Source of the DNA: an uncultured Gammaproteobacteria bacterium
GTDB lineage: Bacteria > Patescibacteriota > Microgenomatia > UBA12405 > UBA6130
Reading direction: 5' to 3'
Assembly (NCBI GenBank): GCA_964540975.1
Contig: CAZIOQ010000055.1
Span: 1-38,060 of the forward strand
DNA: 38,060 nucleotides
Positions 1 to 38,060 of the stretch are shown piece by piece. The notes under the pieces were generated by a model that did no database searches, was not told where the DNA came from, and saw only the letters and a list, made by a program, of their open reading frames with translations. Positions within the stretch are counted from its first letter, which is position 1. Each line of letters begins with the position of its first letter. Both the position numbers and the translations under genes were made by a program.

Positions 1-88
1 GATGTAAACTGGCTTGATGATCCAGGATCGTTGAGGAGGTGATCTGAGGATTCGTCAGTCAAGAAATTAAATGATAAAATAAATTTAA

Positions 89-107
89 TCACAAAATAAT
101 TTTGTGA
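89..107. promoter_or_regulatory. Perfect 9-bp inverted repeat TCACAAAAT-a-ATTTTGTGA; candidate operator or RBS-occluding hairpin upstream of the 121..741 gene
   Basis: Read directly from the sequence. The right arm overlaps GAGGA (105-109), which lies 11 nt upstream of ATG 121. Confidence 0.35.
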
Positions 108-120
108 GGATATTTGGAAA

Positions 121-741
121 ATGCTTTTAAAAGAAAGAGAAAGGTTATCAGAAACTTTGTTAGGCAAGCAGGCAAAAGAGGCATTCAAATTCTTTGTTGA
201 AGAAAATGAAAAAATTAGTTGGGTTAATTTGGTTATTTACCAATCCTTACCCTTAGATCCTCAAGAGATCCAGCAAAAGCCAATTTGGGAAACAGGAGAT
301 CTTCTGCCAGTTTATTTAAAACGAAAAGAAATCTTAGCCGGCGAGATGCTGGAAAATCTAATTACTAAACTTCCTGCCGATAAAGCCGTGGGAATGAAAT
401 CAACAGTCTCTTTGGGGAAAAAACAGATGCGAGCCTATATTCCGATGATAGCTTTTCAAGGCCCTCAAACCGCTGATTTTCTTTGCCAAATCAAAGCTGA
501 TTTAAAAACAATCGGCCAGCAAAAAGGAGTTATTCTTCGAGTTGAAGGGTTTTTTCATTATTTTGGTTTTGAGCTTTTAAGAACCAGGCGTTCCTGGGAG
601 AAATTTTTGGGCAATTGTTGTCTTTTAGATTCAGTTGACCGTCATTATCTTGGGCATCAGTTAGTCACTGGTATGGGCATCTTAAGGATTTCTCCCTTTA
701 AGGATAAGCCCGATGAGCCAAGAGTGGTAGAATTACTTTAA
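121..741 (+). CDS. Hypothetical protein, 206 aa, probably co-transcribed with the DUF763 gene
   Basis: Track ORF with an ATG start preceded by GAGGA. An 11-nt gap separates it from the next same-strand gene. I recognise no motif. Confidence 0.6.
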   Translation: MLLKERERLSETLLGKQAKEAFKFFVEENEKISWVNLVIYQSLPLDPQEIQQKPIWETGDLLPVYLKRKEILAGEMLENLITKLPADKAVGMKSTVSLGKKQMRAYIPMIAFQGPQTADFLCQIKADLKTIGQQKGVILRVEGFFHYFGFELLRTRRSWEKFLGNCCLLDSVDRHYLGHQLVTGMGILRISPFKDKPDEPRVVELL

Positions 742-752
742 TTATCAAAATT

Positions 753-1889
753 ATGAGAACAGGAATTGCTGATTTTACTTTAGATTGGGGTCGATGCCCG
801 CCTTGGCTTTTTGAGCGGATGACAAGATTAGCCCGGGCGATTGGAATAGCGATTATTCAAGAGTTAGGCACTGAGGAATTTTTAAAAAGATTGGCAGATC
901 CGGTGTGGTTTCAGTCATTTGGTTGTGTTTTGGCTTTTGATTGGAATGCTTCTGGTTTAACCACTACTACTTTGGGTGCTTTAAAAGTTGCTTTTCGTGG
1001 TTTGGAAAAAGATTTAGGGGTTTTTGTTTGCGGTGGTAAAGGCAAAACTTCAAGAAAAACTCCCCAGGAAATTAAAAACTGGGGTTGGCGACTGGCTTTG
1101 GCTGAAGAAAAAATCAAAAGGTTTGAATATTCTTCCCGCGCCGCGGCCAAAGTTGACAGCAGCTTGATTCAAGATGGTTTTCAACTCTACCACCACAATT
1201 TTATCTTTAACAAAAAAGGACAATGGGTGGTGGTTCAGCAGGGAATGAATCTCCAAAAAGCAAGGGCGAGAAGATATCATTGGTTTGGCGATGAGCAAAA
1301 GGAATTGATTGAAGAACCACACACTGGGATTGCCTCGCAAATTTTTCTGACCAAAGTTTTGGATCTCACCTCTTCAAAAAGCAAAGAGAATAGGGCAGTG
1401 GCAACAAAATTAATTCAGTCATCAAAAACTTTGTTGAAAGATTTAAAAATTCTCAATAATCACCAACCTCGTTGGCAATTTAAAATTCTTTCTTTGCCTG
1501 GAATTGAATTTCATCATCATCCAGTTGAGCAGGAGTTTGTCAATTTTGAATCACCCCAATTCAAAAGAGCAATTAATCAAGCAATCATTGCCCAACCAAA
1601 CAATTTTGAAAAACTTTTGATGGTTAGGGGAGTGGGGCCGAAAACAATTAGGGCAATTAGCTTGGTGGCAGAAATTATTTATGGCGCCAAACCTTCTTAT
1701 GAAGATCCAGCCAGGTATACTTTTGCCCACGGTGGCAAAGATGGCACTCCTTATCCAATTGACAAAAAACTTTATGATCAGAGTTTAGCTGTGATTGAAA
1801 AGGCTCTTCGGCAAACTCGCGGTTTGACAATTAAAGAAAAATCGCAAACTTTATGGCGGCTTAAAAAATTTTTCCCTAATCAAGATTAA
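753..1889 (+). CDS. DUF763-family protein with a helix-hairpin-helix-like segment
   Basis: The N-terminus (GIADFTLDWGRCPPWLFERM ... WFQSFGCVLAFDWNASGLTTTT) matches my recollection of DUF763. GVGPKTIRAISLVAEIIYG resembles an HhH motif. Confidence 0.75.
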   Translation: MRTGIADFTLDWGRCPPWLFERMTRLARAIGIAIIQELGTEEFLKRLADPVWFQSFGCVLAFDWNASGLTTTTLGALKVAFRGLEKDLGVFVCGGKGKTSRKTPQEIKNWGWRLALAEEKIKRFEYSSRAAAKVDSSLIQDGFQLYHHNFIFNKKGQWVVVQQGMNLQKARARRYHWFGDEQKELIEEPHTGIASQIFLTKVLDLTSSKSKENRAVATKLIQSSKTLLKDLKILNNHQPRWQFKILSLPGIEFHHHPVEQEFVNFESPQFKRAINQAIIAQPNNFEKLLMVRGVGPKTIRAISLVAEIIYGAKPSYEDPARYTFAHGGKDGTPYPIDKKLYDQSLAVIEKALRQTRGLTIKEKSQTLWRLKKFFPNQD

Positions 1890-3114
1890 GAGGAAATTTT
1901 TGACAAAGTTTTTTTACTTCTTGGCGAACTTTTCTAATTGTTTTTGGCGAAGCAATCACATTTTTAATCAAATTACCAATTACTTTCATTTCTTTTTTTT
2001 TCATTCCTCTGGCGGTTATTGCTGGTGTGCCTAGGCGAATACCAGAAGGACGATAGGGAGGATTAGGGTCATTAGGAATTGTATTGGCGTTGACAACAAT
2101 GCCTGCTTTTTCTAAATTCTCAGCCGCGCTTTTGCCATCAATTCTAAAATTTCTTAAGTCAATTACCATTAAGTGATTGTCAGTGCCATTAGTTACCAGT
2201 TGAAAACCTTGTTTTTTTAATTCTTCAGCCAAAACTTGGGCATTGGTGAGTATTTGTTTGGCATATTTTTTAAAACTTGGTTGGCGAGCTTTTTTTAAAG
2301 CAATGGCAATACCGGCAATAGTAGAAAGATGTGGTCCGCCTTGCAGCCCGGGGAAAACCGCCCGATTAATTTTTTCCCCTAATTGATGATCTTTGCTTAA
2401 ACCTTTTTTGGTCACCAAAATTATTGCTCCTCTTGGTCCTCTTAGAGTTTTGTGGGTGGTGGTGGTAATAATCTCAGCCCAATTAACAGGCGAAGGATGG
2501 ACTCCGGCAGCAACCAAGCCAGCAATATGGCTAATATCAGCCAAAAGATAGGCTTTAACTTTTTGAGCAATTTTGGCAAACTTTTGCCAATCTAAAATTC
2601 TAGGAAAGGCAGTGGTGCCAACAACAATAATTTTTGGCTTTTGATTGAGGGCTAATTCTTCAATTGCTTGAAAATCAAACCAGTCAGCGGTTTTTCGCTT
2701 TAAATCAACCTCATATTGAATGCTTTGAAAATATTTTCCTGAAAAGGTGATTTTGGGCTGGCCATGGGTAAGATGTCCACCATGACTTAATTTTAAACCC
2801 ATTAGTTTATCGCCGGGATTTAAAAGAGCAAAATAAACAGCCATATTTGCCGGAGAGCCAGAATAGGGTTGAACATTGGCAAAAGGAACGGCAAAAAGTT
2901 TTTTCGCTTGATTAATCGCCTCGGTTTCGATTTGATCAACAAACTCCATTCCTTGGTAATATCTTTTCTGAGGATAACCTTCAGCGTATTTGTGCATCAG
3001 ACAAGAGCCAACAACCTTTCTTACCTCAGGATAGGTATAATTTTCCGAGGGAATCATCATTAAGGTTTCTTGCTGACGCTTTTTTTCTTTTGCCAAAAGA
3101 GAAAAAATTTTCAT
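1876..3114 (-). CDS. glyA: Serine hydroxymethyltransferase
   Basis: 412 aa with LMMIPSENYTYPEV, YAEGYPQKRYYQG and the PLP-lysine region TTTTHKTLRGPRG. Confidence 0.95.
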   Translation of the reverse strand: MKIFSLLAKEKKRQQETLMMIPSENYTYPEVRKVVGSCLMHKYAEGYPQKRYYQGMEFVDQIETEAINQAKKLFAVPFANVQPYSGSPANMAVYFALLNPGDKLMGLKLSHGGHLTHGQPKITFSGKYFQSIQYEVDLKRKTADWFDFQAIEELALNQKPKIIVVGTTAFPRILDWQKFAKIAQKVKAYLLADISHIAGLVAAGVHPSPVNWAEIITTTTHKTLRGPRGAIILVTKKGLSKDHQLGEKINRAVFPGLQGGPHLSTIAGIAIALKKARQPSFKKYAKQILTNAQVLAEELKKQGFQLVTNGTDNHLMVIDLRNFRIDGKSAAENLEKAGIVVNANTIPNDPNPPYRPSGIRLGTPAITARGMKKKEMKVIGNLIKNVIASPKTIRKVRQEVKKLCQKFPLNLD

Positions 3115-3251
3115 TTTGATCTAGGCAGCTTATAAACTATTTTATATTAACACTGATAGCCATCAAGCTCAAGGCCAAATGCCCGCTGGCCAAAAGGAGG
3201 AGTTGTGATAAAATCAGATGAAGTCTCTTGGCTGGAAGGGCATAAACAACG

Positions 3252-4205
3252 ATGATCAGTCCTGAAATCTTGAGTAATGAAGGCAGAAAAGAAGTTTCTC
3301 AAATAAGGGTGATTGAGGAGATTACCCGCAATGTCAAGGTGGTAGAAATTGATGGTAGAAGAAAATATCAGGTAATTTGGAGAGCAGGGACAGTGGGTCT
3401 AGAAGGAAAAGAATCTTTTAAAAAAGGAGAACCAGTGGTTTGTTATTTCGAGACAGCTCAGCAAGTTATTCACCAGCATGAGCGGGTTTTAGAGGGATAT
3501 TTAGGAACAGAGATTCCTTTGGCGGCCGGAAAAATTCTGGCTATTCCTGGCGAAACCCAAAAAATGGCCAGAATTTCCCAAGAACTTTCTTCTTTGGCTA
3601 GCCAATTTGTCATTCCTTTTACTTCTCAATCGTCAGCTCAACTAAAAGAGAGAGTGTTAAAAATAAAAGAAGAAATTGGCCGGGTGACTAATGAGTACAA
3701 ACAAAAAGCCCAATTTAAGTTGGGAGAAGTCTTTTTTTCTCAAGATGAGCGAAAAGCAAGCGAAGCAACGTTTTTGGCCAATTTGGCGATTTTAAAGAGA
3801 GCAGAGGAATGTTTGGACATAGTCGGTGGTACCAATTCAAGACTGCGGCGAGTAGTCAACAAAAAAGCTGAGTGGGAGGAAACAATCAGTCAAATATTTT
3901 ACGACGTAGCCCAAATCGTTAAAGATTTGGAAAGTGGAGTTTATGCTGGCCATCCCCGGAAGCGGGAACAGCTAGCTCGTCATATTTCTGGCCAAAGCGG
4001 GTGGTCTTTAGCCGGAAAGCTCAGCCAGATTTCTGGGCCTGAATATTGGCAAAGAATTCAGACGCGGGAGGTCCAGGGACTTTGGCGAGTAGGGGAACTT
4101 TTACGGGTAGGAAAAGACGAAGAAGCAAAAAGGGTTTTAATCACGGCAATTTTAAAACTGGAAAGAGTAGTTAAAGAAAAAGCTAAGCAGGAGCAAGATA
4201 GATAA
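3252..4205 (+). CDS. Hypothetical protein, 317 aa, helical and charged
   Basis: Long ATG-initiated ORF with no competing frame and no recognisable motif. Confidence 0.55.
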   Translation: MISPEILSNEGRKEVSQIRVIEEITRNVKVVEIDGRRKYQVIWRAGTVGLEGKESFKKGEPVVCYFETAQQVIHQHERVLEGYLGTEIPLAAGKILAIPGETQKMARISQELSSLASQFVIPFTSQSSAQLKERVLKIKEEIGRVTNEYKQKAQFKLGEVFFSQDERKASEATFLANLAILKRAEECLDIVGGTNSRLRRVVNKKAEWEETISQIFYDVAQIVKDLESGVYAGHPRKREQLARHISGQSGWSLAGKLSQISGPEYWQRIQTREVQGLWRVGELLRVGKDEEAKRVLITAILKLERVVKEKAKQEQDR

Positions 4206-5418
4206 GACCAACAGCTAAATTGGGATTTTCTTGATTAAATTGGTTTACCTCTTGGGAAAAATCATGAACCGCACCGTAAACTAAAGCAAATTTTTGGCCA
4301 GGAGCAAAGGCAGGATGTTGACTAATTAAATCTATCGCCACTTTTTCTCTGTCATCCATTGCTTGTTTTTCAAAATTATTTTCTTCTTCAACAATCTCTT
4401 TTGTTAACAAAGAAACGGCCTTTTTGTCTTTAAATGAGTCGAGCTGATTTAGTTTTTTTTCATATTCGCTTAAGGCAACCGCTGCTTCTTGGTTTTCCTT
4501 TAAGGTTTCGGTGGGATAAATTTCAATTTTGCCGTCAATAAACATTCTGAAAGGAGCTTCTAAAACTGCCTCAGATTCTCTCCCTTGGTGAGAAGAGGCG
4601 AGGATTTCGATTGATTTGGCGATTTCGTAAGCACTGACAAAAACTTCTTGTTCTTCGGGCTTCACGATCAAAGGTTGGGTTTGGAAATCGTTTTCTAATT
4701 CTTTTATTTTGTTTAAAACAATATAATCCAAAATTGCTTGGCAAATTGGGCATTGATGTTCTTTAGCAATTCCTTCAACTTGAAAATAATGATCAACTAG
4801 TTGTTGCCAGGCAAGAGCATCAGGCTTAAGAGGATCAAACATTCTTTCTTTTATCTTTCTTAAGTAGACTAAGATTTCTTTGCTTTCTTCAGAAACACCT
4901 TCAACAAATATTGCCTCAAACTGGCCTTGTTCCAAAACCCGCTCGATATTTCTCTGGTTTTGGGCAATTTCTTCTGAACGAATAATAGCTAAAGAACCGG
5001 CTGCAGGATGGAATTGACCGATATGGACAATAAATCGTTTGTTTTTATTGTTGATTTGCATTACTGGCTCAAAACCACAAATTTTTGGTTCAAAACCAAG
5101 AATTTCTCGAAAAACTCCTGGTTTAACTTTTTCTGCTTCTCGGGCAAATCTTGTTGGCAAACGGGGAGTTTCCTCTTGTTCTGACAAAATTAGCGAACCA
5201 ACCAGAGTGCCAGCAACACCAAGTATTCCCAAGCCTTGTAAAAATTCTCTCCTGGTCATTTTCTTTTTTTGTTCTCTGGTCAAAGCAGTCTCAATTTTTC
5301 TAGTTGATTGGAGGACATCTGGTTGGCGAAGGTTTTCTTCAATTGCTGCCTGAAGTTCTTGAAGAAGACTGGGTTTGGCTTTAGCGATTTCTAGTTCTGG
5401 GCTTTCTTTGCTGTCCAC
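4183..5418 (-). CDS. Hypothetical exported protein with a Tat-like signal (true start possibly ATG at 5259)
   Basis: MTRREFLQGLGILGVAGTLVGS (twin-arginine-like plus a hydrophobic helix) begins at residue 54 of the track ORF. The GTG at 5418 has no Shine-Dalgarno (SD) sequence. The rest of the protein is not recognisable; HIGQFH ... YGAVHDF are faintly TraB/Tiki-like. Confidence 0.6.
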   Translation of the reverse strand: MDSKESPELEIAKAKPSLLQELQAAIEENLRQPDVLQSTRKIETALTREQKKKMTRREFLQGLGILGVAGTLVGSLILSEQEETPRLPTRFAREAEKVKPGVFREILGFEPKICGFEPVMQINNKNKRFIVHIGQFHPAAGSLAIIRSEEIAQNQRNIERVLEQGQFEAIFVEGVSEESKEILVYLRKIKERMFDPLKPDALAWQQLVDHYFQVEGIAKEHQCPICQAILDYIVLNKIKELENDFQTQPLIVKPEEQEVFVSAYEIAKSIEILASSHQGRESEAVLEAPFRMFIDGKIEIYPTETLKENQEAAVALSEYEKKLNQLDSFKDKKAVSLLTKEIVEEENNFEKQAMDDREKVAIDLISQHPAFAPGQKFALVYGAVHDFSQEVNQFNQENPNLAVGLIYLAPA

Positions 5419-5542
5419 AAAAATATTTTAACCAAAAATTGTTTTTTTGTCTACTGGTAAGATTTTTGATTGATGGATTCTGAGAAAAATTTTTTTGACT
5501 CAAAGATGTTTTGGTTAAAAGTGATCAAAAATGAGAAAAATC

Positions 5543-5551
5543 TGATAAAAT
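5543..5551 (+). promoter_or_regulatory. Extended -10 promoter element TGATAAAAT upstream of tRNA-Pro
   Basis: A TGnTAAAAT motif ends 8 nt before the mature tRNA 5' end at 5560. Confidence 0.4.
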
Positions 5552-5559
5552 AAGAAAAA

Positions 5560-5634
5560 CGGGGTGTAGTTCATCAGGAGAACGTTCGGTTCGGGACCGA
5601 AAGGTAAGAGGTGCGACTCCTCTCACCCCGACCA
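5560..5634 (+). tRNA. tRNA-Pro (anticodon CGG), CCA encoded
   Basis: Hand-folded cloverleaf. Acceptor CGGGGTG/CACCCCG, anticodon arm TTCGG-TTCGGGA-CCGAA, T arm AGAGG-TGCGACT-CCTCT, discriminator A, then CCA. Confidence 0.9.
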
Positions 5635-5725
5635 ATCTAAATATTGGGCGAACGCTCTCGGAGCTTTGCCCATCACCCAAACTAGCCACTGGTTTTTGTC
5701 AAAAATTCCTCCCCTTTCTTTGTTA

Positions 5726-6442
5726 TTAACATATTACCTTTATATTTATATTATCAAAAAGCTGAGCCAGATTACTTACATCCCAAATTTTTTCCAGGTG
5801 ATATTTTTTATAAACCCAATCAGCATAATGATAGTTCATCTTGTCCAAAATCACATAATCTACCTTGCCTTTTAATCTTTTTGCCAATTCCTCGGCCCCA
5901 GGCAGAATTGGGGCAATCATCAGGTAATTTCTAATCCCCTCTTGATGTAATTTCTCCAAAGCTTTAATTCTTTGTTCAATTGGTGGTGCTTTTGGCTCAA
6001 AAATTCTTCGAATCTGTTCGCTGGCGGTAGTAATTGTCAACCCAACCTCGATCTCTTTAAATTTTTTAAACAAATCCAAATCCCTCAAAACCAAAGGTGA
6101 TTTTGTCTGAATTACTACTGGCCAGTTGTTTGCCAAAAAAATTTCTAAGCATTTTCTGGTTAACTGGTATTTTTTCTCCAGCGGCTGATAAGGATCACAA
6201 ACCCCGCTTATCCAAACTTTGTCGTTTTTCTTTCTTTTGATTTCTTTTGTCAACAATTCGGCCGCATTAATCTTAATATCAACAAATTTTCCCCACTTTT
6301 CCTTATGACCGGTATATTTTTTCATAAAAACAGCAAAGCAATAAACACAGCCATGCTGACAACCGGTATAAGGATTAAGCGTCCAGGGGTAAACTTTTGA
6401 TTTAGAAAGAATATTTTTCGCCAAAATTTTCCTTATTACCAT
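5726..6442 (-). CDS. Radical SAM protein, SplB/COG1533-like (DNA repair photolyase family)
   Basis: Contains the CxxxCxxC cluster motif GCQHGCVYCFA. The start is set at MVIRKILAKNILSKSKVY (ATG 6442), which matches typical family N-termini. The track ORF extends to a TTG at 6562. Confidence 0.85.
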   Translation of the reverse strand: MVIRKILAKNILSKSKVYPWTLNPYTGCQHGCVYCFAVFMKKYTGHKEKWGKFVDIKINAAELLTKEIKRKKNDKVWISGVCDPYQPLEKKYQLTRKCLEIFLANNWPVVIQTKSPLVLRDLDLFKKFKEIEVGLTITTASEQIRRIFEPKAPPIEQRIKALEKLHQEGIRNYLMIAPILPGAEELAKRLKGKVDYVILDKMNYHYADWVYKKYHLEKIWDVSNLAQLFDNINIKVIC

Positions 6443-7057
6443 CCTCTCAATTATACTCCAAAGCAAATCCACAATTTCTCCTTCTATCACCTTTTTATTA
6501 GCTTGACTTTTTTTCCATTTTTCGCATATGCCCCAAACAAAGAATCCTTTTTCATTGTCCAATATCTTCTATCAAAATATAGAGTACAATTTTCCAACGC
6601 CCGAAAACCAGTCCACACCTCTTTTGCTATTTAATGGCCAAATCATTGTTCCCTCAGGGAAAAACCAGACATCTTTTAATTTTTCTCCATCAAAAGGAAG
6701 TTGAAGTGGTGGCCTTTCTTTTTCTGACATTTTATTTTGCGCCTCAGAACCTCGCCCATCCTGGGGTGGGGATGGGTGAGGCTGGCATAATTAAATCAGG
6801 TAAAACGAAATGCATTATTTTAGAATTTGAAATTAAGCGAGATTTTGTTCGCATTATATCTTAAGTGGTCAGACAATTTTTGGACATCTTCCATGGGCAA
6901 AGATGGAGCAGGCAAGAAAAAGGTTGATACTGGTTTGTCAAGCTAAAATGACCCCGGATCGTAAAGCCCGCAAAGATTTCAGGGCAATCAAGGCTAGAAG
7001 AAAAGAGTCTTGCCCTCCCAATTTGCAATTTGGTAAACTCTGATCTATAATCTGGTG

Positions 7058-7597
7058 ATGTTTGAAGAATTTTCTTTTCTAGAAAAGCAACCAGAATTGG
7101 AACAACGGCTCAAAAAATTCCAACCCAAGCAAAACGAAGGAGAAGATTACTTAAGAGGAGCGCCTTTAATTACCCTTGTTCTAATTACTAAAGACAAACT
7201 GCAACTTTCTCTTTCTGCCAAAGAAATCTTGAATATGGTTAAGAGCGTTGAAAAAATAGCAGCAAGAATCGAAGATGGATCTATTTTGACTGAGCTGAAA
7301 ACTCCTTGCGAATTAAGACCTCAAACTGAAGACCCTGTCATTTACCTTCAATACAAAGGAGAACAAATTCTTCCATTCACTCCAGTTAAAATTTTTTTGG
7401 GAAAAGTTATCAGTACCTATTATCCCGACATCCGTTTAAGAACCTGCCTTTTAGGAGAAATAGAAGAGTGGGGAAATTTTTTACCCAATACTCAAAAAAA
7501 TACCGAGGTCACTGATTTTTTTCCTTTCCCTGATCAACCATCTCTTATTCCGTTGCCAAAAAAATTTAGAACATCCCTTCCAGGAATAAGCCATTAA
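7058..7597 (+). CDS. Hypothetical protein, about 179 aa
   Basis: Track ORF. The ATG at 7058 immediately follows the GTG at 7055. No recognisable motif. Confidence 0.5.
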   Translation: MFEEFSFLEKQPELEQRLKKFQPKQNEGEDYLRGAPLITLVLITKDKLQLSLSAKEILNMVKSVEKIAARIEDGSILTELKTPCELRPQTEDPVIYLQYKGEQILPFTPVKIFLGKVISTYYPDIRLRTCLLGEIEEWGNFLPNTQKNTEVTDFFPFPDQPSLIPLPKKFRTSLPGISH

Positions 7598-7912
7598 AGA
7601 GGTTATCTTTCCTTTAAAATGGAACAGTGCCCCAAAATTTCACATTGCTCCTGCCTTAAATACTCATTGGTGGATTCTACCCGGAGCGTAAAGTTGGGGG
7701 TGTTGGTTTTCTGCTTTGGCGGTTTTTTAGAATATGGTAAAATGAACAGAGAGATAAAGTTGGCGTGGATTAAAATTTAAAATCAATCAAGATGAGCAGA
7801 GGAGAACATGGTTTATCAGCCAAAATTGTGGCAATTTGTCCTTTTTTAGCCGAACGAAGAAAAGGTTTTATCGCAAAATCCCGTTAGCCACAGTTGATTG
7901 ATAAGGCTGAAA

Positions 7913-9319
7913 ATGGAAATTAGTTTAAAAAAGATCAGCACCAATAAATGGCTCGTTGAAGATGGAGAGAAAAAAAGAGCCAAGGTAATTGTTTATCTTG
8001 ATGATCAATTAGTGGCCACAGTAAAAAAAGATCGCTCTTTGATCCAATTGCTTGAAGCAGCCAAATTGCCTCATATTTTGTCTCCGGTGGTGGGAATGCC
8101 TGATATTCATGAAGGTTTTGGTTTGCCAATTGGGGGAGTGATGGCGGCGGAAAATTTGGTTTCTGCTGGGGCAGTGGGAATGGATATTAATTGCGGGGTG
8201 AGGCTTTTGGTTAGTCCTTTAAAATATGACCCAGCCAGGTTTAATCAAGATTTTCTCCGTCAATTGATTAGGGAAATTGAAAGGGAAGTGCCGGTTGGTT
8301 TAGGCAGTCGCCATCAACAGTCTTTGGGACTAAATTTTGAAAAAATTATTGTTGAAGGTGTTCCATTTTTAATCAAACAAGGCCTTGGGCAACCAGGAGA
8401 GGAGAAGATGATCGAGGAAGAAGGTTGTCTTTCGGGAGCGAGGTTAGAGGTTTTGTCAGACCAGGCAATCAAAAGAGCGAGAAATGAGTTAGGCACCTTA
8501 GGCTCAGGCAATCATTTTATTGAAATTCAAATGGTTGAGGAAATTTTTGATGACGAGTTGTGCCAAAAGTGGGGGATTTTTGAGGACCAAATCTGTTTGA
8601 TGATTCATACTGGTTCGCGGGCCTTAGGCCACCAGACCTGTATTGATTACACCAACAGATTTTTTAGCCAACAGTCAAAGTTTGGCATTACGGTGCCAAA
8701 CAAAAATTTGGCTGCTGTTCCCCAAGATAGTAGTCTGGGCCAGGCCTATTTGTCAGCAATGGCCGGCGCGGTTAATTTTGCTTTTGCCAACCGCCAGCTG
8801 ATTACCCATCTTATTCGCCAAGTTTTTAAAAAGAATTTCGGCCCTCAAGGAGAGTTAAGGTTAATTTATGATGTTGCTCACAATATTGCTAAATGGGAGG
8901 AGCATCAGAAGAAAAAAGTTTTGGTTCATCGAAAAGGAGCCACCAGAGCCCTGCCCAAAAACCATCCTTTAATCCCAAAAGTTTATCAATCAACTGGTCA
9001 GCCAGCAATTGTCCCTGGCAGCATGGGAACATCTTCTTTTCTGATGGTTGGTTTACCGCCGGCGGCAGAAACTTATTTTTCAATTAACCATGGTGCGGGG
9101 AGGGCGATGAGCCGAGGAGAAGCAATCAGAACAATAAAACTTAAAGATTTTGAGTCAAAAATGGCCACCGTGGTTTACAACCGACCATTCAAAATGATTG
9201 TTGATGAAGCCCCCCAGGCTTATAAAGACATTAACTTAGTGGTGGAGACTTTGGTTAAGCCAGGATTAAGCAAAAAAGTTTGTCGCCTAAAGCCTTTGAC
9301 AGTGATTAAAGGAACTTGA
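7913..9319 (+). CDS. rtcB: RNA-splicing ligase RtcB
   Basis: Contains GMPDIHEGFGLPIGGV, DINCGVR, GSGNHFIE, HTGSRALGH and SINHGAGR. The ATG at 7913 is preferred over the TTG at 7898. Confidence 0.93.
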   Translation: MEISLKKISTNKWLVEDGEKKRAKVIVYLDDQLVATVKKDRSLIQLLEAAKLPHILSPVVGMPDIHEGFGLPIGGVMAAENLVSAGAVGMDINCGVRLLVSPLKYDPARFNQDFLRQLIREIEREVPVGLGSRHQQSLGLNFEKIIVEGVPFLIKQGLGQPGEEKMIEEEGCLSGARLEVLSDQAIKRARNELGTLGSGNHFIEIQMVEEIFDDELCQKWGIFEDQICLMIHTGSRALGHQTCIDYTNRFFSQQSKFGITVPNKNLAAVPQDSSLGQAYLSAMAGAVNFAFANRQLITHLIRQVFKKNFGPQGELRLIYDVAHNIAKWEEHQKKKVLVHRKGATRALPKNHPLIPKVYQSTGQPAIVPGSMGTSSFLMVGLPPAAETYFSINHGAGRAMSRGEAIRTIKLKDFESKMATVVYNRPFKMIVDEAPQAYKDINLVVETLVKPGLSKKVCRLKPLTVIKGT

Positions 9320-9364
9320 AACGATTTTTTAGGCAAAGATCACCAAACGGAGTAATTGGCAGAA

Positions 9365-10633
9365 TTACTTAATGGTTAGAGCATAAAGATTGGCGGGTAG
9401 ATTAGAATAAAGAGAGGTAAGAATCATCAGCCGATTGCCATCAGGCCAGGGATAAACACAACTATCTTCAAATGGCCCGGCAAAAAGAACTTGTTCGTTG
9501 CTTCCATCATATTCAATCACCTTAATCTTGTTTTCTTCAACAAAAATCAAATGCCTGTTAGTGGCAAGCCAATAAATTGGTTGATAATTTAGCCTGGCTA
9601 ATTTTTCTCCAAGAGTTTCTCCCGGCTTTAATTTTTCAGCTTCCACTCCCAACTGGTCTTTTTCACCAATCAAAAAGTTGGTATCTTCCTTAAGATCATA
9701 AACATAAACATTATTAGGCTTTATTTCTCTTTGCTCTGGCTGATCAGATCTAGCCGGTGGATGAGAGATCAGATTTTCCGGAATAGTGGCACTCTGGGTA
9801 GCAAGATAAAAAAATTTTTCTTCATTAGGAGAAAAAGTGATCAAAACAGCTGATTTAGTCAGCGGGTCCCAAAGTTCTTTTGGTAAAAGTTTTAATTTAA
9901 CTTCCAATAAAGAATCTTTCTCTTTTTGCCATTGATCAACAAGAGCCAAAAGATTAAAACTAATATCCCTTAATTGATCAACAGAAGTGAATCTATCAGC
10001 CGGAAGAAGATAAGCTCTATCAACTTCGTCTTTGGAATTAAGAAAAAAAGCAAGGATTTGTCTTGAGTCAGGACTCCAAACAAATTTTGCTTTACTCCAA
10101 TCATAATAAATGCTATTGTTAGTTAGCTGCCTTGTTTGGTCTCGAGCAATATTCAAAGGTTGGGTAGTCAAATCATTAAGCCAAACTCCATTTTTAGTCT
10201 GAGCCGAGGCCGAAGCAACACTATAAACTACCTTTAATCCATCCGGAGAAAGGGTTGGATTAAGAGCGCCAGCCAAAGTAATTGGTTTCAAATCAGGAGC
10301 ATTCCGAAAAAGATGAGCTTCTGTTTGTTTAACAATTTCTTTTTTGATTTCAATTGTTTTTTCCCAAGGAAGGAAGCCATCTTTGACAATTTTTATTTTG
10401 TAAGTGTCAGGAACAAGGTTAACGGTGTCATCAGTAGCAGTCACTAATTTGTCATTAACAAAAACTGAAGCGCCTTTTGGGATCGAGTTAGCGACCAAAA
10501 GCCCGGTGCCAGTTAAAAGTTTATTCTTAATATCTGGTTTGTATCCGCGGATAAAAAAGCCAGCAACAATTACGCCGGCAAAGATGGAAATAAAAACAGA
10601 GATCAAAACTAACCAAGATCTTTTTGGGTTCAT
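9365..10633 (-). CDS. PEGA-domain membrane-anchored protein with a TolB-like beta-propeller region
   Basis: An N-terminal TM helix follows MNPKRSW. The PEGA-like segment is PKGASVFVNDKLV...YKIKIVKDGFLPWEKTIEIKK. SPDG/WSPDS repeats are typical of TolB-type propellers. Confidence 0.75.
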   Translation of the reverse strand: MNPKRSWLVLISVFISIFAGVIVAGFFIRGYKPDIKNKLLTGTGLLVANSIPKGASVFVNDKLVTATDDTVNLVPDTYKIKIVKDGFLPWEKTIEIKKEIVKQTEAHLFRNAPDLKPITLAGALNPTLSPDGLKVVYSVASASAQTKNGVWLNDLTTQPLNIARDQTRQLTNNSIYYDWSKAKFVWSPDSRQILAFFLNSKDEVDRAYLLPADRFTSVDQLRDISFNLLALVDQWQKEKDSLLEVKLKLLPKELWDPLTKSAVLITFSPNEEKFFYLATQSATIPENLISHPPARSDQPEQREIKPNNVYVYDLKEDTNFLIGEKDQLGVEAEKLKPGETLGEKLARLNYQPIYWLATNRHLIFVEENKIKVIEYDGSNEQVLFAGPFEDSCVYPWPDGNRLMILTSLYSNLPANLYALTIK

Positions 10634-10766
10634 TGAATTGATAATAACAAAACCAAGTTGACAAATCAATGGCAAAAAATCTTTTAATTCCGCCTCTTAA
10701 AAAACTTAGTCTTGCCCCAATCTACTGTGGTTGGCGCTTAATGATTGATGGTGTTAAACTTAATTG

Positions 10767-11417
10767 ATGTTTGTGGTTGATTTTTCTTTTGAAAAAAGGA
10801 TTTGGCAGCGGAAAAAATTAGCGGTTGGGGTAGATGAAGTAGGGAGAGGTGCTCTTGCCGGACCAGTACTCGCTGCCGCGGTTATTTGGCCAAAGTTAAC
10901 GAAAACAAAGGAGCAAGAAATTTTGTCCGTAGGGATTAATGATTCTAAAAAATTAAAACCGCGGCAGCGAGAAAAACTAGCCTACTTTATCAAAAAGAAT
11001 TGTTTGGCTTGGGGAATAGGACAAAGCAGTGTGGCAAAGATTAATCGCTTGGGAATTGTTAAGGCGGTCCAAAAAGCAATGAGACAGGCAGTTGCTGAGG
11101 CTCAAAAAAGATTAAAAAAGAAGACACCGCTATTTTTACTGGTTGATGCCTTCCATGTTAAATATGTGCCGGGAATTAGATTAAAAAATCAAAAGCCAAT
11201 TATCAAGGGCGATCAAAAATCAATTTCAATCGCCGCCGCCTCAATTATTGCCAAAGTTGATCGAGACAAAACAATGGTTAAGCTTTCGCCTCGTTATCCA
11301 AAATATAATTGGGGAAGAAATAAAGGCTATGGCACCAAAATCCATCGACAAGCGATTAAAAAATTTGGGGCCACTCGCTGGCACCGAAAACAATATATTA
11401 TCAACTGGCTTAATTGA
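10767..11417 (+). CDS. rnhB: Ribonuclease HII
   Basis: Contains VGVDEVGRGALAGPVLAAAV, DSKKL and ASIIAKVDRD. Confidence 0.92.
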   Translation: MFVVDFSFEKRIWQRKKLAVGVDEVGRGALAGPVLAAAVIWPKLTKTKEQEILSVGINDSKKLKPRQREKLAYFIKKNCLAWGIGQSSVAKINRLGIVKAVQKAMRQAVAEAQKRLKKKTPLFLLVDAFHVKYVPGIRLKNQKPIIKGDQKSISIAAASIIAKVDRDKTMVKLSPRYPKYNWGRNKGYGTKIHRQAIKKFGATRWHRKQYIINWLN

Positions 11418-11468
11418 CAGCTTGAGTAGGCATAATCTTTCTCGTCGATTGGTAATTTTTTCTTAATT

Positions 11469-11477
11469 TGTTATAAT
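11469..11477 (+). promoter_or_regulatory. Extended -10 element TGTTATAAT upstream of mreB
   Basis: A TGnTATAAT motif lies about 105 nt upstream of ATG 11583. Confidence 0.35.
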
Positions 11478-11582
11478 GATTTTAAGACCTGGGAAAAAAT
11501 ATCTTAAGACAACCAAAATGTATCAGAGTATATCAAAATTTAATGGTTAAGAAAATAATTTTGGACAAATTTTTTGATCAAA

Positions 11583-12587
11583 ATGCCACTTTTTAAAAGA
11601 TTAGGGATTGATCTTGGGACGACCAATTCTTTAGTCTGGGAAGTAGGTAGAGGGATAGTTTTAAATGAGCCGACAGTCATAGCAGTTTCTTTGGACAACA
11701 ATCGGATTTTAGCTGTTGGTCGAGAGGCAAAAGCAATGGTGGGTAAAGCTCCGGAATATATTTCAGTTCGGCGGCCAATGCGAGAGGGAGTAATTGCTGA
11801 TTATGAGGCAACAGAGGCAATGCTTAAGTTTTTTATTAGAAAAGTTTGCGGTTCAACTGCTTTATTTAAACCTGAAGTTTTGCTTTGTGTTCCTGCCGGA
11901 GTGACGCAGGTTGAACAGCGGGCAGTTGTTGAGGCCACTTTAGCCGCTGGCGCCAGAGTGGCTTGGTTGATTGATGAGCCTTTGGCCGCGGCAATCGGCG
12001 CTCAAATCCCAATCGCCGAACCATCAGGCAATATGATTGTTGATATTGGGGGTGGTTCTTGTGAGGCAGCAGTGATTTCTTTGGGTGGGGTAGTCAATCA
12101 TCGCAGTTTAAGGGTGGCGGGTAATAAGCTAGATGAAGCAATTATGAATTATTTGAGAAAAAAATTTAATTTGTTGATTGGTGAACAGACGGCGGAATTG
12201 ATTAAGATTAAAATTGGTGGGGCAATCGTGCCTAAAAAACAAGAGGGTTTAGAAATTCGCGGCCGAGATTCGATCACTGGTATGCCGAAGAAAATTTTTT
12301 TGACAGCAGCTCAAGTAGTTGAGGCCATTGAGGAACCTTTAAACCAGATTTTGGCTGCGATCAAAGGAGTTTTGGAAGAAACTCCCCCGGAATTGGTTTC
12401 AGATGTGGTGGAAAAGGGAATTATTTTAAGCGGCGGAACAGCTCTCTTGCAGGATTTAGACAAATTTTTTACTAGCCAATTGGGAGTAGTTTGCCATTTG
12501 GTTGATGAACCGCTTTTGTCAGTTGTCAAAGGGACGGGAATGGTTTTAGAAAATTTGGAGACTTATAAAAAGTCTTTGAAAAAATGA
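11583..12587 (+). CDS. mreB: Rod shape-determining protein MreB
   Basis: Contains GIDLGTTNSLV, MREGVIADYE, DEPLAAAIGA, VDIGGGSCE and ILSGGTALL. Confidence 0.93.
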   Translation: MPLFKRLGIDLGTTNSLVWEVGRGIVLNEPTVIAVSLDNNRILAVGREAKAMVGKAPEYISVRRPMREGVIADYEATEAMLKFFIRKVCGSTALFKPEVLLCVPAGVTQVEQRAVVEATLAAGARVAWLIDEPLAAAIGAQIPIAEPSGNMIVDIGGGSCEAAVISLGGVVNHRSLRVAGNKLDEAIMNYLRKKFNLLIGEQTAELIKIKIGGAIVPKKQEGLEIRGRDSITGMPKKIFLTAAQVVEAIEEPLNQILAAIKGVLEETPPELVSDVVEKGIILSGGTALLQDLDKFFTSQLGVVCHLVDEPLLSVVKGTGMVLENLETYKKSLKK

Positions 12588-13068
12588 CGTCTTTTCCGTC
12601 TGTGGAAGGGCATAAGTTTCGCAGACGCGAAAATAATAAATTGCTTAAGAAATAAGACTTATTTCTTATTAATTTAGGTTATTTTTTCGGAGAAAAATAA
12701 TTATTTTGTAATTGCCTATATTTATAAAAGAAAAACTCATATAAGATTTGTATGCTTAAAACCAAATTAAATAATATTTTCTATTTATAGGGTTTATCTT
12801 AAAAATAAAATGATAAAATTTTTTGATCAAAACAGTCTTTTTGCCCTAAAATGCTATTAGTTAATATATCCTTATAATATAAAATCTTTAGCGGCTTTAA
12901 TCATTAAATGCTAAATAAACTTAGTATTATATTAAAGGATATAATAATTTTTAAAAAAATTATTGATTATTGTTGGCAAAAATTTTAAAAGCACTTTTTG
13001 CCAGAACCAAGAAAACAAAAATTAAATTTTAAAAGACAAATTTTGACTAAAAAACAAAGAAAAACGAA

Positions 13069-13953
13069 ATGAATATCGAGAAAAAGACCCAGAAGAAGCG
13101 GGAAATTTTAAAAATAGCCCTAAATAGCAATTCCAAGAAAGATCTGCTAGGACAAATTGAGAATTTGATTGAAAAAAATAGGCAGATAACCGTGGTTACC
13201 CCTAACCCAGAGTTTGTGGTTTTGGGAGAAAAAGACCGATCTTTCGCCAAAATCTTAAATAGGGCGGATTTTGTCTTGCCCGATGGCAGTTATCTTTTTT
13301 GGGCAAAATTCATTCAAGAAAGGCGGCGAGAGCAAAAAAATTATCAAAAATGGCCTTTAGTATTAAAAATTTTTATCAGTGGGTTTTGGGGAATCGAAGC
13401 GAGCTTAAAAATCCATGGCGGTAATTTAGCGGAAAAAAGGATTACAGGAACCGATTTTATGGTTGATCTTTTAAAGCTGGCGGCAGCTAAAAAATGGCAG
13501 GCTTTTTTTCTTGGCGCTGGACCGGGAATAGCCTATAAAGCGGGGGAGAAGCTTAAAGAAAAGATCCCGGGATTAAAAATTGCTGGTTTTTTTTCTGGTA
13601 ATGCTGATCCAAAAGGAGATAGAAAGAGCTGTTTTGAGATTAAAAAGGCGATAAGAAAGCTAAAAGACAAAAAAATAGAGCTTTTGTTTGTTGCTTATGG
13701 GATGGGGAAACAGGAAAGATGGATATCAAGAAATTTGCCTAAAGTTCCAGTTAATTTAGCGATGGGCGTTGGGGGAGCTTTTGATTATTATTCTGGTTTA
13801 GTTCCTCGGGCGCCTTTGTGGCTGAGAAAACGGGGTGGAGAATGGTTTTATCGACTTTTTAAACAGCCTTGGAGAATCAAAAGACAACTGAGACTTTTAA
13901 AGTTTTTATGGCTAGTGCTTTCCGAAAAGGTGTTTTTGGACTTCAAAAATTAA
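13069..13953 (+). CDS. WecB/TagA/CpsF-family glycosyltransferase
   Basis: Contains VVTPNPEFVV and ADFVLPDGSYLFWA. The C-terminus MGVGGAFDYYSGLVPRAPLWLRKRGGEWFYRLFKQPWRIKR is characteristic of the family. Confidence 0.85.
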   Translation: MNIEKKTQKKREILKIALNSNSKKDLLGQIENLIEKNRQITVVTPNPEFVVLGEKDRSFAKILNRADFVLPDGSYLFWAKFIQERRREQKNYQKWPLVLKIFISGFWGIEASLKIHGGNLAEKRITGTDFMVDLLKLAAAKKWQAFFLGAGPGIAYKAGEKLKEKIPGLKIAGFFSGNADPKGDRKSCFEIKKAIRKLKDKKIELLFVAYGMGKQERWISRNLPKVPVNLAMGVGGAFDYYSGLVPRAPLWLRKRGGEWFYRLFKQPWRIKRQLRLLKFLWLVLSEKVFLDFKN

Positions 13954-14411
13954 TCCCCACCTAATATCTTCTAATATTTATATTAAAGGCCTTTGACTCT
14001 AGGTTATTTTGGACGAACATGTAAAATTTGTTGATATCAAATTAATCTTTTAGGATATTTGAGTATTATTTGAAATAATTTGATATATATTATTAATTTC
14101 AAGCTGGAATTTTTGATTTTTAATTAGCTTCTCCGCTCAATATAATCGCATAAAAACCGCAAGATATGTTTTTTAAATTTAATTTTTGTGAAAATAATGT
14201 GAAATAATAAAATTTAACAATTTTTCCCTTCAACAAAAGCTGATTTTTTTATAGGATAGAATTTGGGGTAGTTTTATTTGATCTGTTTGATAATGGTAGG
14301 GGGGCAGTTTAACAATTGGGAAGATGGAAAAGATGGGTTGGTGAGATCATCTTAAGGCGCGGAACAAAATTTTTTGGTAGAGATGAGAATTTGGTGTAAA
14401 ATAGAGCTAAG

Positions 14412-15311
14412 ATGAAAACAGTTATTTTTGATGGCCAGAAAGCAGGTAGGAAAATAGGAGAAAAATTAAAAACGAAGCTTGAGAAACTAAAAAAGCAGGG
14501 GAAAATTCCAAGTTTGGTTTCAATTTTAGTTGGTGACAATTTGGCAAGTAAAATTTACCTTAAAAAGAAAAAGGAGTTTGCGGCCAGGATCGGTCTTGAT
14601 TTTAAAACTTTTTATTTTCAACCAAATGAGATTAAGAAAATTAAAAGGACAATTGGAGATTTAAATTGTGATCAGAATGTTGGTGGAATAATGGTTCAAC
14701 TGCCATTACCTGATGATTGGTTAGCAAAAGACAAGTTAACAGTCTTGAACTTGATTAGTCCGGAAAAAGATGTTGATTGTTTAACTGCTTTCAATCTTGG
14801 CCGCTTGTTTTTAGGTCAACCTTTGTATCTGCCAGCAACAGTTTTGGCAATCAAGAAAATTCTTCAACTAGCAGGTCTTAACAAAAATAATATTTTAGGA
14901 AAAAATGCCTGTGTTGTGGGAAAATCATCACTTATTGGCAAACCAACAGCAATTTTGCTAACTAATATGGGAGCAACGGTGACTGTTTGTCATCGGCAAA
15001 CAAAAGATTTGATTGGTTATACCGCTAAAGCTGATATTTTAATTTCCGCCACCGGTCAACCAAATTTAATTAACGGGAGAATGGTCAAAAAGGGAGCGAT
15101 TGCCATTGATGTCGGTTCGCCCAAACCAGATTTTGATTTTAAATCAGTGAGCAAAAAGGCGAAGTTTATCACTCCGGTGCCTAGCGGAGTCGGGCCGATG
15201 ACTGTTGCTTGTTTAATGGAAAATTTTCTCCAGTCGATTTCTGGCAACAGTTTTTTGTTCGCTGACCAGAATATAAAACTGGCAGGGAAGGCAGCAAAAG
15301 ATGAGTTTTAA
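14412..15311 (+). CDS. folD: Bifunctional methylenetetrahydrofolate dehydrogenase/cyclohydrolase
   Basis: Contains PSLVSILVGDNLASKIYLKKK, IMVQLPLP, VVGKSSLIGKP and PSGVGPMTVACLMEN. Confidence 0.93.
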   Translation: MKTVIFDGQKAGRKIGEKLKTKLEKLKKQGKIPSLVSILVGDNLASKIYLKKKKEFAARIGLDFKTFYFQPNEIKKIKRTIGDLNCDQNVGGIMVQLPLPDDWLAKDKLTVLNLISPEKDVDCLTAFNLGRLFLGQPLYLPATVLAIKKILQLAGLNKNNILGKNACVVGKSSLIGKPTAILLTNMGATVTVCHRQTKDLIGYTAKADILISATGQPNLINGRMVKKGAIAIDVGSPKPDFDFKSVSKKAKFITPVPSGVGPMTVACLMENFLQSISGNSFLFADQNIKLAGKAAKDEF

Positions 15312-16170
15312 AGAAAAATTTTTTCCTGTTACTGCCGAGATCAAAATGAAGCCTCTCTGCCCGGGGAAGGGCGAAATTTCCCCGGTTGGTTCGGCTTATG
15401 ATCACGGGATTATTTTAAGGCACGAAACAAACAAAAATTATCTACTTTTGCGCCCAATTTTGTTAATTATCAAAAATCAACTTTACCGATTAGAGATCAA
15501 AAACAAAGAAAACCTTTGGGATTTAAAAGAGTTGTTAAAGCACAATTCAGTGGTAATTTATATTAACCATTTGACTTCTGTTGACCCCCTTTTTATTATG
15601 AGCAATTTGTTAGAAGAAGGTGATTTTGATTTCCAAATTGTTGCTCCGGTTTCAAGAAAACACTATGATTTTTTCCGTAAGCCCCTCAGTGCTCTTGCTT
15701 TTAGAATTGGTCAAGGGTTGGGAATTAAGCTTTATCCAATCGTTCAACATTATGACCATCAATCTTATTCTGAAAAGGAGGACTCAAGGTTAGCCTTAAG
15801 ATTTTTCTCTCAATTTAAAAAATTAAGCCAACAGCCAGGAACCGTGTTTCTGATTGCTCCTGAAGGAACAAGAAACGAGTTTGGGGTTAGTCTTCAGCCA
15901 GCTCAACCAGGAATTGGTCTAATGGCAAAAATAAACCCTGAGGTTTATTTTGCGCCCGTGGGAATTGTTCCCCAAGAAAAAATCACTTCTGGGCTTAATT
16001 TTGGCAGACAGTTTGCTCTTGTTTATGGTAAGCCTTTTCAGTTAGATCAACTAGAAGTTAAGGACAAAACCAGAATTGAAATCGCTCAAGATTTAATGAC
16101 CAGATTAGCTAACTTGTTACCGGAATCAATGCGAGGAGAATACCAATTGTTATCAAAGATTGCTTCTTGA
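15301..16170 (+). CDS. Lysophospholipid (PlsC-type) acyltransferase-like protein
   Basis: Has the HX4D motif in INHLTSVDP and a second acyltransferase block, IAPEGTRN. It overlaps the folD end by 11 nt. Confidence 0.75.
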   Translation: MSFKEKFFPVTAEIKMKPLCPGKGEISPVGSAYDHGIILRHETNKNYLLLRPILLIIKNQLYRLEIKNKENLWDLKELLKHNSVVIYINHLTSVDPLFIMSNLLEEGDFDFQIVAPVSRKHYDFFRKPLSALAFRIGQGLGIKLYPIVQHYDHQSYSEKEDSRLALRFFSQFKKLSQQPGTVFLIAPEGTRNEFGVSLQPAQPGIGLMAKINPEVYFAPVGIVPQEKITSGLNFGRQFALVYGKPFQLDQLEVKDKTRIEIAQDLMTRLANLLPESMRGEYQLLSKIAS

Positions 16171-16237
16171 CATATTAACTAACCTTTTGTTATCTTTATA
16201 CTATTAAAGTTATTTTTTGATTGATAATAAAAGAACA

Positions 16238-16456
16238 ATGGCTGAAACAAAGCAAAAAACCATTTCCTTAGACAACCTGCCTGATTTGTTAACTGTTAAA
16301 GAGGTGGCTCAAATTCTTCGGGTATCTCCCTTAACTATTAAAAGATGGGGCAAAAGAGGCAAGTTGCCACCGATTCGGATTAATTCTCGCGGTGATAGGA
16401 GATATCGCAAAAGCGCTGTTTTATATCTTTTAGGGATGGAGGAAAAGGAAGAGTAA
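16238..16456 (+). CDS. Excisionase/MerR-type helix-turn-helix DNA-binding protein
   Basis: LLTVKEVAQILRVSPLTIKRWGKRGKLPPIRINSRGDRRYRKSAV is a classic excisionase-family HTH. The ATG at 16238 is preferred over the TTG at 16217. Confidence 0.75.
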   Translation: MAETKQKTISLDNLPDLLTVKEVAQILRVSPLTIKRWGKRGKLPPIRINSRGDRRYRKSAVLYLLGMEEKEE

Positions 16457-16480
16457 CATTTTTCTTTGGGGCGACTCTTT

Positions 16481-17206
16481 TTAGGCGGGCAATTTGTCCC
16501 AAATATTAGTCGGACCTTCCTTTCTTTTTTGGTTTTCGATCGCTTCTTGTTTTTGGTGAATTAAAATTCTTATCTCTTCGACCATTTCTTGATTTTGGCT
16601 GATCCAATATCTTTCCTCCAAACGCTGAAGCAAAAACAGCTCAAAATGAGCAAGATTACCAGAGCGATTAACTGCCTCAAGGCTATCAAGGTATCTTTCT
16701 TTTTGGGAAGGCCAGATAATGATTGGTTTTAAGTCAAGTAGTTTCGCTACCAGATCAGCGAAAAGTCTGCCAGTACGGCCATTACCATCTTCAAAAGGAT
16801 GAATTCTGACAAAAATATAGTGGCTAAAAGCAACTGTTTGAATTTTTTTGGCTAAAGATTCCCTGGTTCGAGGAGCTGTTTTTAACGGTTCAATTTTGTT
16901 ATTTAAATCACTAACAAGTTCTCTCATTAGTTCAGGCACTCGCAGGTAATGGGGTGGGGTGACGCTGGCCTGAGAAATGCCCACATTACAAGTCCGATAT
17001 TTTCCGGTGGCACTTTCTGGCAAAATTCCATCCATAACCATAAAATGAATTTGTTTTATTGTTTCTTCGCTAATTGCTTCTTTTTTTCTTGCTATCCTAT
17101 CAGCATATTGCCATGCCCGATGAGCATTCTGAAAAGCTCTTATAGCTAATTTTTCTTGACCAAAAGGAAATTCAGGGGTTGGTTGGTTTGTTTGGATCTC
17201 CACCAT
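16481..17206 (-). CDS. Fic-domain protein (AMPylase-type toxin)
   Basis: Carries the canonical Fic motif HPFEDGNGRTGR (HxFx[D/E]GNGRxxR). The ATG at 17206 is preferred over the TTG at 17221. Confidence 0.9.
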   Translation of the reverse strand: MVEIQTNQPTPEFPFGQEKLAIRAFQNAHRAWQYADRIARKKEAISEETIKQIHFMVMDGILPESATGKYRTCNVGISQASVTPPHYLRVPELMRELVSDLNNKIEPLKTAPRTRESLAKKIQTVAFSHYIFVRIHPFEDGNGRTGRLFADLVAKLLDLKPIIIWPSQKERYLDSLEAVNRSGNLAHFELFLLQRLEERYWISQNQEMVEEIRILIHQKQEAIENQKRKEGPTNIWDKLPA

Positions 17207-17417
17207 TATTATTCTTAGCAAATATTTTAGTCAATTGATCAATTGTTGAAGGAGACAAATCAAATTTTTCTTCAAGCATTCTTTTGAGGGTTTTTGAGGA
17301 AAGAAAGATGTTTTCTAAGGCTAAGTTAGCCAGGATCGCCGCTGCCTTTTCAAATTTTTCAAGCTCCTGAAGTTGATTTTGGTTATTGTGATCAATATCT
17401 TTTTCTTTGCTTAACAT
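17172..17417 (-). CDS. VbhA-like antitoxin / Fic inhibitory-helix protein (candidate)
   Basis: An 81-aa ORF directly upstream of Fic whose 3' end overlaps the Fic start. ANLALENIFLSS aligns with the [S/T]xxxE[G/N] inhibitory motif, with N replacing S/T. Confidence 0.6.
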   Translation of the reverse strand: MLSKEKDIDHNNQNQLQELEKFEKAAAILANLALENIFLSSKTLKRMLEEKFDLSPSTIDQLTKIFAKNNNGGDPNKPTNP

Positions 17418-17422
17418 AACCT

Positions 17423-17430
17423 ATTATACA
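17423..17430 (-). promoter_or_regulatory. Extended -10 TGTATAAT only 5 nt upstream of the antitoxin ATG (implies a leaderless mRNA)
   Basis: The minus strand reads TTGTATAATAGGTTATG. There is no SD. Confidence 0.4.
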
Positions 17431-17487
17431 ATATTTTGGCTAGATTTTCTTCTGATTTTTTAGTCTGCAATTGGTTTTGGGTGGCTT

Positions 17488-17883
17488 TCACTGTGGGTCA
17501 AGATGAAGCAGACTCTGCTTTGCCGGCGAGGAGGCAGTATTCTCCCTAGGCGCCAACCTGTTTTCGCCTCTTAGGTGGACGGATATATTAGGTTTCCAAA
17601 AATGGGATTTTAAATCAACCTGGAATTTGCCAATAAATTTTATTTCCTCTTTTTTTAATTTTTCTTTTTGGGTTTTTGCTCCGCCGAAGCTGTAATTTTT
17701 TGCCAAAAAACCAAAGCGATTAATTACCCGATGACAAGGAATATTTTTATCTTTATTGGCATGAAGTGCCCAGCCGACAATTCTTGAATCTTTGATTCTC
17801 AAAGCTTTGGCAATTTCTCCGTAAGTAGTTACTTTGCCTTTGGGAATTTTGGCAACTAAATTGCGAATTTTTCTAAAAGTCAT
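17488..17883 (-). CDS. MGMT-family (Ogt C-terminal domain only) alkyltransferase-like protein with an aberrant C-terminal extension
   Basis: Contains TTYGEIA and IPCHRVI (active-site PCHR). The family-like sequence ends near FWKPN. The last ~32 codons read through the 39-nt repeat motif. Confidence 0.85.
   Translation of the reverse strand: MTFRKIRNLVAKIPKGKVTTYGEIAKALRIKDSRIVGWALHANKDKNIPCHRVINRFGFLAKNYSFGGAKTQKEKLKKEEIKFIGKFQVDLKSHFWKPNISVHLRGENRLAPRENTASSPAKQSLLHLDPQ
17545..17583 (+). repeat. 39-nt hairpin motif, copy A (second copy at 24352..24390)
   Basis: cctaggcgccaacctgttttcgcctcttaggtggacgga versus cctaggtgtcaacctgtttccaccttttaggtggacgga. Identity is 34/39, all five differences are transitions, and both copies have the same orientation. 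Confidence 0.75.
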
Positions 17884-17962
17884 TAATTTTTACAAGATCA
17901 TATCTATCTAAATCTAATCTTTAAGGTTAGAATTTTCTCACTCAGACCCATTTTTTACCCTA

Positions 17963-18157
17963 TCACCTTAAGGCAGACACGATGCCTCTCGGTTCAGGAC
18001 ATCTTTTGAGGTCTTCCCGGGTGAGCGAGAGCTTTTCCGTTCTGTATTCCTCTTCAATCTCAACTGGGCCTACCCCTGGGTCACCCTTATGTCGCCCACC
18101 TAACTCTGATTCCCCTGACGGTTGAGTATTCTCAAGAACTCTATCTCTTTCTCTCAT
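17963..18157 (-). CDS. Orphan 64-aa ORF in a GC-rich block (coding status uncertain)
   Basis: AAAGGAG lies 8 nt upstream of the ATG, and TGATATAAT (18207-18215, minus strand) lies upstream of that. The composition is unlike neighbouring genes and no homology is recognised. Confidence 0.3.
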   Translation of the reverse strand: MRERDRVLENTQPSGESELGGRHKGDPGVGPVEIEEEYRTEKLSLTREDLKRCPEPRGIVSALR

Positions 18158-18439
18158 TGTTGATTATCTCCTTTGTCGGGTATATATCTGACATCTTCTA
18201 ACCCTTATTATATCATCTAGTTTCTAAGGTTGGAAAGGTACATCCAGAAGATGAGAAACATCACTGACGGTTCTCACTCAAACTATGTCAACGATGAAAA
18301 GGAGAAAAGATATATTCTCACTGCCATAGATTATCTCCATAAGATTGGTTATGCCAGAGTATACAAAATGGCTTCTTCTTTGTCTGCTTTTGATTTTCTT
18401 TTGAGATTAAATGTTTTGGGTGTTGGTTAAAGGAAAAAT

Positions 18440-18592
18440 TGCCAACTCCATTTAAGCCATGCTTTTTCCTACATCCAGGCTGAAGTGATTGCTGCTTATC
18501 GAAGAATGAAGAGTTTTAATGTTCGTTATCCTTTTGGTCTTGACGATAATGGTCTTCCCACAGAGAGGCTAACGGAGAGAGAAGAAAAAAAT
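18440..18592 (+). pseudogene. Class Ia aminoacyl-tRNA synthetase fragment (ValRS-like, HIGH-region) embedded in the transposase remnant
   Basis: Translation: QLHLSHAFSYIQAEVIAAYRRMKSFNVRYPFGLDDNGLPTERLTE. The GxDDNGLPTER block resembles type-2 ValRS as I recall it. Only about 50 codons are present. Confidence 0.55.
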
Positions 18593-18713
18593 AGACCCCT
18601 TTCAGACTGGAACGGGAATTTTTCTGGTTAAAACTGGAATAGATCTTCAAGCATCTCCACCTGGTAACTCGATCAATGGCAGGATACTAATAAAGTTTCC
18701 CCGGGAGATGCTG

Positions 18714-18844
18714 ATAGGTTACGAAACATTTTAGACATTGAGTAATTTGGATCATTACGCCAGGGTTTATCCTCTCTTTGGGTTTTAAATCACCCTTAGA
18801 CTACTTGTTTGAGAAAGGAGGGATGTCTAAAAAGTCTGTAACCT
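18714..18844 (+). repeat. 131-bp direct repeat, copy 1 (transposase C-terminus plus right terminus)
   Basis: Matches 24403..24533 at 129/131 positions by eye. Confidence 0.9.
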
Positions 18845-18849
18845 AATGC

Positions 18850-18877
18850 TTGACTTTTTTTGGAAAAATTCTAAAAT
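18850..18877 (+). promoter_or_regulatory. Sigma70-like promoter for the riboswitch-led transcript
   Basis: TTGACT (18850-18855), a 16-nt spacer, then TAAAAT (18872-18877). Confidence 0.45.
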
Positions 18878-18894
18878 GAAAACAGTTTAAAATT

Positions 18895-19022
18895 AAAAAT
18901 TGGTTTGAGCCACTGGCCAAATTTTGGCTGGGAAGGCTCCTTGTCTTTTTGACAAGCAGGGGAAACTGGCGAAATTCCAGTACTGTGCCGCAGCGGTATT
19001 GTCCGAAGACCGACCAATTTTT
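18895..19022 (+). promoter_or_regulatory. Cobalamin riboswitch (compact, no large P6 extension)
   Basis: A 10-bp P1 helix pairs AAAAATTGGT with ACCAATTTTT. The core reads GGGGAAACTGGCGAAATTCCAG, then ACTGTGCCGCAGCGGTA, then the B12 box GTCCGAAGACCGACC. This closely parallels the btuB leader and RF00174 consensus as I remember them. Confidence 0.8.
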
Positions 19023-19039
19023 TATCCCGAGCAGGATTT

Positions 19040-20059
19040 ATGAGCAAAGAAAATTTAGCTTGCGACCCAAAAAAATTTAAGGACAAATCTTTAAAAGAAA
19101 TTACCCTTGATTTGGGTTATTATGCTGCTGAACATGGTTTTTCTCCGGAAAATCTTGGCCAAAAAGGAATTTTTCTTATTGGTTATCAATATCTTGCCCA
19201 TCCCCCAAAAAACTCATTCTTAGCAATCAACCCATATGACAACCAACCATTGGCTAAAGATGTCAGAGACATGTTTGATACCACCAGCCTCCGGGGTCGG
19301 TTAGAAAAACAAGGATTTGAAAAACTGGTGGCAAAAATTTTTTCCTCTCCGCCAAAATCTTTTTTTATCTGGATTAGTCCTCCTGATCCCTATCCTTGGC
19401 CAAGGATTTATTTCGGCCAACTGGATCAGAAAAACGAAGATGGCAGTTTTTCTGTTGATGCTTTTGATTTTAACAATGATTTTAGCCAAGAAGAACTGGC
19501 GGCGATTTTATCTTTTTTTGACCCAACAATCAACCCAACAGTAACCAAAGATTTTATCTTAAATCCAGTGATTATTCCTAACCAGGAAGAAAAAACTTTT
19601 GTTGATCTCTTGACGCAAATCGAGACAGTGGTGAGACAAAAAAGAAAGGAGGAGAAAATTTTGATTCATCGGGTTCCTTTTAAGGAAGTAAAAAACCAAC
19701 TCAAGCATTTGGTCTGGCAAGAAAAATTAAAACAATTCAAAGTCCAAGGCGAATATCACAGCCAAATTATTTATCAGGCAATAAAAAATAACCGTTATCA
19801 TCAAGCCTTGTTGGCAGTAGCGGATTTTGAAATTGCCATCGCCAAAAAAGGTGGCTTTTTTGCTCCTGATTCAAGTTGCGGAAGAGCAATTTTCCAATTT
19901 TTAAATCAAGGCTTTAATTTAAGAGGTTTGCCCACAAGAGGAGTTTTCCTCAACCTAGAGCCTTTTCGATCAACCTGTCCAATTTGTGGCCAGCCGCTGC
20001 CAAAACCAATAGCAATAGGCGAATGCTGCCCTTGGTGCGGGACAGAAAGAAGATGTTGA
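19040..20059 (+). CDS. Hypothetical 339-aa protein with a C-terminal CxxC-x12-CCxxC zinc ribbon; the only gene downstream of the B12 riboswitch
   Basis: Clean ATG ORF with no TM segments apparent. It ends CPICGQPLPKPIAIGECCPWCG. No family recognised. Confidence 0.7.
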   Translation: MSKENLACDPKKFKDKSLKEITLDLGYYAAEHGFSPENLGQKGIFLIGYQYLAHPPKNSFLAINPYDNQPLAKDVRDMFDTTSLRGRLEKQGFEKLVAKIFSSPPKSFFIWISPPDPYPWPRIYFGQLDQKNEDGSFSVDAFDFNNDFSQEELAAILSFFDPTINPTVTKDFILNPVIIPNQEEKTFVDLLTQIETVVRQKRKEEKILIHRVPFKEVKNQLKHLVWQEKLKQFKVQGEYHSQIIYQAIKNNRYHQALLAVADFEIAIAKKGGFFAPDSSCGRAIFQFLNQGFNLRGLPTRGVFLNLEPFRSTCPICGQPLPKPIAIGECCPWCGTERRC

Positions 20060-20066
20060 ATTTGAT

Positions 20067-21659
20067 TCAGTCAAGAGAGGCAAATTTTTGCTTAATTAAC
20101 TTAAGATAAAAGTTAGCTTTAAAGGGATCATTTTTTTGTTGATAAAGAAGGACTAAATTTTCATAAGCCTGAAGATAATTAGGATTAATTTCAATTGTCT
20201 TAAGCCAAAATTTCTCTGCCTGGTTAAGATTGCCTTGTTGATAATAAACCAGGCCAAGGTTAAAATAGGCGCGATCATAAAGGGGATTGATTGCAAGCTC
20301 TTTTTTGAACTCTTCTTCTGCTTGAGCAAAGAGCTTTTTTTCAAGATAAATCACCCCCAAATTGTTATGAGCCATTGGCTCTTGGGGATTTAAGGCTAAT
20401 GATTTTTTATATTCTTCCTCTGCTTTGTCAGTTAAGCCTGCCAAAAAATACATTACCCCTAAATTCCGATGAGCCAGAGGATGGGAAGGAGAGCGGGTAA
20501 CTGCCTCTTGCCAAAAAATCATCCGGTTTTTGAATTTTTCGCTCTGGCGAAAGGTGATTGAAGATAAGATGAGAATGATTGTTAGGGCCAAGAGAAGATG
20601 AAGTTTGTTTTTGGCAGAAAAAATTTTTAAAGGTTTTGTTTCTGCCAAAACAATCAAAAACCCAATCAAAGACAAATAAATTCGATGTTCATATAGAGAA
20701 AAACTAGCCTCAAGTTGGATTAGATTGGGAATTGAAAACAGAAGAAACCAAGAAAAACCAATCAAAAGACGGTTTAGTTGTTTGTCTTTGGTCAAGAAGA
20801 TAAGGATGGTTAAGAGGAGAAGGGCAAAAAGACCATAAGAAAAAGTGGTTTCTTTTAAAGTTGGCAAAACAGTTAAATTGAGAGGAAAAACAATTTTGCC
20901 TAAAAATTGAATTGTTGCTGGCAAGTTTCTAACAACAGAGGAAACAACATCGGCAAATCCGTAATCTAAGGGATTTTTTAAGCCAAAGCTTCTTAAGATA
21001 AACCAGAAAAACAAAATTATCAGCCAGCCTAAAAAAAGCAAAAGCAATCGGGGAGTAATGATTCTCTCTTTTTTCATTAGCCAAAGATAGAGCAGGGCTA
21101 ACATTGGTATCACCAAGGCTGATTCTTTAGTCAAGATAGCTAAGCCAAAAAGCAAAAGATGGTAAAAATAATCTTTTGTTTGGGATTTTTCAAAAAATTT
21201 GAACAAAAAGATAAAGCTTGAGAGAACAAAAATCGCCAGGAGAGAATCGTTTCTGCCCGGAATCCAAGCCACTGCTTGAGTTAAGACTGGATGGACAGTA
21301 AAAATAAGGGTTAGGAATAAAGCCTGATCGCAGGGGTATTTTAATCTTTTTAAGAAAGCGAAGACCAGGCAACTGGCGCCAAGATGAAGCAAGACATTGA
21401 CCAGATGATAACCCCAAGCCGAAGTGCCGCTCAATTGGCTGTTTAAAATAAAAGAAATGGTTAAAAGCGGCCGATAATAGGCAGTTGCTTGAGTGTTTAA
21501 AAAAGCATCGTGAGCAAAAGCAGCCAAAATATTGGCTAAATTTTTTATAAAATAAAAATTATCTAAAATCAAAACATTATCATCGAGATAGGTAAAATCA
21601 AAAAATAAAGTCTTAAAATAAAGCAAAAAGCCGACCAGGATAATTATTAGGTACCCCAT
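20067..21659 (-). CDS. Multi-pass membrane glycosyltransferase-like protein (PMT_2/TMTC-type) with C-terminal TPR repeats
   Basis: The N-terminus has FTYLDDNVLI and about 10 TM helices. The C-terminus has repeated TPR motifs (AHRNLGVMY, AHNNLGVIY, AYFNLGLVY). ATG 21659 is preferred over TTG 21704. Confidence 0.8.
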   Translation of the reverse strand: MGYLIIILVGFLLYFKTLFFDFTYLDDNVLILDNFYFIKNLANILAAFAHDAFLNTQATAYYRPLLTISFILNSQLSGTSAWGYHLVNVLLHLGASCLVFAFLKRLKYPCDQALFLTLIFTVHPVLTQAVAWIPGRNDSLLAIFVLSSFIFLFKFFEKSQTKDYFYHLLLFGLAILTKESALVIPMLALLYLWLMKKERIITPRLLLLFLGWLIILFFWFILRSFGLKNPLDYGFADVVSSVVRNLPATIQFLGKIVFPLNLTVLPTLKETTFSYGLFALLLLTILIFLTKDKQLNRLLIGFSWFLLFSIPNLIQLEASFSLYEHRIYLSLIGFLIVLAETKPLKIFSAKNKLHLLLALTIILILSSITFRQSEKFKNRMIFWQEAVTRSPSHPLAHRNLGVMYFLAGLTDKAEEEYKKSLALNPQEPMAHNNLGVIYLEKKLFAQAEEEFKKELAINPLYDRAYFNLGLVYYQQGNLNQAEKFWLKTIEINPNYLQAYENLVLLYQQKNDPFKANFYLKLIKQKFASLD

Positions 21660-21813
21660 TTTATTAAATTCAAAAATCAATCCGCCCCGCCAGCTGGCGG
21701 TCAAATATCAAAACTTTAGATTAATTGTCAATTTTTCTGGCAGAGCCAGATCTCGCTTCGCGAGACAATGACTCAATTTTTAAATAAGCAAAGCTTGTTT
21801 CTAACAAAATAAA

Positions 21814-21868
21814 TGAAAATTATTAAATTGAAAATTCAATGAAAATTGAGAATTGAAAAATGAAAATT
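21814..21868. repeat. Five clustered copies of TGAAAAWT in 55 bp
   Basis: Copies begin at 21814, 21829, 21840, 21854 and 21861. They lie between the GT2 stop codon and the TPR-protein start. Confidence 0.5.
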
Positions 21869-21880
21869 TAACTAGTAATA

Positions 21881-22633
21881 CTATATTCTAAATTCTAAAT
21901 GAATGAGTCTTTTTAGTAAATATTTCCCAGCGACTAAAAGAGTTCCCAAGCCATATTTTAAACTCCGCTTAAAATTAATCGAGGAGGCTTCGGGAAAATA
22001 GCGCACCGGAACAGGGATTTCGCCAATTCTAAAACCTTTTTCAATGATTTGGAACAAAATTTGGCTGTCAAAGACAAAATCATCAGAATTTTTTAGAAAA
22101 TCAATATTCTTCAAAACCTTTCTTTTGTAAGCTCTCATCCCAGTATGCCATTCGGAAAGGTTATAACCAGTGACCAGATTTTCAATAATGGTTAAAAATC
22201 GGTTGCCAAAATATTTATATAAAGGCATTCCGCCGGCTAAAGCCTCTTTTCGGCTTCTAATTCGTGATCCTAACATGACATCAAAATAGCCTTCGGCAAT
22301 AAACTCCACAAAATATTTGATTAATTTTGGGTCATATTGGTAGTCCGGATGAAGCATCACAATAATATCCGGTTGGTGTTTTAAAGCTAGGGTATAGCAA
22401 GTTTTTTGGTTAGCACCATAGCCTTTGTTTTGGGGATGCTTAAAAACGGTTAATTTTAATTTTTTGGCTAATTTGACCGTTTGATCACGGCTAGCGTCGT
22501 CAACCAAGATTATTTCATCAACATATTCTTTTGGGATTTCAGCGATTGTTTTTTCAAGGGTCTTGGCGGCGTTATAGGCAGGCAAAACGACGATTGTTTT
22601 GGATTTTTTAAAAGAATTAATCGTGATTGCCAT
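21881..22633 (-). CDS. Family 2 glycosyltransferase (dolichyl/polyprenyl-phosphate sugar synthase-like)
   Basis: Contains [15 protein letters not shown] and [12 protein letters not shown], with a DxD-type GT-A fold signature. Confidence 0.9.
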
Positions 22634-22708
22634 AAATTTAATTTATAATAAGCGGTTTTCAGGAATGAAACAAGAGGAGTTTAGTTTTGTTAAAATTAAA
22701 GGGCTAAA

Positions 22709-22981
22709 ATGAAAGAGCGGTCAGAAGGCAGGAATCCGGAAGAAATTCCGGTAAAAGATTTAAGTCAGGACAGCAGGGTAATCCTGATTTCTCCTTTTCC
22801 TTTTAACGAAAGGGACTCCCGGTTTCATTTGACGGTTGAGGTTAGTGGGGAATTTATTAAGCGGTTGGATAGAGTAATAAGGGAAAATCGAAAAAAAGTG
22901 GTGGTTACTGTTGGCGAAAACGGTGTTTTGCTTGCCCAAACTTTTCCAATTACTCCAAAAACCATCCCTGGACCAATTTAG
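22709..22981 (+). CDS. Hypothetical protein, 90 aa
   Basis: ATG-initiated track ORF with no motif. Confidence 0.4.
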   Translation: MKERSEGRNPEEIPVKDLSQDSRVILISPFPFNERDSRFHLTVEVSGEFIKRLDRVIRENRKKVVVTVGENGVLLAQTFPITPKTIPGPI

Positions 22982-23007
22982 AGGACAGGAGAAAATGATG
23001 TTAAAAT

Positions 23008-24344
23008 TTGTTAATGGAGGATTTATCAGCAGTTATTCTTTTAGGCGGCGGCGCCAGTTCTCGTTTTGCTCCCTTTCAAGAGAAAAACCTCTTTTCGTTT
23101 TTAGGTAAATCTTTAGTTGAACACCAAGTGGCAAGATATAAGAAAAAAGGGTTGGGGAAAATTATTGTCGTTACTAATCAAGAAAATTTTTCTCAGATTA
23201 AAAAAATTGCCCGAAAAGAAGATAAAAAAATTGAAGTGGTTATTCAGAGGGGCGAGGGAATGGCCGGAGCGGTTTTAACTGGTTTATCTTTTCTTAAAGA
23301 AAGTCAACCGGTTCTGATTGCTAATATGAATGATCTTTTTGATGAATCGTTTTTTGAAAATTTTTCTAAAACTTTAAAACAAAAGGGAAAAATTAATCTT
23401 TTAATCGGCTATTACTGCCCAAGCTATTTTCCCGGCGGCTATTTGATTTTGAAAGGCAAGCGGGTTTTGGGCGTGATAGAAAAGCCTGGGGAAGGTAAAG
23501 AACCGTCAAAATATATCAAATTGGTTTTTGATTATTTTCCTGAGGCAAAAAAATTAGCCTTTTTCTTAAAAAACGCCAAAAGCAGCAAAGATGATGTTTA
23601 TGAAGTGGCTTTATCTAATATGATGGCGAAAAAAGAAGTGTTTTTGATGCTGGAGCATCGGGGAGTTTGGCAGACTTTGAAATACCCTTGGCATATTTTA
23701 GGGGTTCAGGAATATTTTTTAACCACGATTAAAAGGAATATTGCCAAAGACGTTCAGATTGCGGCGGGAGCGAAAATAATTGGTCCGGTGATTTTGGAAA
23801 AAGGAGTGAGGGTTTTTGAAAATGCGATTGTGAGAGGGCCGGCTTTTATTGGTTCAGGAACGATTGTGGGCAATGGAGTGCTGATAAGAGAATCATTAAT
23901 TGGTACAAATTGTGTTGTTGGTTACAACACCGAAATTGCCAGAAGTTATGTCGGCGAGGGTTGTTGGTTCCATTCAAATTATATCGGCGATTCGGTTTTA
24001 GGCAATAATATTTCCTTCGGCGCCGGCGCGATTACTGCCAATCTTCGTTTGGATGAACAAGAAATTAAAGTGGAGGTAAAAGGAGAAAAAATTAATACTG
24101 GCCGGAAAAAATTAGGCAGTATTATTGGCGATAATGTTCGGATTGGAATTAATGTCTGTTTGTGTCCAGGGGAAAAATTGGCCAAGGTTGTTTTGTTGGT
24201 CCGGGAGTGATTTTAAATCAAGATCTTGGAGAAGAGAGGTTTTTATCTTTAAAACAAACCCAGATTGTTAAAAGAAATCGTTTTGAAACAAGCGAAAAAC
24301 AAAGAAAAGCTTTTTTAGAAGCATTGACAAAATCAAAAAGATAG
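23008..24344 (+). pseudogene. Sugar-phosphate nucleotidyltransferase with a C-terminal left-handed beta-helix, split by a 1-nt frameshift in an A5 run
   Basis: The N-terminus reads AVILLGGGASSRF. Hexapeptide repeats run to GINVCLCPG and then continue in another frame as KIGQGCFVGPGVILNQD (ORF 24162..24344). One extra A at 24173-24177 would restore a single frame. Confidence 0.8.
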
Positions 24345-24351
24345 CCTCATT

Positions 24352-24390
24352 CCTAGGTGTCAACCTGTTTCCACCTTTTAGGTGGACGGA
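24352..24390 (+). repeat. 39-nt hairpin motif, copy B
   Basis: See copy A. Here a perfect 7-bp stem (TCCACCT ttt AGGTGGA) sits 8 nt after the stop codon at 24344. Confidence 0.75.
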
Positions 24391-24402
24391 GAGTGGGAAT
24401 GA

Positions 24403-24533
24403 ATAGGTTACGAAACATTTTAGACATTGAGTAATTTGGATCATTACGCCAGGGTTTATCCTCTCTTTGGGTTTTAAATCACCCTTAGACTACTTGTTTG
24501 AGAAAGGAGGAATGTCTAAAAAGTCTGTGACCT
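24403..24533 (+). repeat. 131-bp direct repeat, copy 2 (transposase C-terminal remnant)
   Basis: 129/131 identical to 18714..18844. Confidence 0.9.
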
Positions 24534-24538
24534 GTACG

Positions 24539-25621
24539 TGTCTAGGTCCAAACACATTCCGTACACTTCATAACTAATGAAAGGGCGTTACATACAATGG
24601 AGTGTATATGACAGCCCACAAAATACTTCCGGGGGCAAAAACTTTAGCAAGGATTCTGGATATTAGTCCAGAAGCTAAAAGGAGACTGAGGTGGCTTGAT
24701 TGGTATTTGCCCACGGAAGAAATGCTCAACTAACCTGCCGCCACTTTGGGATATCTCCTGATACTTTCTACCACTGGAAGAAAAGATTTAAACCCGGTTG
24801 TTTGGTAACCCTAGAAAGCTATTCTTCTTTACCCCATTCCTTCAGGCAATTCAGAATTCCTTTGGAAACTGTTAATCTGATTATTCAATTAAGAAGGGAG
24901 GAGATGGGTTTATCCAAATACAAGCTTTTTTTAATCCTTAAAAGAGATTATGGTGTTACTCTTTCTCCTTCCTCTATTGGTAGGATCCTTATCAAGAAAG
25001 GATTAATTAAAGAAGCCAGGATCTCCAAAAATGTTAAAAGAAGAAGGAAAATTAATTATGTTATTCCCAGGATTAGAGCCTCAAAGCAGTTAAGATATCA
25101 ATATCCAGGATTTCTAGTTCAGGTTGATACCAAACACTTAATTATCTTAGGAAGAAAATATTATCAGTTTACTGCCATAGATTTTATTCAAAATTCAGTT
25201 TCTCTTATGCCTATACTAAGGCTTCCTCTTCAACTGCTAAAGATTGTCTTTTAAGGCTTGTTAATTATTTTCCTTTCAAGATCAAAGCCATTCAAACAGA
25301 TAATGGCTCAGAATACCTCCTTTACTTTCATCAGGAATGTGTAAAAAGAGAAATCAAACACTATTTCTCTCATCCAAGAAATCCCAAAGATAATTCCCCG
25401 GTAGAAAGATTAATCCAAACCACTGATATGAATTATGGTTGTTTGATGAAACTCTAATCTTTGAACTAGACTATCTTAACCAGAAATTCTCTTTTTGGAT
25501 TGGCTGGTACAATACCTACCGGCTACACCAGTCCCTTAACTATTTAACTCCTATGGAGTATTATCAACTTAGTCAACAAAAGAAAGGAGGAAAAGTGGAC
25601 GGGATGTAGTGGACCAGAACA
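24539..25621 (+). mobile_element. IS481-like insertion sequence (~1.08 kb) with imperfect terminal inverted repeats and an inactivated transposase
   Basis: IRL is TGTCTAGGTCCAAACACATTCCGTACACTT. The reverse complement of IRR is TGTTCTGGTCCACTACATCCCGTCCACTT. The internal transposase carries a DDE/rve signature. Confidence 0.8.
24608..25609 (+). pseudogene. IS481-family transposase, frameshifted in at least three places
   Basis: MTAHKILPGAKTLARILDISPEAKRRLRWLDWY shifts frame into FAHGRNAQLTCRHFGISPDTFYHWKKRF...VQVDTKH...YQFTAIDF. Another shift leads into IQTDNGSEY...SHPRNPKDNSPVER, and a further shift into WYNTYRLHQSLNYLTPMEYY. Confidence 0.85.
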
Positions 25622-25664
25622 GGAATTTGCAATTAAAGCCAAAATTTGCTAGCCTTAAGCGGTG

Positions 25665-26762
25665 ATGAACTTGTCTAGTTTGGTTGATAGTTTCCGGCAG
25701 AATCTGGTCGAATTCTTAAGTGCTTACAAGCGATTTTTTTATCATCGGCTGACAAGAATATTTTTTGGGTTAAACAAAGTTAAACGAGTAATTTCTTGGG
25801 TTTTGTATCGCCAACGAGGGAGATTTGCCCAACCGTTAGCTCATTTTTGTTTAACAATTTTTATTTTTTTCGGCGTTTATCTTTCACCTCGGTTAGAAGC
25901 AGTTCTCACCAAAACTGAGTCGCAAATACCGAATTTATATCTTGCCTCTCCTGTTGGAGCTTTAGAAGAGATTGATCTTTATACTCCCCAAACAGTGATT
26001 AGTCCTATTAGAGGAGAGATAACAGAATATGTTGTTAAAGAAGGAGAAACCTTATCCTCAATTGCAAAAAAATTTGGCGTTTCACTAGATACTATTATTT
26101 GGGCGAACGAGATCAAATCGGCTAAAGAAATTAAAGCTGGCCAAAAACTTAAAATTCCGCCGGTAACCGGAATAGTTCATAAAGTGAAAAGAGGAGAAAC
26201 TGTTTATTCGATTGCTAAAAAATATGGTGTTGATCCGCAACAGATAGTTGATTTTCCTTTTAACACATTTGCGAATGACGAAACATTCGCCTTAAGCGTT
26301 GGTCAAGATTTAGTTGTTCCTAATGGAGTGATGCCTGAGATTAAACCACCACCAGCGCCTCAGTATGTCGCTACTGTTCCAATTCAACCTGGTGTTGCCG
26401 GCACAGGAGAATTTACTTGGCCAACTTCTGGTTATATCTCACAAAACTTTTCTTGGTATCATCAGGCAATTGATATTGCTAATAAAGATGCACCAGTGGT
26501 GGTAGCTGCTGATGGAGGTTGGATAGAGACAGTAGTGATGAGTCACTATGGTTATGGGAATCATCTGGTGATTAATCATGGTAATGGCTACAAAACCTTG
26601 TATGCTCATTTAGCCAAAGTCAATGTTCAAGTAGGTGACCGAGTTAATCGGGGAGCAACGATTGGTAGGATGGGGTCTTCTGGTCGTTCTACTGGAATTC
26701 ACCTTCATTTTGAAATTATTAAAGATGGAGTCAAGTTAAACCCCTTGTCAGTTTTAAAATAA
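25665..26762 (+). CDS. LysM-domain M23-family peptidoglycan metallopeptidase
   Basis: Two LysM repeats (YVVKEGETLSSIAKKFGV and HKVKRGETVYSIAKKYGV). M23 motifs HQAIDIA and GIHLHFEI. Confidence 0.9.
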   Translation: MNLSSLVDSFRQNLVEFLSAYKRFFYHRLTRIFFGLNKVKRVISWVLYRQRGRFAQPLAHFCLTIFIFFGVYLSPRLEAVLTKTESQIPNLYLASPVGALEEIDLYTPQTVISPIRGEITEYVVKEGETLSSIAKKFGVSLDTIIWANEIKSAKEIKAGQKLKIPPVTGIVHKVKRGETVYSIAKKYGVDPQQIVDFPFNTFANDETFALSVGQDLVVPNGVMPEIKPPPAPQYVATVPIQPGVAGTGEFTWPTSGYISQNFSWYHQAIDIANKDAPVVVAADGGWIETVVMSHYGYGNHLVINHGNGYKTLYAHLAKVNVQVGDRVNRGATIGRMGSSGRSTGIHLHFEIIKDGVKLNPLSVLK

Positions 26763-26854
26763 CAAGTTGATGATTTTTGTCTTCCGGTTAGACAGCAAAA
26801 AACTTTGACCTCTTGATGAAGTAGATAACAAGAAAATAAGAGGCCCCAAAGATG

Positions 26855-28858
26855 TTATTGGATCACTGGTGTTGGGGAAGCCTCTGGTGCAGGCGAGGGA
26901 GTAATTTCAATCTGGGGAGCGGCTTCTTCGGGTAGCTCAATTGGCTGAATCTTTGGACTGGGAATTGGTGTCGGTAAGGAAAGTTCTCGTGGTTGAGCTG
27001 AGGGGGTTGCTTTTAGTTCTTTACCAAGCTCTTCGCTCCATTTATCTAATTCATTTTTGGCTTTTTCATAATCAGGGCTTTCTTTATCAACTAAATTTAG
27101 CGCTTGTTGAAGTTTCTCGACTGCTTCTTGAGTTTTGTTTTGATTCTTCAGTGCCCAGGCCCAATTATACCAGGCATTGGCATGATCAGGTTTTAAATTA
27201 ACAGCAATTTCGAACAATTTGGCGGCATCTTCGAATCTATTGAGGCTAAAAAATATTCCTCCCAAATCTATCCTTAGATTTGGATCAAAAGGATTAAGAG
27301 CAATTGTTTGTTGGTAAGCAGAAATTGTCCACTGGTCAGCATCTTGGGCTAAGTTGATTAATTGTCTATAGGTTTGAGACAAATTTTGCCAAGCAATGAC
27401 ATTGCGTGGTTCCAAAGCAACTGCTGCTTTTGCTTCACTAATTGCTTCTTGGATTAAAATCGCAATATTTCTTTTGTCATCATCAGTGATATTTTCTTTG
27501 CGGGAAAGACTGTTGGCTAAAGCCAAATTGGTTTGCGAGCGAGAAATCCGATAATCCAAAACAAAGGGATTGCTTAAAATAGCTTTTTGTTGACTAAGAT
27601 AGACTTTATTCGCCTCGTTTTTGTTAATTGCCTTTACAGATTCAATAAACCAGTATTCAGCCACTAATGCTTTGGTTAAAAGGAAACCTAAAACAACCAC
27701 CAAAACAGCTACCAACCCGGCAATGATTTTTTTCACCCAAGCTATCTGAGGAAAGACAAAGACTTTTTGCCCTCGGGCAAGATAAGAAAGGATTAAGAAA
27801 AGAAAAAGAGTGGGAAAAACTAGAGGAGTGAACAACTGAATTAAGAAAAGTGAGACCAGGGGAGAGAATAAGGGACTTTTCTTGCTTTTAGCGGCTAAGA
27901 TTACTTTAAGATTGAAGAGCAACCAGAAAATTAAAGCGATCAAACCCAACTCGGTCCAGATCTGAAAAAACAAATTAGCAGGGCTGGTGAAAAGAATCTG
28001 CCAATTTTTTGTTTGGTTAAATTCAATTGGTCGATAAAGACTAAAACCAGTGAGGAAATTGTTTGGCCCGGTGCCTAACAAAGGCGATCTTTTTAAAGAT
28101 TCAACAGCGATTGTCCAGGAAGTATAAAAGTTTAATAACAAAGGTCTATTTTTAGCCAACTGATAAATAACAAGACCAATGCCAATGATAAAAACAAAAG
28201 CAAAAAATGCTGGCAAGGCGACTTTTTTCTCAAAAGTTAATTTTTCTTTTTTGCCTGTTTCTCTGATCAGTTTTTGGAACCAGAAGATTAATAAAGGCAA
28301 ACTAAAAAGCAGTAAGCCTAAGTTAGAGCCAATTGGCGACCAAGAGTTATTCAGAATAGTGAAGAAAGGATTGTTTGGAGGGATTCTTAAAGGAAATTTA
28401 TTCTCCGGGATTAAAAACAACAAGATAGCAATTGCGGTCAAAATAACACCGCTGAGGCTTAGGATGGTTAAAATTTTGTTCCTCTTTCGGACTAAATTGG
28501 TTTGGCTAAAAACAAAACCTAATCCAGCGATGACTAACAAGTTTGCCCAAGGATTTAATTCTAAAAGGGATCTGATTTTGATTCCTCGAGGGGCAAGGAA
28601 CCAAGAAACAGTTCCCCAAAGAATAAACAACCAAAGCCAACCTTCGTTAACAGCAATCCTAAAAACAATCTTCTTGCTCTTAAAAAGAGAAATTGCCCAA
28701 ATGAGAAATCCGGCCAAAAGGATAAGATAAAGCAAGATCTGTTTTGCTCCCAAAACAGATTGTCTTAGCCAAGGGAAAATGAAAAAAGGCAAAATAAAAA
28801 TGATAATGGCGAAAAACCAATCTAAAAGCTGAAATTGGGAAGTTTCTTTTGTTCTCAT
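26855..28858 (-). CDS. O-antigen-ligase-like (Wzy_C) polytopic membrane protein with TPR repeats and a Pro-rich tail
   Basis: Many TM helices, then SPLLGTGPNNF, then C-terminal TPR-like repeats, then PTPIPSPKIQPIELPEEAAPQIEITPSPAPEASPTP. Confidence 0.8.
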   Translation of the reverse strand: MRTKETSQFQLLDWFFAIIIFILPFFIFPWLRQSVLGAKQILLYLILLAGFLIWAISLFKSKKIVFRIAVNEGWLWLFILWGTVSWFLAPRGIKIRSLLELNPWANLLVIAGLGFVFSQTNLVRKRNKILTILSLSGVILTAIAILLFLIPENKFPLRIPPNNPFFTILNNSWSPIGSNLGLLLFSLPLLIFWFQKLIRETGKKEKLTFEKKVALPAFFAFVFIIGIGLVIYQLAKNRPLLLNFYTSWTIAVESLKRSPLLGTGPNNFLTGFSLYRPIEFNQTKNWQILFTSPANLFFQIWTELGLIALIFWLLFNLKVILAAKSKKSPLFSPLVSLFLIQLFTPLVFPTLFLFLILSYLARGQKVFVFPQIAWVKKIIAGLVAVLVVVLGFLLTKALVAEYWFIESVKAINKNEANKVYLSQQKAILSNPFVLDYRISRSQTNLALANSLSRKENITDDDKRNIAILIQEAISEAKAAVALEPRNVIAWQNLSQTYRQLINLAQDADQWTISAYQQTIALNPFDPNLRIDLGGIFFSLNRFEDAAKLFEIAVNLKPDHANAWYNWAWALKNQNKTQEAVEKLQQALNLVDKESPDYEKAKNELDKWSEELGKELKATPSAQPRELSLPTPIPSPKIQPIELPEEAAPQIEITPSPAPEASPTPVIQ

Positions 28859-28962
28859 TTTTTGTGATTAAAGGGTACTTTAAATTTTTAAGTTTGTCAA
28901 GCAATTTTAAAACTTTTAATTTTTAGCCTTTAATTATATTCTATTTATTAAGGTTTATTAAG

Positions 28963-30198
28963 GTGAAAAAAATTGCTTTCAGCTTAAAACAATTCTTTTG
29001 GTTGATTTTTTTGCTTTTGTTACCCAGCCAATTAGGCAAGCATTTTTGGCCAGCAGGGTCGTTTTTTTGGGGATTAAAAATTGATTATTTATCGCCAACA
29101 ATTTATTTAACTGATATTTTTTTAATTTTGCTTTTGGCAATCCAGATTGCTTTTGGTGGTCTACCCCGGTTTAAAATCAGATGTCGCAAAATATTTTGTG
29201 GTTTAGGGATTATTTTTATTGGCCTTAACATCTTTTTTGCCGCTAATCAGCTTTTAGCCTTTTATGGTTGGGGAAAATTTTTGGAATTATTAGCTTTGGT
29301 TTGGTTGGTAAAAAGAAATCAGAAATTGGTCAAAACTTGGATTAATCGGATTATTTTCATTTGGTTTGTTTTAGAATTGGCACTGGTTTTAGGCCAATTT
29401 TTAAATCAGGCAAGTTTAGGAGGGTTTTTTTGGTGGTTGGGAGAAAGAACCTTCAGCTTGGCTACTCCGGGCATTGCCAAATTTGATTTTTTTGGTCAGG
29501 TTTTATTACGTCCTTATGGAACATTTTCTCACCCGAATTCTTTAGCTGGTTTTGTTTTAGGAGCAATTTTTGTTGATCTAATTTTTGGTCAAAATTTGAA
29601 ATTAAAGATTGTGAATCTGATTTTAGGGTTTTTGTTGCTAATTTTCAGTTTTAGCCGAGGAGTAATTTTTGTTGGTTTATTACTAATGATTTTTTATTTA
29701 AAGGAAACGAAGTTCATTAACCGTTTTCTTGACCAATTTTTGATTTTGTTTTGGCTGGTTTCCTTTGGTTTGTTTTTAAAAACTTTCTGGCAAGAAGAAT
29801 CGTTTTTTTTCCGTTGGTTGTTGTTCTTAGCTGCTAGCAAGATGTTTGTTCTCCATCCTTTTTTTGGCGTGGGTTTAAAAAATTTCATTCTTTTGTTGCC
29901 AGATTATTGGCCTCAGGACAAGATTAACTATCTTTTATTTCAGCCAGTTCACAATATTTATCTTTTGCTCTTGGCAGAAATAGGGATTGGAGGAGTTGGC
30001 CTTTTCATTTTCTTTCTCAAGAGGAGAGGACCAAGAATAATTTTGCCGCCAAAAATGCTTTTTCCTTTATTAGTAGTTTTGCTTACCGGTCTTTTTGATC
30101 ATTATTGGCTGACATTGGAGCAAAATTTTTTGTTTTTGGGGATTATCTTAGGATTGCTTAATAATAATTCAAAACCAAAAATTTTTGGCAAAATTTAA
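28963..30198 (+). CDS. O-antigen ligase family membrane protein
   Basis: About 11 TM helices, with SFSRGVIFVGLLL and HPFFGVGLKNF typical of Wzy_C. GTG start. Confidence 0.8.
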   Translation: MKKIAFSLKQFFWLIFLLLLPSQLGKHFWPAGSFFWGLKIDYLSPTIYLTDIFLILLLAIQIAFGGLPRFKIRCRKIFCGLGIIFIGLNIFFAANQLLAFYGWGKFLELLALVWLVKRNQKLVKTWINRIIFIWFVLELALVLGQFLNQASLGGFFWWLGERTFSLATPGIAKFDFFGQVLLRPYGTFSHPNSLAGFVLGAIFVDLIFGQNLKLKIVNLILGFLLLIFSFSRGVIFVGLLLMIFYLKETKFINRFLDQFLILFWLVSFGLFLKTFWQEESFFFRWLLFLAASKMFVLHPFFGVGLKNFILLLPDYWPQDKINYLLFQPVHNIYLLLLAEIGIGGVGLFIFFLKRRGPRIILPPKMLFPLLVVLLTGLFDHYWLTLEQNFLFLGIILGLLNNNSKPKIFGKI

Positions 30199-30230
30199 AT
30201 AATTTTGAATTTTGCCTCCTGCATTTGGAA

Positions 30231-30446
30231 CTATTTTATTGGGTCCCAGCCGCCTCGGCTAAAGGGATGGCATTTGAAAATTCTTTTGCCACAGAGCCAA
30301 ATTCCCTTGAGCTTGTATTTTTCAATTGCCTGGCGGCAGTATTCTGAACAAGAGGGATAAAATCGACATTCTTTTTTACCGGGAATTAGAAAATTGATTA
30401 TTGATCGCCTGATATTTGATAAGATAGAATATAATTTGATAGTCAT
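30231..30446 (-). CDS. yidD: Membrane protein insertion efficiency factor YidD
   Basis: Contains [20 protein letters not shown]...[11 protein letters not shown]. Confidence 0.9.
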
Positions 30447-30478
30447 CTTGCGTTTTAAGATAAAATATTAGATTTGAG

Positions 30479-31321
30479 ATGATGAAAAAATTTTTTTTAA
30501 TTTTAACAAATTTGTTGATTCTTTTTCTAATTTTCAGTTGGAGAAATAATATTTTGGCTGCTTGTACTGCTCTTTATGGACCTTGTGGAGAAGGTTTTCC
30601 AGCTTGTTGTGATTTTCCTACTAATGTTTGTTACGATGCCCGCTGTCAGCCGCAATCTAGTATTACTGGCTGGACACTTTGTGGAGGCTATTATCAACCT
30701 TGTTGCCCTTTGCCTAATCCTCCTTGCGCTACTGGTCTTAATTGTGAAGGATACTGTAGGTCTGTTCCTACTCCAATAAACACACCAATACCAACAGAAA
30801 CTTCTCTTTTGATCCAGTGCAAAAAGCGGCCGCCTGCTCTTCACGTTGTATGTGATCCAATAGATTGGATTCCCTGTAAGGAAGGAGAGATGTGTTGTTC
30901 TACTCCAGAAGGTTGTAATCCATATGGAGGAGTGGCGGACTCTGCCGCTGCTTCTGGGATACCGACTCAAATCTCATCGCCTACCCCAGCTGTTACTACT
31001 GGCGCAACCGATAATTTAGGTTACGAGCCTTGTGAGGAAGGAAAAGGAGTTCAAACTGCTTTAGGTTGTATCCCTTTTGAGGCCGATGCCTTGGTCAGAT
31101 TCTTTTTTAGAAATTTAATGGGAGTTGTTGGCGGAATTGGTTTACTTTTGATGATTTATGGCTCATTTTTGGTTTTAACCTCCCAAGGCGATCAAGAAAA
31201 AGTGAAAAGAGGGCGAGAAATTATCACCACTACTGTTTCAGGAATTCTTTTTATCATTTTTTCTTTATTTTTGTTAAGATTTATAGGAATAGAGATATTA
31301 CATATTCCTGGTTTAGAATAA
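30479..31321 (+). CDS. Secreted cysteine-rich protein fused to a two-TM T4SS-pilin-like (TrbC/VirB2-type) C-terminal domain
   Basis: A signal peptide is followed by three C..C..CC..C..C modules, Pro/Thr linkers, and then GGIGLLLMIYGSFLVLTSQGDQEKVKRGREIITTTVSGILFIIFSLFLL. Confidence 0.75.
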   Translation: MMKKFFLILTNLLILFLIFSWRNNILAACTALYGPCGEGFPACCDFPTNVCYDARCQPQSSITGWTLCGGYYQPCCPLPNPPCATGLNCEGYCRSVPTPINTPIPTETSLLIQCKKRPPALHVVCDPIDWIPCKEGEMCCSTPEGCNPYGGVADSAAASGIPTQISSPTPAVTTGATDNLGYEPCEEGKGVQTALGCIPFEADALVRFFFRNLMGVVGGIGLLLMIYGSFLVLTSQGDQEKVKRGREIITTTVSGILFIIFSLFLLRFIGIEILHIPGLE

Positions 31322-31322
31322 A

Positions 31323-31637
31323 ATGACTTTTCAAATTGTTATTCCTTCTTATGAAGATATTGTTCCTCCTGGTGGCCAATTAGGCCTGAGTAAAGGGGTG
31401 ACTTTGGGAGGAATAATTACTAATCTTTTGCCTCATTTATTTATTCTTGCCGGGATTTTAATGCTTTTGATGATTTTGTGGGGAGGAATCCATTTGATGA
31501 TTGCCCAAGGCGATCCGGAGGGGATCAGAGAAGGTAAAGCAAAAGTGATGTATGGGATTATTGGTTTTTTTGTTGTTTTTGTTAGCTATTTTGTTGTTCA
31601 AATCATAGAGCAGGTTTTTAAAATTCCAATTCTTTAA
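31323..31637 (+). CDS. Two-TM T4SS-pilin-like small protein (paralogue of the preceding C-terminal domain)
   Basis: Contains LFILAGILMLLMILWGGIHLMIAQGDPEGIREGKAKVMYGIIGFFVVFVSYFVV. It starts 1 nt after the previous stop codon. Confidence 0.75.
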   Translation: MTFQIVIPSYEDIVPPGGQLGLSKGVTLGGIITNLLPHLFILAGILMLLMILWGGIHLMIAQGDPEGIREGKAKVMYGIIGFFVVFVSYFVVQIIEQVFKIPIL

Positions 31638-31760
31638 ATTCTTTCATTTTCAGGTGAGTTTTCCCACGAATCATAGTTCTAATTTCTAACTATTCGGGAT
31701 CCAATTTAATCCGGTATAAATTTAGGATGATACATATCAGATTTACTCGGTTAAATTTAA

Positions 31761-31769
31761 TGTTAAAAT
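31761..31769 (+). promoter_or_regulatory. Extended -10 TGTTAAAAT 6 nt upstream of ATG 31776 (implies a leaderless mRNA)
   Basis: Reads TGTTAAAATTAGCCAATG with no SD. Confidence 0.35.
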
Positions 31770-31775
31770 TAGCCA

Positions 31776-32681
31776 ATGAAAAAGTTTTTAATTATTGATG
31801 GTAATGCGATTCTTCATCGATCTTTCCATGCTCTTCCGTCTTTAACTGGGAAAAATGGTCCAGTGGGAGCAGTTTTTGGTTTTTTTAGTATGCTTTTGAA
31901 AGCACTGAAAGAGATTAAGGCTGATTTTTTGGTGGTTTGCTTTGATTATCCAGCGCCGACTTTTCGTCACCAACAATTTATCGGTTATCAGATAAAAAGA
32001 CCAAAAATGGATCCTGCTTTGACCAAACAAGTTGATTTGACCCAATTAATGGTTAAAAAAATTGGCATTCCGATTTTTTCTCAAAAAGGCTTCGAGGCTG
32101 ACGACTTGATTGCCACCATTAGTCAAAAGCTGAAAAAAAAGCCAATTAAAGTCATCATCTTAACTGGAGATCGCGATTTAATGCAGTTAGTTTCAAACAA
32201 GATAAATTTATTAATGCCAATTCAAGGTCTGTCTCAGACAAAAATAATTGGTCCAACAAAAGTAAAAGAATATTTGGGTTTGGCAGCCAAACAGGTAGTT
32301 GATTTTAAGGCTTTAGTTGGCGATCCTTCGGATAATTATCCTGGCATTCCTGGCATCGGCCCAAAAACAGCGGTGAAGCTTCTTGATCAATACTTCAGCC
32401 TGTCAAGAATTTATGAAAATCTAGACAAGATTGAACCTGGTTTAAGAAAGAAACTAAAAGATGGTCAAAAAGCAGCCAAACTCTCTTACCAATTGGCAAA
32501 GGTGGTCAAGAATGCCCCTTTAGAATTTAACTTAGGAAAAGCAGTTTGGAATGAGCAAAAGCTTAAAAATATGGCGGCAATCTTGCGCGAATATCATTTT
32601 CCTTCTCTTTTGAAAAGACTAGAAAAAGATTTTGAATTAAATTTGACTAATAACAAGGATCAGCAAATGTCTTTGATCTAA
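31776..32681 (+). CDS. 5'-3' exonuclease (Pol I N-terminal domain / FEN-like)
   Basis: Contains LIIDGNAILHRSFHA, FEADDLIAT, LTGDRDLMQL and H3TH GDPSDNYPGIPGIGPKTA. Confidence 0.9.
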   Translation: MKKFLIIDGNAILHRSFHALPSLTGKNGPVGAVFGFFSMLLKALKEIKADFLVVCFDYPAPTFRHQQFIGYQIKRPKMDPALTKQVDLTQLMVKKIGIPIFSQKGFEADDLIATISQKLKKKPIKVIILTGDRDLMQLVSNKINLLMPIQGLSQTKIIGPTKVKEYLGLAAKQVVDFKALVGDPSDNYPGIPGIGPKTAVKLLDQYFSLSRIYENLDKIEPGLRKKLKDGQKAAKLSYQLAKVVKNAPLEFNLGKAVWNEQKLKNMAAILREYHFPSLLKRLEKDFELNLTNNKDQQMSLI

Positions 32682-32699
32682 ACTTGAAGGGATTTTAAG

Positions 32700-33824
32700 A
32701 TGAAGAAAAAATTAAAAGTTGCCCTTGTCCACGATTATCTAATCACCTTTGGCGGGGCTGAACGAGTTTTGATTGCTCTTCACAAGATTTGGCCAAAAGC
32801 GCCGGTTTTTGTTGCTATTTGCAAGCCAAAAATGATGGGCCAATCTTGGAGAAATTTTGCTGATTGGAAGATCCAAACCTCTTGGTTTCAAAAAATCCCT
32901 TTTGCCTCAAAATTAATCTCCCCTTTAAGATTTTTGTTGCCTTTAATTTGGGAAAGTTTTGATTTTTCTGATTATGATTTGGTGATTTCCTCCTCTGCTT
33001 GGGCAATGTCTAAGGGAGTTTTAACCAAACCAGAAACACTCCATCTTTGTTATTGCCATACACCGCCACGCTTTCTTTATCAGTATCCCGAAGCAAGAAA
33101 ATTTACCCATTTTTGGCTAGTGAGATTTTATGCCTTAATTATTAATCATTTTTTAAGAATTTATGATTTTATCTCTTCGCAAAGGGTAGACGTTTTTGTT
33201 GCTAATTCAAGACAGGTGGCTTTGAGGATCAAAAAATTTTATCGAAAAAAGGCGCTGGTAGTAAACCCGCCAATTAATCTGCCCAAAACAATAAGTAATA
33301 AAAAAGGCAATTATTTTCTTTTTGTCAGTCGCTTAGTTTCCTATAAACACCCGCAGTTGGCAATTAAAGCGTGTGCTAAATTAAATTTACCATTAAAAAT
33401 AGTTGGCGACGGACCATTGGCTGGTGAGGTGAAAAAATTGGCCAAAAATTTTCAACAGATTGAGTATTTGGGAAAAGTTAGCGATCAAAAGTTAAATCAG
33501 CTTTATGAAAATTGTCGAACAGTAATTTTTCCAGCTGAAGATGAGGATTTTGGTATTGTTCCTTTAGAGGCGGCTGGTTTTGGCAAGCCAGTGATTGCTT
33601 TATACTCTGGTGGCACCAGGGAAACAGTGATCGAGGGAAAAACTGGTTTATTTTTTTTCAAGCCGACAGTTAATGCATTAGTTAAAGCCTTAAAAAAATT
33701 CCAAAAAATTGAAAATCAATTTCTGGCTCAAGAAATCAGAAAAGAAGCAGAAAAAAGATCTTTTAAGAATTTCAAAAAATTAATATTTAAGATTATTAAA
33801 CAGGAATTGTCAAAAAAGGTCTAG
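32700..33824 (+). CDS. Family 4 (GT-B) glycosyltransferase
   Basis: Contains VALVHDYLITFGGAERV and the EX7E-region EDEDFGIVPLEAAGFGKPVIA. Confidence 0.9.
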   Translation: MKKKLKVALVHDYLITFGGAERVLIALHKIWPKAPVFVAICKPKMMGQSWRNFADWKIQTSWFQKIPFASKLISPLRFLLPLIWESFDFSDYDLVISSSAWAMSKGVLTKPETLHLCYCHTPPRFLYQYPEARKFTHFWLVRFYALIINHFLRIYDFISSQRVDVFVANSRQVALRIKKFYRKKALVVNPPINLPKTISNKKGNYFLFVSRLVSYKHPQLAIKACAKLNLPLKIVGDGPLAGEVKKLAKNFQQIEYLGKVSDQKLNQLYENCRTVIFPAEDEDFGIVPLEAAGFGKPVIALYSGGTRETVIEGKTGLFFFKPTVNALVKALKKFQKIENQFLAQEIRKEAEKRSFKNFKKLIFKIIKQELSKKV

Positions 33825-33846
33825 ATATCCAGCCTGGGGCAAAACT

Positions 33847-36726
33847 TCATCTTCCAAATTCTATCCCAAATAACAAATCCGTCTCTAACATTTGGTTAAA
33901 GATTATTCCTTGAGAGGTTAAAGTTGCTTGAGGATTAACTTGAAGCAATTTGAGCTGTGGAGGATAAGAGATGAGTAGGGTGACTGGTGTTTTGCCAAAA
34001 CCAGATTGCTTTTGCCAATATAAAAGCCAACGGAATGGGTTTTGGTCTAAATTAAGGACTTGAGAATAATTAATTTCCAAAGTGACCCTTGAATCTATAG
34101 GAATTTCGATTAAAAAGCCAAAAGATTGTCTGCCTTGGATAAGTTCCTGATCAATTTCTTCTAGATTCATTTCCCTTTTCCCTTTTTCCTGGGGATTGGC
34201 AACAAAAACACTTTCGATTTTTGTATTTTGAGGAACAATAATTCTTAAATAATTCTTATAATTTCCTGCCGGCCAGTTGTTGGTTTTGGCAGTATTTTCA
34301 TAATTTATTTTCAAAAGATGATCTATCTTGCCTTCGTTTGTTATTTTGACCATTTTCTCAATTGATCTTTTTAAAAAATAGTTAGCTTTATTTATACCTA
34401 GATTAGCTTCATTAAGATAAAGATAATCAGTGAAAGTTTCTCTGTTAGTCGGAGCAATGCTTTTAATTTCTCCAAGCCAATTTTGATCTTTAAGAATTTG
34501 ATTTATCTTTTCATTATTGAAATAAAGAGTAATTTCTTTTTGTTGAAGACTGGTTAAAATTGCTTTACCGACTGCTGTTTGATCGGATCTTCTTTCGCTA
34601 AGATTGATGAACAATTGTTGGAATAAAGAGCTTAAAAAAGAGGCCTTTTGGTTGGATCCGGGAAAAAAGTTTTTTTCTGAATAAAATTCCGCCTTGGCAA
34701 AAAGGTTCTCTGCGGTAATTTTTTCATTGAAGTCAGGAAGATAAACCTCTCCCATTGCCTGAAGAAGATTTTTTGCTGTTTCGAGAGTAATGCCAATTAC
34801 ACCATCGGGCTTAAGACCAATTTCCTTTTCTAAAAACCAACTAGCGCTTTTAGCATTAGTAGGAAAGTCAGGACTCCAATTTGAATCCCGCAAATACCAA
34901 CCAGTTTCCCCAACAGTTTCTTTAATTGGTTTTGGTGGCCTGACATAGCCTTTTAACTGACCATCAGCACTATAGACATCTTGGATCTCGAAATTAATCA
35001 TTTGCCCTTGATCAAAAGTCAGGAGAGCAAAAGAACCAATAAAACCACCACCTGGCCTTAATTCAGCGTTGTTTTGGAAAAGAACAAGCAGTTTTAATGG
35101 TTGGGATTGACTAAAAAGCCAATCTAAAATTTCGGTTACTGGCAAAAGACTATTTAAATTTTCTTGATTTTCCTCAAGAATTTTTTCCTGAAATCGGATT
35201 TTGGTCTGTAAAGCCAAAGGTAATGTTTTTTTTGCCTGATTAAAACAAACTTTTGTCAAAGAGAATTCATTAATTAATCTTTCACTTTTGTTTTTTAATT
35301 TGTTGATTAATTGTTGATTGTCTTTTTCCTTAGCGAAGACAAAATTACTGATCTGATTGGCTGTTTTTGTCCACTCACTTGTTGTTGTCATTAACCAAGA
35401 GGCTTTTTCTACCAGATTAAGCCAGATTAAAAATTTTTTTTCTTGACCAAGGTAAAGAAAAGGAAAATCAAGAATAAAAATGATTTTTTTACCCCTGAGG
35501 GTTGCTTTTTGTGATTGGAGAGCCTTTTTTTCTGCTTTTTCAAAATTATTTTTTTGCCAAAGATTAAAAGCTGATTTTAAGTTTACCAAACTAATGCTTA
35601 AATTTAAAATTACTAAAGCTAGGGGAAGAAAAAATAAAATTATTGTCCCTAAAATTGGCAGCCACCAAAATTGACCAATATTTTTTTCTGGTGCTAGGGG
35701 TTTTTTCATTGCGGTTTCTTTTGCTTCTTTTTTCTCCAAATCAATTGTTTTCCTCTTCAGCTGAACAGGTTCTTTTGGCCTCAGAATGACCGGAGTTTGT
35801 TTGGCGGGCGTGACCAAATCCTGTTCGATGATAACTGATTTTGGCTGAGGGATTTTTTGGGGAGGAATTATTTTTTTAGTTGGTGAAGCAGTTTTGACCA
35901 TTGTTGGAGGAGCGATCTGGCCTTTTTCTAATTGTTGAAAAAGAGATTGAAGAGTGATTTCAATTCCTGTTTCCAGATCAACCTTTGGTTGCCAGTTTAA
36001 AATTTGCCGCGAAGCGACGATTTTTTCAAAATTCAGATTACCAAATTCCCCAATTTTTTCTGGATAAAATTTGTTTGATTTCACCTGGGCTTTTTGGGCA
36101 ATTTTTTGCCAGAAATCTTTTATCAGGATTGGTTCGCCCCCTAAAATTAATGCTTGTTTACCGATTAAGGGTGAGATCAGGCTTAAGAATAATCCTTCGG
36201 CCAAATCTTGCCACCAGAGAGGAAAAATTTGATTTTCTGGCTGTTTGATTTTTGGTTGTAAATTAAATACTCCGGCTAAGAAAAGATGGTCTTGAGGAGT
36301 TTTTTTAAGCCAATTTTCTTTAGGACCATAACCTTGGCTAATTTGGACTAGCCGCCAATCTGAACTTGTTTTTTCCAAATTTTGTTTCTCTAAATCCAGA
36401 TTGTTGGTGGAGTTAAGGACTCTTAGATATCTAATATTATTTTTTTTAGAGAGGTTGAAAATTTCTTTTCGGCCCTCAAAATCAATTAGATAATCAATTG
36501 GTTTTTTATCAAGAATTTCTTGCCAAGATAAAGAATTAGTGATCAAAATCTGGTTGTTTTTAATTGGGAAAACGAAATTTGGTTGGTCAGTAACGGCCAA
36601 TACGGTTAATCCTTGTTGAAGAAGTTTTTTGATCAATTCTTCTCCTCCAGGTTGATCAGCGCCAAAAATGACTGCTAGAGCTGATTGAGCGACAATTTGA
36701 AGTTGGAAAAAATCTTTTTTGAGCAT
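33847..36726 (-). CDS. DUF4012-domain membrane protein with an N-terminal Rossmann-like module
   Basis: 959 aa. The N-terminus is epimerase-like, followed by a Pro-rich linker, a single TM helix (WWLPILGTIILFFLPLALVIL) and the DUF4012 hallmark LFQNNAELRPGGGFIGSFALL. Confidence 0.85.
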   Translation of the reverse strand: MLKKDFFQLQIVAQSALAVIFGADQPGGEELIKKLLQQGLTVLAVTDQPNFVFPIKNNQILITNSLSWQEILDKKPIDYLIDFEGRKEIFNLSKKNNIRYLRVLNSTNNLDLEKQNLEKTSSDWRLVQISQGYGPKENWLKKTPQDHLFLAGVFNLQPKIKQPENQIFPLWWQDLAEGLFLSLISPLIGKQALILGGEPILIKDFWQKIAQKAQVKSNKFYPEKIGEFGNLNFEKIVASRQILNWQPKVDLETGIEITLQSLFQQLEKGQIAPPTMVKTASPTKKIIPPQKIPQPKSVIIEQDLVTPAKQTPVILRPKEPVQLKRKTIDLEKKEAKETAMKKPLAPEKNIGQFWWLPILGTIILFFLPLALVILNLSISLVNLKSAFNLWQKNNFEKAEKKALQSQKATLRGKKIIFILDFPFLYLGQEKKFLIWLNLVEKASWLMTTTSEWTKTANQISNFVFAKEKDNQQLINKLKNKSERLINEFSLTKVCFNQAKKTLPLALQTKIRFQEKILEENQENLNSLLPVTEILDWLFSQSQPLKLLVLFQNNAELRPGGGFIGSFALLTFDQGQMINFEIQDVYSADGQLKGYVRPPKPIKETVGETGWYLRDSNWSPDFPTNAKSASWFLEKEIGLKPDGVIGITLETAKNLLQAMGEVYLPDFNEKITAENLFAKAEFYSEKNFFPGSNQKASFLSSLFQQLFINLSERRSDQTAVGKAILTSLQQKEITLYFNNEKINQILKDQNWLGEIKSIAPTNRETFTDYLYLNEANLGINKANYFLKRSIEKMVKITNEGKIDHLLKINYENTAKTNNWPAGNYKNYLRIIVPQNTKIESVFVANPQEKGKREMNLEEIDQELIQGRQSFGFLIEIPIDSRVTLEINYSQVLNLDQNPFRWLLYWQKQSGFGKTPVTLLISYPPQLKLLQVNPQATLTSQGIIFNQMLETDLLFGIEFGR

Positions 36727-36802
36727 TAGTTTATTTTAATGATAGAACAAATTAGTATCAATAAGAAATAATTTTCAATGAAGATTAATTGGCAATAGAG
36801 GG

Positions 36803-36876
36803 TGCCAGCGGGCGGGATCGAACCGCCGACCTTGGGGTTATGATTCCCACGCTCTAACCAACTGAGCTACACTGGC
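36803..36876 (-). tRNA. tRNA with CAU anticodon (elongator Met or Ile2 type), no encoded CCA
   Basis: Reverse complement: GCCAGTGTAGCTCAGTTGGTTAGAGCGTGGGAATCATAACCCCAAGGTCGGCGGTTCGATCCCGCCCGCTGGCA. It has a G1:C72 pair and the T arm GGCGG-TTCGATC-CCGCC. Confidence 0.9.
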
Positions 36877-36878
36877 TT

Positions 36879-36951
36879 TGGTTGCGGGGCCAGGAGTTGA
36901 ACCTAGTCCAGGAGATTATGGGTCTCCTATGCTGCCGTACACCACCCCGCT
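36879..36951 (-). tRNA. tRNA with CAU anticodon, initiator-like acceptor (A1/A72 mismatch), C33, CCA encoded
   Basis: Reverse complement: AGCGGGGTGGTGTACGGCAGCATAGGAGACCCATAATCTCCTGGACTAGGTTCAACTCCTGGCCCCGCAACCA. The anticodon arm is GGAGA-CCCATAA-TCTCC. Confidence 0.85.
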
Positions 36952-36966
36952 TAAGTTACATATTTT

Positions 36967-36995
36967 ATTATAACGATATTGATTAAACTAAGCAA
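36967..36995 (-). promoter_or_regulatory. Canonical sigma70 promoter for the tRNA pair
   Basis: The minus strand reads TTGCTT, a 17-nt spacer, then TATAAT. The -10 element ends 15 nt upstream of the tRNA 5' end. Confidence 0.55.
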
Positions 36996-37573
36996 GTATA
37001 TGTATTGGCAGGGTTCCTCGCTAACAACTTTTGGGGTATTGTTGATAAAAATAAAAAAACGCCATTTTTATGGAGTTTCCCTTTTTAAAAGAGGCTTTGG
37101 CGGTCAGGAAGTAAAATACCTACCGGCCCATGACTTAGTCATCAATCCTCTAAAATATCTTCCTACCTTGGTTTTTGAGACCGCTCGTCGCCACTTTCGG
37201 AGACTTTAATCAGATTTCCCAACAGATCCGGCAGCGACACACCTTTGGTATAATCTCTTTAAGTTTGTTTTTCATAAAGCTGTTTAAGAAGGCTAATCTA
37301 AATTTGACTTGAGGATTGATTAATTCTCTCCTTTAAAAACTCATATGGGGAGAATATACCTTAAAGAAAAACTGCCGCTACTACTTAATCTATCTTTATC
37401 TTTTCTTCTCGCTAATATAGTTTGAGAAAGAACCAAAGCAGGTTTCTTATCTTCTCCAGTATATGTTCAGGCCAGTATGGCTACGGCACAATAAGTAAAC
37501 TATTAGAAAAGAGAGGAGAAGATGAAATTAAAAGTGTTTGGGGAAAAACGGTCTTGGTAGGGAAAAATTGAAT

Positions 37574-37930
37574 CTATCGGAATAATTGATACCAAGCTTT
37601 CCAGGGAGAAATTTTGAGATTAAGCCTGTCTTCTGTTTCTTCAAGACTCAAAGAGAGCTGGGGCAGAACAACAATTTTTTCATTTTCCTCACCCAAACTT
37701 AATTTCTTTTTTAACTCTTTTTTAATAAATTCATCGGTTTTGGCATAAAGAATAAATTCTTTTAACTTTCTTAAGTTTGCCTCTTTTTCTTCTATTTGAT
37801 TTTGGAATTGTTTTTTTTCTGTTTTTAATTTTTTAAACTGCCACCATTGGCGAAGATTACTCAAAAACACAAAAAAGCTAATGGTAATTATTAGCCAACA
37901 GAAAATTTTTCCCCTAAAACCTTGTTCCAT
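37574..37930 (-). CDS. Septum formation initiator (FtsB/DivIC-like) protein
   Basis: An N-terminal TM helix (IFCWLIITISFFVFL) is followed by a coiled coil and YAKTDEFIKKELKKKL. ATG 37930 is preferred over TTG 37957. Confidence 0.65.
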   Translation of the reverse strand: MEQGFRGKIFCWLIITISFFVFLSNLRQWWQFKKLKTEKKQFQNQIEEKEANLRKLKEFILYAKTDEFIKKELKKKLSLGEENEKIVVLPQLSLSLEETEDRLNLKISPWKAWYQLFR

Positions 37931-37957
37931 TTCTTTACTTATGATACTATAAGACAA

Positions 37958-38060
37958 ATGAATAATAAAGAAATTTCTCTGCTTGGTTTAAAAAAAGCAA
38001 AAGAGTTATTTATCCGTCATCTTCAAAAAAGTGAGAGATCAACCAACACCATCATAGCAT
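37958..38060 (+). CDS. Tyrosine recombinase XerC/XerD-like, N-terminal fragment (runs off the window)
   Basis: MNNKEISLLGLKKAKELFIRHLQKSERSTNTIIA resembles the SAM-like N-domain (F..YL...S.NTI.AY). Confidence 0.5.
   Translation, partial: MNNKEISLLGLKKAKELFIRHLQKSERSTNTIIA

Follow-up and report, generated by a model that had tools for sequence, protein, structure and literature searches.

A 39-nt motif at two gene ends is a probable REP/TIR-type repeat of RAYT-like Y1 transposases in Microgenomates

The REPtrons consist of REP sequences and a RAYT, or REP-associated tyrosine transposase (Nunvar 2010, PMC2817692; Bertels and Rainey 2011, PMC3116915). According to the latter paper, populations of active REPs or REPINs include numerous near-identical copies, and classical REPs are mentioned in Di Nocera et al. 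2013 (PMC3733652) as having been reported to influence termination and mRNA stability. The same paper describes the TIRYT/TIRtron class, in which the repeats share the G-rich sequence GGGGWSAS, and the TIRYT proteins have been equated with the TnpA-Y1 subclass 2.1 by Quentin et al. 2018 (PMC6006769). Our literature search found no paper that connects RAYT, TIRYT, or REP elements with the candidate phyla radiation or, within it, with Microgenomates or Parcubacteria.

The window analyzed here is a stretch of 38,060 nucleotides (contig CAZIOQ010000055.1, positions 1 to 38,060, assembly GCA_964540975.1) from a Microgenomates genome of 638 kb, and it contains 2 copies of a 39-nt motif, which we refer to as copy A and copy B. 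We consider it likely that the motif is a REP/TIR-type repeat of a RAYT-like Y1 (HUH) single-stranded DNA transposase and that it belongs to a Microgenomates family of such repeats, with a mechanism proposed by analogy. The features of the 2 copies are as follows, where R1 denotes a covariance model trained on 16 aligned copies of the family.

17545 to 17583, plus strand: copy A, a decayed REP-like repeat (R1 score 40.3 bits).
17547 to 17560, plus strand: hairpin 1 of copy A, in which T>C changes at 17551 and 17553 weaken the stem.
17563 to 17579, plus strand: hairpin 2 of copy A, with 2 wobble positions, T-G and G-T.
17488 to 17586, minus strand: foreign C-terminal tail of the MGMT-domain ORF, about 32 residues, read through copy A into its left flank.
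24352 to 24390, plus strand: copy B, a REP-like repeat, the best preserved of this genome (R1 score 45.7 bits).
24352 to 24366, plus strand: the tag of copy B, CCTAGGTGTCAACCT (12 invariant columns in 16 copies from 6 genomes).
24354 to 24367, plus strand: hairpin 1 of copy B, within the near-invariant tag (helix 1 is 95% paired across the family).
24370 to 24386, plus strand: hairpin 2 of copy B, a variable stem-loop of 7 bp with a 3-nt loop (4 of the 7 pairs changed on both sides family-wide).

Copies A and B were located on the same strand and were identical at 34 of 39 positions, and the 5 differences, at motif positions 7, 9, 20, 22, and 26, were all transitions, so that the positions and the identity given in the original prediction were reproduced. 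Two matches to the motif were obtained in none of 100 shuffles. Independent Logan contigs from one public DNA run bridged both copy A and the junction between copy B and the 131-nt repeat described below, and the arrangement is therefore not an assembly artefact of the record. This run, from a hot-spring metagenome, was the single public run found to hold the stretch, and no RNA runs were listed.

The perfect 7-bp stem that had been proposed for copy B was recovered, with positions 24370 to 24376 paired to 24380 to 24386 across the 3-nt loop. An additional 5-bp hairpin, TAGGT-gtca-ACCTG at 24354 to 24367, had been missed at first reading. Copy B thus contains 2 hairpins that can fold on either strand, with z-scores of −2.2 as RNA and about −3 as DNA. 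The 2 stem substitutions in copy A give U-G and G-U pairs on the plus strand, as had been claimed. The fold of this copy was no better than that of shuffled sequences (z +0.5 as RNA and −0.4 as DNA), and the minimum-energy fold of its DNA is no longer that with the canonical hairpins.

The wider family was opened up by short hits in a BLAST search of the 132 genomes of the order with the motif and its right flank as the query, and was first recognized in the genomes G004, G022, and G027. The 39-mer, with up to 3 mismatches, was found at 2 places in its own genome and at none in 60 relatives, and an exact 14-mer was present in 3 of the 401 genomes of the class. Members of the family are built from the near-invariant 15-nt tag, which is itself able to form a 5-bp hairpin, followed by 2 to 3 bases and then by hairpin 2, the stem of which is genome-specific. 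Hairpin 2 ranges in length from 5 to 9 bp, and its stem sequence varies between genomes while the pairing stays, as illustrated by CCACCT/AGGTGG, CACACCCC/GGGGTGTG, ACACCT/AGGTGT, and TCAAC/GTTGG.

In the 16-copy alignment, which represents 6 genomes, 12 columns were invariant, and 89% of the cells were paired in the two-hairpin structure, rising to 95% in helix 1. Compensatory changes were identified in hairpin 2, where 4 of the 7 pairs were altered on both sides. The covariation score of 0.178, as compared to 0.111 in shuffles, was reached by 1 of 500 shuffles and exceeded all slid controls, although related sequences inflate such counts. A strong arm bias was also noted, in that the 5' arm of hairpin 2 was always C/A-rich and the 3' arm G/T-rich, with C-G pairs in 202 cells and G-C pairs in none, which points to recognition that may be both sequence-specific and shape-specific. 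The original prediction was to be abandoned if there were no more copies, or if further copies showed stems broken at random; the many copies in relatives and the compensated stems favor a real structured repeat.

Strong copies, defined by R1 at E<=1e-7, were identified in 8 of the 132 genomes of the order, with 27 copies in G022, 15 in G004, 7 in G027, 5 in G024, 2 each in G001 and in the genome studied here, and 1 each in G010 and G006. There were none in the 104 genomes of the largest family of the order. An exact tag-plus-stem pattern was matched by 34 stretches in a collection of 185,579 species, with about 9 expected by chance according to our own estimate. These were mostly labeled Candidatus Shapirobacteria, Daviesbacteria, Curtissbacteria, Microgenomates, or Patescibacteria, and they included one from Yonathbacteria and a few with other labels.

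The genomic context was surveyed at 44 sampled places, using crude ORF calls of at least 90 codons. By these calls, 41 of the 44 places were outside any ORF, in convergent, tandem, and divergent intergenic settings. Six places, all in G004, contained 2 inverted copies abutted to form a doublet, and no inverted doublets were present in the window. The remaining 38 places held singlets, 19 of which were located downstream of and co-oriented with a gene, while 16 were not and 3 could not be scored. The intergenic location, the occurrence in either orientation, and the doublets are the behavior of a DNA repeat and not of a 3' signal in a transcript, and repeats of this kind typically lie at the 3' ends of genes, as the window copies do. 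A comparison of G004 with G001 for filled and empty sites yielded no clean example of the latter; in one orthologous position, a different hairpin follows the tag CCAGGTGTC in G001.

The motif adjoins a gene for a Y1/HUH transposase of 223 to 226 amino acids in 5 genomes, and is located about 25 to 35 nt before the start codon or about 10 to 60 nt after the stop codon of this gene. The gene in G004 encodes a protein of 226 amino acids; an inverted doublet precedes the start codon by 34 nt, and a singlet follows 21 nt past the stop codon. The doublet folds as single-stranded DNA with −17.6 kcal/mol (z −5.9). In G022, inverted singlets lie on both sides of the gene for a 223-amino-acid protein, at 23 nt upstream and 11 nt downstream, and in G490 a singlet is located 59 nt downstream of an ORF for 224 amino acids. 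A Shapirobacteria genome contains an inverted copy about 25 nt upstream of the Y1 gene and a doublet downstream of it, and one further genome likewise has an inverted copy about 25 nt upstream. There is also a Y1 remnant in G022, the final bases of which are the TAG of the motif. Separately, a degenerate tnpA of the IS200 type in G022 is bracketed by 2 motif copies on the same strand.

The HUH motif and the catalytic tyrosine were invariant in the Y1 proteins. The Pfam Y1_Tnp domain was identified at residues 11 to 120 of the 224-amino-acid protein in G490 (E 2.5e-11), and Pfam gave no HTH or DnaA-C match in the C-terminal portion. The best NCBIfam model was that of the REP-associated tyrosine transposases (NF047646), with scores of 45.2, 54.5, and 68.6 bits, which are below the cut-off of 80 bits. 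The closest solved relative was TnpA-REP of E. coli (PDB 4ER8, E 6e-4), followed by ISDra2 TnpA (2XM3) with E 0.2. On the flanks of other Y1 paralogs in the relatives are distinct variants of the CCnnGGTGTCAAnnn-plus-hairpin design, and the paralogs were 27% to 48% identical to each other.

The system resembles the REPtrons and REPINs, as represented by E. coli YafM (4ER8) and the Pseudomonas REPINs, in several respects. The repeat is short and palindromic, as seen from the 2 hairpins of copy B and from the pairing across the family (copy A being degraded), it is mostly intergenic, and it occurs both as singlets and as inverted doublets able to form one long hairpin, with 6 such doublets in G004. 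The many dispersed copies expected of REPs are seen in the 4 richest relatives, with 27, 15, 7, and 5 strong copies, and not in the genome studied here, with 2 strong copies and 1 weak copy. The repeat also flanks a Y1/HUH gene, in all 5 cases in other genomes, and carries a conserved tag 5' of a variable hairpin, and the enzyme has TnpA-REP as its best solved relative and RAYT as its best NCBIfam model. There are also differences. The tag in REPtrons is GTAG, whereas the tag here is 15 nt long and itself a hairpin; the tetranucleotide GTAG (or CGTC) is absent from the foot of the hairpin, and no GTAG is located beside hairpin 2. The proteins are 223 to 226 amino acids long, with about 100 amino acids beyond the Y1 domain, as compared to 165 amino acids in E. 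coli, and they score below the cut-off of the RAYT model. Furthermore, some genomes encode many diverged Y1 paralogs, each with its own hairpin variant, unlike the REPtrons with one RAYT per family, and the host lineage, Microgenomates, is a different one.

The similarities to the TIRtrons include flanking inverted repeats that are partly self-complementary and moderately abundant as single copies and dimers, and longer RAYT-like proteins with a C-terminal extension, although with no HTH or DnaA-C match in Pfam; the G-rich motif is shared in part. The variants GGGGTGTC and the paralog variants CCGGGGTGTCA match 7 of the 8 positions of GGGGWSAS, whereas the tag in the window, TAGGTGTC, matches only 5 of 8. 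Judged from protein length and the G-rich tag, the system appears to be closer to the TIRYT/TIRtron class. The IS200/IS605 elements, with IS608 and ISDra2 TnpA as examples, share the Y1/HUH enzyme and the subterminal hairpins read on single-stranded DNA, and their TnpA has a length of about 140 to 155 amino acids. An insertion sequence of this type was nevertheless rejected, since the IS200 model was far weaker on these proteins than the RAYT model (18.8 bits with a cut-off of 55), the Y1 genes are diverged paralogs of 27% to 48% identity instead of identical IS copies, and the same repeat is inverted on both sides of the gene, where IS ends are distinct on the left and right. Nor was there any match to the TnpB/Cas12f TNB domain (PF07282) in the genome studied here. 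Taken against the REPtrons and TIRtrons, the family is set apart by the lack of GTAG, the hairpin-forming 15-nt tag, the several diverged pairs of paralog and repeat per genome, and the host lineage.

If the enzyme works like E. coli TnpA-REP (PMC3479197) and IS608 TnpA, it would recognize the hairpin in its folded form at the replication fork, on single-stranded DNA, and the adjacent conserved tag would position the cut. The predicted outcome is excision and re-insertion of repeats. Binding and cleavage of the repeat by the Y1 enzyme are thus inferred from distant relatives.

In addition to the 2 strong copies in the window, the genome contained 1 weak copy, which scored 19 bits at a laxer threshold and was located between divergent genes on contig 40. 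This third copy is decayed. The 3 copies represent a small, diverged, genome-specific subgroup with a common ACCTGTT and a T-rich loop, and this subgroup is most closely related to the G022 copy that adjoins the Y1 remnant. A complete Y1 gene for 225 amino acids was identified on contig 16, and its product was 55% identical to the Y1 protein of G004. The hairpin on its flanks is another one, TTCTAACCT-nnn-AGGTYAGAA, accompanied upstream by half-arm repeats in tandem, and this type of hairpin occurs at one more place on contig 16. A hairpin of the TTCTAACCT type with 2 mismatches was also seen in the window at 17912 to 17932, a short way upstream of the gene for MGMT. Only about the first 40 codons of a second Y1 gene are present before contig 40 ends, and the element upstream of this gene has a related tag, CCGAGGTGTCAA, and a different stem. 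None of the Y1 genes in this genome was flanked by the motif type of the window, and the link between the motif and the Y1 genes therefore rests on the other genomes.

The copies are most likely immobile relics of a once larger population, because the 3 copies are diverged, none is located next to a Y1 gene, and copy A has no convincing fold left. The genome is 93% complete and is divided into 63 contigs, so that more copies or the cognate gene could lie in unassembled repeats. We think it unlikely that the window copies are still active substrates, mobilized in trans by the second Y1 gene at the end of contig 40. Both hairpins of copy B are intact, the third copy is located 3.9 kb from this Y1 gene, and the tag CCGAGGTGTCAA upstream of the gene matches 11 of the first 12 bases of the tag. 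However, the 3 copies differ from each other by at least 13% and 2 of them no longer fold, which is not the pattern of many near-identical copies described for active REP or REPIN populations (PMC3116915), and the stem of the hairpin that accompanies the contig 40 gene is different.

The original prediction also held that the pairing had been kept by selection on an RNA of defined polarity. In such a scenario, the motif would be a terminator or a processing or stabilizing hairpin, selected on the plus-strand transcript at the 3' ends of genes. The wobbles in copy A, the contact of both window copies with a gene 3' end, and the 3 to 4 T that follow some of the G004 singlets are in line with this, as are the effects on termination and mRNA stability that are mentioned as reported for classical REPs (PMC3733652). 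The argument for polarity is not supported, either by the 2 changes themselves or by the data for the family as a whole. When a Watson-Crick pair undergoes a transition, the result is a G-T wobble if read on one strand and an A-C mismatch if read on the other. The chance that a stem transition yields a wobble on a named strand is thus 50%, and 2 of 2 are expected by chance with p = 0.25. Among 50 distinct copies of hairpin 2, G-T or T-G was observed in 6 cells and A-C or C-A in 5, which shows no strand asymmetry of the proposed type, and the 19 singlets co-oriented with the upstream gene are offset by 16 of the 35 orientable singlets that are not, some of them between divergent genes.

Other observations point in the same direction. 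Copy A is antisense to the MGMT gene that it overlaps, and its fold as RNA was at the level of shuffled sequences (z +0.5). The suggestion of a termination signal also failed, since neither copy is followed by a T-run, the tails being CGGAGAG and CGGATAT, and an intrinsic terminator was rejected because there is no site with a GC-rich hairpin and a T-run at either copy and copy A runs antisense to MGMT. A search of Rfam gave nothing relevant at the gathering threshold in the window or at E<=5 around both copies. We therefore regard an RNA element of this kind as very improbable.

The contact with gene 3' ends was confirmed for both copies. Copy B starts 7 nt past the last base of the stop codon of the ORF at 24162 to 24344, which is the tail ORF of a frameshifted nucleotidyltransferase gene. 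The IS debris that had been reported 12 nt past copy B was also recovered, in the form of a 131-nt repeat at 24403 to 24533, which is identical at 129 of 131 positions to 18714 to 18844 and corresponds to the 3' end of a decayed gene for an IS481-like transposase. Beyond this repeat is a second IS481-like copy with several frameshifts, and copy B is thus located at the break between the frameshifted nucleotidyltransferase gene and the IS481-like debris. Further copies of the decayed IS481-like element were seen at the contig ends C2, C4, C33, and C58.

This neighborhood raises the question of whether the motif could be a solo inverted repeat or a miniature derivative of the IS481-like element, or its preferred target (NCTAGN). 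Copy B lies 12 nt from the truncated 3' remnant, after which comes the second, frameshifted copy. The motif begins with CCTAGG and includes TGT, both features of IS481-type ends, and a 6-mer and a 7-mer are common to the motif and the IS ends. The resemblance to the left and right inverted repeats noted in the original prediction comes down to these 2 short words, and the similarity to each IS end is at the level of chance (p about 0.22 against shuffles). Elsewhere, the tag and hairpin flank Y1 genes and sit in ordinary intergenic DNA. The motif pair is also much more diverged than the adjacent pair of IS remnants (5 of 39 versus 2 of 131 positions; Fisher p 0.007), which implies different histories for the motif copies and the IS remnants. 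An origin from the IS481-like element is accordingly hard to credit, and an IS481-family end or MITE was rejected on the alignment to the ends of the neighboring element, which was no better than that of shuffles (p 0.22). The idea of a miniature IS-end derivative came closest in spirit, in that the motif is probably a repeat recognized by a transposase, but the system is RAYT/TIRYT-like Y1 and not the neighboring IS481-like element. As seen from one junction, the position of copy B beside IS debris may represent an insertion hot spot, and CTAG could conceivably have been a target for an IS481-like insertion there.

A remnant of a CRISPR repeat, a tracr-like RNA, or a TnpB/IscB guide RNA (omega RNA), to which the 39-nt length and 3' hairpin give a superficial likeness, has a negligible probability, as there are no arrays, with copies being single or in abutted inverted pairs, no Rfam match, and no match in this genome to the TNB domain (PF07282), the one such family searched, which the same search detected in 8 of 14 control genomes. 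The minus-strand reading SVHL[KR]G[GE]NRL[AT]PR was rejected as a coding remnant, since the family lies between genes and the 5 differences include 1 silent change, with the residue altered in 3 of the 4 changed codons. A tRNA fragment or att site was likewise rejected, there being no tRNA nearby.

Returning to the reading of the motif as a REP/TIR-type repeat, copy A is located within a 3' extension of the MGMT-domain ORF at 17488 to 17883 on the minus strand. The Pfam domain DNA_binding_1 covers residues 4 to 80 of the 131 residues of this ORF. Homologs from 5 relatives, with 52% to 61% identity, align only to residues 2 to 97 and have open frames of 102 to 116 codons, from which we conclude that the tail of about 32 residues is foreign. 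Thirteen of its residues are derived from the motif and the remainder from the left flank of the motif. The insertion of copy A lengthened the MGMT protein; it would have abolished or bypassed the stop codon, so that the copy is now translated within the 32-residue tail. The present effects of the 2 copies on gene ends are incidental, and the window copies themselves are ordinary relics.

An apparent RNA signal or IS fragment is hereby reassigned to the REP-type repeats that are served by a Y1 transposase, at the likelihood given above, and a well-defined subfamily with a 15-nt tag and a covarying hairpin is added in Microgenomates. The reassignment provides a simple marker for the annotation of such repeats, and accounts for the unusual C terminus of the MGMT protein. 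It also follows that fossils of a repeat family can persist in a genome of 0.64 Mb while the family remains abundant in related genomes.

More tentatively, the family may represent a lineage-specific RAYT-like system of Microgenomates, characterized by an unusually long invariant tag and a covarying hairpin with a C-rich and a G-rich arm, the repeats of which reshape gene ends by providing stop codons or translated tails and mark the breakpoints of IS elements or rearrangements, with the window copies as fossils that date such events. The MGMT gene here and the gene for seryl-tRNA synthetase in G022 would be examples of such reshaped ends. If so, the repeats would be more than neutral passengers in genomes of this very small size.

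Next to the MGMT-domain ORF of the window (17488-17883, - strand), which contains copy A of the 39-nt motif (17545-17583, + strand) inside its 3' extension, we identified a second type of hairpin that resembled those around a gene for a RAYT-like Y1 transposase elsewhere in the same genome (G000). The features were as follows:

window 17912-17932: 8-bp hairpin ATCTAATCT tta AGGTTAGAA, with 2 mismatches to the hairpin at the complete Y1 gene on contig 16
L038 1456-2133 (contig 16), - strand: complete RAYT-like Y1 gene of 225 aa
L038 1379-1399 and 2222-2242 (contig 16): TTCTAACCT-nnn-AGGTYAGAA hairpins on both sides of this gene
L069 1274-1294: third copy of the same hairpin, 2.8 kb off, with the flank TTTATTCGAACCTCTTA in common
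L068 from 5050 (contig 40): second RAYT-like gene, truncated at the end of the contig some 40-48 codons from its start
L068 4960-5193 (contig 40 16459-16692): region of the truncated second RAYT-like gene and of an inverted variant element upstream of it

Two distinct REP-like elements, the hairpin at 17912-17932 and copy A, therefore bracket the MGMT gene. It was also noted that similar TTAGA-type repeats came after the hairpin at 17912-17932. Upstream of the 225-aa Y1 gene there were 4-5 tandem TTTCTAACCT half-arms, and the variant element on contig 40 consisted of the tag CCGAGGTGTCAATAGG and the stem ACACTCC/GGAGTGT, with a partial tandem duplicate present.

The nucleotidyltransferase/hexapeptide gene located just upstream of copy B (24352-24390, + strand) was split into two overlapping ORFs (window 23008-24210 and 24162-24344), an apparent frameshift. 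Copy B was flanked by the 7-nt inverted repeat TCATTCC ... GGAATGA (window 24345-24351 and 24395-24401), which extended the predicted fold of the copy (z -2.4 for a 79-nt stretch). Nothing like this inverted repeat was observed at copy A, and its presence around copy B may therefore be due to chance. The summed contig depths of the IS481-like sequences in this part of the window (24224-24825 and 25428-25728) were 320-409 in the hot-spring DNA run, as compared to about 19 elsewhere in the region, and four contig ends of the genome carried D1-like (IS481-like) pieces, indicating that the IS family is highly repeated in the sample.

The following sites were noted in the related genomes G001, G004, and G022:

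L108 about 1475-1515 (G001 contig 13) versus L023 923-964 (G004 contig 64): orthologous site
L048 9623-10423 (G022 contig 38): 232-codon ORF bracketed by two same-strand motif copies
L048 15725-15766 (G022 contig 38): inverted motif copy at the 3' end of the seryl-tRNA synthetase gene

At the orthologous site, G001 carried, in place of the G004 motif, CCAGGTGTC and immediately after it a different hairpin, TCCGCC agcc GGCGGA, which suggests either that repeats turn over at a fixed location or that R1, the covariance model of the motif, misses part of a wider superfamily. In G004, motif copies were adjoined by a repeat that was rich in purines, measured about 130-270 nt and contained GTGAAAAG-like words (L021 1220-1490, contig 69). 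This repeat, for which 61 BLAST matches were obtained on 22 G001 contigs, corresponding to at least 55 separate sites, is an abundant family distinct from the motif.

The 232-codon ORF in G022 resembled classical IS200 TnpA but had a degenerate HUH motif (NHVY), and both its start and its end were read from motif copies. Furthermore, the seryl-tRNA synthetase gene (L048 14464-15753) entered the inverted copy and terminated at a TAG codon inside the repeat, which has therefore supplied the end of an essential gene in G022.

What the first reader, a model, noticed from the sequence alone, without database searches (positions are those of the whole stretch)
18850..20059. Compact cobalamin riboswitch whose sole target is an unrecognisable 339-aa zinc-ribbon protein
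Immediately after the IS debris there is a promoter (TTGACT, 16 nt, TAAAAT). It is followed by a 128-nt element closed by a 10-bp P1 helix (18895-18904 paired with 19013-19022). Inside it I read the cobalamin aptamer core:
- GGGGAAACTGGCGAAATTCCAG (18959-18980);
- ACTGTGCCGCAGCGGTA (18982-18998);
- the B12 box GTCCGAAGACCGACC (19001-19015).
This parallels, almost block for block, the E. coli btuB leader as I remember it (GGGAAUCCAGUGCGAAUCUGGAGCUGACGCGCAGCGGUA ... GCCCGAAGACCUGCC).

There is essentially no sequence between the GCGGTA block and the B12 box. The large P6 peripheral extension is therefore absent, as in the short AdoCbl-variant/Cbl-II class. The P1 3' strand runs into a T7 tract, and a weak AGGA sits 3 nt before ATG 19040.

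The downstream gene is monocistronic, because the next gene is convergent. It has no obvious TM helices and ends in CPICG-x11-CCPWCG, and it matches no B12 transporter, biosynthetic enzyme or B12-independent isozyme that I know. Riboswitch-linked orphan genes have historically revealed new cofactor transport or salvage functions, so this is the strongest lead in the window.
Basis: partly seen in the sequence, partly recalled or inferred. Interest (0 to 1): 0.8.

Follow-up and report, generated by a model that had tools for sequence, protein, structure and literature searches.

The report
Rearranged B12 riboswitch controlling orphan protein
A genuine vitamin-B12-sensing RNA switch with an unusual, rearranged layout controls a protein of no known family, and in related ultra-small bacteria that protein always sits behind B12 switches and often next to the enzymes that make and use coenzyme B12, so it may be a missing step in B12 salvage.

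Summary
Window 18895-19022 is a real cobalamin riboswitch aptamer. A small hairpin (19024-19037) follows it and covers the ribosome-binding site of ORF 19040-20059.

Rfam just misses it: RF01689 scores 35.1 bits against a 36.5 cutoff, and RF00174 gives no hit. The reason is the layout. The P6 extension is absent, but its conserved GCCACUG...GGGAAGGC hairpin (RF00174 model positions 108-135) lies 5' of the core, between P1 and P3.

The same layout precedes every close homologue of the protein and occurs in nine Patescibacteria-type genomes. A covariance model built without the window scores the window 99.6 bits (E 1e-19). 27 of 41 base pairs covary.

The 339-aa protein belongs to an uncharacterised superfamily of about 60 clusters. 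It has no Pfam or NCBIfam match and no solved-structure relative, even with a model at pLDDT 90.6. Every member with upstream DNA available sits behind a cobalamin riboswitch. In eight loci the gene directly follows a PduO-type cob(I)alamin adenosyltransferase, and a class II (B12-dependent) ribonucleotide reductase gene precedes that in seven.

Best reading: an OFF switch represses a cobalamin-processing accessory protein. The RNA part is well supported; the protein's function is inferred from gene context only.

The parts
18850..18877 (+). Promoter-like site: TTGACT, 16 nt, TAAAAT
   Evidence: 10 of 12 consensus matches. This is a consensus match only, and such sites are not enriched over shuffles.
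18895..18905 (+). P1, 5' strand (AAAAAUUGGUU)
   Evidence: Pairs with 19012-19022. P1 has about 11 different sequence versions among related leaders, all of them paired. Observed length is 11 bp against about 3 bp in shuffles.
18907..18939 (+). Transposed peripheral hairpin. Pa is GAGCC/GGCUC, with an A bulge at 18912. Pb is CUGGCCAA/UUGGCUGG, with a GAA bulge at 18932-18934.
   Evidence: On its own it matches RF00174 model positions 108-135 of 189, inside the P6 extension: 13.9 bits, E 0.023. The bulges are invariant and the stems covary in 17 leaders.
18940..18956 (+). P2-like hairpin CUUGUC-UUUUU-GACAAG (facultative)
   Evidence: Present in the window, L001, L050, L114 and L067; absent in other leaders.
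18960..18964 (+). GGGAA junction (J3/4). G18960 and G18961 form P3 with C19011 and C19010.
   Evidence: Invariant in all leaders.
18965..18981 (+). P4/L4: ACUGG-CGAAAUU-CCAGU
   Evidence: All five P4 pairs covary.
18983..18993 (+). P5/L5: CUGU-GCC-GCAG. L5 GCC is the proposed kissing-loop partner.
   Evidence: L5 is invariant. One P5 pair covaries, U-A with G-C.
18994..19005 (+). Minimal P6: CGG-UAUUGU-CCG, with no extension
   Evidence: Other leaders have 7 to 49 nt here.
19001..19015 (+). B12 box GUCCGAAGACCGACC
   Evidence: CCGAAGACC is invariant in 16 of 17 leaders.
19012..19022 (+). P1, 3' strand (GACCAAUUUUU)
19024..19037 (+). Expression platform P13/L13: AUCC-CGAGCA-GGAU. The Shine-Dalgarno AGGA (19033-19036) lies in the loop and 3' arm, 2 nt before the AUG.
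   Evidence: A hairpin is conserved at this position in all leaders, with covarying stems and a loop of the form CG(N1-3)CA. It is covered by model R1. The RF01482 consensus has the analogous CGAGG loop.
19040..20059 (+). Gene X: 339-aa cytoplasmic protein. It has a PAS-like alpha/beta domain, a helical domain, an invariant Cys loop (C280), a disordered linker (296-310), and a CPxCG...CPxCG ribbon with a terminal Cys.

Best explanation
RNA (shown). Window 18895-19037 is a cobalamin riboswitch. Its ligand-binding core is the standard one: P3, the GGGAA junction, P4, P5, a minimal P6 and the B12 box, all closed by P1. The peripheral domain is rearranged. The conserved hairpin that in classical AdoCbl (Cbl-I) riboswitches sits deep in the P6 extension, 3' of the core, is inserted here between P1 and P3, 5' of the core.

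RNA (inferred). From that position the hairpin's GAA bulge docks on the pocket, as J11/10 does in Cbl-I, or it buttresses the pocket as the P2 arm does in B. subtilis yvrC. The preferred ligand is then probably adenosylcobalamin.

Control (inferred from anatomy). When the ligand is bound, L5 (GCC) kisses L13 (C-G-A-G-C-A, read as G(A)GC) of the 4-bp hairpin that holds the Shine-Dalgarno AGGA, 2 nt before the AUG. Translation of gene X is blocked, so this is an OFF switch.

Protein (inferred from context only). X is a cytoplasmic accessory factor of cobalamin salvage. It works with a PduO-type ATP:cob(I)alamin adenosyltransferase to supply AdoCbl to the class II ribonucleotide reductase. The most likely job is to bind incoming corrinoid and prepare it by removing the upper ligand and/or reducing the cobalt. 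It would use the invariant Cys loop and the Cys-rich C-terminal module on a flexible linker. AdoCbl, the end product, then shuts X off.
For: RNA identity:
- RF01689 scores 35.1 bits, E 8.5e-7.
- The leader of the closest homologue scores 51 bits on RF00174, above its gathering score of 31.5.
- A held-out covariance model gives the window 99.6 bits, E 1e-19, over its full length.
- Ordinary riboswitches from about 110 other genomes do not reach E 1e-3 with that model. Short, non-permuted leaders score 30-40 bits.

Structure:
- On the Infernal-made alignment, 90.6% of cells are paired against 72.6% in shuffles.
- 27 of 41 pairs change on both sides. The covariation score is 0.473 against 0.169 for shuffles (0 of 500 reach it) and at most 0.165 when partners are slid.
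- P1 is 7-11 bp against about 3 bp by chance.

Transposed module:
- 18909-18937 aligns to RF00174 positions 108-135 and is nearly identical to the consensus.
- Infernal made the same assignment for L005.
- Conserved adenosines of J11/10 in the P7-P11 extension shape the adenosyl pocket in Cbl-I, and a P2 arm can take over the buttressing role in yvrC (PMC7367189).

Expression platform:
- P13 is conserved in position and its stems covary.
- Its 3' end lies 1-8 nt before the AUG in the 14 leaders where the parse placed it correctly.
- In the window it holds the Shine-Dalgarno purines.
- L5/L13 complementarity is GCC with G(N)GC here, against CcC with GAGG in the RF01482 consensus.

Protein:
- No family or solved fold matches.
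- The superfamily has 63 clusters that share E31, the S113-P114 motif, C280 and four ribbon cysteines.
- ORFs behind the other permuted riboswitches belong to it.
- X lies directly downstream of a PF01923 adenosyltransferase gene in L067, L114, L136, L137, L139, L140, L141 and L142. An nrdJ gene precedes the adenosyltransferase in all of these except L141, whose contig is cut there. nrdR was also detected in L114, L136, L137 and L139.
- The ATR-X gap is 4-23 nt in L136, L139 and L142, all three behind a cobalamin-type leader.
- In L067 and L114 only X is behind the switch.
Against: - No ligand-binding or expression data exist. The OFF direction, the kissing loop and AdoCbl selectivity are inferred.
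- The window's RNA is below Rfam's curated threshold for every cobalamin model.
- Equating the GAA bulge with J11/10 rests on the Rfam model plus one paper's description. The primary structure papers could not be read.
- L5 is invariant, so the kissing loop has no covariation within this set.
- The 38-kb window has no adenosyltransferase or nrdJ. The close subfamily (P0001-P0006) is never seen next to them in the short contigs available.
- The functional inference is therefore carried over from relatives at about 15-25% identity.
- X resembles no known cobalamin-binding, reductase or CblC-like fold.
- The metal in the 4-Cys site is unknown.
- Thiol chemistry is a poor fit for the Co(II)-to-Co(I) step.
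Confidence: 0.62

Rival explanations
1. The RNA is simply a short Cbl-II-type riboswitch with a decorated P1-P3 junction. The 5' hairpin is a P2-type stabilising arm whose likeness to the Cbl-I P10-P11 hairpin is convergent or coincidental, and it does not touch the ligand pocket. The ligand preference may then be MeCbl or HyCbl, or promiscuous.
For: The best Rfam match is RF01689, not RF00174. The hairpin-only match is short, at 13.9 bits and E 0.023. The yvrC riboswitch shows that a P2 arm with a short P6 gives promiscuous binding. Distant X genes are controlled by plain short riboswitches without this hairpin.
Against: The A and GAA bulges and the flanking GCC/GGC pairs are invariant in 17 leaders while both stems covary freely. 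That pattern indicates a specific tertiary contact rather than a generic stabilising stem. The match to the RF00174 consensus is almost base for base.
Confidence: 0.22
2. X has nothing to do with cobalamin chemistry. It is a B12-starvation protein: a B12-independent substitute or bypass, for example for deoxynucleotide supply when NrdJ lacks its cofactor. It would be repressed by B12 as metE or nrdAB/nrdEF are in other bacteria.
For: B12 riboswitches commonly repress B12-independent isozymes (established knowledge). In L067 and L114 the switch controls X but not the adenosyltransferase. X is close to nrdJ. X has no resemblance to known cobalamin-handling proteins.
Against: X is tightly co-transcribed with the adenosyltransferase behind one switch in L136, L139 and L142, with gaps of 4-23 nt. 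A 340-aa PAS-like protein with a Zn ribbon has no features of a nucleotide reductase or kinase.
Confidence: 0.15
3. X is the redox partner of the class II ribonucleotide reductase. It would deliver reducing equivalents to the 6-Cys C-terminal tail of NrdJ, whose native reductant is unknown.
For: The NrdJ proteins next to X end in the C-x2-C-x10-C-x2-C-x2-C-x4-C array. This array is described in PMC5704485, where neither thioredoxin nor glutaredoxin served as reductant. X itself ends in CPxCG...CPxCG-x4-C on a disordered linker. X shares gene order with nrdJ.
Against: A helper of a B12-dependent enzyme should not be switched off when B12 is plentiful. The profile match between the X and NrdJ tails is not significant, at about 5 bits. 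In the window and in the other loci where no adenosyltransferase or nrdJ was found, X stands apart from nrdJ.
Confidence: 0.1
4. The leader is a decayed, non-functional riboswitch remnant.
For: It scores below the Rfam gathering thresholds.
Against: Its core blocks are identical to those of 16 other leaders at protein identities down to under 25%, with compensatory changes in every variable helix. It scores 99.6 bits on the held-out model.
Confidence: 0.02

Closest known systems
Classical AdoCbl riboswitch, Cbl-I (Rfam RF00174; E. coli btuB, T. tengcongensis 4GMA)
   Same: It shares the GGGAA junction, P4/L4, P5 with its loop, P6, the B12 box and the P1 closure. The GCCACUG...GGGAAGGC hairpin with A and GAA bulges is also present, almost base for base. 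A homologous leader (L001) passes the RF00174 threshold.
   Different: There is no P7-P11 extension on P6. The conserved hairpin lies 5' of the core, between P1 and P3, rather than 3' of it at model positions 108-135. The window itself gets no RF00174 hit at the gathering threshold.
Short cobalamin riboswitches, Cbl-II / AdoCbl-II (Rfam RF01689; env8)
   Same: Both have a minimal P6 and a small core with a translational platform. RF01689 is the best Rfam match, at 35.1 bits. The same class controls distant X genes.
   Different: Cbl-II has only a short J1/3 between P1 and P3 (PMC7367189). Here 50 nt with two hairpins sit at that place. The model's outer helices do not fit, with non-canonical pairs, and the score is under the gathering threshold.
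Atypical B. subtilis yvrC cobalamin riboswitch (Chan & Mondragon 2020, PMC7367189)
   Same: The topology is the same: a large arm at the P2 position combined with a very short P6 extension. In yvrC that arm, not a P6 extension, buttresses the adenosyl pocket. This is the nearest published architecture.
   Different: The yvrC arm is described with a GAAA-tetraloop L2A and a T-loop L2B, and no Cbl-I-type GCCACUG/GAA motif is mentioned. Here the arm carries that motif, and a separate P2-like hairpin may follow. The authors call yvrC the only known member of its kind. The present form is a family of at least 17 sequences in Patescibacteria.
Cobalamin-processing and trafficking proteins (CblC/MMACHC, CblD, PduS, BtuM): functional analogy only
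   Same: The proposed role is to prepare incoming cobalamin for an adenosyltransferase. Cys-cobalt chemistry is used by several of these proteins (own knowledge). X is co-transcribed with a PduO-type adenosyltransferase.
   Different: There is no sequence or fold similarity to any of them or to anything else in the PDB. No biochemical data exist.
Cys-rich C-terminal domain of class II ribonucleotide reductases (Loderer et al. 2017, PMC5704485)
   Same: Both have a flexible tail that ends in CxxC...CxxC plus extra Cys at the extreme C-terminus. The neighbouring NrdJ proteins carry this domain.
   Different: The similarity is not statistically significant, at about 5 bits. Most X proteins have five Cys, not six, and the rest of the protein is unrelated.

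Membership tests
Cobalamin riboswitch clan (Rfam CL00101) | Conserved core: GGGAA junction, P4, P5, P6 and the B12 box, closed by P1/P3 | tested here: met
   Aligned to RF01689 positions 1-81. The blocks are invariant across 17 leaders. Helices are supported by covariation.
Cobalamin riboswitch clan (Rfam CL00101) | Score at or above a family's curated gathering threshold | tested here: not met
   Window: RF01689 scores 35.1 against 36.5, and no RF00174 or RF01482 hit is reported. The threshold is met by the orthologous leader L001/L002 (RF00174, 51 against 31.5) and by leaders of distant X genes.
Cobalamin riboswitch clan (Rfam CL00101) | L5-L13 kissing loop linking the aptamer to the expression platform | tested here: inconclusive
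   The P13 hairpin is conserved and covaries. L13 has the form CG(N)GCA, complementary to the invariant L5 GCC if one base bulges out. The RF01482 consensus shows CcC with GAGG. There is no covariation within this set because L5 never varies.
Cobalamin riboswitch clan (Rfam CL00101) | Binds a cobalamin and changes gene expression | not testable with these tools
   This needs in-line probing, ITC and reporter assays.
Cobalamin riboswitch clan (Rfam CL00101) | Controls genes of B12 metabolism, transport or B12-independent isozymes | tested here: met
   The target family lies directly next to a PF01923 adenosyltransferase gene in 8 loci, with nrdJ also detected in 7 of them. In the window itself this rests on homology only.
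Cbl-I (RF00174) | Large P6 extension (P7-P11) 3' of the core that folds back onto the pocket | tested here: not met
   P6 is 3 bp with a 6-nt loop.
Cbl-I (RF00174) | Conserved GCCACUG...GGGAAGGC hairpin with A and GAA bulges | tested here: met
   It is present at 18909-18937 and matches model positions 108-135, but at a different place in the chain.
Cbl-II (RF01689) | Only a short J1/3 between P1 and P3, with no loop-stem-loop | tested here: not met
   The stretch 18906-18956 holds two hairpins. The definition is taken from PMC7367189.
Cbl-II (RF01689) | Short P6 | tested here: met
yvrC-type atypical cobalamin riboswitch | Large arm at the P2 position together with a minimal P6 extension | tested here: met
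   Met at the level of topology.
yvrC-type atypical cobalamin riboswitch | Sequence and tertiary features of the yvrC P2 arm (GAAA-type L2A, T-loop L2B, C19-G103 contact) | not tested
   The yvrC sequence is not in any collection I could still search. The paper's text does not mention the GCCACUG/GAA motif.
Any described protein family (Pfam-A, NCBIfam, PDB) | Significant profile or fold match | tested here: not met
   Pfam and NCBIfam give only sub-threshold zinc-ribbon noise for the window protein and for 63 superfamily members. The best PDB sequence match has E 0.5. Foldseek against the PDB with the pLDDT 90.6 model gives a best E of 0.017 and a query TM-score of at most 0.22.
Zinc-ribbon / rubredoxin-like 4-Cys module | Two CPxCG knuckles about 10-17 residues apart | tested here: met
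   C313, C316, C330 and C333 are near-invariant in 63 sequences. The identity of the metal (Zn or Fe) is not testable here.

The most novel reading that the evidence does not exclude
Two linked novelties.
1. This would be a natural 'module transposition' in the cobalamin riboswitch. The adenosyl-pocket-shaping hairpin of the P6 extension has moved to the P1-P3 junction and still performs its tertiary role. That would define a new structural subclass, so far confined to Patescibacteria.
2. X would be a previously unknown enzyme or chaperone family for cobalamin processing (upper-ligand removal and/or cobalt reduction). It would feed the PduO-type adenosyltransferase, and through it the class II RNR, in bacteria that lack the known systems.
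Probability: 0.35. Interest if true: 0.85.

Novelty: new variant of a known kind. Interest (0 to 1): 0.72.

Why it matters
For RNA biology. Cobalamin riboswitches are classified by which peripheral elements surround a fixed core, and those elements are thought to set the selectivity for AdoCbl or MeCbl. Here the key Cbl-I element is kept but attached at a different point of the chain. That gives a natural experiment on how modular RNA tertiary structure is. It also explains why curated models under-detect riboswitches in Patescibacteria.

For B12 biology. Patescibacteria have tiny genomes, cannot make B12, and often rely on an AdoCbl-dependent ribonucleotide reductase. How they process scavenged corrinoids is unknown.

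X is a conserved protein of unknown fold. It is always under a B12 switch and often sits directly after the adenosyltransferase. That makes it a concrete, purifiable candidate for the missing step, and the hypothesis can be tested directly in vitro.

It also bears on an open question from 2017: what the native reductant is for class II RNRs with a Cys-rich tail.

Tried and rejected
- An Rfam gathering-threshold scan of the window gave no cobalamin hit. The permissive scan was needed.
- A narrow six-sequence protein profile did not reach the ORFs behind the other permuted riboswitches. The link had to be made through the distant relatives.
- The word-indexed search with the 63-sequence alignment returned only 11 proteins and no informative names; the only name given by a source was 'hypothetical protein'.
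- The first structure model (pLDDT 75.8) and the second (90.6) both gave no significant PDB match. The weak PAS/LOV likeness is noted but not relied on.
- Homology between the X tail and the NrdJ Cys-rich tail was tested and is not significant. It is kept only as an analogy.
- RF01482 was checked as a possible existing model of the permuted form and rejected. Its consensus has no 5' hairpin.
- Plain MAFFT alignments mis-registered the variable hairpins. My own N-padded registration makes '100% paired' circular. I therefore added a stem-length null and an Infernal-made alignment.
The census of the variant is therefore incomplete.
- Literature searches found nothing on permuted cobalamin riboswitches, on cobalamin riboswitches in Patescibacteria, or on this protein family.
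- The primary papers by Johnson 2012, Polaski 2017 and Nahvi 2004 are not held.
- The idea that P1 plus the T tract is an intrinsic terminator was rejected. The T's are part of P1, the tract is not conserved in other leaders, and no terminator is called there.
Full report
1. CHECK OF THE OBSERVATION

- The promoter-like site is TTGACT-16-TAAAAT at 18850-18877. It matches 10 of 12 consensus positions, although such sites are not enriched over shuffles in this AT-rich DNA.
- The long-range helix pairs 18895-18904 with 19013-19022. A U.G pair extends it to 11 bp.
- The three core blocks and the B12 box are as quoted. AGGA lies 3 nt before ATG 19040.
- The ORF is 339 aa, ends CPICG-x11-CCPWCG, and is followed by a convergent gene.
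- The one slip is the 'T7' tract. It is T6 (19018-19023), and five of its bases belong to P1.

Rfam at its gathering thresholds reports only three tRNAs in the window. A permissive scan of 18780-19120 gives RF01689 (AdoCbl-II) at 35.1 bits, E 8.5e-7, on 18946-19020. That is 1.4 bits under the curated cutoff, and the model's outer helices fit badly.

2. WHAT THE RNA IS

The downstream protein has only five homologues among 5.8 billion clusters. A protein scan of the metagenome contigs added eight more loci.

Wherever upstream DNA is present, the same leader precedes the gene. In the closest homologue it passes RF00174 at 51 bits against a cutoff of 31.5.

Reading the leaders side by side shows one common plan, in this order:
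- the P1 5' strand;
- a hairpin GCCAYUG-stem-loop-GRGAAGGC;
- sometimes a second hairpin;
- the GGGAA junction, then P4 and P5 (CUGU-GCC-GCAG);
- a short or absent P6 extension;
- the B12 box CCGAAGACC and the P1 3' strand;
- a small hairpin just before the AUG.

The key result is that the first hairpin of the window, given to Rfam alone (18903-18943), matches RF00174 model positions 108-135 of 189 (gCCACUG...CGGGAAGGc) almost base for base, at 13.9 bits and E 0.023. Infernal made the same assignment in the 5'-truncated leader L005.

In the classical riboswitch those positions lie inside the P6 extension, 3' of the core. Here they lie 5' of the GGGAA junction, which is about model position 47. 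The peripheral module has therefore been transposed. This explains why RF00174 fails on the window and why RF01689 sees only the core.

RF01482 was checked as a possible existing model of this form. Its consensus has no such 5' hairpin.

3. HOW WIDESPREAD THE LAYOUT IS, AND HOW WELL SUPPORTED

Most hits were ordinary riboswitches.

Nine loci carry the 5' hairpin. Eight come from genomes labelled Microgenomates, Roizmanbacteria, Shapirobacteria or 'Patescibacteria group'. The ninth is labelled Gammaproteobacteria, which is probably a mis-binning.

I built a covariance model (R1: 151 positions, 41 base pairs) from 16 leaders with the window left out.
- R1 scores window 18895-19042 at 99.6 bits, E 1.1e-19, over its full length. 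The next best hit in the window is 13.8 bits.
- Among the pattern-hit loci, only the nine training loci score (97-138 bits). None of the roughly 110 ordinary riboswitch loci reaches E 1e-3.
- The short, non-permuted leaders of the adenosyltransferase-linked loci score 30-40 bits.

On the alignment made by Infernal itself, with the window included:
- 90.6% of cells are paired, against 72.6% in shuffles.
- 27 of 41 pairs change on both sides.
- The covariation score is 0.473, against 0.169 for shuffles (0 of 500 reach it) and at most 0.165 for slid partners.

My own structure-registered alignment gives 32 of 49 covarying pairs, but its '100% paired' figure is circular. An independent null shows P1 stems of 7-11 bp against about 3 bp by chance.

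P1 exists in about 11 sequence versions, all of them paired. The A and GAA bulges, L5 GCC, P6 CGG/CCG and the B12 box do not vary.

4. HOW IT MOST LIKELY WORKS

According to Chan and Mondragon (PMC7367189), conserved adenosines of J11/10 in the P7-P11 extension shape the adenosyl pocket of Cbl-I. In the atypical B. subtilis yvrC riboswitch, a large P2 arm replaces the missing P6 extension as the buttress of the pocket.

I infer two things from this. The GAA bulge here is the J11/10 equivalent, and from the P1-P3 junction it can reach the same place. That would favour AdoCbl as the ligand. Both steps are inference.

The expression platform is a 4-bp hairpin (19024-19037). Its loop is CGAGCA, and its 3' arm holds the AGGA, 2 nt before the AUG. 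The hairpin is conserved in position and its stems covary. Its loop always reads CG(N1-3)CA.

L5 GCC can pair with G(A)GC in that loop. The RF01482 consensus pairs L5 CcC with L13 GAGG in the same way. This is the standard L5-L13 kissing-loop design of translational OFF switches.

The T tract is part of P1 and is not conserved as a terminator.

5. THE PROTEIN

No Pfam or NCBIfam family and no PDB sequence matches it. An exhaustive profile search finds 63 clusters at E up to 1e-3, and none of them has a Pfam family beyond zinc-ribbon noise.

Near-invariant positions across the superfamily are E31, S113-P114 (the W.SPPG motif), C280 (GSCG) and the four ribbon cysteines. The majority consensus also ends in a Cys, which is invariant in the close family.

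With the 63-sequence alignment, AlphaFold gives pLDDT 90.6 and pTM 0.82. The model has:
- an alpha/beta domain;
- a helical domain;
- a low-confidence Cys loop;
- a disordered linker (296-310);
- the ribbon.

Foldseek against the PDB gives nothing at E up to 1e-3. There is only a weak PAS/LOV-like resemblance over about 115 residues.

The ORFs behind the other permuted riboswitches are 340-440-aa members of the same superfamily, with phmmer E-values down to 1e-33 against the distant relatives.

6. THE CONTEXT THAT GIVES A FUNCTION

In L136, L137, L139, L140 and L142, and in L067 and L114 (the two with the permuted switch), the gene order is nrdJ (class II RNR with a TSCPD tail), then a PF01923 PduO-type adenosyltransferase, then X. 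nrdR was also detected upstream of nrdJ in L114, L136, L137 and L139. L141 shows the adenosyltransferase followed by X, but the contig is cut upstream.

A cobalamin riboswitch precedes adenosyltransferase-X in L136 and L139, and a cobalamin-type leader (33.9 bits on R1) does so in L142. The ATR-X gaps there are 4-23 nt. In L137 and L140 each of the two genes has its own switch or leader. In L067, L114 and L141 the switch lies between the adenosyltransferase and X.

X is therefore the constant target, and the adenosyltransferase is its frequent partner. This fits feedback repression of AdoCbl supply by AdoCbl.

The window itself has no adenosyltransferase or nrdJ among its genes. These include SHMT, FolD, RtcB, MreB, glycosyltransferases and DUF4012, which is typical Patescibacteria content. 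For the window, the function is therefore carried over from distant relatives.

7. RIVALS

- X could be a B12-starvation bypass protein.
- X could be the unknown reductant of the Cys-rich NrdJ tail. The neighbouring NrdJ proteins carry the six-Cys array for which Loderer et al. found neither thioredoxin nor glutaredoxin to work. However, the X-NrdJ tail similarity is not significant, and OFF regulation by B12 argues against a helper of a B12 enzyme.
- For the RNA, the main rival is that the 5' hairpin is only a generic P2-type arm. The invariance of its bulges, set against freely covarying stems, argues for a specific contact.

8. COMPARISON AND NOVELTY

The RNA is a member of the cobalamin riboswitch clan by core, covariation and gene association. 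It is not a Cbl-I, because it has no P6 extension. It is not a typical Cbl-II, because a two-hairpin insert replaces J1/3.

In topology it is closest to the yvrC riboswitch, which the authors call the only one of its kind. It differs from yvrC in carrying the Cbl-I signature hairpin.

Literature searches found no description of such a permuted form, of cobalamin riboswitches in Patescibacteria, or of this protein family.

Verdict: a real riboswitch of a new structural variant, controlling a new B12-linked protein family. The RNA conclusions are well supported. The protein's role is a strong lead, not a result.

Noticed in passing
L137:5046-5193 and L137:5862-5940: Two separate cobalamin riboswitches lie about 670 nt apart in one operon. 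One (RF01482, 50.3 bits) precedes the adenosyltransferase and one (RF01689, 38.8 bits) precedes X. L140 shows the same double arrangement more weakly.
   Followed up: partly
L114:3301-6735: The nrdJ gene matches in two pieces with about 1 kb between them, which may be an intein or insertion. The MAG is labelled Gammaproteobacteria but carries the Patescibacteria-type leader and gene order, so it may be mis-binned.
   Followed up: no
L037:6631-6781 (minus strand) and downstream: This Shapirobacteria genome keeps an intact permuted riboswitch (98.4 bits), but the ORF behind it is only 68 aa of low-complexity sequence. The X gene is probably disrupted, or the assembly is wrong here.
   Followed up: no
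L003:126-269, L007, L129, L130, L134, L135: One subgroup of the permuted leaders replaces the T-loop-like L4 (UGAAAUU) with a GC-rich P4 and a variable loop. The usual L4-L6 docking is probably lost or replaced in these leaders.
   Followed up: partly
L136, L137, L139 (NrdJ C-termini): The class II RNRs next to X end in CPECGSGTLAYEEGCKKCYSCGYSEC. This is the six-Cys zinc/redox array of Loderer et al. 2017, whose native reductant is unknown.
   Followed up: partly
window 17963-18430: Short ORFs lie upstream of the promoter. One 66-aa ORF (18230-18430) looked to me, by eye only, like a possible recombinase or transposase fragment. I did not examine them.
   Followed up: no
window 24700-25254: This ORF has HTH_28 and HTH_32 domains only, which suggests the N-terminal fragment of a transposase.
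   Followed up: no
window 16481-17883: A Fic-domain protein and a 131-aa protein carrying only the DNA-binding domain of O6-methylguanine methyltransferase lie just upstream, on the opposite strand.
   Followed up: no
window 5560-5631; 36803-36876; 36882-36951: There are three tRNA genes, two of them adjacent on the minus strand.
   Followed up: no
L003:2375-4219: Five tandem T4SS_pilin-like genes follow X and a GT2 glycosyltransferase in one homologue locus. The GT2 gene starts 9 nt after X there and may be co-transcribed. A GT2 gene also lies near X in the window (21881-22633, opposite strand).
   Followed up: no
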